64,000 bases of DNA from Octopus vulgaris. Its lineage: Eukaryota. The position numbers and the translations under genes were made by a program. A model generated the notes under the pieces. It was not told where the DNA came from. It made no database searches and saw only the letters and a list, made by a program, of their open reading frames with translations. This document shows positions 1 to 64,000 of the stretch, piece after piece. Every line of letters starts with the position of its first letter. Position 1 is the stretch's first letter. The stretch lies in contig OX597822.1 of assembly GCA_951406725.2 (NCBI GenBank), forward strand, positions 95,728,001-95,792,000, written 5' to 3'.

Positions 1-414
1 CTCTTCTACAGAGAGGGACACAGAAAAAAAACGAGAGAAAAAAAATGTGTGTAGTGGCTACCAATCTATCATGGCGACTGCCAGACAGAAGGGTCACACA
101 GGGGAGTGACCCCCCACCAAAAAAAAAACGAAGGTGCGTGTGTGTATTAGAGAGTACGTATGTGCGTGTGAAAGAGGGCTGATGGTTTTGACGTGTGCGT
201 GCGTGTATGCGTAGGTGTGAAAATGTGGAGATGGGAATTGGTCAGTGCTGGTGTGTGGATGGTGTGTTGTGATGTGATGTGTAATGTTGTTATGGTGTAG
301 TGTGGTGTGGTGTGGTGTGATGTTGTTGGGAGGTGGAAGGCGTGAATGGGGAAAGCACGGGTGGGGTGTGGGTTAGGCTGAGGGTTGGGGTACATATATA
401 TCTAGCTATGCATG

Positions 415-860
415 TATTTGTATGTTTGTGTTTGTACGTCTACCATCGCTTGACAACCGATGTTGGTGTGTTTTTGTCCCCATAACTTAGCATTACGGCC
501 TCCGTAACTTAGCAGTCTGGTAAAAGTTACTGATAGCATAAGTACTAGGTTTACAAATTATTAGTCTTGTGATGAATTTGTTCGTTTAAGGCGGTGCAGT
601 CAAATGACTGAAGCAATTAAAAAATATGATAAAAGAATACAAGAACATATATGTGTGTGTATCTGTGTTTGTTTGCCACCACTACTTGACATATGATCTT
701 GGTTTGTTTAGGCTCCTAACTTAGCAGTGCAGTAAAAGACAACCAATAGACTAAGTACCAGGCTTTGAAAACAAGTACTACTCTCAATTTATTCAGCTGA
801 ACACTTCAAGGCAGAGCTTCAGTATGGCCGCAGTCCTATAACTAAAACTAGGAAAAGATA
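415..860 (+). mobile_element. Two degraded 3' halves of SINE family B
   Basis: Two matches to the family B tail (cttgacaaccgatg..ggtgtgttt..taacttagc..aagtact..ggcggtgc..gcagtc..actgaa) at about 415-625 and 650-860. Confidence 0.6.
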
Positions 861-901
861 AATGATATCCTACAGTAAAAGGTTAATAATATCATTTCGT
901 T

Positions 902-1062
902 AAGGCGGCGAGCGGGTAGAAACGTTAGCACGCCGGGCGTAATGCTTAGCGGTATTTCGTCTGTCTCCATGTTCTGAGTTCAAATTCCGCCGAGGTCGAT
1001 TTTGCCTTTTATCCTTCCGGTGGTCGATAAGTTAAGTACCAGTTGCGTGCTGATGGCTACCT
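902..1062 (+). mobile_element. SINE family C, 3'-truncated
   Basis: aaggcggcgagc..gaaacgttagcacgccgggcg..gttctgagttcaaattccgccgaggtcga, shared with 8 or more other copies in the window. Confidence 0.85.
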
Positions 1063-1424
1063 AACTCAGATACCAGGAAACCCCAAAATGGCAGAAATTC
1101 AAAAGATAGTGCTCATGGAAACACCTCTAATCCTACGCAAAATACTTTCTATGTAATCTCAAGTTTTAAAACAAACAATTTTCGCATGCTTTTTTTTTTA
1201 GACATTCACTAGTACAACACTATGTACAAAACCAAATATATGGTACACTAGGCATAACAACAACACGAACTTCCAACCTGTTGTCTCTTGAGGTCTCTGG
1301 TTGAGACTTGGAGCCAACTTGTACAAATATAAAGCAAAAGTCAAACATAGAATAATAATAATAACAACAATAATAATAATAATAAGTACTTTTTTCGCAA
1401 ATAATTTTATAAACGATAAGTAAT

Positions 1425-2443
1425 AAGCATTGTTCTCTGCAGTATGTCACAATAAAGCCTTGAATCCATTGTTCTCCAATAAATGTAAGTCTTCCCACAC
1501 CAACTGCACTCATGTATCCCCAAAGCATAACATTTCTACCGCTGTGTTTCATGGTGGGCACCGATGGTGAATTTGTCGCTTTATCTTCACCTTTTGATCC
1601 AAACGAGTTAGTTTTAGTCTCGTCAGAAAAAAAGAATTTTACTCCCAAACTCCTTCCCTTTACATAGGTTTCGGCAGAAGAAAGATGACTTGGTTTATGC
1701 ATGATAGTGAGGAGAGGCTTCCTACGAGGGATGCGTCCCTGAAGACCACACTGGTTTAAACTATTTGGACGAATTCTCTCTTTCCACTAATAGAAGACAC
1801 TTCTTGGGCCAAAGATGAAGCGGTACGTCGCCTTTCGCCCATCACACAACGTTGGATGTGGCGAATATCATGCGCAGTTAAAATAAAAAGACGACCTGAA
1901 AGATATTGCTTAGCCGTCCAGTAGCTTTGTACTTCTGAATTACTTTGGTAACTGTGTTTACGCTAATATGTATTCTTCGCTAATTGACACTTGTATCCTA
2001 AACCATTCTTGTGCGAATTAAAAATAATTTTTTTCAAATCTTCAGACACTTCTTTTCCCTTTGGTGTCATTTTAATCACAATGAAGAAAATTTCCACAAC
2101 GGTACACAAATCAGAATTACTGCAGATGCAATAACAACGACCAGTGCAAAAATGCCAGGAGAAATAATTTATTAGAATTGAAATTATCAGCAATATCTGA
2201 ATTTAGTAGATAAAATATTGAATATAGCAAATTTCCTCTAGGGTGTACATATTCTTGCAATGTTTGGAAACTAATATTTCATTCATATCTTTGAAAATGT
2301 ATATTTTTTGTTTTCCAAATGTGTATAATGTTTGCATGTATAATATACTCAGTATAAATTTCGTTTGATTTCCTTCGATATTGTCAGAGTAATGGTAATT
2401 TTACTGATACTTTTAGGAGTGTACATACTTCTTTGAGATACTG
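1425..2443 (-). mobile_element. Tc1-family DNA transposon, 3'-truncated, transposase pseudogene
   Basis: Minus-strand peptides MTPKGKEVSEDLKKII (HTH), GRIPRRKPLL, FSDETK.NSFGS and PTMKHSGRNVMLWGYMSAVGVGRL (Tc1 DDE region); terminus cagtatctcaaagaagtatgtacactcc abuts TA at 2444-2445; inner repeat agggtgtacata near 2240. Confidence 0.9.
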
Positions 2444-2497
2444 TATATATTTATTTGTGTGTGTGTCGTGTGTGTATACATATATATTATATATTAG

Positions 2498-2888
2498 TGG
2501 AGGCGCAATGGCCCAGTGGTTAGGGCAGCGGACTCGCGGTCATAGGATCGCGGTTTCGATTCCCAGACCGGGCGTTGTGAGTGTTTATTGAGCGAAAACA
2601 CCTAAAGCTCCACGAGGCTCCGGCAGGGGATGGTGGTGATCCCTGCTGTACTCTTTCTCCACAACTTTCTCTCAATCTTACTTCCTGTTTCTGTTGTACC
2701 TGTATTTCAAAAGGCCGGCCTTGTCACTCTCTGTGTCACGTTGAATCTCCCCGAGAACTACGTTAAGGGTACACGTGTCTGTGGAGTGCTCAGCCACTTA
2801 CACGTTAATTTCACGAGCAGGCTGTTCCGTTGATTCGGATCAACCGGAACCCTCGTCGTCGTAACCGACATAGTGCTTCCATCTATCC
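2498..2888 (+). mobile_element. tRNA-derived SINE family A, full length
   Basis: A-box tggcccagtgg and B-box-like gtttcgattcc head; 16-bp TSD atattatatattagtg (2484-2499 / 2889-2904). Confidence 0.95.
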
Positions 2889-2900
2889 ATATTATATATT

Positions 2901-3235
2901 AGTGCAGATGTGGATGTGTGGTAAGAAGTTTGTTGCCTTCCAGTCACATGGTTCCGGGTTCAGTCTCACTGCGTGGGACCTTGGGTGTCTTCTGTAACCT
3001 TGGGTCGACCAAAGCCTTGTGAGTGGATCTGGTAGATGGAAACTGACACACGCCCGTCTTATATGTGTGTGTGTGTGTATGTGTGTTGACGACCGGTATT
3101 GGTATATTTACGACTCCGTAAACTAGCGGTACGGCAAAAGGGATAGATAAATAAGTACGAGACTTAAAAATAAAATAAATACTGGGATCGATTAGTTCGA
3201 CTAAAATCCTTCAAGGCGGTGCCCCCAACATAGCC
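2901..3235 (+). mobile_element. SINE family B, diverged
   Basis: gtgtggtaagaag..ggttccgggttcagtc..gccttgtgagtggat..ggaaactga..(TG)n..aaggcggtgc. Confidence 0.8.
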
Positions 3236-3427
3236 GCGCACACCGGGCGAAATGCATACCGATATTTCGTCTGTCTTTATGCTCTGAGTTCAAATGCCGC
3301 CGAGGTCGACTTTTCCTTTCATCCTTTCAGGGTCAATAAATTAAGTACCAGTTGCGTACTAGGGTCGATGTAATCAACTGGCTCCCTCCCCCAAAATTTC
3401 GGGCCTTGTGCCTAGAGTAGAAAAGAA
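3236..3427 (+). mobile_element. SINE family C, tail type i
   Basis: ccgggcgaaatgc..gagttcaaatgccgccgaggtcgac..ctccctccccaaaatttcgggccttgtgcctagagtagaaaag. Confidence 0.8.
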
Positions 3428-3814
3428 TTTAATGATGGCGACATGTAAAACATAAAAGATATGTACACATTTTTTATTTATACGCACAAGCGAGCGCACA
3501 CGCTTACATATAAAAATGTATAAGAATAAAAACAGGGAAAACATTCAGTTTGTTTCGAAGAGTTTCAATGTTTTTATTAAGTTCTTGATGCATAATTGTG
3601 TTGCTTGAAACTTTACAGGCGCACAGACAATGACTTCACCCTTTCGACAATTAATTCTGATTGGTGAGCTTTTTAACAATTTCGAACTGTTGTTGATTTT
3701 CATTGAGTAATCATTTTCAGCAGCCGATTTGATTTACGTTCTGTAATTGATTTCTCTGTGGCTATTGAGTATTTCGCAAATACAGTGAGATTAAAAAATG
3801 TTCTTTAAGTTTAA

Positions 3815-4214
3815 GGCGCAGGAGTGGCTGTGTGGTAAGTAGCTTGTTTACCAATCGCATGGTTCCGGGTTCAGTCCCACTGCGTCGCATCTTGGGCAAG
3901 TGTCTTCTACTATAGCCTCGGGCCGACCAAAGCCTTGTGAGTGGATTTGGTAGACGGAAACTGGAAGAAGCCCGTCGTATATATGTATATATATATATAT
4001 ATGCGTGTGTGTGTTTATGTGTCTGTGTTTGTCCCCCTAGCATTGCTTGACAACCGATGCTGGTGTATTTATGTTCCCGTTACTTAGCGGTTCGGCAAAA
4101 GAGACCGATAGAATAAGTACTGGGCTTACAAAAGAATAAGTCCCGGGGTCGAGTTGCTCGATTAAAGGCGGTGCTCCAGCATGGCCGCAGTCAAATGACT
4201 GAAACAAGTAAAAG
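3815..4214 (+). mobile_element. SINE family B, full length
   Basis: ggcgcaggagtggctgtgtggtaag head, internal (TA)/(TG) microsatellite, tail ending actgaaacaagtaaaag; near-identical copies at 4654, 6189, 41980, 62267. Confidence 0.95.
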
Positions 4215-4653
4215 AAAAAGAAAAAAAAAGAAAAAAGTTTCAGGAAAATTTCTCTAATAATATTAACAGGGAATTGCTTTCCATTGGCCAAATATTCACC
4301 GGAAGATGGCTGTTGTTAAGGTGTAGAGAAGATGGTTATAATACGAAGAGTAGATTCTGTGAATAAACAAAATATTCACGGACTTCTCCTCCCAGGTACC
4401 TACCTTTAACTTCCAAAATCAGACCACTTCACTCTAAGTCCATTCTCCGTTAATGTTTTGTTGCTGGGAGTGTGGATATGTGTATATATAAATAAGAGAT
4501 TGTTCTAAAATGACTACTGGATTTCATTATATCAGATGAGGTGAGAGGAATCCCTAGGGATACATGTAGTCTCTTTAGTGAACTTTTTATTAGCATTGTG
4601 ATTGAAAACTAAAGTAACGTAAGAAGATGATTGAAGGCGCAGAAGAAGAAGAA

Positions 4654-5063
4654 GGCGCAGGAGTGGCTGTGTGGTAAGTAGCTTGCTAACCAACCACATG
4701 GTTCCAGGTTCAGTCCCTCTGCGTCGCATCTTGGGCAAGTGTCTTCTGCTATAGCCCCGGGCCGACCAATGCCTTGTGAGTGGATTTGGTAGACGGAAAC
4801 TGAAAGAAGCCTGTCGTATATATGTATATATATATATGTATGTGTGTGTGTGTGTCTTTGTGTGTCTGTGTTTGTCCCCCTAGCATTGCTTGACAACCGA
4901 TGCTGGTGTGTTTACATCCCCGTCACTTAGCGGTTCGGCAAAAGAGACCGATAGAATAAGTACTGGGCTTACAAAGAATAAGTCCCAGGGTCGATTTGCT
5001 CGACTAAAGGCGGTGCTCCAGCATGGCCGCAGTCAAATGACTGAAACAAGCAAAAAAAAAAAA
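4654..5063 (+). mobile_element. SINE family B, full length
   Basis: Near-identical to 3815-4214; A-rich tail. Confidence 0.95.
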
Positions 5064-5099
5064 GATGATTGTGGTTTGATTAGGGATAATATCAATTTG

Positions 5100-5817
5100 A
5101 AACGAAACTCTGAAATTCCTATTAAAATTTTCCAGAATCCGTTTATAATCTGACCGCTTATACTGCTTCTGGTGGTCTTTGTGCATAGATTGGGCTGTGA
5201 AATATGTGCACTTCATGTAGATGTTAAAGATACCTAATCCAGCGATATTTGCAATCTCAGCTTCGGTATATCTTCCGATGGCGGTGCTGAACAATAGGTC
5301 ACCTTTCTTTCTGACACAGGAGAAGTATAATCATATAGCAGAAAATTCACAGTTTCCATGACTAGTCTAATCTGTAGGTAGCGAATTCGAGTGAACTGTC
5401 ACCGCCCGAATTCAAAGCTTTCAGGAGGTTAAATTTCGATACCAAACTGTGTAGATTTAAGGTGTTTTGTTCTGGACCACATGAAACCAGTTAATAAAGG
5501 TATAAATTTGAGGAGAAAAGTATTGGGGCTGATTTGTGTGTCAATGTTGATGTTGTTGTTGTTGTTGTTAGTGTTGGTCGGTGACTGTTGGGGATGAGGG
5601 GTTAGTCTTTTTCTTCTTTTCTGTAGCTGTCAAGTTAAGTTAAGTTATGTACAGGGTGGTGTTCATGCAAAGAGTTCAGGCTATTTCTGGTCAAGAGAGA
5701 CTTTGAACCGAGCGGTCGTCGGCATCTTCACTATCTCGTCCGGCAGCTTATTCCACGGATCCGCAACCCGGACGGAGAAAGCCCCTCTCCTTCGATTGAG
5801 ATGAAATCGTCGCAGAT
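5100..5817 (-). mobile_element. Composite: CR1 3' end, (TTAAC)n tail, then 5'UTR and ORF1-like segment
   Basis: 5817-5635 encodes LRRFHLNRRRGAFSVRVADPWNKLPDEIVKMPTTARFKVSL (CR1 ORF2 C-terminus); 5635-5505 matches 8940-8815; then coding-like sequence (FSTAIGRYTEAEIANIAGLGIF). Confidence 0.8.
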
Positions 5818-6188
5818 ATTATATTTGTCAATGTTGATAACGAATATACTTACTATGCGTGTCATAATCTTAAAAAGGGTTAATGACTCTATATTTGTAG
5901 CAGGAACAGAAATTAGATCTCTATTCCTTAAATGTTATGTAGTGGTATCGCAAAGAAAGGAACTAGGTACTTCCCTATAGTGTTTATGTCAGTTGTATGT
6001 TGCTTTGTTAGTTCTCTTGCATACGTTGTGAATGTTGCTAGATAGGCTCCTGTTGGATTAGCAGTGTTTATTCTTTTGGTGAACATAATTTCGCTGTTTA
6101 TCAATAAGAATGTGTCCTTTAAGCAATTGTTTTACGTGCACTTTTGGGTATTAAATGTTTATAAAAATGTTTATAAAAATATCGGATA

Positions 6189-6560
6189 GGCGCAGGAGTG
6201 GCTGTGTGGTAAGTAGCTTGCTAACCAACCACATGGTTCCGGGTTCAGTCCCACTGTGTGGCATCTTGGGCAAGTGTCTTCTGCTATAGCCCCGGGCCGA
6301 CCAATGCCTTGTGAGTGGATTTGGTAGACGGAAACTGAAAGAAGCCTGTCGTATATATGTATTTGTCCCCCTAGCATCGCTTGACAACCGATGCTGGTGT
6401 GTTTACGTCCCCGTCACTTAGCGGTTCGGCAAAAAAGAGACCGATAGAATAAGTACTGGGCTTACAAAGAATAAGTCCCGGGGTCGAGTTGCTCGATTAA
6501 AGGCGGTGCTCCAGCATGGCCGCAGTCAAATGACTGAAACAAGTAAAAAGAGTAAAAGAG
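6189..6560 (+). mobile_element. SINE family B lacking most of the internal microsatellite
   Basis: Matches 3815-4214 with the internal TA/TG tract collapsed. Confidence 0.95.
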
Positions 6561-7254
6561 AACAGAGAAAGAGAGGCGTTCGAATCTTATCTTTTAACCG
6601 AGTTGACAGACTTCGCTTTAAAGTTCTCGAAGTTATTTAGCTAAAGTAAGGGCTTCCGTGACTTGAGCCAAATTTATCTGCCAATACATCTCTTGTAATT
6701 TTCTTGAAAGACTCAGTCTATTAGCACATCCATTTAATTATGCTTTCAGGCTTCTCAATAAGACAAAGACATTCTTTAGTAAATAAAGAATTATTTGCTT
6801 CCTTGAATATTGTTTTTCATCACTAGGCAGAGCTCAGCAAGTATAGAAAGTTTACAAAATTAGATTAGAAACGAAAGAAAAGAGCACAACACACTTCATG
6901 GAGTTTAAATATATGTGTCAACTGCTAATTTCAAAATTTCATTACTTTAACTTTCACAGATGGTTACGAAAAAAAGACAAAAAAAACAAAGAAAAGAAAG
7001 AAAAAAAAAGAAGAAAAATTGATAATTCGGACGCTAAGTTTTAAATGGTGAAGTGTCTTGCAAATGGTTCTCATTGCATTAATGCCTTATCAATCCTTTA
7101 GATCAGGTTGTGGAATCTGCATCTCAGTGACTGGAGACTAGAAGCAATTTAACTTTTTTTTTTCTATTTAAAAATTGCAGTGAGAATAACAATTCCAGTG
7201 AAATTAATGGAATTGTATTAAGAGCTAATGGCTTACATATATTTTTTACTATAT

Positions 7255-7435
7255 ACACATACATCTACACAAATGCATGCATACACACACGCACACAAGC
7301 ACACACACATTATACATACATACATACATACATACATACATACATACATACATTCATTCATACATACATACATACATACATACATACATACATACATACA
7401 TACATACATACATAAGCATTCATATCACACACACA
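7255..7435. repeat. (CATA)n/(CA)n microsatellite
   Basis: Directly visible. Confidence 0.9.
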
Positions 7436-7739
7436 CTCATTTCGACTTAGCTTCATGCAACATCAAATGGTATAACAATGATAGGCCTACATTACTCACA
7501 ATGGTTAACTGGAATTCGCAGTTGCTAATTTTGTTTCGGCGAAACTTCATATATTCCAGCACACTGACTATCGATTAAGAGGAAGAATCAACTATTTTAT
7601 TATTGAAGCCAGAGCTACAACCTGTTCTTGAACTTCAAGCCACTGGCAAGTGACAATCCAGATATCAATTTAAGCTCGGCTACTCTATACATAAGGGCAA
7701 CATACTTAACCCCTTCCGCTCGTATAGTCTACAGCCTCA

Positions 7740-8290
7740 TCCATGCTAACTATGTAGCCTCAATTTTTTAATCTAGCACCACCAGTGTGTCTCCAGCTCC
7801 ACCAAATCTGGTTGCTCCCACAGAAAGTCTGTTGCCGCTTATTCGTTAGTTCTCCACGGATAGTCCACCTAGCAATTAATCTGCGACAACACTCTAACCC
7901 CGTCATCTGTGTCACCAAATATAATGTCGCTAAATACACCATACAGCAGCTAAGAAGAAACAAAAAAAGAAAAGAAATGATGTCACTTTCAGACCGATAA
8001 CACGAATTGGGTTGATCAATAGAGGCCTAACGTCTCGAATTAAATCACAATCCCTTCTCTAGTTGTCTGACGAGATAGGTCCGTGCTACGAGCGTACAGG
8101 TCCTTAAGTTCTATGGCGTTGAGTCAAATTGGTACTAAATAGTGTATGAGGTCTGATCAATAATTATCCAGACTGTTGTCACAGTAACGAAGCTAAAGCA
8201 CGCAGAGTAAAGCTGCTGCGCAAAGATTGACCTTGAACTCTGCTGTGCATGTGCACACAGTTTTAACATTCTAGCGCACATCCGATGTTT
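7740..8290 (-). mobile_element. Degenerate mariner transposase fragment
   Basis: CCRRLIARWTIRGELTNKRQ resembles the mariner K..ARWVP..LT motif; heavily decayed. Confidence 0.45.
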
Positions 8291-8299
8291 ATAGCAGTG

Positions 8300-8586
8300 T
8301 TTGGAAGGAAGGTGTGTAGCGTGTGATCGACGCATTGACCATGACCGAGAAAGTTGTCATGGCGATACCTGCACAGAGGCCTACGCAAAGTGGCAGAAAG
8401 TGTATGGAGAGGAGTGTATCAGTCGCTCACAAGTGTACGAGTGGTTCAGACGTTTCAAAGATGGCCGAAAAAATATCGATATTGACGAACATTTTGGGAG
8501 ACCCGCAAACAGCGGAACTGAGAAAAACATCGCAGATGTACGTGCAACTGTGAGGGGAAATCGTTGAATCACCATCCGTGAGTTAT
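8300..8586 (+). mobile_element. Mariner transposase N-terminal (HTH) fragment
   Basis: EAYAKWQKVYGEECISRSQVYEWFRRFKDGRKNIDIDEHFGRP...VRGNR*ITIREL; cut by the element at 8587. Confidence 0.8.
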
Positions 8587-9680
8587 TGCATCAGGTTCAA
8601 ATTGTTTGTGTTCATCTCGGTTAGCATTGTTGGCGTTTGTATTTGTAGTGTTGATGCTTGTGTTATTATGTGTGGGAATTTTGCTATCGGAAGAGGTGTA
8701 TCTCCCTGCTTTGTTTGATTGAGTTGTTCTTTTTTGCACCCTTTTTTGTCTCCCTCTGTGGCCATTTGCCATTCTTCCGTGTCGCCTTCATCAGACGACA
8801 TGTCGGAGAATCACAAAATTTGAGGAGAAAAGTATTGGGGCTGATTTGTGTGTAAATGTTGATGTTGTTGTTGTTGTTAGTGTTGGTTGGTGACTGTTGG
8901 GGATGAGGGGTTAGTCTTTTTCTTCTTTTCTGTAGCTGTTAAGTTAAGTTAAGTTAATTTTTTGGCTCAAAAAGCGAAAAGCAAGGCCATGTAGGGGGAC
9001 ATGGAGTTATGTACAGGGTGGTGTTCATGCAAAGAGTTCAGGCCATTTCTGGTAAAGAGAGAGACTTTGAACCGAGCGGTCGTCGGCATCTTCACTATCT
9101 CGTCCGGCAGCTTATTCCACGGACCCGCAACCCGGACGGAGAAAGCCCCTCTCCTTCGATTGAGATGAAATCGTCGCAGATAGAGCTTTTCGGAGTGACC
9201 CCGCAGCCGACGCTCTAGAGCAGGAGTGAAGAACAGCTCTTTCGAGAGGTTACACTTTCCGCTGATGTTGTTGTTGGTAGTCCTGATAGTGTTGCATCCG
9301 CTGTAGGTGGTGTTGATTGGTTGGGTTGGATGAGTTGGTTGGCTGGTGGGTGGAACTGTTCCATCTGTTGGTGAAGCTGTTTCGTCTGTTGTGCTGATGG
9401 TGGTGTAGGTAACAGTGCTGGTTTACTGTCAGTGTTTTCTGTTTGCTGTTGTTTTTGTTGCTGTTGCTGCTGCAGTTTTTGTTGTTGCTGCTATTGTTTC
9501 TGCACTGTTGGGCAGTCGATCTTGAGGTGGTTTTTGCTACCACAAAGTTAACAGCGTGCCCTTCTGCCTTCAATAGCCCCATGTAAGTTGGTGCCGTCTG
9601 GCAGTCTTACAAGATCTGGAATAGATTCAATTGTTTCTTGATTCGCTTGAATTAAGACCTCAACTCCTTGTCCAACCTAT
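8587..9680 (-). mobile_element. Composite non-LTR fragment: CCHC ORF1 C-terminus, CR1 3' end with (TTAAC)n, then 5'UTR and ORF1 N-terminus
   Basis: 9680-9250: IPDLVRLPDGTNLHGAIEGRRARC*LCGSKNHLKIDC (CX2CX4HX4C, knuckle at 9512-9553) then Q/N-rich; 9250-8945: ELFFTPALERRLRGHSEKLYLRRFHLNRRRGAFSVRV; ttaacttaacttaac; 8801-8587: MSSDEGDTEEWQMAT... Confidence 0.8.
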
Positions 9681-9837
9681 TTTTTCGGTGGCTGCAATGG
9701 CGTAGCGGTGTATAAAAACTTTCTACGCCATTGCAACCACCGGAAAATCACAAGACATGTATATTAGTATATGTATTTAATCATGTTAATTACACTAGAG
9801 CTGATTTTACTTCATATATATATATATATATATATAT

Positions 9838-10360
9838 CAATAATTAAGGGTAAAATCAATTAGTTATTAATCAATTTCACCAAGTAGTGTTCAGTATGTA
9901 AAAGGACCATTCAAGGCGTATTCAAAATATTACTTTATATAATTAAGGGCTCAGTAAAATAATTTACTTTGCCACATACTGAAATTTTTAGAAATAGCAG
10001 CCAAAAAGTTTCTTTAGCCATTTCTACTACTTTAAGAAGAATCTCCCTGATAGTGCTTACTCAAAAATAATTCACGTAGATCTGAGGGAAAACAACAAAA
10101 TATCACATGTACAAAGATTATTTGAGAACGCTCACGTTTCTAGATTAGCCGAATTAAAACTCGACATTTCTTTCGTCTGCTCAACATTTCTTAAATTGGA
10201 TTTGAAAGCACTAAAAATAATGAACATACCCATCCGACATGAATCACCTCAGACGAACATCTCCAGATCTACGTAAATTATTTTTGAGTAAGCACTATCA
10301 GGGAAATTCTTCTTAAAGTAGTAGAAATGGCTAAAGAAACTTTTTGGCTGCTATTTCTAA
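9838..10360 (-). mobile_element. Penelope-like terminal fragment with ~95-bp inverted repeat
   Basis: 9988-10084 is the reverse complement of 10264-10360 (few mismatches); unit abuts (TA)n at 9815-9837; PLE assignment is inferred from architecture. Confidence 0.55.
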
Positions 10361-10416
10361 TTAGACGAAATACGGCTACGCATTTCGCCCGGCGTGCTAA
10401 CGTTTCTGCCAGCTGT
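10361..10416 (-). mobile_element. SINE family C head fragment
   Basis: gacgaaatac..catttcgcccggcgtgctaacgtttctgccagct. Confidence 0.8.
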
Positions 10417-10985
10417 CATGAAAACCTAAACGAAAATGTAAACACATTCCTTCTATGCTTCCGATGTTCAGAAAAAATGCTGATGGGACGCTTCAGCCAG
10501 ATGGTTTCACGATTTTGATCGTTCCTTATAAAACACATTCCCTTCTCCTTCACCATTTGATAACATAAATAATTGTTATATATAGCAAAAGGCAGCCGAT
10601 CCATAACCTTATGATTTGGTTCAATTTAAATTTGTGCGCTTTAAACATAATTATTCTTCTACTGCAAAATCTGTTTTGGCTTCAACATACACTACACTTT
10701 AATAAAACCTTTTTGCTATACAAAAACTTTTCAGTTAATGCGATTTTTCTCTCACTGTTTTGTTACCCGTATGTTAAACTCACCTTGTAAAAACATAGAC
10801 CAATATTTTTACAGTAAACCTGTTACATTAAAACATTTGCTACGTGAAAACTTATTTTGTTTATTTTTTTACTCTCATATTCTTCGATATTTAATAGAAA
10901 TATTTTACTTCTGTATAAAAAAAAAAAACTTGTTTTAATTCAAACAAGTATACGTATATGCATGAAGCTCTATTATTATTTTTCG

Positions 10986-10989
<4 letters not shown>

Positions 10990-11019
<30 letters not shown>

Positions 11020-11054
11020 TGTATGTATGTATGTATGTATGTATGTATGTATCT

Positions 11055-11103
<49 letters not shown>

Positions 11104-11170
11104 CATGTATGTATGTAAGTATGTAAGTGTGTTGGTGTGTGTGTCTACACATACACACACACACATATAT
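10990..11170. repeat. (TATG)n-(TA)n compound microsatellite
   Basis: Directly visible. Confidence 0.95.
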
Positions 11171-11574
11171 ATATGCACCTGCGTATATAATTGCCTGTGT
11201 ATATGTATGCGTTGGTGTGGATATACACATGTACAGAGTCATTACAAATCCTTGAGCAATATGAAACATTAATTTCAAAATGCTTTCAATTTCAGTTCTG
11301 TTTGTGAATTAATTTCTGAAGAACATTTAGGGACCTGAAGCATTTTTTGCATTGTTGAAAATGGAAAAAAATTACAATTATCTGTTAATTAACGGAATGA
11401 ATAATTACACCGTCATTAATTTGTGTTGACATGTAAATCTTATTCAATGGAATTTTGCTGTACAGTTGCCTTCCGGGTTAGGATAACTAATGGGTTTAAG
11501 AAAATAACGTGTTTATAGATGTCCATAATGTGATCACTCTTCGTAAATCTAATGAAAGTGGATGTGTGGTAAAT

Positions 11575-12150
11575 TATTACTGATTTTAAATTTTGGCACG
11601 AGGACAACAGTTTAGAAGGATTAAGTCGATTACATCGTCTTCAGTACTCAACGGTTACTTATTTTATCGACTCCAAAACGATGATAAGCAAAGTAGACCT
11701 CGGCGGAATTTGAACACAACCAGCAGAAAAAATACCTATTTCTTTACTACCCACAAGCGGCTAAACACAGAGAGGACAAACAAGGACAGACAAACGGATT
11801 AAGTCGATTATATCGACCCCAGTGCGTAACTGGTTCTTATTTAATCGACCCCGAATGGATGAAAGGCAAAGTCGACCTCGGCGGAATTTGAACTCAGAAC
11901 GTAACGGCATACGAAATACCTATTTCATTATTACCCACAAGGGGCTAAACATAGAGGCGACAAACAAGGCCAGACATAGGTATTACGTCGATTACATCGA
12001 CCCCAGTGCGTAACTGGTACTTAATTTATCGACCCCAAAAGGATGAAAGACAAAGTCGACCTCGGCGGAATTTGAACTCAGAACGTAGCGGCAGACGAAA
12101 TACCGCTAAGCATTTCGCCCGGCGTGCTAACGTTTCTGCCAGCTCGCCGC
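11575..12150 (-). mobile_element. SINE family C dimer plus an older third unit
   Basis: Head at 12150-12090, then three successive core+tail units re-entering at ggtatt. Confidence 0.9.
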
Positions 12151-12299
12151 CGTATGTTGCAAATTAATATTCTCAACAAAACATCAACTGAAGTTTCTAA
12201 TAACGTCTTACTTTTATACAACACAAGAATATTTCTGGTTTTTTTTTGTGTTTTTTTTCACAATTTCATAACTAAATTACAAGGTAAAAATTAATATAG

Positions 12300-12647
12300 A
12301 ACTATAAATTTAACGAGGATGACATTCTAAAGGCTGGAGCAGTTTGAATAGGAAATGATGCCCTACCGACCATATTCGCCGGTCATAGCCCATCTGATTA
12401 TCATTTATTCTGCAGTCTTCAAAATCATTTAGACGGAAAAAAATATGGATTCTGTACTAGAGGAGCATTTTTCATCACAGACAATGAATCTTGGAAGAGG
12501 GGCCTTGCAAAGTCTACCAGATAGATGGAAGAGTATTGTAGAAAATGAAGGAGAGTATATTTTAGATGAAAAAAGAACTTCGTTTATCTTAATTTAAAAA
12601 AATAAAGGAAGTATAAAAAAATGCATTATTTATGGGATGACCCAATA
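12300..12647 (+). mobile_element. Mariner 3' end with TIR
   Basis: RPYSPVIAPSDYHLFCSLQNHLDGK and LPDRWKSIVENEGEYILD* (YSPDLAPSD motif); ends ttatttatgggatgacccaa followed by TA. Confidence 0.85.
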
Positions 12648-12781
12648 CATATAAAATTACACACACATATATTATCCTGTATGGCCTTTATCAAAGAATA
12701 TAGAGTTTGATTTATGAATCTTTTACTGCTATTTCTAGCAGGTTTGACCTCTGTCAATCACTCTACCACACTTTTTTCTTT

Positions 12782-13012
12782 CTTCTTTACTACCCACAAG
12801 GGGCTAAACACAGAGAGGACAAACACGGACAGACAAACGGATTAAGTCGATTATATCGACCCCAGTGCACAACTGGTACTTATTTAATCGACCCCGAAAG
12901 GATGAAAGGCAAAGTCGACCTCGGCAGAATTTGAACTCAGAACGTTGCGGCAAATGAAATACCGCTAAGCATTTCGCCCGGCGTGCTAACGTTTCTGCCA
13001 GCTCGCCGCCTT
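12782..13012 (-). mobile_element. SINE family C, tail type ii
   Basis: Full head plus tccgtttgtctgtcc..ctctgtgtttagccccttgtggg tail. Confidence 0.9.
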
Positions 13013-13489
13013 TCACTCTACCACACTTGCTACCATTAAAGTTCGCGTAGATTTGAATTAGCAAGCATGACCAATGAAAGCGGGACTCCTGCTTGGCCAT
13101 AGCCGCTATGACTCAAAAACGAATGCAAATTGATGAAGAAGAAATCGAAGAAAAGAAAATTAGCGAGGAAAAAATTAGAAACGTCAAACTGTCTCCTACT
13201 AAACAATGTTACTGTGTATTTTAGATTGGTCCCTATTAATACCATGGCTATTAAAAGCCTACCAATTTATAGATATTCAAATTTTATTGACACACACGTT
13301 TCCTTCTAATTCGAGAAGTCCGTTTTTGAACACAAAATATCAGAAGACGGTCCATAAACACTGTATAGATTCGATCTGCTACGATTCTCTCGGTGTCTGT
13401 GAGTTGTATGTAGGTGTGTACATGGTTGTACAAACATGTTATTATTTCCACTCACTCTTATGTTCTCTCTAACACGCACTCCCTTTAAG

Positions 13490-13577
13490 TATATATGTGT
13501 GTGTGTATGTAAGAGAGAATGTGTGCGTGTATGTGTATGTGTATGTATAAATATATATATGTATTTGTATGCGCGCA

Positions 13578-13625
<48 letters not shown>

Positions 13626-13774
13626 TATAACACATTTTATACACGCATGTGCTATACTTCAACTATTTATTTAAGCTATAGTTATCCAAATTTATGCAGA
13701 AACACACACGTTTGTGTGTGTGTGATTATATATATATATAAATGTATATATATATTGTATATATATATATATAT

Positions 13775-13819
<45 letters not shown>

Positions 13820-14554
13820 CTATACATACATACATACATACACACACACATATACATACATATATATATATATATATATACACAACACATCCATGTATAT
13901 ATATATATTGAAGCACACATTTATATAAATATAATTATGTATAGAAAAATACAAACTATATTTGAAAATATTTCTAAGATGCTGACTTGACATATCACAT
14001 CTAAATTTATTTGATGAAGCCATCCGTGCCATTATAGAATTTATTTTCTGTATCTCACATCTACAAGCTATGATATTCTATGATTCCTTTGTGATATGTC
14101 TGTGTCTTGTGTATGTATGCACGTATGTATGTATGCATGTATGTATGTATGTATGTATGTATGTAGGTATGTAGGTATGTATGTATGTATGTATGTATGT
14201 ATGTATGTATGTATGTATGTATGTATGTGTGTATGTATGTATGCTTGTATGAGGATCCGGGTTGGTTGCGTTTATTTTCTTTTTCAAATATGAATTTTTA
14301 TTTTCTTTAATGTCATAAATCCCTGCAGCTATTATTCTTGTTCTACAGATTTTGTTTTACAGACTTTGGCATACTCTCGTATTCACTGCTAATAAATCTT
14401 TGTAAAAGTGCCACCGTGTATAAAATTGTATGTGTGTATAAAATTATAATATTATATATATAGCCATATATATATATATACGTATGCATGTATATATGTA
14501 TGTATGCATGCATGTATGTATGTATGTATGTATGTATGTATGTATGTATGTATG

Positions 14555-14601
<47 letters not shown>

Positions 14602-14645
14602 CCATATATATATATATATATATATTTATATAGCCATATATGTAC

Positions 14646-14689
<44 letters not shown>

Positions 14690-14690
14690 C
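13490..14690. repeat. Block of TA/TG/CA/TATG microsatellites (13490-13910, 14100-14250, 14440-14690)
   Basis: Directly visible. Confidence 0.9.
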
Positions 14691-14744
14691 TATTATTCTT
14701 TTATTCATTCATTCGTTTCAGTCATTTCTTGAAGATATATTAGC

Positions 14745-15266
14745 AGCTATAGTGGATTTATAGCAGTTTTGACTGCTATTTCAAGAAATGTATGGGGTTT
14801 TAAAACCCTCACCGTTTTAATTGCGATTTATTCACAATTATACTGTCTTCTTTCATGAAAATAAATTTAATTGCATGTTCTCACCACTGATGTGTTCGTA
14901 ATTAATTTTGAATTGTTTACGAAATATCCTCTGGAATGTGTTTTTGCGTTCCTCTTTTATTATTTAGTTTTCACTCATATCTAGTCTAGCCGTGGCTCGC
15001 TTTTCTGGTCTTTTCTTATAAATGCCTTCCTGACGAGAACAGTGGAACCATTTTAGTTCTTAACTTCGAAATTGCAATAGAGGACTACCCTTTTATTTTT
15101 ATTTGAATTTTGAATTTTATGTCATGTCGCTCGCCGACAGCTTTTAGATATAATATGAGTGGTTATAGTGGCCTTATAGCGGTTTTGACTGCTATTTCTA
15201 GAGATGTAAGCATTTTTACAACCCTCTCCGTTATCATTGTGATTTATTCATAGTTATACACTCTTC

Positions 15267-15270
<4 letters not shown>
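14745..15270 (+). mobile_element. Penelope-like unit: diverged ~110-bp direct repeats (14745-14855, 15160-15270) enclosing a hammerhead, ending at (TA)n
   Basis: Both repeats read tatagtgg..tatagc.gttttgactgctatttc..aaccctc.ccgtt..gatttattca..ttata..ctt; hammerhead between them. Confidence 0.55.
15026..15083 (+). ncRNA. Type I (minimal) hammerhead ribozyme
   Basis: cttc-CTGACGA-gaa..ttc-GAAA-ttgcaa-TA/gagg: intact core, G10.1-C11.1 pair, palindromic stem III attgcaat, AUA cleavage after 15079, 4-bp stem I including one G-U. Confidence 0.7.
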
Positions 15271-15346
<76 letters not shown>

Positions 15347-15349
<3 letters not shown>

Positions 15350-15680
15350 TGGCTCAGTGGTTAGAGCGTCGAGCTTACGATCGTGAGGTTGTGAGCTCGA
15401 ATCCCGGACGGGGCTGCGTGTTGTGTTCTTGAGCAAGGCACTTTATTTCACGTTGCTCCAGTTCACTCAGCTGTAGAAATGAGTTGCGACGTCACAGGTG
15501 CCAAGCTGTATCGGCCCTTGCCTTTCCCTTGGACAACATCGGTGACGTGGAGAGGGGAGGCCGGTATGCATGGGCGACTGCTGGTCTTCCATAAAACAAC
15601 CTTGCCCAGACTTGTGCCTCAGAGGGTATCTCTCTAGGTGCAAACCCATGGTCAGTGCCTGACCGATGGGGGTCTTTACT
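15347..15680 (+). mobile_element. CORE-type tRNA-SINE family D
   Basis: tRNA-like head tggctcagtgg..gctcgaatcccgg; CORE-like tgttcttgagcaaggcactttatttcacgttgctccagttcactcagctgtagaaatgag; starts directly after (TA)n. Confidence 0.9.
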
Positions 15681-15767
15681 ACTAATATAGGATGAAGATT
15701 TTTTACAGAAAGAAATTTCATCAGGAAATGTGGCAGCATATTAAAATACCTTAAGGTTAAAATAATA

Positions 15768-16142
15768 AACAACTTATAAATAAGGGCTAAAGAAAATTAT
15801 TTCTATGCCAATATGCTGATAACAGACTTTTAAATCGTCAATTTCCACATATTATTTACTCGCTACAGAAAACACGTAGAGCTGAAATCGAGGACAACTG
15901 GCCAACAGCTTTCTACTGAAGAGGAATAAATCTATTATGAGATTAATTCCGAAATTGATTCAATATAGAAATAACGAACTTTTTTTAAAAAAAGAAAAAA
16001 AAATTCTGTTTGCCAGCTTTCCTCGATTTCAGCTCTACGTATTTTCTGTAGCGAGTAAATAATATGTGGAAATTGACGATTTAAAAGTCTGCTATCAGCA
16101 TATTGGCATAGAAATAATTTTCTTTAGCCCTTATTTATCAGT

Positions 16143-16146
<4 letters not shown>
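15768..16146 (+). mobile_element. Fold-back unit: ~140-bp inverted arms (15768-15908, 16006-16146) around a hammerhead, ending at (TA)n
   Basis: Arms are near-perfect reverse complements (ataaataagggctaaagaaaattatttctatgcc.. / ..ggcatagaaataattttctttagcccttatttat). Confidence 0.8.
15910..15971 (+). ncRNA. Type I hammerhead ribozyme
   Basis: tttcta-CTGAAGA-ggaat(aaatctattatgagatta)attcc-GAAA-ttgattcaa-TA/tagaaa: all core nucleotides present, 6-bp stem I, stem II ggaat/attcc plus inner aatct/agatt, stem III attg/caat, cleavage after 15965. Confidence 0.85.
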
Positions 16147-16221
<75 letters not shown>

Positions 16222-16229
16222 GCATTTTT

Positions 16230-16418
16230 TTTGTTTGTGTTTGCAGCTCTTTACTCCGTCTGATAACAGGTTTGTTTATGTCTCCCTAAGGAGCCGATAG
16301 AATAAGTACCAGACTTATAAAAGGTGAGCTCCGGTGGAGTCGTTCGATTAAATATTCTCCAAGTCGGTGTCCCAGCATAGCCGCTGTCTAATGATTTAAA
16401 GTAAACGATAAAAGATGT
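16230..16418 (+). mobile_element. SINE family B 3' half, diverged
   Basis: gagccgatagaataagtacc..gtcgttcgatta..gtcccagcatagccgc..tgat. Confidence 0.6.
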
Positions 16419-16611
16419 ATTATGTATATATATATGCATGTATTGACATGTGTATGTATGTATGTATGTATGCATGAATGTATGTATGTATGTATGTATG
16501 TATGTATGTATGTATGTATGTATGTATGATGTATGTATGTATGTATGCATGTATGTATGTATGTATATATGTATGAATGTTTGTATGTATGTATGTATGT
16601 ATGTATGTATG

Positions 16612-17212
16612 TGTACAGATTTGTATCTTTTGTTTTATGCATGTATTCTCATGCATGTAGTTGCATATCTAGACATGCTCATACATATTTAAATGATAAA
16701 CTTTTGGAAAGTTTTACAGATTTTTACAGTTCCAGTGATGGATTGGATCTGTAGTCTTAGAATTAACTTTCTCCTTTCTGGTTCTGAAACGCCTAATTTC
16801 TCATGATTGGTATTTAGGCAGTATGTTACATATCACAGGATCTCAGTAATGACAGGTATAAACCTGAACTTGTAATCTGGATAGAGTAACTAAAGATTTC
16901 TCTATAGTTCAGGGTAGATATTCTCTTTTTCGCTGACTTTCAGTTTTATGTTTAACATTCGCTGGGCAGCTAATTTCCACAACTGTACACAGTTTCACTT
17001 CTTTATCTCAAAATCATTATATCAGGTCTTTGTGCTTACATTTTATTGAGGTCTTCACTGGGACATTCTACCGGTACTCCTCTTTATTATGGCTTCTGCC
17101 ATACTGTGGGGTCTTATTTTTTTTTTGTCCTCTGGGTTATCCTTACAACGGATTTCATTATAGAGTGTCCTAGCTACATCATGTCTCATTGGTAGATAAT
17201 GCAGTGATGACA
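16612..17212 (-). mobile_element. RLE-type (R4/Dong-like) non-LTR retrotransposon 3' fragment
   Basis: Frame-broken YLPMRHDVARTLYNEIR, RPDIMI..KEVKLCTVVEISCPAN (PD..E restriction-like endonuclease), YPDYKFRFIPVI, EKLGVSEPERRKLILRLQIQSITGTVKICKTFQKFII*. Confidence 0.8.
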
Positions 17213-17630
17213 ATGTATGTATGTATGTATGTATGTATGTATGTATGTATGTATGTATGTATGTATGTATGTGTGTGTGTGTATGTGTATGTATGCATGC
17301 ATGTATGTATGTATGTATGTATGTATGTATGTATGTACGTATGTATGCATGTATGTATGTGTGTGTATGTATGTATGTATGTATGTATGCATATATATAT
17401 GCATGCATGCATGTATGTATGTATGTATGTATGTATGTACGTATGTATGTATGCATGTATGTATGTATGTATGTATGTATGTATGTATGTATGCATGTAT
17501 ATATGCATGCATGTATGCATGTATGTATGTATGTATGTATGTATGCATGTATTGTATGTATGTATGTATGTATGTATGCATGTATTGTATGTATGTATGT
17601 ATGTATGTACGTATGCATGTATGTATGTAT
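17213..17630. repeat. (TATG)n microsatellite
   Basis: Directly visible, about 420 bp. Confidence 0.95.
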
Positions 17631-17765
17631 TGTGCAGTCCTCGTCAACCAATTTCACAATGAATTTGACTCTACTCTTAGTATTGAATCCTCCCATCACA
17701 TTCTTAAATTTCCTTTAAAATATGTTTGTGCCATATTTAAATTATATGAGTGCTTGTGCGTGCAT

Positions 17766-17802
<37 letters not shown>

Positions 17803-17855
17803 TGCGCGCGCGCATGTGTTTGCTTGTATCAATAAATGATTCACATAATAAAAAC

Positions 17856-17925
<70 letters not shown>

Positions 17926-18514
17926 AAATATGTGTATATGTGTATGTGTGTGTGTGTGTGTGTGCGTGTGTGTATGACTAAAGAAATGTTACTCACAAGA
18001 ATTTGGAAGGACATATGTCCTTAATGTTTATTATAGCACATACACTGATACTTTGATTTATACTTGAAGTTTTAAAACCATGTGTTTAATACATCTTTGA
18101 TTGTCAAGTTTTTCTCCTAATACTCGTTTCTTATCATATTACCCACTGCGCGTCATAATATACAGAAATAGTATATAGTTTCTGAATTAGGCGTTCGAAT
18201 TTATGCTCTATTTCCCTTACTTTCACTCATAGAATAAAATACAATAACAAGCAAATATTCTCTTCAATAAATCAAGCAGCATATTCTTCATTATATCTGC
18301 CATATTAATTCTAAATTTCATCATAATGTTCTTCCTTTTATTTAGAAATTTAAAATTGTGTATCTGTTTTTTAATAGTTTGTATTGAATACAAATTTAGA
18401 TGTACCTATACTTCAGATCTATTCGTCCTCTCACTTCATTGTTTCCGCTCAACTGCCCTCAAAATGCATATATTTTATGAAACTTAGCAGAGATGCACGT
18501 GCAAAGGTGCAGAG

Positions 18515-19055
18515 CATTGGTTCCCAGGGTGAACAGTAACGCCTCTCTGGGAGGCGGTCGAAAAGTCCACGGGGGCGTTGAGAAAAAATGGAGCGATAAC
18601 GAGGTGACTAAACGTGGGGCACTAGATGGCAATGTCTCCCTCTATTTTGCAATGGTACACTCAGGTTGAGAAGGTAGCATTCAAAAATGGATCTGCAAAA
18701 TGTTGCCCGTTTTCTTGAAACAAGTATACAGAACAAAAATAAGGAAAACCCCCAAAACTTTGATAGCGAAGGTGGTCATTATATTACCGTGGGAATTCCT
18801 TAGATTTTCGAAAACATGACACTAAGCAAAAACAACGTCAACAATAATAATGACAAGAACTCTTTCACATTGTAAATACAGAAAAATTACGGGTTAATTA
18901 TATTTGTGAAATGCAATTGTTTTGAATTTGCAATAGAAAGAGGTGTAGGTTTGTTGTTGTTGTGGTGGTGGTGGTCTTGTGTGTGTGAGAGGGTGCGTTA
19001 GAATGTGGTCTGTGTGACAATGGGGTGGCAGTCAGAAAAAGTTTAGGAATCACTG
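18515..19055. mobile_element. hAT-type MITE
   Basis: Termini cattggttccc / ggaatcactg; perfect 8-bp TSD gtgcagag (18507-18514 / 19056-19063). Confidence 0.85.
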
Positions 19056-19152
19056 GTGCAGAGTATGATAACACTCTCGTCTTTTTGTTTTATAATTTGC
19101 ATTTTTTTTTTTTATCAGAAAATCTAGATTGCTTTTATTTCTATGGCTGTTT

Positions 19153-19567
19153 GATCTTTTCGGTTTGAACGGCAGTTTTTAACATAACTTCTAGGTAACT
19201 AAAATAATTTAAGCTTCGTATACTGGTAGAATGTGTTTATAAAACATCTTTTTCTCTTGGCTTTATTGAGAAAATTCTATAGTTTGTAAGATATTTGTTG
19301 TTTTTTTCTTCAATTTCTGCAATTTCAACCAATCACTGACGTCTATTGAGGTAAACAACATTCTGTGCCGTATGAATATGTCCCTCGTTTAAGAAACAGA
19401 TTGGGTTTATTTACATTTGTGAAGAAAAAAAAGATACTCTTCCCCCACCCCTAACCTTAACACTAAACTAGATTGAAATGCAATAGATCGATACTAGGGT
19501 CATAATTATGGGTGACAATTTCATATGACACCGCTAGAAAAAACTGCCCTTCAAACTGAAAAGATCC
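19153..19567. mobile_element. MITE with GGATC.. 28-bp TIRs (Merlin-like), copy 1
   Basis: TIR gatcttttcggtttgaacggcagtttt / aaaactgcccttcaaactgaaaagatcc; TSD tggctgtt(t). Confidence 0.85.
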
Positions 19568-19914
19568 TGGCTGTTTTCTATTGTATTATGTGACTTTCTT
19601 TAAACCTTGTTTTATGTATATAAGGCCGAACTAGATTCCCTTAATGTATTTGGCTTTTAATGAACTGATGATAATAGTACCTATGTAAAAACTTTGCTAC
19701 GTAGTCATTTGAAACGTATGTTTTAAAGCCAATTACTGATATTTAAAATATCAGTAACTGGTTTTATGGTAATTCCAAAAATTTGTATGCCATTATTCAG
19801 TTTTATCTCAAGAGTTCTTGCCAATAAAGAAAGAGCCGGTTTCTAACCGAGATCCAAAGCTCCTTAACTGAAATTTCAACAAAAACAGTGTATTTTTGTA
19901 TGTATGTACGTATG

Positions 19915-20135
19915 TATATGTGCATATTTGTATGCTTTGCTTTGTGTATATCTTCTCATGTATATACTTGCATATCTAGACACGCTCATATATACTTAAA
20001 TGATAAACTTCTCGAAGTTTATACAAATTTTTACAGTCCCAGTGATGGCTTGGATTGTAGACTCCGAATCAGCTTTCTCCTTTCTGGTTTTGTGAAGTCT
20101 AATTTCTCAAGATCGGTATTTAGGCAGTGTGTTTT
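19915..20135 (-). mobile_element. Second short 3' end of the R4/Dong-like family
   Basis: Diverged match to 16612-16830 (RLQIQ.ITGTVKIC region plus 3'UTR); TATG arrays on both sides. Confidence 0.75.
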
Positions 20136-20408
20136 ATGTATGTATGTATGTATGTATGTATGTATGTATGTATGTATGTATGTATGTATGTATGTATGTA
20201 TGTATGTATGTATGTATGTATGTATGTGTGTATGTATGTATGTATGTGAGTGTGTATGTATGTATGTGAGTGTGTATGTGTGCGTGTTCCATTAAAATAT
20301 CTTTTTGTAATTAAAACTAATAACACTCTTACCCCAACCCTTCGTTTTAATATAACTTTGTTTTGCTTATTCTTACACTCATATTTATCGCTGTTTATAC
20401 GAATTTTG

Positions 20409-20823
20409 GGATCTTTTCGGTTTGAACGGCAGTTTTTTCTAGCGGTGTCATATGAAATTGTCACCCATAATTATGACCCTAGAATCGATCTATTGCATTG
20501 CAATCTCTTTTCGGGTTAGGGTTAGGGTAGGGGAAGAGTATATTTTTTTCTTCAGAAATTTAAATAAACCCAATCTGTTTCTTAAACGAGGAACATATTC
20601 ATACAGCACAGAATGCTTTTTAACTCAATAGACGTCACTGATTGGTTGAAATTGCAGAAATTGAAGAAAAAAATAACAAATATCTTACAAACTATAGAAT
20701 TTTTTCAATAAAGCCAAGAGAAAAAGATATTTTATAAACACATTCTACCAGTATACGAAGTTTAAAAGTGTTTAGTTATGTGGAAATTATTTTTAAAAAC
20801 TGCCGGTCAAACCGAAAAGATCC
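20409..20823. mobile_element. Merlin-like MITE copy 2, inverted relative to copy 1
   Basis: Same TIRs; 8-bp TSD gaattttg (20401-20408 / 20824-20831). Confidence 0.9.
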
Positions 20824-20849
20824 GAATTTTGCGAACGCATATTGTTTAA

Positions 20850-21105
20850 TGTTTACAACGGTTGTCTCATGATCATATGATCTTGGTTTCAATTTATGGA
20901 CGAGGCGGTATATTTTTCCTTGAGGAAGGCACATCATTTTATGTTTGCTATCGTCTACCCAGCTGAATACGAGTACCATTTGGATGCTGGCGCACCTCTG
21001 TCCTTTACCAGCTGTGACACCCTGGATCAGGGATGGGAGGACCATTTCTGTTTTCGTCTACGTAGGTACCCAAAGCAAGTAGCGAATGCGTGGCAACATA
21101 CCAAG
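20850..21105 (+). mobile_element. Old CORE-like SINE with a distinct tail (family E)
   Basis: ccttgaggaaggcacatc..ctacccagctgaatacgagtacc resembles the CORE segment of family D; tail differs. Confidence 0.45.
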
Positions 21106-21404
21106 TCCTAATCGCGAGTGAGAAAGAGGTGTTAAGGAAATCAGGTATCAAATAAAATGCAAAGAAATATTAGAACGAAATGAATGGATATCCGGCATCG
21201 TCAGAAGGTTGAGATAATGTACTTAGTAGCAGTCCTTTACGTTCCGAGAGAGAATCCTGCGCAGGTCAAATGTAATTTTCATTGTTGCAATCTCGATTAT
21301 TTATGGGAACAATTTAATATTCCTTTAAAACAACAGCGAAGAAGCGAATGTAATTATAATAGAAGACGGTCATTTTATGATAAAAGTACTCCGCTCTGAA
21401 ATTT

Positions 21405-21561
21405 GAGCCGTTTCGTGATCGACAGAATAAGTACCAGTTGAGTATTGGGGTCGATGTAATCGATTATCCCCCCCCACACATTTCAGGCCTTGTTCTTATA
21501 GTAGAAAAGATTATTATTATTATTATTATTATTATGATTGTTGTTGTTGTTGTTGTTGCTG

Positions 21562-21618
<57 letters not shown>

Positions 21619-21686
21619 GCTGTAGCAGCAGTAACTGCAGCAACACCAGTAGTAGTAGTAGAAGCAGCAGCAACAGCAGCAGTGGT

Positions 21687-21755
<69 letters not shown>
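21405..21755 (+). repeat. SINE C 3' end followed by compound trinucleotide array (ATT/GTT/GCA/GTA)
   Basis: aagtaccagttgagtattggggtcgatgtaatcg..gtagaaaag directly followed by (att)n, (gtt)n, (gca)n, (gta)n. Confidence 0.85.
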
Positions 21756-21941
21756 TCACACCATTCACAGTTCGCCAAAATATTTTTATGCAGATCCTTT
21801 CCTTAGAGAATTGTCTAAAACTAAATCTTCCCTTCCTTTCACTCTTTGGTCCAAATAAGGTTCGTGATACTTTTGTTTATTCTTTTCTTCAGAGGCCAAG
21901 TTTAGCAGTAACACGGAAATTCATTCTGCACTTTCATACTC

Positions 21942-22328
21942 GGTGGAGGCGCAATGGCCCAGTGGTTAAGGCAGTGGTCTCGCGGTGGTAGGATGGCGGT
22001 TTCGATTCCCAGACCGGGCGTTGTGAGTGTTTATTGAGCGAAAACACCTAAAGTTCCACAAGTCTCCGGCAGGGGATGTTGGCGAACCCTGCTGTACTCT
22101 TTCACCACAATTTTCTCTCATTTTTTCTTCCTGTTTCTGTTGTACTTGTATTTCAAAGGGCCAGCCTTGTCATATTCTGTGTCACGCTGAATATCCCCGA
22201 GAACTACGTTAAGGGTACACGTGTCTGTGGAGTGCTCAGACACTTGTACGTTAATTTCACGAGCAGGCTGTTCCACTGATCGAATCAATTAGAACCCTCG
22301 ATGTCGTAACCGACGGAGTGCCAACAAC
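21942..22328 (+). mobile_element. SINE family A, full length
   Basis: TSD cactttc(a/g)tactc (21929-21941 / 22329-22341); (CAA) tail. Confidence 0.95.
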
Positions 22329-22499
22329 CACTTTCGTACTCAGTTAAGAACTTAAATCTCTCAGGAATCTTATGTTTGAGCTTCACAATCTTCCCTTCCT
22401 TTCACGCTTTTTGGTTTATGCTATCTTAATTAAATCTTCCCACTTTTGGATTTCACATTAATGCATTTTCTAATACTTTTATCACTAATTCATTTTTGT

Positions 22500-22950
22500 A
22501 TTTGGTTTGCAAGATTCTTTGCGTGAACTCAAGTGTTGAGGCAGATTTTGTTGTATATCGGAAGGGTCATCTTATAGGTATAGTGACTCTCCCGAAATTC
22601 AATAAAATTATGTCAATAAAATCTGACTTTAACAAAGTAATTTTTATGAAACTCTCTGTGGCTTTGTATAGATCCTACCATCATTTGTGCTGCAGCTCTA
22701 TTTTTACAGATATTTTTCTGATCTCTTGTGTTACTGCATCGTGATTCTTGTTTCCTCAGGTATTTCTATAATGGTAATTCCAGATAATCCGGCCTTGTCT
22801 TCCACGACAATCATAACTCATTTTTATATTCCTTATAATATTGTCACAGCTGATATTGAATCCCAACTAATTTTGAGATCTTTACAGTCAATTATATTAA
22901 ATGTATCTGCCTTATCTCGAATTTACTCTCTTTCTGAGTCCATATATTTA
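22500..22950 (-). mobile_element. Possible highly decayed RLE-type LINE fragment
   Basis: Minus-strand IIDCKDLKISWD...VMIVVEDK..ITIIEIPEETRI weakly resembles an RLE domain; stops present. Confidence 0.25.
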
Positions 22951-23475
22951 CTCATAGATCTCAAATTAAAATCAATTTTACTGCATTATCCCATGTTCAC
23001 TCTCAGCCATTTGACGGCAAATGCTTATCAAACATATGTGCCATTCTCTCGGTGTTTTCCCCGCGCAACAGAGATTTATTGGTCTTATCTTATAAAAGGA
23101 AAGATTTCTAACATAGACTTAAAGCGACGAATTTTAAAGAACGATTATAGTCGATGGATTCTACTGCAGAGCGTAATTGTATTTACACGAGCTAACGTAG
23201 GCGTCTTTGCGTATTTCTAGCAGATCGTTTCATTTACTAGAAACAGTAGCCAAATACTCTTTTTAATGCACTTCAGCGTATTTCAAAAGGAACGCATTGG
23301 ATAATATAATTCTGATACTGCTAAAAATATGGATGGCCACGGTTAGATTCCCTTTTATCACACACCCTTCCATTAAGATTGATTTAATTTGAGGTTGTTA
23401 AAATAACAACAATGAATGTTATTTAACGAAATCAATTAAAAGCGTAGCAAATTTCATCAGAATTTAAACTTATAT

Positions 23476-23700
23476 GGAGGCGGCGAACTAGCAAAATCGT
23501 TATCACGCCGTGCTTTGCAGCATTTCATCCGATTTTACGTTCTAAGTTCAAATTCCACTGAGGTCGACTTTGTCTTTCATCCTTTTGGGGTCGATTAAAT
23601 AAGTACCAGTTACGCACTGGGGTCGATATAATCTAATTAATACGTTTGTTTGTCCTTGTTTTCCCCCTCTATATTTAGCCCCTTGTGGGTAATAAAGAGA
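23476..23700 (+). mobile_element. SINE family C, tail type ii
   Basis: ggcggcgaactagca..gttcaaattccactgaggtcgac..tttagccccttgtgggtaataaag. Confidence 0.85.
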
Positions 23701-24456
23701 TAAGAAAATTTACATAGATCAAAGCTAAGGATATGAACGATTAACAACTTTATACATAAGGACACGACACAGTGTGTAAAATATATATGGTGCTATGTAT
23801 ACAAATGTAAACCAATATATATACAGGTATGAAGTGTATATATGAAAATATGTAAGATAGTATGCATAAATATGGAAGGCAATTGGGATTTGCAAATCAG
23901 TATGTATATAAATCTAAGATAGCGTAGACACAAATGTAAAATATATTGTGCCTCATATAATCACATATTGTTTTCTTATAAAACTTTTCAAAACAATGAC
24001 AGAGATTTTTTGGAGCATCATTTTATTTTTTCGCATACATAACGTGCAGCGGATAAGCTTTAGACATTCAACATTAAACGAAGGAAAAATCATTTGGCAG
24101 AATTATGTGATAAAAACAGATACATTTCTACCAGAAAGTTCCATGCAAAAGTGAATAAATAAATAAGTATATTCCGCTCCGAAAGATGAAAACAACCGAA
24201 CTGACCTGAGAATAGTAGTATTTTAACAGCATTACAAGAACTTTAACCAAAGACTTTCGATACACCGTTAAAGCAAAGAAAACTTGAGTGCGATTTGAAG
24301 GGGTGACTTGCTGATATTAAAATGATAACAAAAAAGAAAGATAGACCTCATTTCTTAGCCACAGAGATCCAAGAATATAATACAGAATGCGTCATACACA
24401 AACATGTTGTGATGCACACACAAACACACGAATATATATACATATTATATTATATT

Positions 24457-25645
24457 ACTAGCACTATAACCCGGCCTTGCCCGGGATTAAGTTACGACTA
24501 TTAAGCTAATCAAGTTTTATTTCAAACCAAACTAAGTAATATCGACGTCAAATTTGGGCGAAATCTGTTGAAATTGGTTTATATATATTGCATACATTTT
24601 TTGCACGCATAGATGTTCATAAACAGAAATGAATGGCAAAAATGTTGGTAAATTTGTAGATCAACACTCGCACGACTTTCATTAAGAAAAAAAAATCGGT
24701 TTTCTTGCGTGGAATCAACTACTCTGGCCTCCTAATATGATACAAAACCCTTTTTGTGGTCCGTAAAACGGAGTGGGGTGTGTATATTGTGTAATTCACT
24801 GACAAACTTTTACCTACCTCTTTATTTCTTTGTTGTTAAATAAATTGATTCTCAACAAAACATTTTTTTACTCGGCTTAAAATAAAAACAAAACTCTTTC
24901 GCACCCAAAGCAACGTGTATGAGAGAGAGAGAGAGAGGGAGTAGAAAGATGAACGATTTGAAATAAATAAATGATTGAAAATAAATATATTGTAATTATT
25001 GTGTGAGAAAGTATATCTAATCTGATTATAAAATAGTGTCAAAAATATCCTAAATTTGAACACTATATCTCGTGTTTAAGAAAAAAACAAAACATTTTAC
25101 ATTTTATTTTTTATGAACACTGTCAAACTCTCCCTCCCTTTCTCTCTCTCACTTTGTCATTACCTTTTTTTGTTAGACTCTGTCAAATCCTCTACCTCTC
25201 TTCCACTTTTCTTTACCCTGTTTTTTTTTGTTAGACGCTCTCAAACTATCCCCCACTCTTCCTTACACATACTTTTTCTTTACTTCTTTTGTTAGACGTT
25301 GTGAAACACTCTCTCTCCCTCACATACACACACACACACATACATCAACACACAACTTCTCTCTCTCCCTCACACACACACACTTTCGCTTGGCTATGGC
25401 TAGAAGGGACTTAACTCATGTTAGCAACCTTCAAAATAGGTAAAAGCTATGGCTGAAATTAGATTTTTACCGCTATCCGCGGGTGCCTCGGGAAAAAAAT
25501 AAGTTGACAAAACCCAGGTAGGATGTTGACGAATGTCCTCCTAAAAGTGGAGCGACATGCGTGCTAATTTATGGACGTGCATACATGACAATTACATATA
25601 CACACACACACAAACACACACATCATGCCTTTTATAGATACAGAT
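24457..25645 (+). mobile_element. Helentron-associated non-autonomous (HINE/Lep1-like) element
   Basis: 5' actagc..acccggccttgcccggg hairpin motif; internal ~65-bp CT-rich tandem units (25110-25330); (CA)n near the 3' end; ends ttttatagatacagat. Confidence 0.5.
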
Positions 25646-25673
25646 ATTATATTATATTATATCATACACACAG

Positions 25674-25729
<56 letters not shown>

Positions 25730-26554
25730 GAAAAATTATATATAAGATACATTTTTATGCATCTTGAATTATGCTTGCACTGACGATTAAAAAGTGCATT
25801 TTGTGCGCTAATTATGAAATCATATAATATGCAGCTGAATTCTGTATTGAAAATGCTTGCTTCGAGAGTTGCATTCCCTCGAGTTCGGTACAATGTGTTT
25901 ATATATTATGGTAGTTTTGACTGTAAGAGACCCTGCAAGCGCGAGTCATTTATGTATAGTAATGCCCTTAATATAAATAAAAGAATATATATATATATAT
26001 ATATATATATCAGTGGCAACTCGGGCACTCGGGTTTAGCTCGAGTATAAATTTAATAAAGTGAGCGAGTATTTGCAAGTATGTTATTGCAGCCAATACCT
26101 CGGGCTCTTTTTATTGAGCCTGGTCGCAGTTCAGCGTCTGGTGGTCATCTTAAAGGTGCCCTGTGTCAAAAAATATTTGTAGCAGACATTCTCTCGACAT
26201 CATTCAAGCCCGCCCGACCCGGGCTCAGACGTTACAGCCCGAGTTGTTATCTATGATCGTAGAAATTAAAAGTAATTCAAATTCAAAGTTTTCTTGAAAC
26301 AATAAATTTCTGTAGAGATTAGGATTTAAATTCCAGTCTATGAAAATTTTCCGTTCTACAATATTCTTAAAGGAACGAAAAATTACCCAGCAACTCGGGC
26401 TAATACGAACGAGCTTGGTAGGTAGGTATAAAAAGACTAACTGGCATATCTTGTCAAGAGCACAGGCGAAAGTCAGATCGCTGATGTTTGTTGTTACTCC
26501 GCTGACGTTTTTGACTGCCGTTATTCTGTGTGTCTGTGTGTAAAGATCAGTGGT

Positions 26555-26924
26555 TAGAGGAGGCGCAATAGCCAAGTGGTTAGGGCAGCGGACTCGCGAT
26601 CATAGGATCGCGGTTTTGATTCCCAGACCGGGCGTTATGAGTGTTTATTGACCGAAAACACCTAAAGCTCCACGAGGCTCCTGCAGGGGATGGTGGTGAT
26701 CTCTGCTGTACTCTTTCACCACAACTTTCTCTCACTCTTACTTCCTGTTTCTGTTGTACCTTGTCACTCTCTGTGTCACGCTGAATATCCCCGAGAACTA
26801 CGTTAAGGGTACACGTATCTGTGGAGTGCTCAGCCACTTACACGTTAATTTCACGAGCAGGCTGTTCCGTTGATTCGGATCAACCGGAACCCTCGACGTC
26901 GTAACCGACGGAGTGCTTCCATCC
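26555..26924 (+). mobile_element. SINE family A with a small internal deletion
   Basis: TSD aaagatcagtggt (26542-26554 / 26925-26937). Confidence 0.95.
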
Positions 26925-27111
26925 AAAGATCAGTGGTGTTTTGTAGGGTTGTTTAATTTTTACTCTTAACTTAGAAATAGAGAAAGACAGAGCTAGATAT
27001 AAAAAAGATAAGCCATTTAGGGCTAGGAATAAAGCAGAAAAACGTGAAATTCTTCGAGTGTCTTATGCGAAATCTGTGATGAGACCCAGTGACGCTGATG
27101 ACCTGGAGTCG

Positions 27112-27191
<80 letters not shown>

Positions 27192-27276
27192 CGGTGCGAA
27201 TGTAATGCAATATTAAAAATTTGCTACATGGTAGAAATAAAGCAATTCTTAATACAAAAAGATGTGTAGCCACTAC

Positions 27277-27644
27277 ATATGTAGGATCAGATATACAATA
27301 TATGTAGGATCAGATATACAACATATGTAGGATCAGATATACAATATATGTACGATCAGATATACAACATATGTAGGATCAGATATACAATATATGTAGG
27401 ATCACATATACAACATATGTAGGATCACATATACAACATATGTAGGATCAGATATGCAATATATGTAGGATCAGATATACAACATATGTAGGATCAGATA
27501 TACAATATATGTAGGATCACATATACAATATATGTAGGATCAGATATACAACATATGTAGGATCAGATATACAACATATGTAGGATCAGATATACAATAT
27601 ATGTAGGATCAGATACACAACATATGTAGGATCAGATATACAAC
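27277..27644. repeat. 23-bp minisatellite (atatgtaggatcagatatacaac), about 16 copies
   Basis: Contiguous tandem units with no spacers; caat/caac and gat/cat variants. Confidence 0.95.
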
Positions 27645-28939
27645 TTTGGCCTCGATTTTATACTGAATCTTCTACATGTTAATGTTGGATATCTGGCCTA
27701 ATCTCAGCGTTTCTTATCCCCTTTTGAGTAAGGTGTTCGAATGGTTTGCTTTTGATTCTTTCATTACTGATAAAATATAGTAAGATATAATAAAATAAAG
27801 TACAAATCAGGTATTGCCGCGGTAAAATATAATTGCCTGTTCGCTGAACCCAAATTTTAGGCTTCTATCTAGTCATACTTTTTTCATTTTTCCGAGGTTA
27901 CAATTATTTTAATGGTGATCCCGTAGATGTCAGGATCACTCACAATGTAGCACTGAGTCCTCTCTTATTAAGTTAAGAGAACTACTCCCACTAAAGCCAA
28001 CTATAATTGCCATCTTCTTCAAATCGATAAAACAAGTTTCCGTTCATGTCTGAAGTCCATTAAATCGAATATGCCACTTCCCAAGAAGAGAGTGATTTTT
28101 TTTTAAACACGTCTCATAAATGAAGGAAAGACAAATGAAATTTAAAAGAAATGTCTGGTTTTGCAGCAACACCATATATTAAAGCAAAATGAATAAAGAA
28201 AGTGTAACTGTTTTTCTAGATTCCTTACCTCATTTCTTCCCTTTTTACAGTTCGATGTCTTTTTACTTGCTTGCCTTTTCCTTTATTGCATTGGGCAGTT
28301 GTATATATCTAATACTTTTCTCAATAAATTTGTTGTTCCTAAGAAAGTATTTATTTCCGAATCATCTGTCTTAAGTTTAGTTCTGAACTTAATAATCACT
28401 GCCAGTTATCTTACGACTTGCGTAACTGAATATATTAAATCATCACTTTTAGATATCTTTCTTGTACCATCATCGTGATTCTCCCCTCCTCAGGGTTTCT
28501 ATAATAATCATATGTAGTTTCCATTCTCTATACATGGCCGCAATAGATATAAAAATCCCAATGAATTTTGATGCCTTGAAAGTAAATTATATTGAAGTGA
28601 CTTTGTTCCTATAATTTCTATACAATTTCTTCTTTATACATTTCAGCATCAACCTAAAAATGCAATCCGTTTTACGTTGTCGTGTCATAACTGATATTCA
28701 CTCAGAGAGACATATTTTACAAAATATACTTACCAAAAGAATGCGCCACATTTTCAATAATTTAGCCTACACATCTAACATATTAAGGGTTCATTGGTCA
28801 TGTTGAAAATGCTAATACTCTATTTTAAAAAGAGAATCGCATTTCTTGGTCCCTTCATCATCCAGATCAATACGCGTCTCAAATCTTATAATCGCTTGCG
28901 GTCAAATACATAATTTAGATAATGTTATACATAGTACTG

Positions 28940-29152
28940 AGTTCAAATTTTAGCATAAGGCCAGTAATTTCACGGGTGGGGGGAGCCGATTACATCGATT
29001 CCAGTGCTCAACTGGTAACTATCTTACCAATCCGTAAAGGATGAAAGGTAAAGTCGAACTCAGCAGAGTTTAAAGTCAGAGTGTAAAGACGGATGAGATG
29101 CTACTAAGCATTTTCCTCGGAGTGCTATCGATTCTACCAGCTCATCGCCTCA
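28940..29152 (-). mobile_element. SINE family C, old copy
   Basis: Diverged reverse match including aaggcgatgagctggtagaatcg head. Confidence 0.7.
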
Positions 29153-29571
29153 AAGCTACACTTAGTATTTAAAGATATTCCTTGTTCAAATAAGCATGAA
29201 TATTTTACCTCCCAGGTACAATAAACTGTGTAACGAGAAGATAAAGAAAAAGACAAGGAGACTGGAAAGAGATAAAGAAAAGTAATAACAGTTTAAAAGA
29301 AGAAAACGTACAGTAAGTCTGCTGTGTATGTATTTTTATCTACAGTTCCATCAGATACTTGAAACTACTTATTTCTCACGTGTGCAAACTATTTTACAAA
29401 AACCTACATTGGGTAAAACATTCAATTCTGCTGTTCGTAAGGGAAATATATTATTTTTCACTTAAATATTTGTTTTTATACAATTCAAAAAAATTAGTGA
29501 CAAAAAAAAAAACGGGATGAGAAGTTTTAGTGTTAATAAAAAATAATTCACTGAAATATCTGGTGTTCCTA

Positions 29572-29584
29572 CACACGCACGCAC

Positions 29585-29650
<66 letters not shown>

Positions 29651-29815
29651 TGTGCGTGTATATATACACACATATGTATATGTGTATACGCGCGCACACA
29701 CAACAGACACACACACACACACATACACACACACACACATATATATATATGTGTATGTATGTATATGTATATGTATATACGGGCATGCGTACACACACAC
29801 ACACACACATACATG
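29572..29815. repeat. (CA)n/(TA)n microsatellite
   Basis: Directly visible. Confidence 0.95.
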
Positions 29816-30440
29816 AGTATATGTTCTCTTTTTTCTACTATATTTTCTACCGTATTTTCTGTGGCATTTTTCTGCAAAAAAGTTCTCAGGAACTATATAT
29901 GCAAGTCAAGTGCTTTGTTAAGTTTTAGTATAATTTTGTTCAGCAGTAATTTTTAACTTGTAAAACTGCAAAACCGGAGACGGTTTTGTAATTTTACAAT
30001 ATGAAAAATATGAAAAATATTAGATAATTCTTCAAATTTATGTACACCCGTCTTTTGTATTTACAGACTATGCGCCATATATTTATTTTAATTGATAAAG
30101 AAAATCTAAAAATCGTCTTAGACAAAGAATAGGTTTGAAGAAAATAGTGGCCGTCCTCATAATTCCCTAAGAAGAGTTAAGAATTATACAATTATCACAA
30201 TTTTGGTTACACAATAATTCAACCTATTGTCTGTCCAAAACATTTCCATAAATTTGTAAAAACATCCAAGCTCGCTTCCAGACTTTTAGCTTCTCCTTGT
30301 TTCATGCGTTCTGATTAATATAAAGCTTTCTGTTCATAACTCCGTAATTACTCAGGTGGCTAAGAAAAATTGGACGTGTGTATTACACATTATGCATGGA
30401 CGCCAAGGAACTATGTCCTGTATATCACATGTGATACACC

Positions 30441-30762
30441 GGACAGATGCGTGGTATAATGGCAAGTGTATTCGGTTTACGATCGTAAGTCATGAGTTCG
30501 ATATCGGGCGGCGTGTTGTGTCCTTCAGCAAGACACCTTATTTCACATTGCTCTGGTCCATTCAGCTAGCAAATGCGAATAGTACCTGTACTTTTAAGGG
30601 CCGGTCTTGTCGCATTCTGTGTAACGTTGAATGTCATTGAGAACTACGTTGAGGTACACGTGTCTGTGGAGCGCTTGAGCACTTGCATGTTAATTTCATG
30701 ATCAGGAAGTTATGTTGACTGGACCATCTGGGACACTCGTCCTGTCGTTGTAAGCGACGGAG
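30441..30762 (+). mobile_element. Chimeric SINE: D-type head and CORE with family A 3' part
   Basis: tgtgtccttcagcaagacaccttatttcac (CORE) then aagggccggtcttgtc..gagaactacgtt..tacacgtgtctgtggag (family A 3' part). Confidence 0.75.
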
Positions 30763-30820
30763 GAGAGGAAAACGGAGTGTTAGTTACACTGGACAAAGGG
30801 CTACGATAAAAAAAAATATA

Positions 30821-31249
30821 GGATCTTTTCAGTTTGAAGGGCAGTTTTTTCTAGCGGTGTCATATGAAATTGTCACCCATAATTATGACCCTAGTATCGA
30901 TCTATTGCATTTCAATCTGTTTTAGGGTTAGGGTTAAAGTTAGGGTTAGGGTTAGGGTTAGGGGTGGGGGGAAGGGTGTCTTTTTTTCTTCAGAAATGTA
31001 AATAAACCCAATCTGTTTCTTAAACGAGGGACATATTCATACGGCACAGAATTTTTTTCACCTCAATAGACGTCATTGATTGGTTGAAATTGAAGAAAAA
31101 AAACAACAAATATTTTACAAACTATAGAATTTTCTCAATAAAGCCAAGAGAAAAAGATGTTTTAGAAACACATTCTACCAGTATACGAAGTTTAAAAATG
31201 TTTAGTTACGTGGAAATTATTTTAAAAAACTGCCCGCCAAACCGAAACG

Positions 31250-31253
<4 letters not shown>
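30821..31253. mobile_element. Merlin-like MITE copy 3 with internal (TTAGGG)n
   Basis: Same TIRs as 19153 and 20409; ttaggg units at 30922-30962. Confidence 0.9.
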
Positions 31254-31312
<59 letters not shown>

Positions 31313-31770
31313 GGAAGGACACTGTCTGCAGGTGCAGAAGACTATGTGTAAATTACGTCATTGTAGTAATGGAACAAAAATTAGTGCTGGCAATAATTTC
31401 TATAGAGTATCTGCAGAGATGACTTTGATTAGTGATGTAAAGCGCTCTGCTAACGCAGCAGAACGCGTTATTGAGTTATAAATACGTTTAATATACTTTA
31501 GAGTATATGATAATTGCATAATACTGCGTCATTAATATATGCATAATACAAGTCATTAATATATGCAAATTCTACTATGTTTGCATAAAAGGCATTGCAA
31601 AATTTCAAAAGCAAAGAGGACAGACTTAAAACTACTACCGAACAAAATTATATTACCATGGCGATTTTACAAAACACTAGACTTGAATATAAGTTCTTGA
31701 ATAAGAATATTTTTATCGAAAAAAGTTACACAGAATTAAAATACAGCAGAAAAAAATACAAACCGAATAT

Positions 31771-32151
31771 GGGTGGAAGCACTCTGTCGGTTACGACGAC
31801 GAGGGTTCCGGTTGATCCGATCAACGGAACAGCCTGCTCGTGAAATTAACGTGTAAGTGGCTGAGCATTCCACAGACACGTGTACCCTTAACGTAGTTCT
31901 CGGGGATATTAAGCTCGACACAGAGAGTGACAAAGGCCGGCCCTTTGAAATACAGGTACAACAGAAACAGGAAGTAAGAGAAAGAGTGAGAGAAAGAGTA
32001 CAGCAGGGATCACCACCATCCCCTGCCGGAGCCTCGAGGAGCTTTAGGTGTTTTCGCTCAATAAACACTCACAACGCCCGATCTGGGAATCGAAACCGCG
32101 ATCCTACGACCGCGAGTTCGCTGCCCTAACCACTGGGCCATTGCGCCTCCA
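31771..32151 (-). mobile_element. SINE family A, full length
   Basis: Reverse match; TSD caaac(c/t)gaatat. Confidence 0.95.
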
Positions 32152-32162
32152 CAAACTGAATA

Positions 32163-32550
32163 TATGACTCTGTGCTTAAGAAGCTTGCTTTTAATCATGT
32201 GGTTTCTAATTAAATCCCATTGCGCTGCGTTTAGGGAAATATATTTTACTTTAGCGACGGGTCGACTAAAGATTTGGGAGTGAATCTGGTTTACGGAAAA
32301 GGTATAGATGCCCGTGTTAAATATATAAATGTATGTATGTATGTATGTTTGTATGTGTATGTGTGTATGCATGCGTGAGTGTGCCAGTGTATGCATGTGC
32401 ATGTGTGTGTGTGTACGAAGCCTGTATGTTTAGGCTTGTCCCCCACCATCATTGCGTGACAACTGGTGTCGCACTTTGTTTAAAGACCCCGTAACTTAGC
32501 GGTTTGGCAAAATGGGAAGTACCAGACTTAAAAAATCATAAGTACAAGGG
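32163..32550 (+). mobile_element. SINE family B, old copy
   Basis: aagaagcttgctt..catgtggtt..cccattgcgc..ccccgtaacttagcggtttggcaaa. Confidence 0.6.
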
Positions 32551-32584
32551 TGCTAATATTTCAGCCGTTGGATACTGTCAAATG

Positions 32585-33125
<541 letters not shown>

Positions 33126-34065
33126 TACAAAGCACAGTTGTTTAATGCAATAAAACAGGTTTAATAACTGGTTGTAATTTATGATCAAATTCATTGGTGA
33201 CGTCCACCATCATAAAACAGCAGCTGTGGGAAATAATAGATGACTGAGCAGTGTTTGTTTATAAAACTGTCACATGACGTATCAGGAGTTAAACCGAGCA
33301 GCCAGTGAAAATCATTTTACACATTACAAGGCTATAGCGTATCAGTTAAACAAAACAGTCATAATATGGTAATATTTTCTACAAAAACCAACACTGTTAA
33401 CGTGGCCGACGTACTCTCTCGAATTGCTAAAAATAACAGCCTAATCGCAGTCAAAAGCAGCATTTCTCAAATTTCACAATCGTCACTGTTTTCTTGATAT
33501 TTATATAGAGAATAATTTTCGACCTATATTAAAATGAGAAAATATTGGAAAAATATTTATCAGTCCTTCTTTATGATAAATAGTATTTAATTACTCATAC
33601 GTTTATGATTTATTATCTTCGAAAGAAATTCAGGAACATTTTAAATTTAATTTGATTTCATCGTAGCAGGCAACCAAAATTTCAATAATTTACCCAATTA
33701 AAAAGCGCCAAATATAATATCTATTATTCTGAAAATGAAATTAGAAGTGAAATTAATAACTTTCCAATGTTTTCACCCTGTTTGTATTTAAATTGAAAAT
33801 ATTTTGTATAAGAAATACTAATTTAAATGTAGAAACAATTTAAGTTAAAAATTTTACCACCTTGCTATCAACAAAGTGATGGTTATCAAACTAGTAATGA
33901 TAATAATGAGAAGGAAAATAATTTTGTATAGTAATCGTCTTAGATATAACCCCAGTCTCTCATTAACAAGAATAATGGATTGAATAATCCTATGGATTGT
34001 TCCTAGACACTCTAAGCGCCTGGCAGTCCTCTCCTTTTCGAAGTAGAATGGCTACAAACGACTAA

Positions 34066-36260
34066 CACAACGTAACAATTTTTAAAAACAAAATTGTTTA
34101 TTGTACTTTTTTAATTGTTTATCAATCCATTGTTTCTGCTGATTCCAAAAATGAAGTTATTTTTTGTGTATCACCAACAGTTAAAAAAATATGTCGACTT
34201 TCAATGTTATTATATATTCGGTATTGTTATAATGTTTCGCTACTAAATGTATGCTTAATTTTCTCTTTCAGACCAATTACTAAGTTCTGCTACTTTACTT
34301 TCAGGATGGCTACTAGAGTATATAAAAATCCTCCAGATACATTTTGCTGTGTGGTTATTATATTGAAAAAAAGCAGGTATTACATAAGATCGTGAAAGGT
34401 GCCAAATTGTGGATAGCGTACAGACTCTATTTCGGAATACCCATAGGTGACCAGGACAAACCATGGGCCCCACATGTGATATGTGGAAGCTGTTGATCTA
34501 CTCTAGAAGGATGGTCATGAGGTACAGGAAGGTCAATGCCTTTTGCCATTGCAAGGGTATGGAGAGAGTCAAAGAACCATCACGATGACTGTTACTTTTG
34601 TATGATCGATGTGACAAAGTACAGAAAAGTGACAGGAAGACAAGCCCTTCAGTATCCAGACATACCACCATCTAGAGCACCTGTCCCACATGATGACAGT
34701 TTACGAGTACCACTACCACCAGAAAATATTTCATCTGAAGAGTCAAGTAGCAGCAGCCAAGAAATGGAAGAAACTTTCGTACCAAGAACGACTTTGGAGC
34801 CTCACTTTCCGAATCAGAGTGAGCTACATGATTTAATCAGAGATCTGGGTTTTACTGAGTCAGGAGCTGAACTTCTTTCATCAAGGTTGAAGAAATGGAA
34901 TCTACTGGGGGAAGACTGCAAGACATCTGTGCACCGGAAACGCCATGAAAAATTTGAAATTTACTATGAAAATATTAATGATCTGTGTTATTGTAAAGAT
35001 GTGATTAGTTTGTTTACTGCTATTGGACTGAAGCATGATTCTGCAGAATGGTGACTGTTTATAGATAGCTCAACACAAAGTCTCAAAGTAGTGTTGCTCC
35101 ACAATAGAAATAAATATCCTTCTTTGCCTCTTGCGCACGCCATACAGAAGAAAGAAAATTACGGTAATGTCAAAGAACTTCTCGACAAAATAAATTACGC
35201 TGAGTTCAAGTAGGATGTTTGAGGTGATTTCAAGATTTTTGTCTTCTTGCTTGGCTTGCAAGGGGGATACACAAAGTATTCATGTTTCCTTTGCTTATGG
35301 GACAGCAGAGCTGATAATGATCATTACAAGAGAGTGCATTAGCCCCCACAAGTGGAACTGCAGCCAGGACATGTTAAATGTTCTCAAACAGCCTCTAGTA
35401 GATTCCAAGAAAATCTTATTACCCCCACTTCATATCAAACTCGGATTGTTAAAACAGTTTGCGAAGGCCTTAGATTTTTTCTTATGTTTCCAAAGCTATC
35501 TGAGGTTAAGATCAAGGGTGGCGTATTTGTTGGGCCCCAAGTAAATAAAATGTTAAAGTCGAAGAAACTGGAAAAAGCAATGACAAAAGTTGAAAAAGAA
35601 GCGTGGTGTGCATTTCGTGATGTAGTTCGTGGATTCCTAGGAAATCACAAGGATCCTAATCGCAAACAGCTGGTAGCAAAGCTTATTGAAAACTTCAAGA
35701 AAATGGGTTGTCGCATATCCTTAAAGATTCATTTTTTGCACTCTCACCTAGATTTTTCCCCCGAAAACTTGGGTGATGCCAGTGAGAAGCATGGTGAGAG
35801 ATTTCATCAGAACATCGCAACTATGGAAAGAAGATACCAAGGACGATCGGATACTGCTATGATGGGAGATTATATATGGTCTTTAGTCAGAAGAGATTAA
35901 GGTATATACTCCAGAAAATCTCGATCATCAAAGCACTTCTCATCTTAAGAAAAGAGTTATCAAGGCATTCACAGTGCAGAGCTTTATTGTTTCTTTTTGA
36001 TCTAACTAATATTATACTTCCTAAATACCTTTCAATATATGAAAAAGTACTAAATGTTGTGTAATTATCCTTACAATACTAGAATAGATTGAACCAACAA
36101 AGTGCTGTAGAGAAAAGTTACAAATATAACGAACAATATGAAATTAGGAATAAATAAATAACTGTCGATGTTACGTCAAAACGAATGTGATTTTTGAATT
36201 TAGTGGCAAAAAATGCATATATGAACATTAAAAAATACAAATAAACAAAATGGACCGGAT
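34066..36260 (+). mobile_element. CMC/Chapaev-type DNA transposon, decayed
   Basis: Left terminus CACAACGTAACAA; subterminal similarity between 34125-34185 and 36160-36215; right terminus not identified. Confidence 0.7.
34306..35900 (+). pseudogene. Chapaev-type transposase pseudogene
   Basis: MATRVYKNPPDTFC..GDQDKPWAPHVICGSC*..WRESKNHHDDCYFC..LFIDSSTQSLKVVLLHN..ILLPPLHIKLGL..GFLGNHK..HFLHSHLDFSPENLGDASEKHGERFHQNI; several stops and frameshifts. Confidence 0.85.
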
Positions 36261-36441
36261 TACTGGACACTCGAAACTTTAGAAACATTGTTCGGGAATT
36301 CCTGGTAGAGTACTGAAATAGTTGTTTAGACTCACAAGATAAAAATATTGTAATCATACTCCTCTTCATCATCTTCCTCCTACTCTTCTTCTTTTTCCTC
36401 ATTCTCATCAGCTTCATTTCTAGCACTAGTATTGTCAATGG

Positions 36442-36743
36442 TATTTCTTTGGTTGTTCCTTCTCGAGCCATGCCTGGCTCATAAGGGCCGGTTTCTTGAC
36501 GTATAGCTTCCCCACCTGGACGGGACGCCGGTCCGTCGCAGGTGAGCTGCAAAATGCAGGAGGAAAGAGTGAGAGAAAGTTGTGGCGAAAGAGTCAGCAG
36601 GAGTTCGCCATTACCTTCTGCCGGAGTTGCGTGGAGCTTAGGCGTTTCGCTCATAAACACACACATCACCCGGTCTGAGATTCGAACCCGCGATCCCTCG
36701 ACCGCGAGTCCACTGCTCTAACCACTAAGCCATGTGTCTCCAC
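36442..36743 (-). mobile_element. Chimeric SINE: family A-like head/body with a different (V-domain-like) 3' part
   Basis: Perfect 14-bp TSD agtattgtcaatgg (36428-36441 / 36744-36757); after the A-like body comes cctgcgacggaccggcgtcccgtccagg..gaaaccggccc. Confidence 0.85.
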
Positions 36744-38151
36744 AGTATTGTCAATGGAACTAACGAACCCGAAGAAAGTAAAAAAGATCCCAAGCAAGTA
36801 AAAAAAAAAAGAAAAATGTATAGGATAAATGCCGAAATCATAATTATAATTTCAGTAGTTTGAAGTTTATCGCATACTTTCAACGCCTAACACGTGTTTC
36901 TTGTGTTCTTTGTGAAGTGGTAGATATGTATTTTTATTGGATCGGGATTAGTGCCTAGTAATGGTATCTTCTAACTATTGACTTTATGCGTAAATCTTGT
37001 TTTATTTCTTATTTGTTTGTATCATTCCCAATATGTCTATATTTAAGAGAGACTGTGTCTGTTGTGAATGCGCATGATCGTGATATTTTTTTTAATTTTT
37101 GCATATCTATCTTTTTCGGTTTCTCCACATTTTTATATTTGGATATTTTCTTTTCATTTCATTTAGCGATATGTTCTTATCTGTTCGAATGGAAAAAAAT
37201 CGATTGAGACATATAGACACATTTGTTTCCCTTGATGGATTTTCACAAACAATATAAGGGCGACTTTCCTTAATCTTTCTGTCTGTATGAATTGGCATGG
37301 CCAGAACATGATAATTTTTATCGTCTTATGAGACATTCTGTTGTCTGTATTTGTATCATTCCTTTTCTAAGTTAATCCATAATGCTGATAAAAAATTTCC
37401 AATGTGCGAGAGCTCCAATTCTATAACGCTTGCATATGCATTTCCTTTTGACAAAGATATAGCAGTCAAAAACGATGTAAATTAATTATGTTTCGTCAAC
37501 ATCCATTGTATTTTGCTTCATTATATGTGTTTGGTAGTATCTGATGATCAGGCTTTCTTATTGCAACTTAACCAACAATCCTCTGGTCTTCGTTTCAAGT
37601 ACTATGCTTCTCCACTACCCTGTTCCGCCTTGTTAGATATTTTCCATATAAGGGATTTACTTGCCATGGTTAAAGCATGCATTACTATAGTCAGGTTTTT
37701 AACATTGTCATGCCGTTTTGCTCTCGGATTCCCGGTTGAGCGGTAATGAACAGCACACTTAGGAAAAGAAGATGCAGTCGATTGTGTCCATTAGTTTGCC
37801 TGCAATAATTATTCTTGAGCTGTATATGCAACTATTTATTTTTTTTACTCGGGAGCCTAGGTGGTGGGTTAAGTTAGATCCAGGTGCCCAGGTCTGAGAG
37901 GGTTAATATTTCAAAATAATTATGTCATTGTTTCTTATTTCTCTTCGCAGCTATCGACTATTTCCTTTTCTGTATTTGTGGGTTTCCTATAGTACAAAAC
38001 GTTATTGTATTGTTCAGTTCTATAAATATTTGTACTCGTTTGTAATTCGTGGGGTGCACGCAGAACAGCGAGAGTCCAAACAATAATCATCTAAAAGGGT
38101 GTTCTGGGATTGGCGTAAAACAACAGCTATCAGATATTTATGTTTGAATCT

Positions 38152-38573
38152 GCTGGACGAGCTGGCAGAATCGTTAGCACGCTGGACGAAATGTTTAGCG
38201 GTATTTCGTCTGCCGCTACGTTCTGAGTTCAAATTCCGCCGAGGTCGACTTTGCCTTTCATCTTTTCGGGGTCGATAAATTAAGTACCAGTTACGCACTG
38301 GGGTCGATGGAATCGACTTAATACCTATGTCTGTCCTTGTTTGTCCCATCTATGTTTAGCCCCTTGTGGGTAATAAAGAAATAGGTATTTCGTCTGCCGC
38401 TACGTTCTGAGTTCAAATTCCGCCGAGGTCGACTTTGCCTTTCATCTTTTCAGGGTCGATTAAATAAGTACCAGTTGCGAACTGGGGTCGATATAATCAA
38501 CTTAATCCGTTTGTCTGTCCTTGTTTGTCCCCTCTGTGTGTAGCCCCTTGTGGGCAGTAAAGAAATAGGTATT
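38152..38573 (+). mobile_element. SINE family C dimer
   Basis: Core+tail repeated twice with re-entry at aaataggtatttcgtc. Confidence 0.9.
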
Positions 38574-38608
38574 AAGAATGAAAAAATGCTATCTTGTTCT
38601 GCGTGTAA

Positions 38609-38925
38609 CTGGTACTCTGTCAGTCACGACGACTACAGTTTCAGTACATCCGATTAATAGAACAGCCTGCTCATAAAATTAACGTACAAGCGGCTGATCA
38701 CTCCACAGACTCGTCTACCCTGAACGTAGTTTTCAGGGTGATTCAGTGTGACACAGATTGTGACAAGGCTGGCCCTTTCAAATATAGATACTACACATTT
38801 TTGCCAGCTGAGTGGACTGGGGCAACGTGAAATAAAGTGCCTTGATGAAGGACACAATGTGTCGCCGGGAATTGAACTTACGATCGCAAGCCGAACACCC
38901 TAACCACTAAACCATGTACCTTCAC
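38609..38925 (-). mobile_element. Chimeric SINE: D-type head and CORE with family A 3' part
   Basis: 14-bp TSD tgttctgcgtg(t/c)aa (38595-38608 / 38926-38939); same mosaic as 30441-30762. Confidence 0.85.
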
Positions 38926-39761
38926 TGTTCTGCGTGCAATCAATAGTGAAAAGTAACGGCGATCAAATATTAACATGCGAATCTGTCAGAATATATTGAG
39001 AATGAATACGTTATTGTATTAATTTTGCTAGTTTCTAATTTGATATTTTTGCAATCCCACTGTAGACACTTTACAATAATTTTCTAGTCGCAGAAGACTC
39101 CTAAGTTAGTGTATTCATAATAATAATAATAATAAATAATAGTATTAATCATAATTTCCCCGTATATTTTGGGTGGTATACTCTAAATGCAATAATATTT
39201 CTTGTAATCCTGTTTAATCATGTTAATCTATTTAACTTCCAGTGAATAATATATCAGTAACTTATTGTGATAGCTTCAACATTAATGTCTATTAGTTCAC
39301 ATTTCGTTCTGATTTAAATATTTATCTTTTACATATATAATATTCCTCCATATTTTTTTCCTTTTGTATACGTTGTTCAACATCTAGATCATTAACTTTT
39401 AAGCATTTGTAGATAGTGTTTGATCTAATTCTCTTACTTCTGTTATTTTATCTACCGTTTTACTATTAGCTTTTATTTGTTTTTTTCTCTCTCGAGATTA
39501 TGTATAGATATTTTTTTCTAAATCGGATCTCATATCAATTATCTTAATGAAATCAAAAACTGTCGTCAATTAGTTTTTCGAGTTGTTTACTATCTGCAGC
39601 ATAGAAATTAAGGTTACGCATATACAAAATATGACTCATTGTCCTCTTATAGCATTTACATCCAAGCCAAACATAGTCTGGTATCGCATGTCGATTAACA
39701 GTGAGAAACACCAGTCAAAAACATAATGAATTTGGTAGTCGAAAACTGAAAAAGCCCGTCG

Positions 39762-39811
<50 letters not shown>

Positions 39812-39817
<6 letters not shown>

Positions 39818-40088
39818 AAGATGATCAGAAAATGGAGAAAAACAACAAATAGAAGTGTATCTTTGGTGCTAAAATGCCATTATTTAATGAGTTAAGCAAG
39901 GTGAAGGTAAGAGCGAAGTCATGCTAATAACTAACTACGAGACTTCAAATTCAACCAACCTCTATTCTTCAACTGCATCACAATGGATTTAATGAACTTT
40001 GAACTCAACTAAAATGTAAGACTTTCGAATCACCGAAGATACACTTCTATTTGTAGTTCTTCCTCCATTTTCTGATCGTCTATATATA
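39812..40088. mobile_element. Short unit with ~55-bp inverted ends embedded in (TA)n
   Basis: gatgatcagaaaatggag..gtgtatctttggtg (39820-39868) versus caccgaagatacac..tttctgatcgtc (40031-40080). Confidence 0.65.
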
Positions 40089-40278
40089 TACATTAAACTA
40101 TGGTTTGCATTTCTAAATTACCTGCTGCCGTATACCTTTATACCAAGGACCATACTTACGGGGGTAATTACCAGAAGTGCCTCAGGATACTTCTGTCCCT
40201 TAGAGGGCTATGACATCTCTCTCTAACTCTTTCTCTCTCTCTATATATATATATATTAATATATATATATATATATAT

Positions 40279-40480
40279 TATATTAAATTAGAGACAAAAC
40301 CACTATTAGGCAAATCAAACAATGAAAGACTTAAGCCAATACATATGATTAATTTATATTATTTAAATATGTAACAAAATTATCAAAAAATATAATTAAT
40401 ATCCCACTACGATCGTTTCCTGCCTGCTGTCTTCAAATTTTTGATTTGCCTTATAGTGGTTTTGTCTCTAATTTAATATA
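40279..40480 (-). mobile_element. Short Penelope-like unit with 40-bp inverted ends and truncated hammerhead-like motif
   Basis: IR atattaaattagagacaaaaccactat.aggcaaatcaaa at both ends; minus strand tGAAGA..GAAAcgatcgTA (40436-40408) with palindromic acgatcgt. Confidence 0.65.
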
Positions 40481-40579
40481 ATATAATATTTTACTATAAA
40501 ATTGGATTCAATCCTAAATCTGATTTTTCCCTGTAAGTTTGGATTTATTCCCTAATATTTATTATTATATATATATATA

Positions 40580-40790
40580 TGCATGTATCTGGATGTTTGT
40601 GTGCCTGTATTTGTCCCCCCCCCCATCACCGCTTGTTGGTGTGTTTACGTCCCCGTAACTTAGTGGTTCGACAAAACAGACCGAGAGAATAAGTACTAAG
40701 CTTACAAAGAATAAGTTCTAGATTCTAAATTGTTCGACTAAGAGTGCTGCTCCAGCATGGCCGCAGTCAAGACTGAAACAAGTAAGAGAA
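40580..40790 (+). mobile_element. SINE family B 3' half
   Basis: gtgtttacgtccccgtaacttag..ctccagcatggccgcagtc..actgaaacaagtaa. Confidence 0.8.
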
Positions 40791-41377
40791 TAAATCATCA
40801 TGTTTATAATCTACATCCTTTAAATTTTCTACCTGTAAATCATTCTCAGATTTCCCTATAATTCGATTGTCTTTTGATTTGGCTTTCTTGATCAAGATTA
40901 TTTAGAAATGCCTGGTATAAGTTTATGCTTTATTAATTGTTTTATACTCTTTTCTGAAAAATATTCTTTCTCCGTGACTTTGGATTTTAATTATGTAGCT
41001 TAGTCTGTTGGAAATCAAAGTGACTTTTAGATCAGAGTTATTTCCCCTCCCAGTGTAACTTCTGGTCGTTGTGCTAGAGTCGAACGTATTTGGAGTCGAA
41101 CGTATTTGGAGTCGAACGTAGCTTTATGATATGTACGCAGTACAGAAACGTATTTTCTCTAGTATTTCTTCGCGGAATTTTGTACAACATTACAAAAACA
41201 GGCTAAGATTTATTTGGGGGCTACAAAATATGTCAGATGGGGAAAAAGAGAAAACATGAAGAGAAGAAACTAGATGATAAGTATACATACAAAAGGTATA
41301 AATATATGGGAGATGCTGTCCTTTTATAGTGAGGATATCCGTTTTGAGCAAATCAAGGAGTACTACAGTTTCAAGAT

Positions 41378-41708
41378 TTCGATTCCCAGACCGGGCGTTG
41401 TGAGTGTTTATTGAGCGAAAACACCTAAAGCTCCACGAGGCTCCGGCAGGGGATGGTGGTGATCCCTGCTGTACTCTTTCACCACAACTTTCTCTCACTC
41501 TTACTTCCTGTTTCTGTTGTACCTGTATTTCAAAGGGCCGGCCTTGTCACTCTCTGTGTCACGCTGAATATCCCCGAGAACTACGTTAAGGGTACACGTG
41601 TCTGTGGAGTGCTCAGCCGCTTACACGTTAATTTCACGAGCAGGCTGTTCCGTTAATTCGGATCAACCGGAACCCTCGTCGTCGTAACCGACGGAGTGCT
41701 TCCATCCA
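41378..41708 (+). mobile_element. SINE family A, 5'-truncated
   Basis: Begins at the B-box; TSD cag(t/a)ttcaagat. Confidence 0.95.
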
Positions 41709-41879
41709 CAGATTCAAGATCTCACTGGGAACCAAGTATTGTTCGTGAATCCATAGACACTTGCTAAAGTATTCCCATTCCTTCTAAGCATTTTCGCATT
41801 ATTCATATCACTTTTGATAAGTTCACTGGAGGAAGGCATATCCATGGAAAATGTTAATAATGTTTCTGTGCAATAAAAG

Positions 41880-42760
41880 TGTCTGAATTTAGTTTAAAAC
41901 AAGGCTAGTTCAAGCGCTCATTTGACCAACAAGCATTTATGGTTGCGAAGCATGGATTCTGAACAAATTTGAACAGATAGACGCAGGAGTGGCTGTGTGG
42001 TAAGTAGCTTGCTAACCAACCACATGGTTCTGGGTTCAGTCCCACTGCGTGGCATCTTGGGTAAGTGTCTTCTGCTATAGCCCCGGGCCGACCAATGCCT
42101 TGTGAGTGGATTTGGTAGACGGAAACTGAAAGAAGCCTGTCGTATATATGTATATATATGTATATATATATGTGTGTGTGTGTGTTTGTGTGTCTGTGTT
42201 TGTCCCCCTAGCTTTGCTTGACAACCGATGCTGGTGTGTGTTTACGTCCCCGTCACTTAGCGGTTCGGCAAAAGAGACCGATAGAATAAGTACTGGGCTT
42301 ACAAAGAATAAGTCCCGGGGTCGATTTGCTCGACTAAAGGCGGTGCTCCAGCATGGCCGCAGTCAAATGACTGAAACAAGTAAAAGAGATATAATCAAAC
42401 GTTTGAAATTTGAGTGTATAGGAGAATTTACGAGTTTCTTACAAAGAATGGGTTTTAAAGTAGATGAAAGACGACAACACCCAAATGTTATGAAAAAACA
42501 AAAGCTTGTCTTCTATTATGGTCATATTTGAAGAAGTGGAGGTCTGTAAAACAATATCATGGATGGAAGAGTAGAGGGTAAGAGATCAAGAGGTAGGTAA
42601 AGAATGCAATGGATGAACAATATTAAGAGCTGGTTGGACAAGAGTGGCAAGGCAACTGGAGAACTCGCGCTTAATCAGAAAGCCTTTCGTTTTAGAGTAA
42701 TCAATTCACTGCAGACGTACGATATATGGCGACGAAGACGAAGAAGAACCTTCGCTTTTC
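41880..42760 (+). mobile_element. RTE-clade LINE 3' fragment interrupted by a SINE B
   Basis: KTRLVQALI..YGCEAWIL, then after the SINE KKQKLVFYYGHI*..IMDGRVEGKRSRGR*RMQWMNNIKSW; (gaa)-type tail. Confidence 0.8.
41980..42389 (+). mobile_element. SINE family B, full length
   Basis: Near-identical to 3815-4214. Confidence 0.95.
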
Positions 42761-43979
42761 ACCTTCTCTCTTTCTTTCAGATCAGAACTTGATGTCAATG
42801 AGGTCTTGACCGAAAGGAAAGGTGTCTGACCTTCATCGTTTCAGCTTTGTCCAAATATTAATATGAACAGCGGGATGCGCATCGGAAAACAGCGGAAATC
42901 TTGAACACTGCTTGTGTGCACCAGAAGAATTCAATTAACAACGAATAAAACACAACCAATCACATCGAAAGCATGACAAAATATTGAAGTATACGTGAGT
43001 ATGTAAAATTTATTGATCGTTAATGCACAAGTTATTTATCATCATATTGTAGTGTTCGAAGACTTAATAATACAGTACCAACACTAAGCCGATTCTATTC
43101 TCTACTATAAAAATCACAAAAAGTAGGAATAATAATCATATCATTCGGCTCAAGTTTAATAGGAGAGGGTGTATTTTGAATGTAGTTCATAAAATGTAGG
43201 GAAAATGGTTTGTGCAAAAATCGACATCAAAAGAAACAAATAAGCCAGACAATAAATGTGAGAATTATAAAACTAACTCTATTGTAATTAGAAATAATAT
43301 TCCAACGAGTCGCCTTCTCACCACTCGCTCTCTGTCTGCACGACAGCATTAATCGATACTTTAAACAGGACTGGAATCGAAACAAATGCTATGGTAGGAC
43401 AATCAACTGTCATTTGTATATGGGTGACGTTACACTTTGTCGAGGACAGCGTATAACATCTACAAATTAAGCTGTAGTGGGTATATGAATTTACTTCAGT
43501 ATTTAATATGTGACCGAGATAAAGTAAATGTGTCAACACAGACCTAAAGAGAGGTAAAAATATCATGGTGTATAAGGGAACAAAAATAAAAGAGTTATAG
43601 AAAGCACTTGTCTATACTCAGTGAACTAGGCAACAAACTAGAAAAGGAAAGGGTTAGAAAAAGACTGTTACAGACGTATGATATTAATGCTTAAAACAGA
43701 GCTAAATGTAAAAAATAATGTAATAGTCATCAATATTCGAGTTTTCCTAGTGATGCCAGTCTAAATTTTATGCTTAATGAATAAGCAAGTGTAAGCAAAA
43801 AAAAAAAAAAAGAAAGAAAGAAAGAAAGAAAAGGAAGGGAAACCAATGCCTGTATTTAGTATATGCCACTGAAATTTGATACTGATAGATCATATTTACT
43901 TCGAATCCAGGAAAATAGGGATCTTACGCAGTTGGAAACTTACTGTTGAAATATACTCTGGAAGACAATAAAACATCAA

Positions 43980-44004
43980 GTAAAGAATGATAAAATAACT
44001 TGTA

Positions 44005-44056
<52 letters not shown>

Positions 44057-44252
44057 AAATATGCCGAAAAATTGGACATATTGTCCATTAACCATATAAT
44101 TATAATTTTTGGGCATTAGAATTTTTTCCTTTGCTCTCATTTATGAATTGTTTATAAATTTAACCGTTAAAGGTATTTTTTAATATGCTGGCCATTGATA
44201 AAATTTTTTTCGAGAAAATAGTTTTTTTCGAAAAGAATTTTATCCTCACGTT

Positions 44253-44291
<39 letters not shown>

Positions 44292-44296
44292 GTAGG

Positions 44297-44365
<69 letters not shown>

Positions 44366-44406
44366 GATGGATGGATAGATAGATAGATAGATAGATAGAG
44401 AGATAA

Positions 44407-44486
<80 letters not shown>

Positions 44487-44931
44487 TTGCAAAACACGAA
44501 CAAAACGAAAGGCTGTTCTGTCTTCGAGGAAACCAACAAACACAAAACAGAGGCTAAAATGCGTAGGTGTTATGAACAGAAAAGAGAAATGATAAAACTC
44601 GCGAAAAGCTAAATTGTAAGCGAAAAATTTTGTTACAGAAATGCCATCTAAATCGAAGGAAAAGGAAAGCCTTTACATGACGTAAAGAATGATAAAATAA
44701 CGTGTATGTGTGTATATATATATATATATATACCAAATATGCCGAAAAATTGGACATATTGTCCATTAACCATATAATTATAATTTTTGGGCATTAGAAT
44801 TTTTTCCTTTGCTCTCATTTATGAATTGTTTATAAATTTAACCGTTAAAGGTATTTTTTAATATGCTGGCCATTGATAAAATTTTTTTCGAGAAAATAGT
44901 TTTTTTTCGAAAAGAATTTTATCCTCACGTT

Positions 44932-44978
<47 letters not shown>

Positions 44979-44983
44979 GTAGG

Positions 44984-45058
<75 letters not shown>

Positions 45059-45257
45059 TTGCAAAACGCGAACAAAACGAAAGGCTGTTCTGTCTTCGAG
45101 GAAACCAACAAACACAAAACAGAGGCTAAAATGCGTAGGTGTTATGAACAGAAAAGAGAAATGATAAAACTCGCGAAAAGCTAAATTGTAAGCGAAAAAT
45201 TTTGTTACAGAAATGCCATCTAAATCGAAGGAAAAGGAAAGCCTTTACATGACGTAA
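43980..45257. repeat. Tandem duplication (43980-44672 / 44673-45257)
   Basis: Unique sequence near-identical in both units; only TA and GATA tract lengths differ markedly; gtaaa microhomology at the junctions. Confidence 0.9.
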
Positions 45258-45329
45258 ATGATAGAAGAAAAATAAACTGAATAAGGAGGAAATGCAAAAT
45301 TCGTAAGACCGGCTGAAAATAAAAGATTA

Positions 45330-45830
45330 TTGATTTAAGCAGAGAGTCAAAGCCTTCGCATCAGAAACTTCAAAACGATGTAATAAAGCAAAATACATTA
45401 AGCAACTGCAAAATGTGTTCAGGCTGAGAAGAAACATCCGCATTGTGTCTGGTCGCCAATTCTTAGTCAAGAAAGAATACATCTGCATGCTTGACAGATT
45501 TAAAAGTTTTCCCGCATTGGAGGTTTGCCACCATTAGAAAATTCTGACAGAGAATAGGTAATATAGATACAGACTGGTAATAGGTTTGGAAAATGACAGA
45601 GTTACCATAGTTTTAGATACGTCAGTTCACGCAGACAAGTAGATCAATGCTAGAATATCGGATATTGTTAAGATGTCCTGCCAGGGAGAAGAAATTTCTT
45701 AATTGATTAAGAGAAACTTATTCGATTACAAGTGTCATTCCCGATAGTCAATAATGTATTTCTGAGAGAAATAGAGAAATAATCCAAACATAAAAATCTG
45801 TAGCTAAACAGAATGTAAGCACTGAAATTA
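45330..45830 (+). mobile_element. Decayed RLE-type non-LTR 3' fragment (second family)
   Basis: NCKMCSG*EET..IVSG..LVKKEYI (CCHC-finger-like), HADK*INARISDIV and IP..NNVFLREIEK*SKHKNL. Confidence 0.55.
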
Positions 45831-46080
45831 AAGAACAATCATTAAAATAATTTGGATAAAATAAAGTATGGACAGAATGAAGTATTTAGATAAATACATA
45901 AATAAAGTTGCAAAAATTCCAAATATACGCAGTATGAGGTGAATGGAACTACTAGGTAATGAACATATAAGGTGTAGTGAAGAATCCGTGCCGTAGAAAG
46001 AATAAACCAAAACAACAAGAGCAGAATAAGACGGGTATAATTGTACTAGTGTGGCTGTGTGGTAAGAAGCTTGCTTCCCA

Positions 46081-48109
46081 CTGCGCATGTCAGTGTTTCT
46101 CGTAGCGCTGCAAGAAGTCGCCACGCTGGCGAAATATTGATTGCAAAAGAAGCTCGACTGTAAGGTAAGACTTTTGTTTTTGTGTCCAGTGGGGATTTGT
46201 TGTTTGCTGTAATTATTTTTGTACAAACAAGAAGTCCTCACGGGATTCTGCACACTGGTCTGCCTAAGGTTGGGCATAATTTATTCACTTTAAGTGAATA
46301 GCTTTCCTCACTTTATTGTGAGAATTGTTGTTTTGGGGGCGTATCAAATTTTGTGAAATTTGTGGAAGCTGTGTTCCAGTCACTGTGTATCGGTTTTTAT
46401 TTGGATAACCAATAGGCCTGGATTACCTAGTGGTCGGAGAATTTGTGTCTGCTGTGTTTTTTGAACTGTTGAACTGTTTTCTATCTTTTTTCCTTCCTCT
46501 TTTTTGAACTTTTTGCCTTGAACTGTTTGGACCTTCTGTTGAACATTTTCATACTAAAAACATGGTGAAGAAACATAACACTGTTTTGTCCCACCCAAAG
46601 AGTGGGTGAAGGATTTGGAAGAGAGAACGGTGGTGTTGAGGACATACTCAAAGTCGCTCGACACCAGCGCCCTCTTCAAAAAACTCCACATAGAGTGAGA
46701 GTTGGCGAAGTATATGCCAACTATAAAATTTATTTCCAGGGGTGGCAAATATGCGACGGTGTGGTTGCTATTTGACACCCCTGAGGAGGCACGCAATTTT
46801 GTGAGTCAGCCATTAGAGGGCGAGGAAATATTGTTTCTTTCCACGTATTGTGGGAAGAAGTTGACAAGGGCTTGGGTCTGTGGTTTGCCACCCGGGATAG
46901 AACCCGAGTGGATTGAAGACACTATCCGGCGGGGTCTGGGTGGCATCGGAGCCAAGCTCCTCAATGTAAAAGTTTTGCCTGCGACTGATTAGGTGGGCTC
47001 AAAAGCGGTTTTGACCCTGTGGACCCAATCAGCCTAGAATTTGGTATTTCCAGATACTTTGAAGATAGCCGGTTCTAGGTATCAGGTGATTCTTGAGTGT
47101 CTCCATCCCCCGCCAGATGTCATCGGTGCCTGGAGCCCGGCCATATAAAGAAAAACTCCCAGGAACAAAGTAAGGTCCTGGAGCAATTGGTTGAGACCTC
47201 TGTAGAAGAGGGAACGAAGGCGGCTGAGGAGGCGGAGGACTCCTCAAAGAAAGGCCACAAGAGGAAGAAAGTGAGCAACAACGGGTGCTCACCGAAGGAT
47301 CCTAGGCATGAGGGTGGGGAGGCGAATCTCCTGGTCACGGAGGAGATGCACCCTCCCTCAGTTGAGAAGAAAAAAGAGGAAGAGGAAGAGAAACGAGACA
47401 TTGCCGGCAGTCGGTGACATAGTACTGGAATGTCCCGGAACCTCGTCGGTGGGGGTTGTGCGACCGACGGGGGAAGAGCCACGGTCGGTGGGAATTGTGT
47501 CGCCGACGATAGAAGTGACTACCTCGTCCGCAGAAGACGAATTATTGGTCTTCTGCGGAGAGGTGAAGAAGGTGTCAGAAACGCATCATAAGGGTGTAAC
47601 TTTGACCTGCACACGGGATCCCAAACGGCCTCCACAGATAGCTGTGGATGTCATAACGCTGGCTGCCTGTGTTGCGTAGGCTGGAGGGGCTCAATGAGGA
47701 ATATCGTTTGTGGCCGGGCGACGCCAGCACATCACCCGCTTTGTGCGTGAATGAGGCGTGGGTGATGGCGGAGTATGTTATCACAAGCTATGCTGGGGAG
47801 GAATATAGATAAGAGGTTGAAAAACCTCAGTGTTATGAACTGATGAGGGGTTTGAAACCTTATTCTGTTTAACAAAGTAAGAGGCGTAATGCCTCTTTTT
47901 GTATCAATGAACATTATAAACAGTTGTAAGAGGTTTGTAATCTCACGCATGATATATAAGAGAAAAATGTTTTCGGAAAACAAACGATCGGCGGGCGTTG
48001 CTTGTTTCCCCCATTATTCATCATTTTCACTTTTCATCTCATATAATATTTTGTCTGTGTCCAGCCCGCAGCTTCCTTTTTCTCTGTGTAAGGCCTCTAT
48101 GAAATAAAA
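46081..48109 (+). mobile_element. ORF1-only L1/Tx1-like retroelement (HAL1-like)
   Basis: 14-bp TSD aagc(t/c)tgcttccca (46067-46080 / 48110-48123); ~620-bp 5'UTR; ORF1; short 3'UTR ending aataaaaa; no ORF2 motif seen. Confidence 0.8.
46702..47810 (+). pseudogene. L1/Tx1-type ORF1 (gag-like), disrupted
   Basis: MAKYMPTIKFISRGGKYATVWLLFDTPEEA..TRAWVCGLPPGIEPEW; knuckle CHRCLEPGHIKKNS (47118-47159, last Cys replaced by Ser); charged C-terminus; stops and frameshifts. Confidence 0.75.
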
Positions 48110-48237
48110 AAGCCTGCTTCCCAACAACATTGCCCCCGGTTCAGTCCCATTGCATGGCATCTTGGGAAAGTGTCTTCTACTATAGCCTCCGGCCAACCTA
48201 AGCCTTGTGAGTGGGCCGAAACTGAAAGCATCCCGTC

Positions 48238-48555
48238 GTATGTATGTATGTATGTATGTATGTATGTATGTATGTATGTATGTATGTATGTATGTATGTA
48301 TGTATGTATGTATGTATGTATGTATGTATGTATGTATGTATGTATGTATGCATGCATGTATATATATATGTATGTATGTATATATGTATGTATGTATGCA
48401 TGTATATATGTATGTATGTATATATATATGTATGTATGTATATATATATGTATGTATGTATGTATATATGTATGTATGTATATATGTATGTACGTATATA
48501 AGTTTGTATGTATGTATGTTTATATATGTATGTATGTATATATGTATGTATTATG

Positions 48556-48586
<31 letters not shown>

Positions 48587-48760
48587 ATATGTATGTATGC
48601 ATATATGTATATATGTATATATGTATGTATATATGTATGTATGAATGTATATATGTATGTATGTATATATGTATGTATGTATGTTTGTATGTATGTATGT
48701 ATGTATGTTTATATGTATGTAGGTAGGTATGTATATGTGTGTGTGTGTTTATGTATGTCT
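48238..48760. repeat. (TATG)n/(TA)n expansion inside the SINE B
   Basis: Directly visible. Confidence 0.95.
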
Positions 48761-48764
48761 ATAT

Positions 48765-49028
48765 AACAATTGCAACGTGGAAGATAGTTGTAAGCCATTG
48801 AAGAACACAAAAAAACCGTTAGTTGCACTTAAAAATTTAATTTTATTTGTGTCGAAATATTTTCGTCGCTTTGAAACCGCGACCTGTTCACTGACAAAAC
48901 TGGAACAAGTCGCAATTTCAAAGCGACGAAAATATTTTGACACAAATGAAAATTAGATGTTGAAGTGTAACTAACGGTTTTTGTGTGTTCTTGAATGGCT
49001 TACAAATATCTTCCACACTGCAATTGTT
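48765..49028. mobile_element. Fold-back palindrome, ~125-bp arms and 13-nt loop
   Basis: aacaattgca..gcgacctgttc / gaacaagtcgc..tgcaattgtt; the ORF track shows SKYFRRFE.ATCS on both strands. Confidence 0.85.
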
Positions 49029-49133
49029 TATGTTTCAGCACACGATCTCTGATCAAGTTACTTGCTATGCAAGTACATCTCCGTAATAAGTATATGTTTG
49101 TGTGTGTGTGTGTGTATGTGTGTGTGTGTGTGT

Positions 49134-49165
<32 letters not shown>

Positions 49166-49512
49166 TTGTGCATGAGTTTGCCCCCTGCCAGTGCAGGACA
49201 ACTAGTCTTGGAGTGTTTACGTCCCTGTAACTTAGTATTTCGGCAAAAGAGACCGATTGAATAATTAGCAGACTTAACAAAAAGGGACTGATGTTGGATT
49301 CATTTGGCAAACAGTTCTTCAAGTTGGGGCCCCAGAACGGCTCCAGCAGTCTAATGACTGAATAAAGCAAAAGATATAAGGTATCTAAGGCTAACAGAAC
49401 TACACTAATCGATATTATCATTAACATGTTTGACCTTCGCCTTGATTATTTTTACCACCGTGAACACAATCATCACCATTTTCATCGTTTACCTTTTATA
49501 TCATCGTTGTTG

Positions 49513-49868
<356 letters not shown>

Positions 49869-50169
49869 GAATAAGTTTATGTTATATGAACTATGATTAT
49901 TTCGAAAATGAGATTTACGCTAATCTGAGACTGAGCTTTATAAATTTTGGGGATTGTAGAATTTCCTTGCTCATAAAATTATATTAGCTTGATGAGCAAA
50001 AAATAGTTGTAGCTTTTATTATTTTATAATTTGAAGCTTATTTTGCAGTAAACTTTCATTTCTTTCTTGTCGCGTATTATAACACCTGGAAACGCATTTT
50101 GTTTGACGCTAATGATTGAGCATTGACTGTTTGAAGATGTTTATTTTAAAATTGTCAAATGAAAGATAG

Positions 50170-50960
50170 GGAAAAAAATGACAATTCGAGAATTTTTTTT
50201 CTTGCATGAGTGCAAAATTGGGATGAAAAACCAAGGGGAACTACTTGAAATATTAACCAAGTACTTGGACAGGGTACTGTTAACAAACATACAGATCAAC
50301 ATTACTTCCAAAAATTTTGTATTAAACCAGTGAGCCTTGAATGAAGGCCGCAGACAATTAGTTATGGTTGACAATGACCGATTGAAAGCCTTTACTGAAC
50401 CGTAAGCACTCAAAACAATTTTAAAGATTGTAAATTAACTTAACGTTGCTCACTCCATATTAGTTTGAACTTGTAACACAAATGGTCGCAACAAGATCTG
50501 CACAAAATAATAAAGCAATCGCTGTCCCGAAATCTGCTCTATACTTCTTTAGCACAGCCAAAACTATCTATTTCTTGAACGTATGACATGTGACGAAAAG
50601 GGAATTCTATACAAACAAATGACGCCATTTAGCGAAATGAACAAAATCCAGTTAATGCACCAAATCTGTTTACCTCTCTAAAATCTGCATCAAAAGTTTT
50701 ATTTGGTCTTCGGCAGGAGAAGTCATACATTATATCCTGAATGTTGATGAAGCCATACCAGCCAAGTTGTACTACCAGGAATGAGACAGATTGCACCAAG
50801 AACTGCAACGGCTGTTTCCAACATAAGTCAATGGAAGAGTACTAAGTTTTCTTCAGGACAACGCCTGGATAAAGGTTTTGCAAATTACATAGGCAAAATT
50901 AAAGAAAAAAGTTGCCTAACTATACCTCATTCAGCTTACTCCCGAAATCGCTATCATTGC
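50170..50960 (+). mobile_element. Decayed mariner transposase
   Basis: VDNDRLKAF, MTCDEKGILY, LQDNAW, TIPHSAYSRN motifs with many stops. Confidence 0.75.
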
Positions 50961-51127
50961 TTTTTCAAACCTTTTGATAACTTGCAATAAAAGAAAATCA
51001 ACTACAAAGAGACAATTCCAAACACGTTCAAAGAAATTGTCGGCTGACACTTCTAGGATACTAAGGGTAGAAATTATTTTTTTTTTTATCCTTGTAAAAA
51101 TAGCTTCCATTGGTTGTATATTGAGTT

Positions 51128-51311
51128 CAGAAGGGGTGTTTAAAAGTTCCTGGCTTTAAGGGTGTCGCGAAAGGCTTCAGAAAAACTGAAAGACCACTGC
51201 AATAAGTGTGTGAATCTGAGAGGGGAATATGTCGAATAAAGTTACGATTCTAGCTGATCCACCTATATTTCCTTTTACCCAAAGCCAGGAACTTTTCAGC
51301 TTACCCTCGTA
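51128..51311. mobile_element. Mariner-derived MITE
   Basis: TIR aaaagttcctggcttt / aaagccaggaactttt..ccctcg followed by TA; interior resembles a mariner C-terminus. Confidence 0.75.
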
Positions 51312-51719
51312 TATATGCATACACACTTTTAATAAGGAAACCATTCATAATCAAATTTGTTTTGATGGAAAATAAACATTTATATAACATTAATATGTGT
51401 GTGTGTGTGTGTGTGTGTTTTTTCAACAAGCAGTGCGTAAACTGAAATGAAATAAAGTGTAAAATATTTTCTTTTTAATGGGTACATCACAATTATTCAC
51501 ATGTAGGTTACCAGTGGCTTCATATCAGAAGTACAGTGTATTCAAGGCACGTACGCTGAAAAATAAATGGAAAATTCAGGAGGTCTTATTCCGTGTCATT
51601 GTGTAGCATTTAAAATTATGCAAAGTGAACAAACAAATAAAATAAATTTGTAATGAGACATTCTATTGATTTTTTAAAATGTTTAACTACCAACGTTAGA
51701 GTACTTTCATAAAAATTTT

Positions 51720-52100
51720 CACTGACTCAAGTCACTCAAGCTGCTCGCAGTAGATCTCCTTTGCTATCGTTCGGTTTGGGTTTAAATATTCCAAGTGGCC
51801 TAAATATTTCGTATCCCACTAAACAGATAACAACACCTTACGTGGGTGAAGACTTTCTTTAGACTTAGGTGCAGCTGTTTTTCCTTTCCCTACCCGCTGG
51901 CTTCGGCGCTTGACATTTTTATAGAGAACTCATTTCTCGTCACCAGTCACTATTCAGTCCAATAAAAAGTTCATTCGTGAGGCGTGACAGCAAAGACGAT
52001 CACACATTCACTCTCTGCTCGCGATTAGACCCAGAAAGTTTGTGAGGAACCCATTGACCGGATTTGCTGACACTTCCGATGGCACGCAGGTGTCGATGAA
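51720..52100 (-). mobile_element. Mariner transposase fragment
   Basis: IHRHLRAIGSVSKSGQWVPHKLSGSNREQRVNV (WVPHEL motif). Confidence 0.8.
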
Positions 52101-52160
52101 TATGTCTATGTATGTATATGTATATGAGCATATTTAAATATATATATATATATACCTATA

Positions 52161-52209
<49 letters not shown>

Positions 52210-52212
<3 letters not shown>

Positions 52213-52527
52213 TGGCTCAGTGGTTAGAGCGACGAGGTTGTGAGCTCGAATCCCGGACCGGGCTGCGTGTTGTGTTCTCGAGCAAGGCACTTTATTTCAC
52301 GTTGCTCCAGTTCACTCAGCTGTAGAAATGAGTTGCGACGTCACTGGTGCCAAGCTGTATCGACCTTTGTCTTTCCCTTGGATAACACTGGTGGCGTGGA
52401 GAGGGGAGGCTGGTATGCATGGGCGACTGCTGGCCTTCCATAAACAACCTTGCCCGGACTTGTGTCTAGGAGGGTAACTTTCTAGGTGCAATCCCATGGT
52501 CATTCATGACCGAAGGGGGTCTTTAAC

Positions 52528-52531
<4 letters not shown>
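52210..52531 (+). mobile_element. CORE-type SINE family D inside (TA)n
   Basis: Matches 15347-15680; (TA)n on both sides. Confidence 0.9.
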
Positions 52532-52577
<46 letters not shown>

Positions 52578-52628
52578 ATGTATATGTGTGTATATGTATA
52601 TATATGTATATGTATCTATATGTATCTA

Positions 52629-52679
<51 letters not shown>

Positions 52680-52687
<8 letters not shown>

Positions 52688-53690
52688 ATATTTCGGAATG
52701 GTCATATTGCCAGTTTAGCCAATAAAAACACACGCACTATATATTTGGTGTTATTTTGCTTCAGTGATATTTATTTTTTACATTAATCTTAATCTTATTT
52801 CGGCCAAAGTTCTTTCGTCACACTCCTGTGACCGCATCATCGATTATAAAAGCTCATCGATTCTGTACCAACACGCCGAACAAGAACACGGGGGATCAAT
52901 CAATAACATAGAGATTAAGATATTGTCCACACATAGAACAGATGCAACAATTAGACAAATTACAGAAGCTACACATATAATAGAAAATAAACCTAGCCTG
53001 AATAGAAAACTAGAATGGAGCAATAGCGCACACCACAACATATGACAATAGTGGATCCTGCAAACATAATAAATACACAGGTAATTAAAGAAATAGAAAT
53101 GAATATCTATATGTGTATATATGTGTGTATATATGTATATATATGTATATGTATATGTATATGTATGTATATATATATATGTATATGTATATTCTTTTTT
53201 TTTTTTTTTTTCGATTAGATTTATTATTATTATTACTAATATTGTTGTTATACATACATACAAGCATATGTAATGATAATAATGGGAGGATGTAAACACA
53301 TGAACAAAATTAGAACAAAAGCAACAACAACAAAAACAAAATACAAATTACAAGAATGTATATAACCAGAAGATACAAATATTACAGGCATCCCCCCCAC
53401 ACACACTAAATAAACATAGACGCACATAGAGATATAAGCATGCGCAAATGAAGACATACAATAGAAATACAAAATGGCTGACGGTTAGTAAGGAGAGACA
53501 CAAGTAAGTGAGAAGAAAACAAAGGACCACTGATGCGGTCACAGGAGTGTGACGAAAGAACTTTGGCCGAAATAAGATTAAGATTAATGTAAAAAATAAA
53601 TATCACTGAAGCAAAATAACACCAAATATATAGTGCGTGTGTTTTTATTGGCTAAACTGGCAATATGACCATTCCGAAATATAACAATAT
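52680..53690 (+). mobile_element. Penelope-like element 3' fragment with inverted 5' copy of its terminus
   Basis: Perfect ~160-bp inverted repeat (52680-52839 / 53531-53690); 52840-53045 encodes SILYQHAEQEHGG..IKILSTHRTDATIRQITEATHIIENKPSLNRKLEW (PLE GIY-YIG C-terminus-like); hammerhead-like motif 53524-53568. Confidence 0.8.
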
Positions 53691-53744
53691 CTGTTTCAAC
53701 ACACGACTTCACATAAAAAATCTTGCACAACAAATATTTAAACG

Positions 53745-53783
<39 letters not shown>

Positions 53784-53935
53784 TTGTTTATTTATTTATT
53801 TATAGATGTGCGTGCGCATGTACATAAATTATACTACCAATAAACAACTATGAGGTGTTTCAATAACAGTAGGCATAATACTAAACATCTATCCAGTCCC
53901 TACATGTTGATATATTTAGATGAATCCTGCAACTG

Positions 53936-53999
<64 letters not shown>

Positions 54000-54038
54000 G
54001 TCAAGCTATATACCCACATACCTATCTATCTATCAATT

Positions 54039-54093
<55 letters not shown>

Positions 54094-55169
54094 ATTTCTA
54101 TCTGCCCACATATTTCTGGTCATGAAGTAAACACAATTTTCACTTTGCTCTATATGCCTTACTTTTATTTTGTGCTTGGTGTATCTATACTTGTGGTGTA
54201 TTTTTATGTGTATGGACCTGTGTTTGTGGGCGTATGAGCGAGTGTGTGTGTTTGTGTGTGTGTATTGTGTTTGTGCGTGCACATATGTATGTTTAAAAAT
54301 ATAAATTAAAACGTACTGCGTACTTCCATCTTTATGAACGTGAAGCGAATTGGAAAGTTCGATATTATAAGAGTCGAGTTGGCTGAATGAAATTGCAGTG
54401 CATTTTCGTTCAAATATTTCATCTATTTTTTGTCTCAAGATAAAAGGTTGGTTTTATTTGAAGATAATATCTTTGAGATTAAGCTTGCATGTTTTCCGCA
54501 GAAGGCGCTAAAATAACGAAAGAAAAAAAATTGCTTAATGTTAGAAAACGAATCTACAGAGATAATGATAAATTATGAATCTGTAATATCAGCAATTCTA
54601 AGAATGTATACTGCTCAAATGTTTATAGAAATAAAAGGTGTGAGATATTCTTGTGGAAGTTGTCACTGCATCTGTGAAACAATATACTTAATTTTATTTG
54701 TATGCTATTTCGTTTTTGTATGACTCTCTCATATAACTCTGCTTTCATATATAGAGGAAAGAAAACATTTATATGGAGTTATTTTTGCTGCAGTTGTTAT
54801 CTGACTATAGTTATGCCATGATCAATTAGTTTTATAAATAAAAGAAACCCTTGTCTTTATCGCCTTATTTTCACACAAATGATAATTCGGAATATATTTT
54901 CTGAAATGTTATTTAATACAACAGCAGGTGATTTGTGGGGGAATTTGACTGCTATTTACAGCAGGTCGATGCTACATAAAACCTCTTTCCCTCATTTTAT
55001 CTTATCTGTAGCTATCCTATTTTTAAGTCCGGAACATTCTGAAATACTTAGATCTTGGTCTTGAATCGCGAGTAGAGAAGACCACAACAAGACATGTATT
55101 TATATGTAAATCAGTAGTTTAGCAATTAAAATCGTTATTGCTTCACTCTCCCGGTATTGTCCATAATGT

Positions 55170-55558
55170 GGAGGTGCAATGGCCCAGTGGTTAGGGCAGC
55201 GGACTCGCAGTCATAGGATCGCGGTTTCGATTCCCAGACCGTGCGTTGTGAGTGTTTATTGAGCGAAAACACCTAAAAGCTCCAAGAGGCTCCGGCATGG
55301 GGATGGTGGTGATCCCTGCTGTACTCTTTCACCACAACTTTCTCTCAATCTTACTTCCTGTTTCTGTTGTACCTGTATTTCAAGGGGCCGGCCTTGTCAC
55401 TCTCTGTGTCACGCTGAATATCCCCGAGAACTACGTTAAGGGTACACGTGTCTGTGGAGTGCTCAGCCACTTACACGTTAATTTCACGAGCAGGCTGTTC
55501 CGTTGATTCGGATCAACCGGAACCCTCATCGTCGTAACCGACGGAGTGCTTCCATGTC
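55170..55558 (+). mobile_element. SINE family A, full length
   Basis: 15-bp TSD tattgtccataatgt (55155-55169 / 55559-55573). Confidence 0.95.
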
Positions 55559-56030
55559 TATTGTCCATAATGTATGATATAAAGAGAGGTTCGCGGTACA
55601 CACTGGATAGATTAACTGACATGACTATCAACCAATGTTCGCACTTCGACACAGTTTCAACTTTTCTTTAACGGACAAACAAACTTTTCTTTAACGGGCA
55701 AAGAAATTTTTCTTTAACGGACTTTGAAAAGAGAAAGGTAGGAATATCCTCAGTTAGAGAAAATCAAGCTCTTTATCATAAAGAAATGGAGAACACTCGT
55801 TTGCTAAGACAAATGTTGTAATCACAGATAACTAGAGGTACGAGAAATCAAGGTAGGCATTGATTGGGGAAAATAAGAATGAAAATATGCATCGGAAGGT
55901 GAGGATAAGCCACAGCGGGACCCAGTGATTCAGGACAGGATCCTGTGGAAAAGAGCATGTCTTTTGTCAATGCTACACGTGATGCTACACGTGATGCATG
56001 CCTTTTGTTAATGCTACACGTGATGCATAT

Positions 56031-56100
<70 letters not shown>

Positions 56101-56242
56101 ACACTATACTGAGATGAGAGAGGAATTCGCTCTTATTTCTGAATTTGTATGCATCTATTTGTCGGCGTGCACTTGCGTGTGTGAGAGGTAATCTGTGTGA
56201 ATGTGTGTATGTGTATGTGTGTTTATTGTGTGCTTATGAATT

Positions 56243-56281
<39 letters not shown>

Positions 56282-56758
56282 GGTCCGATTGATCGGGTTG
56301 GTGATTTAGCAGGTCTTACAGCTATTTCATCATAGTATTCATTCTACTCCATCTGTCATTCGAACCCTGTCAAGTTGAAATCCCTGGAGGGTCATAGGGC
56401 CAACACAGCCACAAAATATATTCAAGAATCTCATCCACCAAGACAATTAAACATACATGCACACACACAACACACACACATAGATGCATATACATACATA
56501 CGGACACACACACACACACACACGCACATACGCACAAACATACACATGCAGATATTAACACACACACACGGATACGCATACACACACATATACCTCGCAC
56601 TACACATATATATATATACCATGCTATAATTAATATCGTAAAAATGTGATGAAGCAGGAGCGGTAGATTCAGATGTACAAGATAAGATTTACTGATCCCA
56701 ACGTATCATAAAATAACGTTGATTAAATCCGAGAATAACATGGTTGACAACCCGAATT

Positions 56759-56789
<31 letters not shown>

Positions 56790-56791
<2 letters not shown>

Positions 56792-58140
56792 CAATACAAG
56801 GATAATGGAGAATGCATTCATAGAATAATTAATATATTTATTATAATAGTGAAATCATGTCACTTACACGTGTTTCAGTTAGTTGCTTAGATTCATATTA
56901 ATGCAATTGAATCGCATTATGAATTTGAAAAAGCAAAAAACCTTCGTCAGGGCTATAATAGACTGTTCAGATGGTAAAATTATGGCTGCTATTTCTTCAT
57001 GCATCCTCATGGATGGAGGGTTCATCTGAAATTGAACTTTAGCAAGTGGTCTTGGATACTGCTCGAAAAATAGCTAGAGGATGAATTTTCAATCCCACTA
57101 GACAGGGCATAATCATAGTTAAGAGGAACTAGGTCATAATACTACTAAACCTTTTAGAGGTGCAATACTTTACTGCTAAGTACGTTTGTAAGCAAATTCT
57201 TCATTAACTATACAGGTTTGTATTTTGCTTTTACCATTTATACTATCAATCGTGCTTACAATGTATATTCATTTATATGTTCTTAGTTATTGGTAAGAAA
57301 AATAGATCTATGTATGTACTCATTTGATATCTTTCATCTATTTTTTTTTATTTATACTTATTGTAAGAAGTTTATTAGTTGTTGTAATACATTTTATTCT
57401 TTAGATTTATTATTAGATAGTGGTGGTTCCTGTTTTTTTCTATTTATCTAATAGTATAGAAGTGGGATTCTAAAGTATCATATACACAATTGACATTTGT
57501 ATTATCACATTTAAACACAAAGAAAAAATATTTTTGAACTTTAAGAGCTTATGTGGTATTATACTATTCATATAGTGTTTATTTTAATTCAATTTATTTA
57601 AATTCGATAAATTTATATTTTTAATTTTTGTGGGGAGACAAAATTTCCCTTTCCACTCTTATTATTAGTATAATATATTTAGATATATTAGTTGATATTT
57701 TGTGCTCTTACATTATTCGTCTGTTTAATTAATCGTGCATAAGTACTATTCTTAGGTATAAAGTACTATCCCTACATATTATATTGACTAAGCTTAATTT
57801 TTAACTAGAACAATTTTAATTCAACGGAGGTATATTTAACTTTATAGAATTACTCCTATGTATAATGTATAATTGTATTATTAATAAAGAGTTTCAATTT
57901 GATTATATTCATTGGAATCTATTTAACTTTTTTTAATGTATTTTTAACTCTATGTATACAGTGTGAGCTCCTTTCTCTCCTGTTATAAATGATGGTATTT
58001 ATAACAGTAGCAGCGGCCGTAAATGAGAAAACGATTTAAGCATAAATATTGATAAGGTAGGCATTAATATGAATATATGCAACAAACTGAAACACATGTA
58101 TGCAACATGATTTCACTATTATAATAAATTTTTGATTATT
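56790..58140 (-). mobile_element. Penelope-like 3' fragment with inverted terminal copy
   Basis: Minus CTGACGA..GAAAcacgtgTA motif (56950-56865); 58075-58140 is an inverted copy of 56820-56890; (TA)n at 56762-56790; interior only weakly GIY-YIG-like. Confidence 0.55.
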
Positions 58141-58366
58141 CTATGGAGGCGTTCTCCATTGTCCTTTTATTGTTATAAATTTTTCTCCTATATCCAAAAG
58201 ATGGCGACAATTGAAATTTCGAAAAGCGTAAGGCACTAATACCGAAGGAGAACCAACGATAAACACATAAACTCATGTGTAATTTCCAGTATCGTTTATT
58301 GATATAGAGCGAATCCGTTGTACCCCTGTCTAAATATCCATAGGACAAACAACCTCTTTCCATACT

Positions 58367-58413
<47 letters not shown>

Positions 58414-58414
58414 T

Positions 58415-58457
<43 letters not shown>

Positions 58458-58666
58458 GTATGTGTGTGTGATAGTGTGGAACAAGGTTTTTTGTACTAGG
58501 GATATTTATCCAGGCGTACAATGGATTCGCCCTATATCAATTAACGATACATATATAAACATATACAAGACGGGCTTCTTTCAGAATCTGTATTCTAGGG
58601 ACCAGGCTTCGACTGGCCCGAGGGTATGGTAGAATTCGCTTACGCAAGCTGCCACGGCTGCATATG

Positions 58667-58702
<36 letters not shown>

Positions 58703-59142
58703 GGTAAACAGTAAAAATAATTACAGACATGGACAAGAACATGAAACGCCACAGAGACGACACAAGAACCACAGGACGGGACATTCGAAGCCCTCAGTCA
58801 TCAGTCAAGAACCAGATCATCTTAGCAATTTCGGCTGATTAATCTTGAGATTGCTCCGATATGGGCAGCCCGCCACGGGAAATCTAAGCCAAGTGCATTA
58901 GATCCCCTGGAAGAAAGCTTCGAATGTATACAACACGAGGACGGAAAACGAACGAAGTACACGAACAAAAATACAGAATACGTGACAACAATAAGAATAC
59001 AAAAACGTAAAAACAATAACGGTAAAAATAAAGTATAAAAAATAAACAACAAAACAAAACCAGGACGTAGGACAAGGGTCTTTCGACAGGACGAATTGAG
59101 CATGGGGCTGGCTTATGAAGTTGTGCCTAATGGCCACAGGGA

Positions 59143-59232
<90 letters not shown>

Positions 59233-59332
59233 TATATACATATATACATCTATATATATGTATGTATTTATAGATATATATTATATATTATTTATTATTT
59301 AAATGAACGCGGCGCATCCATGTCCTAGTAAG

Positions 59333-59385
<53 letters not shown>

Positions 59386-59729
59386 GAAACTTCAAAGTGA
59401 CTGTCAACCATATCCTTGTAAAAATAGTATATATAACTATATGTATTTGTAATTTGTATACACACTCATACACCGAACGCAAACAAATACAAACACATAC
59501 ACTCACATACACTCACACGCTCGCACATTCGGACACACATACATGCATTTATATAGAGAGATCACATTTTTATGTACAAGAAAATCGTCGATGGTGACTT
59601 CGAAATTGCAACTATGAAACTTTCATTTGACATTTCGATGTATGTATGTATGTATGTATGTATGTATGTGCGTACGTACGTATGTATGTACTTACGTACG
59701 TACTTATGTATGTATGTATGTATCTTTAT

Positions 59730-60055
59730 CTTTTATCTTTCACTTGCTCCAGTCAATAGATTGCAGCCATACTGGAGCACCACCCTAAGGAATTTTTAGT
59801 GAATCAAACCTAGTAATTATTTTTTTAAAAACCGCTAGGTTACAGGTATGTAAATACACCAACATTGGTTACCAAGCGGACAGAGATACACACACGTAGA
59901 TATATATTTATACATATATGACGGGCTTCTTTCACTTTCCATCAACAAGAATTCACTCACAAGGCTTTGATCGGCCCGAGACTATATTAGAAGACACGCA
60001 AGGTGGCACGCAGTGGAACTGAACCTGGAACATGTACTGGGAAGCAATTCACCTA
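59730..60055 (-). mobile_element. SINE family B, old copy
   Basis: gacgggcttctttca..cactcacaaggctttg..gcacgcagtgg.actgaacc on the plus strand. Confidence 0.75.
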
Positions 60056-61968
60056 TGTATGTATGTATGTATGTATGTATGTATGTATGTATGTATGTAT
60101 GTATGCATGCATGCATGGATAGATGGATAGATCTTATTCATTTTTTAATCTCTGTCCCATATTAGACAGTTCTAGTACCCTATTAGTTTTTTTCTGTAAA
60201 TAGCCTGTTATCTTCTCACTCAACCACTATATGTATTTCCGGAGAGAGAGAGAGACGCCTTGAATAGTATTCCACCACCCCTTTGTTAGTGCAAAATGTA
60301 TGATCCTGAGAGTAAATGTACCTACCCGCCACCATACCCCCATCAATATATCTTTAATAAGCTTATATTTAATCTTGCTATGCAAATATACTACGTGATC
60401 GAGATACAGCGCTCTCAGCAATTAAGACATGACATAGAATCGACTCAGGTTTTAGCTTTCGTTAAAATTCCTTTCCAGATTCGAATCCATTACTTACTTC
60501 TAACTGTTGAGAGAATGTTGTATTAATTAAAATACAACCATTATTGAAAGAAAGGTATCGATGTTATCAAATTGAATGTACATTTAACATATTATGTTGC
60601 ACCGCAATTACTTGAAACTATTGAAATATAACAGCAACATCTATTGAAATATGAGTAATGTATAAAGGTGTGTAAAAGGATAAAAATTTACACTGAAATA
60701 TGAATGTCGTATATGTACAGTTGACAACTCCCACAGCTGTTCATTGACAAATAATAAAATACGGTAGGAGTCAACAGTAAATAATTATTGTAATATAACT
60801 GTGACATATAATATTAAACAAATATCAAAATTCGTTTTAATAGAAGACACAGGAAGCGTATACACAGGAAGCGTATACACAGGAAGCGTATTGAAATTGC
60901 GAGAGTTACATGCAGTGAAATATATAACGTTATCATAATTTCGCCGGTAACGGTAAAATTAGAGATTGTAACTTAATAAATAGAGGTCATAGAAGCAATC
61001 GGAACTTGGAAAATTCTAACAGTAACTTGTCCTTAAATTAAACGTATTATAAGGGGCAGTAATTGATTCTCATGCAATCAGGTGGACATTTGGTATGAGA
61101 AATTGGAAAGCCACTTCATTCTCTATTGTAAGTTGTTAATACAATACTTTCCAAGTGTCGTTCGTAGTGACGAAAGTACGTAAGAGCTAATAAACTTTTG
61201 ATCGGATTGTGATGATACTAGTGAGCGTAACAGCATGGTGGTGACTGATCTTCGTTGATCGAGACAAGGATTCACCTGCTCCTGAATTATAGTGTAAGTG
61301 GCTGATCATTCCAAAGTCATATGTACCGGTAATCCAGTACTCAGGCAGAATTAGCATAATATTTCGTGATACAGTGTTGTAATAAGACAGTAATTTTGCG
61401 GAAACCTCTTCGTGAATACTCGTCAGGCTAAAAGTAGCAGTCAAAATATTCAACTTCTTGTGTTGGATAATGTAAATCTGAAAAGAAACTGGATTGCCTT
61501 GATCATAGCTGCATTGGTTTAGACACTGAAAATTACATTTTCCCCGTAAATTTATATAAACATTTGATGCAGAAACAAAATCTTATCGATATTAATGGTG
61601 TGTACTTAAATTGTTTGTACGTTATAATTTCTATTTGTAAAATATTATTACGCTTGTTTAACATTTGCTCTAGAAATAGTCTGTTCTACTCTAGATGCAG
61701 TACCACAGCAGAGTTAAAATGTACTACTAGTCTCCCATATTGACCTTAAATATTTCTCGATTACATTTCAGAGAAACATACTGCATCTTTCGTGATGTTT
61801 TCATTTCACGTATAAAGCGCTACTTACGAAATCATGCAATTAACATATCGAGATGTGAGTTGCCAGCTGCAATAACCATAATGAAATCCCACACCTTGGC
61901 GTTGAGTATTCTTAGGAAATTCTCGTACACATCACTACACACACACACACACACACGCGCGCGCGCAC

Positions 61969-62049
<81 letters not shown>

Positions 62050-62266
62050 TGATGTTCCAAAAACTTAACAGAAACACAGTAAACGGAAAATCCACATATA
62101 AGGTGTAGCTAATTCCACGTCAGTCAACGTCTTTAACGATGATATTGTTCTCTATTTGTGGTGCCAGCAGCAAGAAGCCACTGGGAAAAGCTAATGAACG
62201 TACAAGGTACTGACTAAACACGACAAAAAGTGGTTATCCGAACAAAATAAAATAATCATATATATA

Positions 62267-62670
62267 GGCGCAGGAGTGGCTGTGTGGTAAGTAGCTTGTT
62301 TACCAACCACATGGTTCCGGGTTCAGTCCCACTGCGTGGCATCTTGGGCAAGTGTCTTCTACTATAGCCTCGGGCCGACCAATGCTTTGTGAGTGGATTT
62401 GGTAGACGGAAACTGAAGGAAGCCCGTCGTATATATGTATATATATATATGTATGTGTGTGTATATGTTTGTGTGTCTGTGTTTGTCCCCCTAGCATTGC
62501 TTGACAACCGATGCTGGTGTGTTTACGTCCCCGTCACTTAGCGGTTCGGCAAAAGAGACCGATAGAATCAGTACTGGGCTTACAAAGAATAAGTCCCGGA
62601 GTCGATTTGCTCGACTAAAGGCGGTGCTCCAGCATGGCCGCAGTCAAATGACTGAAACAAGTAAAAAATA
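62267..62670 (+). mobile_element. SINE family B, full length
   Basis: Near-identical to 3815-4214. Confidence 0.95.
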
Positions 62671-63164
62671 AAAAAAATTTTTAAAAATACAACAAAAACA
62701 ATAATAAAAAGGCAATTCGGCCGCAAGGCGAGCAAATATGGAGTAGCACAAAGGAAAATGTCCTGTAAGACTGGAAACGAGAAAGGAAAAGACAGAAATT
62801 CAGAATGAAAGGTGAAGAAAACAGACCGTGTAAAAAAAAAAAGAGAGAGAGAAAGAGCAGAGAAAAGCGTGACTGATTAAGTGAAAGGTGAGGCGAAAAG
62901 GGGATATGGACGAGAGAGAAGTGAGCGGTCACAGGTCACATGGTAGGGGAGGAGAGAAAACGAGTGGCAGAGTGAAAGAAACAACACAGAGTATAATGAT
63001 AGAGAAGGAAAAATAAAAGGAAGAAGGATAAAGAGAGACAAAGAAAGAGAAAAGAGACAGAAATAGACGTCGTACGAAAAAATATTCTACTGAAAATTCT
63101 ACAGAACGAGTAAAGAATATGAAAGTGCGTTGCGTCACACACACATACACACACATATACATAT

Positions 63165-63210
<46 letters not shown>

Positions 63211-63238
63211 TTTTAAATTAATAAATAAACACTTCGAT

Positions 63239-64000
63239 AAACTGAGATGTGTTTTCTCTTCGAACGCATCACCGGCGCAACAACAACAACAACAACCTCA
63301 ACAACAACAAACTCAGCGGCAACAACAACAACAACAGCTACAGCAACAACAACAACAGCTACAGCAACAACAACAACTTCAGCAGCAACAACCTCAGAGG
63401 CAACAACAACAACCTCAACAACAACAACAGGATGAACCACTCCTTGATTCATCTACAATGGCCGATTTGCTAAATGAAACGATTGACCCCCAGTCATCAG
63501 GGTCACACAGCAGGAAGCACCACCCCTTCCTTTCACTGCCCCAGCAGCTCAATCATCATCATTGTCAACACCATCTCCTCTGCTTACTACTACTAGTACT
63601 ACTCCCACTATATATCGACAAACATCTTTGTCTTGGAATCGACCTCCTCAATCATTACCACTGTCAACATCTCTTCTACCTACTACTACTACTACTACAG
63701 CTACTACTACTAATGCTATCTCAAGGAATTTACCTCCTACAGGTCACAAAGGTCGCCAAAACTTCAACAAACTATCATCTACACCTTTCACAGCTCACAC
63801 ACACACACGCACCTACAAACCCACTCGAAACCCCATCATTTGCCGATATTCTCTTCGCCATAGACTGTGCACTGATAGAGACTGCAAATTCACCCATTTA
63901 CCTGGAACAAAACGCTCTATCCCCACAAACTACAACAGCAACCACCATAATACAACATCACCACAACCACCAATATCTCAAACAAGGAATCCCCAAATCT
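63239..64000 (+). other. Open reading region running off the window end: poly-Q, S/T/P-rich, CCCH-like finger; probable LINE ORF1
   Basis: Frame 2 open 63239-64000 (poly-Q then DEPLLDSSTMADLLNE); frame 1 open 63487-64000 with CRYSLRHRLCTDRDCKFTH (C-x8-C-x4-C-x3-H) at 63841-63897. Confidence 0.45.

What the first reader, a model, noticed from the sequence alone, without database searches (positions are those of the whole stretch)
15768..16146. Hammerhead ribozyme with an intact core in the loop of a 140-bp fold-back ending at (TA)n
Seen: 15910-15971 folds into a complete type I hammerhead (stem I tttcta/tagaaa, CUGAAGA, stem II ggaat/attcc with an inner helix, GAAA, near-palindromic stem III, AUA cleavage after 15965). 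It sits between near-perfect 140-bp inverted arms in a ~380-bp unit with no coding remnant. Established: minimal type I hammerheads with palindromic stem III occur in Penelope-like element pLTRs and in non-coding retrozymes. Inference: this is a non-coding, self-cleaving mini-retroelement, and a transcript would place a ribozyme on top of a long dsRNA stem.
Basis: partly seen in the sequence, partly recalled or inferred. Interest (0 to 1): 0.75.

Follow-up and report, generated by a model that had tools for sequence, protein, structure and literature searches.

The report
Hammerhead retrozyme copy, head-to-head insertion
The hammerhead ribozyme motif and the 144-bp inverted arms are real, but the fold-back is only one truncated, mirror-image double insertion of an abundant ~500-base non-coding repeat that inserts the way Penelope-like retrotransposons do, so it is an ordinary new example of a known kind of element.

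Summary
Observation confirmed. A type I hammerhead (HHR) with a complete core lies at 15910-15971, with cleavage predicted after A15965. It sits between 144-nt arms that are 95% complementary, and the unit ends at (TA)n. My descriptor found this one motif in the window and none in 200 shuffles. A sister family keeps the core and changes all three stems by compensatory substitutions.

Interpretation partly supported. The 385-bp fold-back is not a mobile unit: nine fold-back loci each have a different arm/HHR junction. Most copies have no inverted arm. The family unit is about 505 nt, non-coding: a 272-nt internal part, the HHR, a linker and the 141-nt arm. Its insertions show 5' truncation, partial tandems (pLTR), an 81-84-nt tail, inverted 5' copies that always meet 5'-to-5', and 3' ends at (TA)n. 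These are the published hallmarks of Penelope-like element (PLE) insertion.

The window holds an inverted copy (15677-15908, arm plus tail) and a forward copy (15910-16149) cut exactly at the HHR's 5' edge, which removes the family's distal stem I. PLEs with intact ORFs are abundant in the genome, but no partner was identified. The RNA data were uninformative.

The scan has reported this kind of element before on other DNA of this genome. It is a new member of a known kind (animal non-LTR retrozyme, a non-autonomous PLE derivative).

The parts
15677..15764 (-). Outer part of the inverted copy: the family's 84-nt 'tail' (start of the unit, M1-84) plus a short T/A-rich spacer
   Evidence: BLAST of the family reference on the window locus: the inverted match runs from the arm out to reference position 362. 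The same terminus (M81-84) recurs in 13 of 20 independent loci.
15765..15908 (-). Left arm: inverted, 5'-truncated copy of the family's 3' arm (M358-498)
   Evidence: Inverted repeat I1, 144 nt, 95%. It differs from the family arm consensus at 3 positions.
15910..15971 (+). Type I hammerhead motif: stem I 15910-15915/15966-15971; CUGAAGA 15916-15922; stem II 15923-15950; GAAA 15951-15954; stem III 15954-15964; cleavage after A15965
   Evidence: Sequence. Descriptor scan: 1 hit against 0 in 200 shuffles. Family model R1 scores it 96.4 bits. Cross-family pair counts.
15972..16005 (+). A/T-rich linker between the hammerhead and the arm
   Evidence: Sequence. Present in all family copies, with variable A/T runs.
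16006..16149 (+). Right arm: 3' arm of the forward copy, which is 5'-truncated at the HHR edge (M273) and ends without a tail at M~505
   Evidence: It differs from the arm consensus at 6 positions.
16145..16222 (.). (TA)n then (TGTA)n microsatellite abutting the 3' end: the presumed target
   Evidence: Sequence. 13 of 14 defined 3' ends in 20 other loci also abut (TA)n of 6 or more units.

Best explanation
The locus is an old, dead-end insertion of an abundant non-coding repeat that carries a hammerhead. The repeat's unit is about 505 nt: a 272-nt internal part, a 62-nt HHR, a linker and a 141-nt arm. It is a non-autonomous, retrozyme-like element copied into (TA)n microsatellites by Penelope-like (PLE) reverse transcriptase/GIY-YIG endonuclease.

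Shown: the window holds two 5'-truncated copies joined 5'-to-5'. One is an inverted copy (arm plus 84-nt tail, 15677-15908). The other is a forward copy (HHR, linker, arm, 15910-16149) ending at (TA)n. The 144-bp fold-back is simply the part the two copies share.

Inferred from the literature: in the family's life cycle the HHR cuts multimeric or read-through transcripts after H17. This gives unit-length RNA that a tRNA ligase can circularise and that serves as the reverse-transcription template.

Inferred for this copy: it has one HHR only. It lacks the distal stem I of the family ribozyme and has a weak 4-bp A/U-rich stem III. At most it would make a single, probably inefficient cut in a passing transcript, and it cannot release a unit or a circle.
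For: 1. Family. Whole-genome search gave 2046 first-look candidates. Most copies match only query 146-385, from the HHR to the arm end, at 90-92%. At least 150 HHR copies score 80 bits or more with model R1.

2. Retroelement anatomy. The first sample shows a series of 5' truncation points with shared 3' ends. In 20 loci chosen only for an intact HHR, the typical layout is: an optional inverted 5'-truncated copy, a partial upstream copy, the full unit, a tail of M1-81/84, then (TA)n. Nine of the 20 are head-to-head, and in all nine the copies meet 5'-to-5'. Thirteen of 14 defined 3' ends abut (TA)n.

3. Orientation. Among the top 150 HHR hits, close pairs are 5 divergent, 0 convergent and 3 tandem with 489-545 nt spacing.

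4. Published PLE insertion architecture is the same: 5' truncation, pLTR, an adjacent inverted 5'-truncated copy, a tail at one end, and a (TA)n preference (PMC8557442).

5. The junctions differ in all 9 fold-back loci.

6. The HHR is under selection in the lineage. A younger sister family (95-97% identity) keeps the core and changes the stems. On the model-fitted alignment 92.8% of cells are paired, and 15 of 20 pairs have changes on both sides. None of 500 shuffles reaches these values, and slid registers give 31-49% paired.

7. Possible enzyme source. The genome gave 6136 GIY-YIG candidates, many with an open 781-aa frame. [quoted passage not shown] Two such PLE copies also end at (TA)n.

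8. Animal non-LTR retrozymes have been argued to be non-autonomous PLE derivatives (10.64898/2026.07.22.740005).
Against: - No autonomous partner was identified. The family 3' end has no significant similarity to the 30 sampled PLE loci or to the 3' end of the 781-aa PLE (score equal to shuffles).
- No Rfam hammerhead hit.
- The catalytic fold is not the MFE.
- There is no evidence of transcription, cleavage or circles. The only RNA-labelled runs are contigs of uncertain library type, laid at 90% likeness on a repeat.
- The covariation rests essentially on two families, so few independent events, and on an alignment fitted to the model.
Confidence: 0.85

Rival explanations
1. The same family, but the template is a circular (or multimeric) HHR-processed RNA. 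Reverse transcription is primed by microhomology between the (TA)n target and one of two UA-rich sites of the RNA, running round the circle more than once. This is the retrozyme rolling-circle model. It would explain the partial upstream copy, the full unit and the tail without any special endonuclease resolution.
For: There are two sharply defined classes of 3' end. Both lie at UA-rich sites (M81-84 and M498-505) and both abut (TA)n. Insertions longer than one unit are common, as pLTR piece plus full unit plus tail. Direct dimers occur at 489-545 nt spacing. Metazoan retrozymes are reported as circRNAs (PMC7229834).
Against: No circle or junction read was seen. Coding PLEs show the same pLTR and tail architecture without known circles (PMC8557442). 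Inverted 5' copies are not explained by a circle alone.
Confidence: 0.3
2. The 385-bp unit is a fold-back/MITE-type DNA transposon with 144-bp terminal inverted repeats and TA target sites, and it merely carries a hammerhead-like loop.
For: Long, near-perfect terminal inverted arms and a TA-rich 3' flank. About 8 other loci match the whole 385 nt at 79-89%.
Against: The junctions between arm and loop differ at every fold-back locus. The inverted copy runs 88 nt beyond the 'TIR' on one side only. Most family copies have no inverted arm. The 5'-truncation series with common 3' ends is a retroelement signature. No target-site duplication is visible.
Confidence: 0.03
3. The hammerhead resemblance is a chance or decayed motif with no catalytic meaning. 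The family is just an AT-rich repeat.
For: No Rfam hit even at E<=10. A/U-rich stems. The catalytic fold is 3.5 kcal/mol above the MFE. PLE-type minimal HHRs cleave poorly in vitro (PMC4209133).
Against: 0 of 200 shuffles give such a motif. The 11 core nucleotides, H17 and the G10.1-C11.1 pair are kept between two families whose stems differ by compensatory changes.
Confidence: 0.07
4. This particular locus has been co-opted. Its transcript forms a 144-bp dsRNA capped by a ribozyme, and it acts as a source of small RNAs or as an RNA-editing or sensor substrate.
For: The predicted fold of 15765-16149 is one long hairpin (-227 kcal/mol) with HHR stems I and II formed in the loop.
Against: The arms show only private, uncompensated substitutions, at the level expected for any two copies. 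The arrangement is a common insertion by-product, seen in 9 of 20 loci. There is no transcription evidence.
Confidence: 0.05

Closest known systems
Animal non-LTR retrozymes (Cervera & de la Pena 2020, PMC7229834; Li et al. 2026 preprint 10.64898/2026.07.22.740005)
   Same: Non-coding, AT-rich repeats a few hundred nt long, each unit carrying one type I HHR. They occur as dimers or partial tandems and are linked to PLEs.
   Different: The unit is larger (~505 nt against the reported 170-400 nt). Copies are mostly dispersed insertions of 0.5-1.6 units rather than long arrays. The window copy has a single HHR. CircRNA was not shown here. Neither paper I searched reports a cephalopod example.
Penelope-like element insertions and their pLTR hammerheads (Cervera & de la Pena 2014, PMC4209133; Craig et al. 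2021, PMC8557442)
   Same: 5' truncation, partial tandem (pLTR), an adjacent inverted 5'-truncated copy, a tail at one end, a (TA)n target, an HHR with a long helix II and a short near-palindromic helix III, and a conserved G10.1-C11.1 pair.
   Different: No RT/EN ORF. The tail is 81-84 nt rather than 30-40 bp. Helix III has 4 bp and a loop, so it is more canonical than the loop-less min-HHR. [quoted passage not shown] No sequence is shared with the sampled PLEs.
Schistosoma Sm-alpha / newt satellite 2 type I hammerhead repeats
   Same: High-copy non-coding repeats with a type I HHR whose weak helix III suggests that it acts as a dimer.
   Different: Unrelated sequence. Sm-alpha is SINE-like with a Pol III head, and no such head is seen in this family.
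MITEs / fold-back DNA transposons
   Same: Long inverted arms around a short loop, and a TA-rich flank.
   Different: Junctions are variable, the extension is one-sided, and there is no TSD. Most relatives lack the second arm.

Membership tests
Hammerhead ribozyme, type I | Conserved core C3 U4 G5 A6 N7 G8 A9 ... G12 A13 A14, the A15.1-U16.1 pair, and H17 that is not G | tested here: met
   CUGAAGA at 15916-15922, GAAA at 15951-15954, A15954-U15964, A15965
Hammerhead ribozyme, type I | Three helices round the core, with the open end in helix I | tested here: met
   Stems of 6, 5+5 and 4 bp. Cross-family pairing is 92.8%, with 15 of 20 pairs covarying
Hammerhead ribozyme, type I | Match to the Rfam hammerhead covariance models at gathering score | tested here: not met
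   No hit at gathering score nor at E<=10 on 15700-16200. The long interrupted helix II is the likely reason (inference)
Hammerhead ribozyme, type I | Site-specific self-cleavage | not testable with these tools
   Needs transcription and cleavage assays. The contigs laid cannot show RNA ends
Hammerhead ribozyme, type I | Helix I / helix II tertiary contacts for activity at low Mg | tested here: inconclusive
   The family consensus has an extended stem I with a 2x2 internal loop. The window copy lacks the distal helix because of 5' truncation. Contacts cannot be scored
PLE-type insertion (non-autonomous) | Variable 5' truncation with common 3' ends | tested here: met
PLE-type insertion (non-autonomous) | Partial tandem (pLTR) and a tail that repeats the unit's start | tested here: met
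   A pLTR piece, the full unit and an M1-81/84 tail occur together in L090, L092, L095, L096 and others. In the window the tail is at 15677-15764
PLE-type insertion (non-autonomous) | Adjacent inverted 5'-truncated copy, joined 5'-to-5' | tested here: met
   9 of 20 loci, all 5'-to-5'. 5 divergent against 0 convergent pairs. Window 15677-15908 against 15910-16149
PLE-type insertion (non-autonomous) | Microsatellite (TA)n target | tested here: met
   13 of 14 defined 3' ends abut (TA)n. In the window it starts at about 16145
PLE-type insertion (non-autonomous) | Sequence shared with an autonomous PLE (pLTR or 3' end) | tested here: not met
   No significant similarity to 30 PLE loci. Only 30 of more than 6000 candidates were sampled, so this is weak. 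There is one possible chimera, L053
Animal non-LTR retrozyme | Tandem units, each with an HHR, so that double cleavage releases a monomer | tested here: inconclusive
   The family has direct dimers at 489-545 nt. The window copy has one HHR only
Animal non-LTR retrozyme | Expression as linear and circular unit-length RNA | tested here: inconclusive
   Contigs from runs only guessed to be RNA. No junctions or ends were seen
MITE / fold-back transposon | Fixed terminal inverted repeats and TSDs shared by the copies | tested here: not met

The most novel reading that the evidence does not exclude
With thousands of short copies, this family could show how Penelope-type insertions get their pLTR and 'tail'. 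All defined 3' ends fall at just two UA-rich sites (M81-84 and M498-505) that abut (TA)n. This fits reverse transcription primed by TA microhomology on a circular or multimeric ribozyme-processed RNA and running past one unit. If so, pLTR plus tail would be a read-round product rather than an endonuclease artefact.
Probability: 0.2. Interest if true: 0.5.

Novelty: new member of a known kind. Interest (0 to 1): 0.25.

Why it matters
The finding adds a well-delimited family of hammerhead-bearing, PLE-type non-autonomous elements, with a sister family, in what earlier scan notes take to be an octopod genome. The papers I searched report no such elements from cephalopods.

It also warns annotators. 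Long, perfect-looking fold-backs next to (TA)n in such genomes are often head-to-head retroelement insertions, not MITEs or hairpin RNA genes.

The family's two sharp classes of 3' end offer material for studying the poorly understood PLE integration mechanism. For the locus itself nothing unusual remains.

Tried and rejected
- Rfam search of the whole window at gathering score, and of 15700-16200 at E<=10. No hammerhead family was reported; the miRNA and sRNA hits are artefacts of the long hairpin.
- Unconstrained MFE folding. It does not give stem III, either for the monomer or for a cofolded dimer.
- Public runs. All usable RNA-labelled runs are Logan contigs of guessed type. At 90% likeness they mix copies, and the upstream SINE swamps them, so they gave no ends, joints or circles.
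- Search for the autonomous partner by similarity to 30 GIY-YIG loci, and by local alignment of 3' ends against shuffles. Nothing significant.
The anatomy statistics therefore rest on 20 + 24 loci.
- MAFFT alignment of the two families' HHRs misplaced one column. I used a model-fitted alignment instead, which leans towards the structure.
- ARAGORN on the neighbouring SINE head found no tRNA.
- The MITE reading, the chance-motif reading and the co-opted-hairpin reading were each considered and rated low (see the rival explanations).

Full report
**1. What is there**

The window is G000:C9:95728001-95792000 of a 2.8-Gb genome in 227 contigs. Earlier scan notes call it an octopod; I did not verify that.

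The sequence of 15600-16320 and the repeat finder confirm two arms, 15765-15908 and 16006-16149. They are 144 nt long, 95% complementary and 97 nt apart. A (TA)n-(TGTA)n microsatellite follows from about 16145.

The 97-nt loop starts with a 62-nt type I hammerhead motif:
- stem I: 15910-15915 with 15966-15971, 6 bp
- core CUGAAGA: 15916-15922
- stem II: 15923-15950, two 5-bp helices separated by an A.A mismatch, closed by a 6-nt loop
- GAAA: 15951-15954
- stem III: 15954-15964, 4 bp, 3-nt loop, near-palindromic
- H17: A15965.

All core positions, the A15.1-U16.1 pair and the G10.1-C11.1 pair are present.

**2. Is it more than chance?**

I wrote a descriptor requiring the core, stems of at least 5, 4 and 4 bp, and an H17 other than G. 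It found this one motif in the 64-kb window on both strands. It found none in 200 dinucleotide-preserving shuffles.

Three results argue for caution:
- Rfam reports no hammerhead, either at gathering score or at E<=10 on 15700-16200.
- The catalytic fold costs -8.6 kcal/mol against an MFE of -12.1 kcal/mol, and the MFE replaces stem III with another pairing.
- Such weak, near-palindromic helices III are typical of metazoan and PLE hammerheads. These are thought to act as dimers and cleave poorly in vitro (PMC4209133).

**3. The family**

A search of the whole genome with the 385-nt unit gave 2046 first-look candidates. Most scored copies match only positions 146-385, from the first base of the hammerhead to the end of the right arm, at 90-92% identity. 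About eight loci match the whole fold-back at 79-89%.

Mapping the loci on a reference copy (L016) gave a unit of about 505 nt, which I call M:
- M1-272: internal part
- M273-334: hammerhead
- an A/T-rich linker
- M358-498: arm.

I then took 20 further loci chosen only because they hold a high-scoring hammerhead. The typical insertion reads, in order: an optional inverted 5'-truncated copy, a partial upstream copy of variable length, the full unit, a tail that repeats M1-81/84, then (TA)n.
- Nine of the 20 have an inverted partner, and in all nine the copies meet 5'-to-5'.
- Thirteen of 14 defined 3' ends abut (TA)n of six or more units.
- The 3' ends fall into two classes: M81-84 (with tail) and M498-505 (no tail).

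Among the 150 best hammerhead hits in the genome, close pairs are 5 divergent, 0 convergent and 3 tandem, the last at 489-545 nt spacing.

This is point for point the insertion architecture published for Penelope-like elements. It includes 5' truncation, partial tandems forming pLTRs, and an inverted 5'-truncated copy next to the 5' end. It also includes a tail, often at one end only, and a preference for (TA)n (PMC8557442).

**4. The window copy in these terms**

- Inverted copy: 15677-15908. This is the arm M358-498, a spacer and the 84-nt tail M1-84, all on the minus strand.
- One base, 15909.
- Forward copy: 15910-16149 or so, M273-505, with no tail, followed by (TA)n.

So the fold-back is the overlap of two 5'-truncated copies. 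The outer end of the inverted copy abuts a very high-copy SINE (15347-15676) rather than (TA)n. A (TA)n tract lies just upstream of that SINE.

**5. Is the fold-back a unit?**

No. In the nine fold-back loci both break-points differ at every locus. The inverted arm ends anywhere from inside the arm to inside the linker. The forward copy starts from 0 to about 35 nt upstream of the hammerhead.

The two window arms differ from the family arm consensus at 3 and 6 positions. Only one of these is shared, and none is compensated. Their 95% complementarity is what any two copies of this family would show.

**6. Is the hammerhead meaningful?**

A sister family turned up next to a PLE locus (L037). It is younger, at 95-97% identity among copies, with 2767 first-look candidates. 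It has the same layout: a related internal part, hammerhead, arm, tail and (TA)n. Its hammerhead keeps the whole core, H17, G10.1-C11.1 and even the A.A/A.A internal loop of stem II. It differs in stems I, II and III by compensatory changes.

I built a covariance model from main-family copies and aligned 57 matches. Counted on that alignment:
- 92.8% of cells are paired
- 15 of 20 pairs have changes on both sides
- none of 500 shuffles reaches these values
- slid registers give 31-49% paired.

Two caveats apply. The alignment is fitted to the model, and the signal comes from essentially two lineages.

The family consensus also has a longer stem I: 6 bp, a 2x2 internal loop and a distal helix of 4-5 bp. 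This appears in its MFE. The window copy is cut exactly at M273 and has lost that distal helix, so it is a minimal version of the family ribozyme.

**7. Who moves it?**

The genome gave 6136 first-look GIY-YIG candidates, many lying in open frames of 781 aa. [quoted passage not shown] Two copies of this PLE end at (TA)n.

Other PLE loci carry their own hammerheads with a long helix II and a loop-less palindromic helix III (L034).

I found no sequence shared between the family and the 30 sampled PLE loci, so the partner is not identified. One 5'-truncated PLE fragment (L053) carries a suggestive stretch at its 5' junction, right after (TA)n. It is 55 nt long and 85% identical to the family segment that ends inside the hammerhead. 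This could be a template-switch chimera, but it is a single case.

**8. Expression**

The run search found DNA runs and several small runs only guessed to be RNA, all kept as contigs. Laid at 90% likeness, they cover parts of the element. They cannot show ends, strand or circles, and the neighbouring SINE dominates them. Nothing can be concluded about transcription.

**9. Mechanism, with its status**

- Shown: the family anatomy, the head-to-head origin of the fold-back, the (TA)n association, and conservation of the hammerhead fold between families.
- Inferred from the literature: PLE RT/EN acts in trans by target-primed reverse transcription. The hammerhead cuts multimeric transcripts to unit length. 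A tRNA ligase circularises the product (PMC7229834; 10.64898/2026.07.22.740005).
- Inferred for this locus: any read-through transcript would fold into the 144-bp hairpin (-227 kcal/mol), with hammerhead stems I and II formed in the loop. A single, probably slow cut after A15965 is possible. No unit or circle can be released, because there is only one ribozyme.

**10. Comparison and novelty**

The element works like, and by the tested features belongs with, animal non-LTR retrozymes, also described as non-autonomous PLE derivatives. It differs from the published examples in four ways:
- its unit size (~505 nt)
- its dispersed 0.5-1.6-unit insertions
- its long tail (81-84 nt)
- its more canonical helix III.

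Rfam membership by score is not met. Sharing of sequence with an autonomous PLE is not met in a small sample.

Earlier notes of this scan describe several similar families elsewhere in this genome. These include a ~494-nt one with the same 'start copied at the end' feature and a head-to-head 535-nt one. I could not tell whether any of them is this family.

Verdict: a sound observation, an over-read interpretation, a new member of a known kind, and low interest.

Noticed in passing
window 14800-15346: Another non-coding, terminally redundant unit. 14810-14858 recurs at 15228-15275, a period of about 418 nt. It has a hammerhead-like motif at 15024-15085 (R1 20 bits, E 0.2; loop-less palindromic helix III AUUGCAAU) and ends in (TA)n at 15270-15346. 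Probably a copy of a different retrozyme-like family.
   Followed up: partly
window 25690-26010: A ~260-nt element between two (TA)n tracts, with a degenerate hammerhead-like motif at 25774-25835 (R1 26.4 bits, E 0.0065). The core CUGACGA is present but the 10.1/11.1 pair is broken.
   Followed up: partly
window 15347-15676: A very high-copy SINE with a tRNA-like head, though ARAGORN calls no tRNA. It lies between a (TA)n tract and the tail end of the inverted copy, and its depth in public runs is orders of magnitude above that of the retrozyme part.
   Followed up: partly
L037:2826-3264 and L056-L075: A younger sister family (95-97% identity, 2767 first-look candidates) with the same architecture and a covarying hammerhead. 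In L037 it forms a head-to-head pair inserted in the (TA)n at the 3' end of a PLE with an intact ORF.
   Followed up: partly
L053 (G000:C4:100775322-100778582, minus strand), locus rc 1259-1312: A 5'-truncated PLE endonuclease fragment. Directly after (TA)n it begins with 55 nt that are 85% identical to the retrozyme family segment ending inside the hammerhead. This may be a template-switch chimera between a PLE RNA and the retrozyme RNA. It is a single case.
   Followed up: partly
L076:34-945: A 303-aa Lys/Glu-rich ORF with no Pfam match, overlapping the start of the 765-aa PLE ORF in another frame. It may be an upstream ORF of this PLE family.
   Followed up: no
L034:127-212 (-) and 451-536 (+): An inverted pair of long-helix-II hammerheads with a loop-less palindromic helix III (ACGAUCGU), downstream of a PLE GIY-YIG domain. 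This is the classical PLE min-HHR type, unlike the motif in the window.
   Followed up: no
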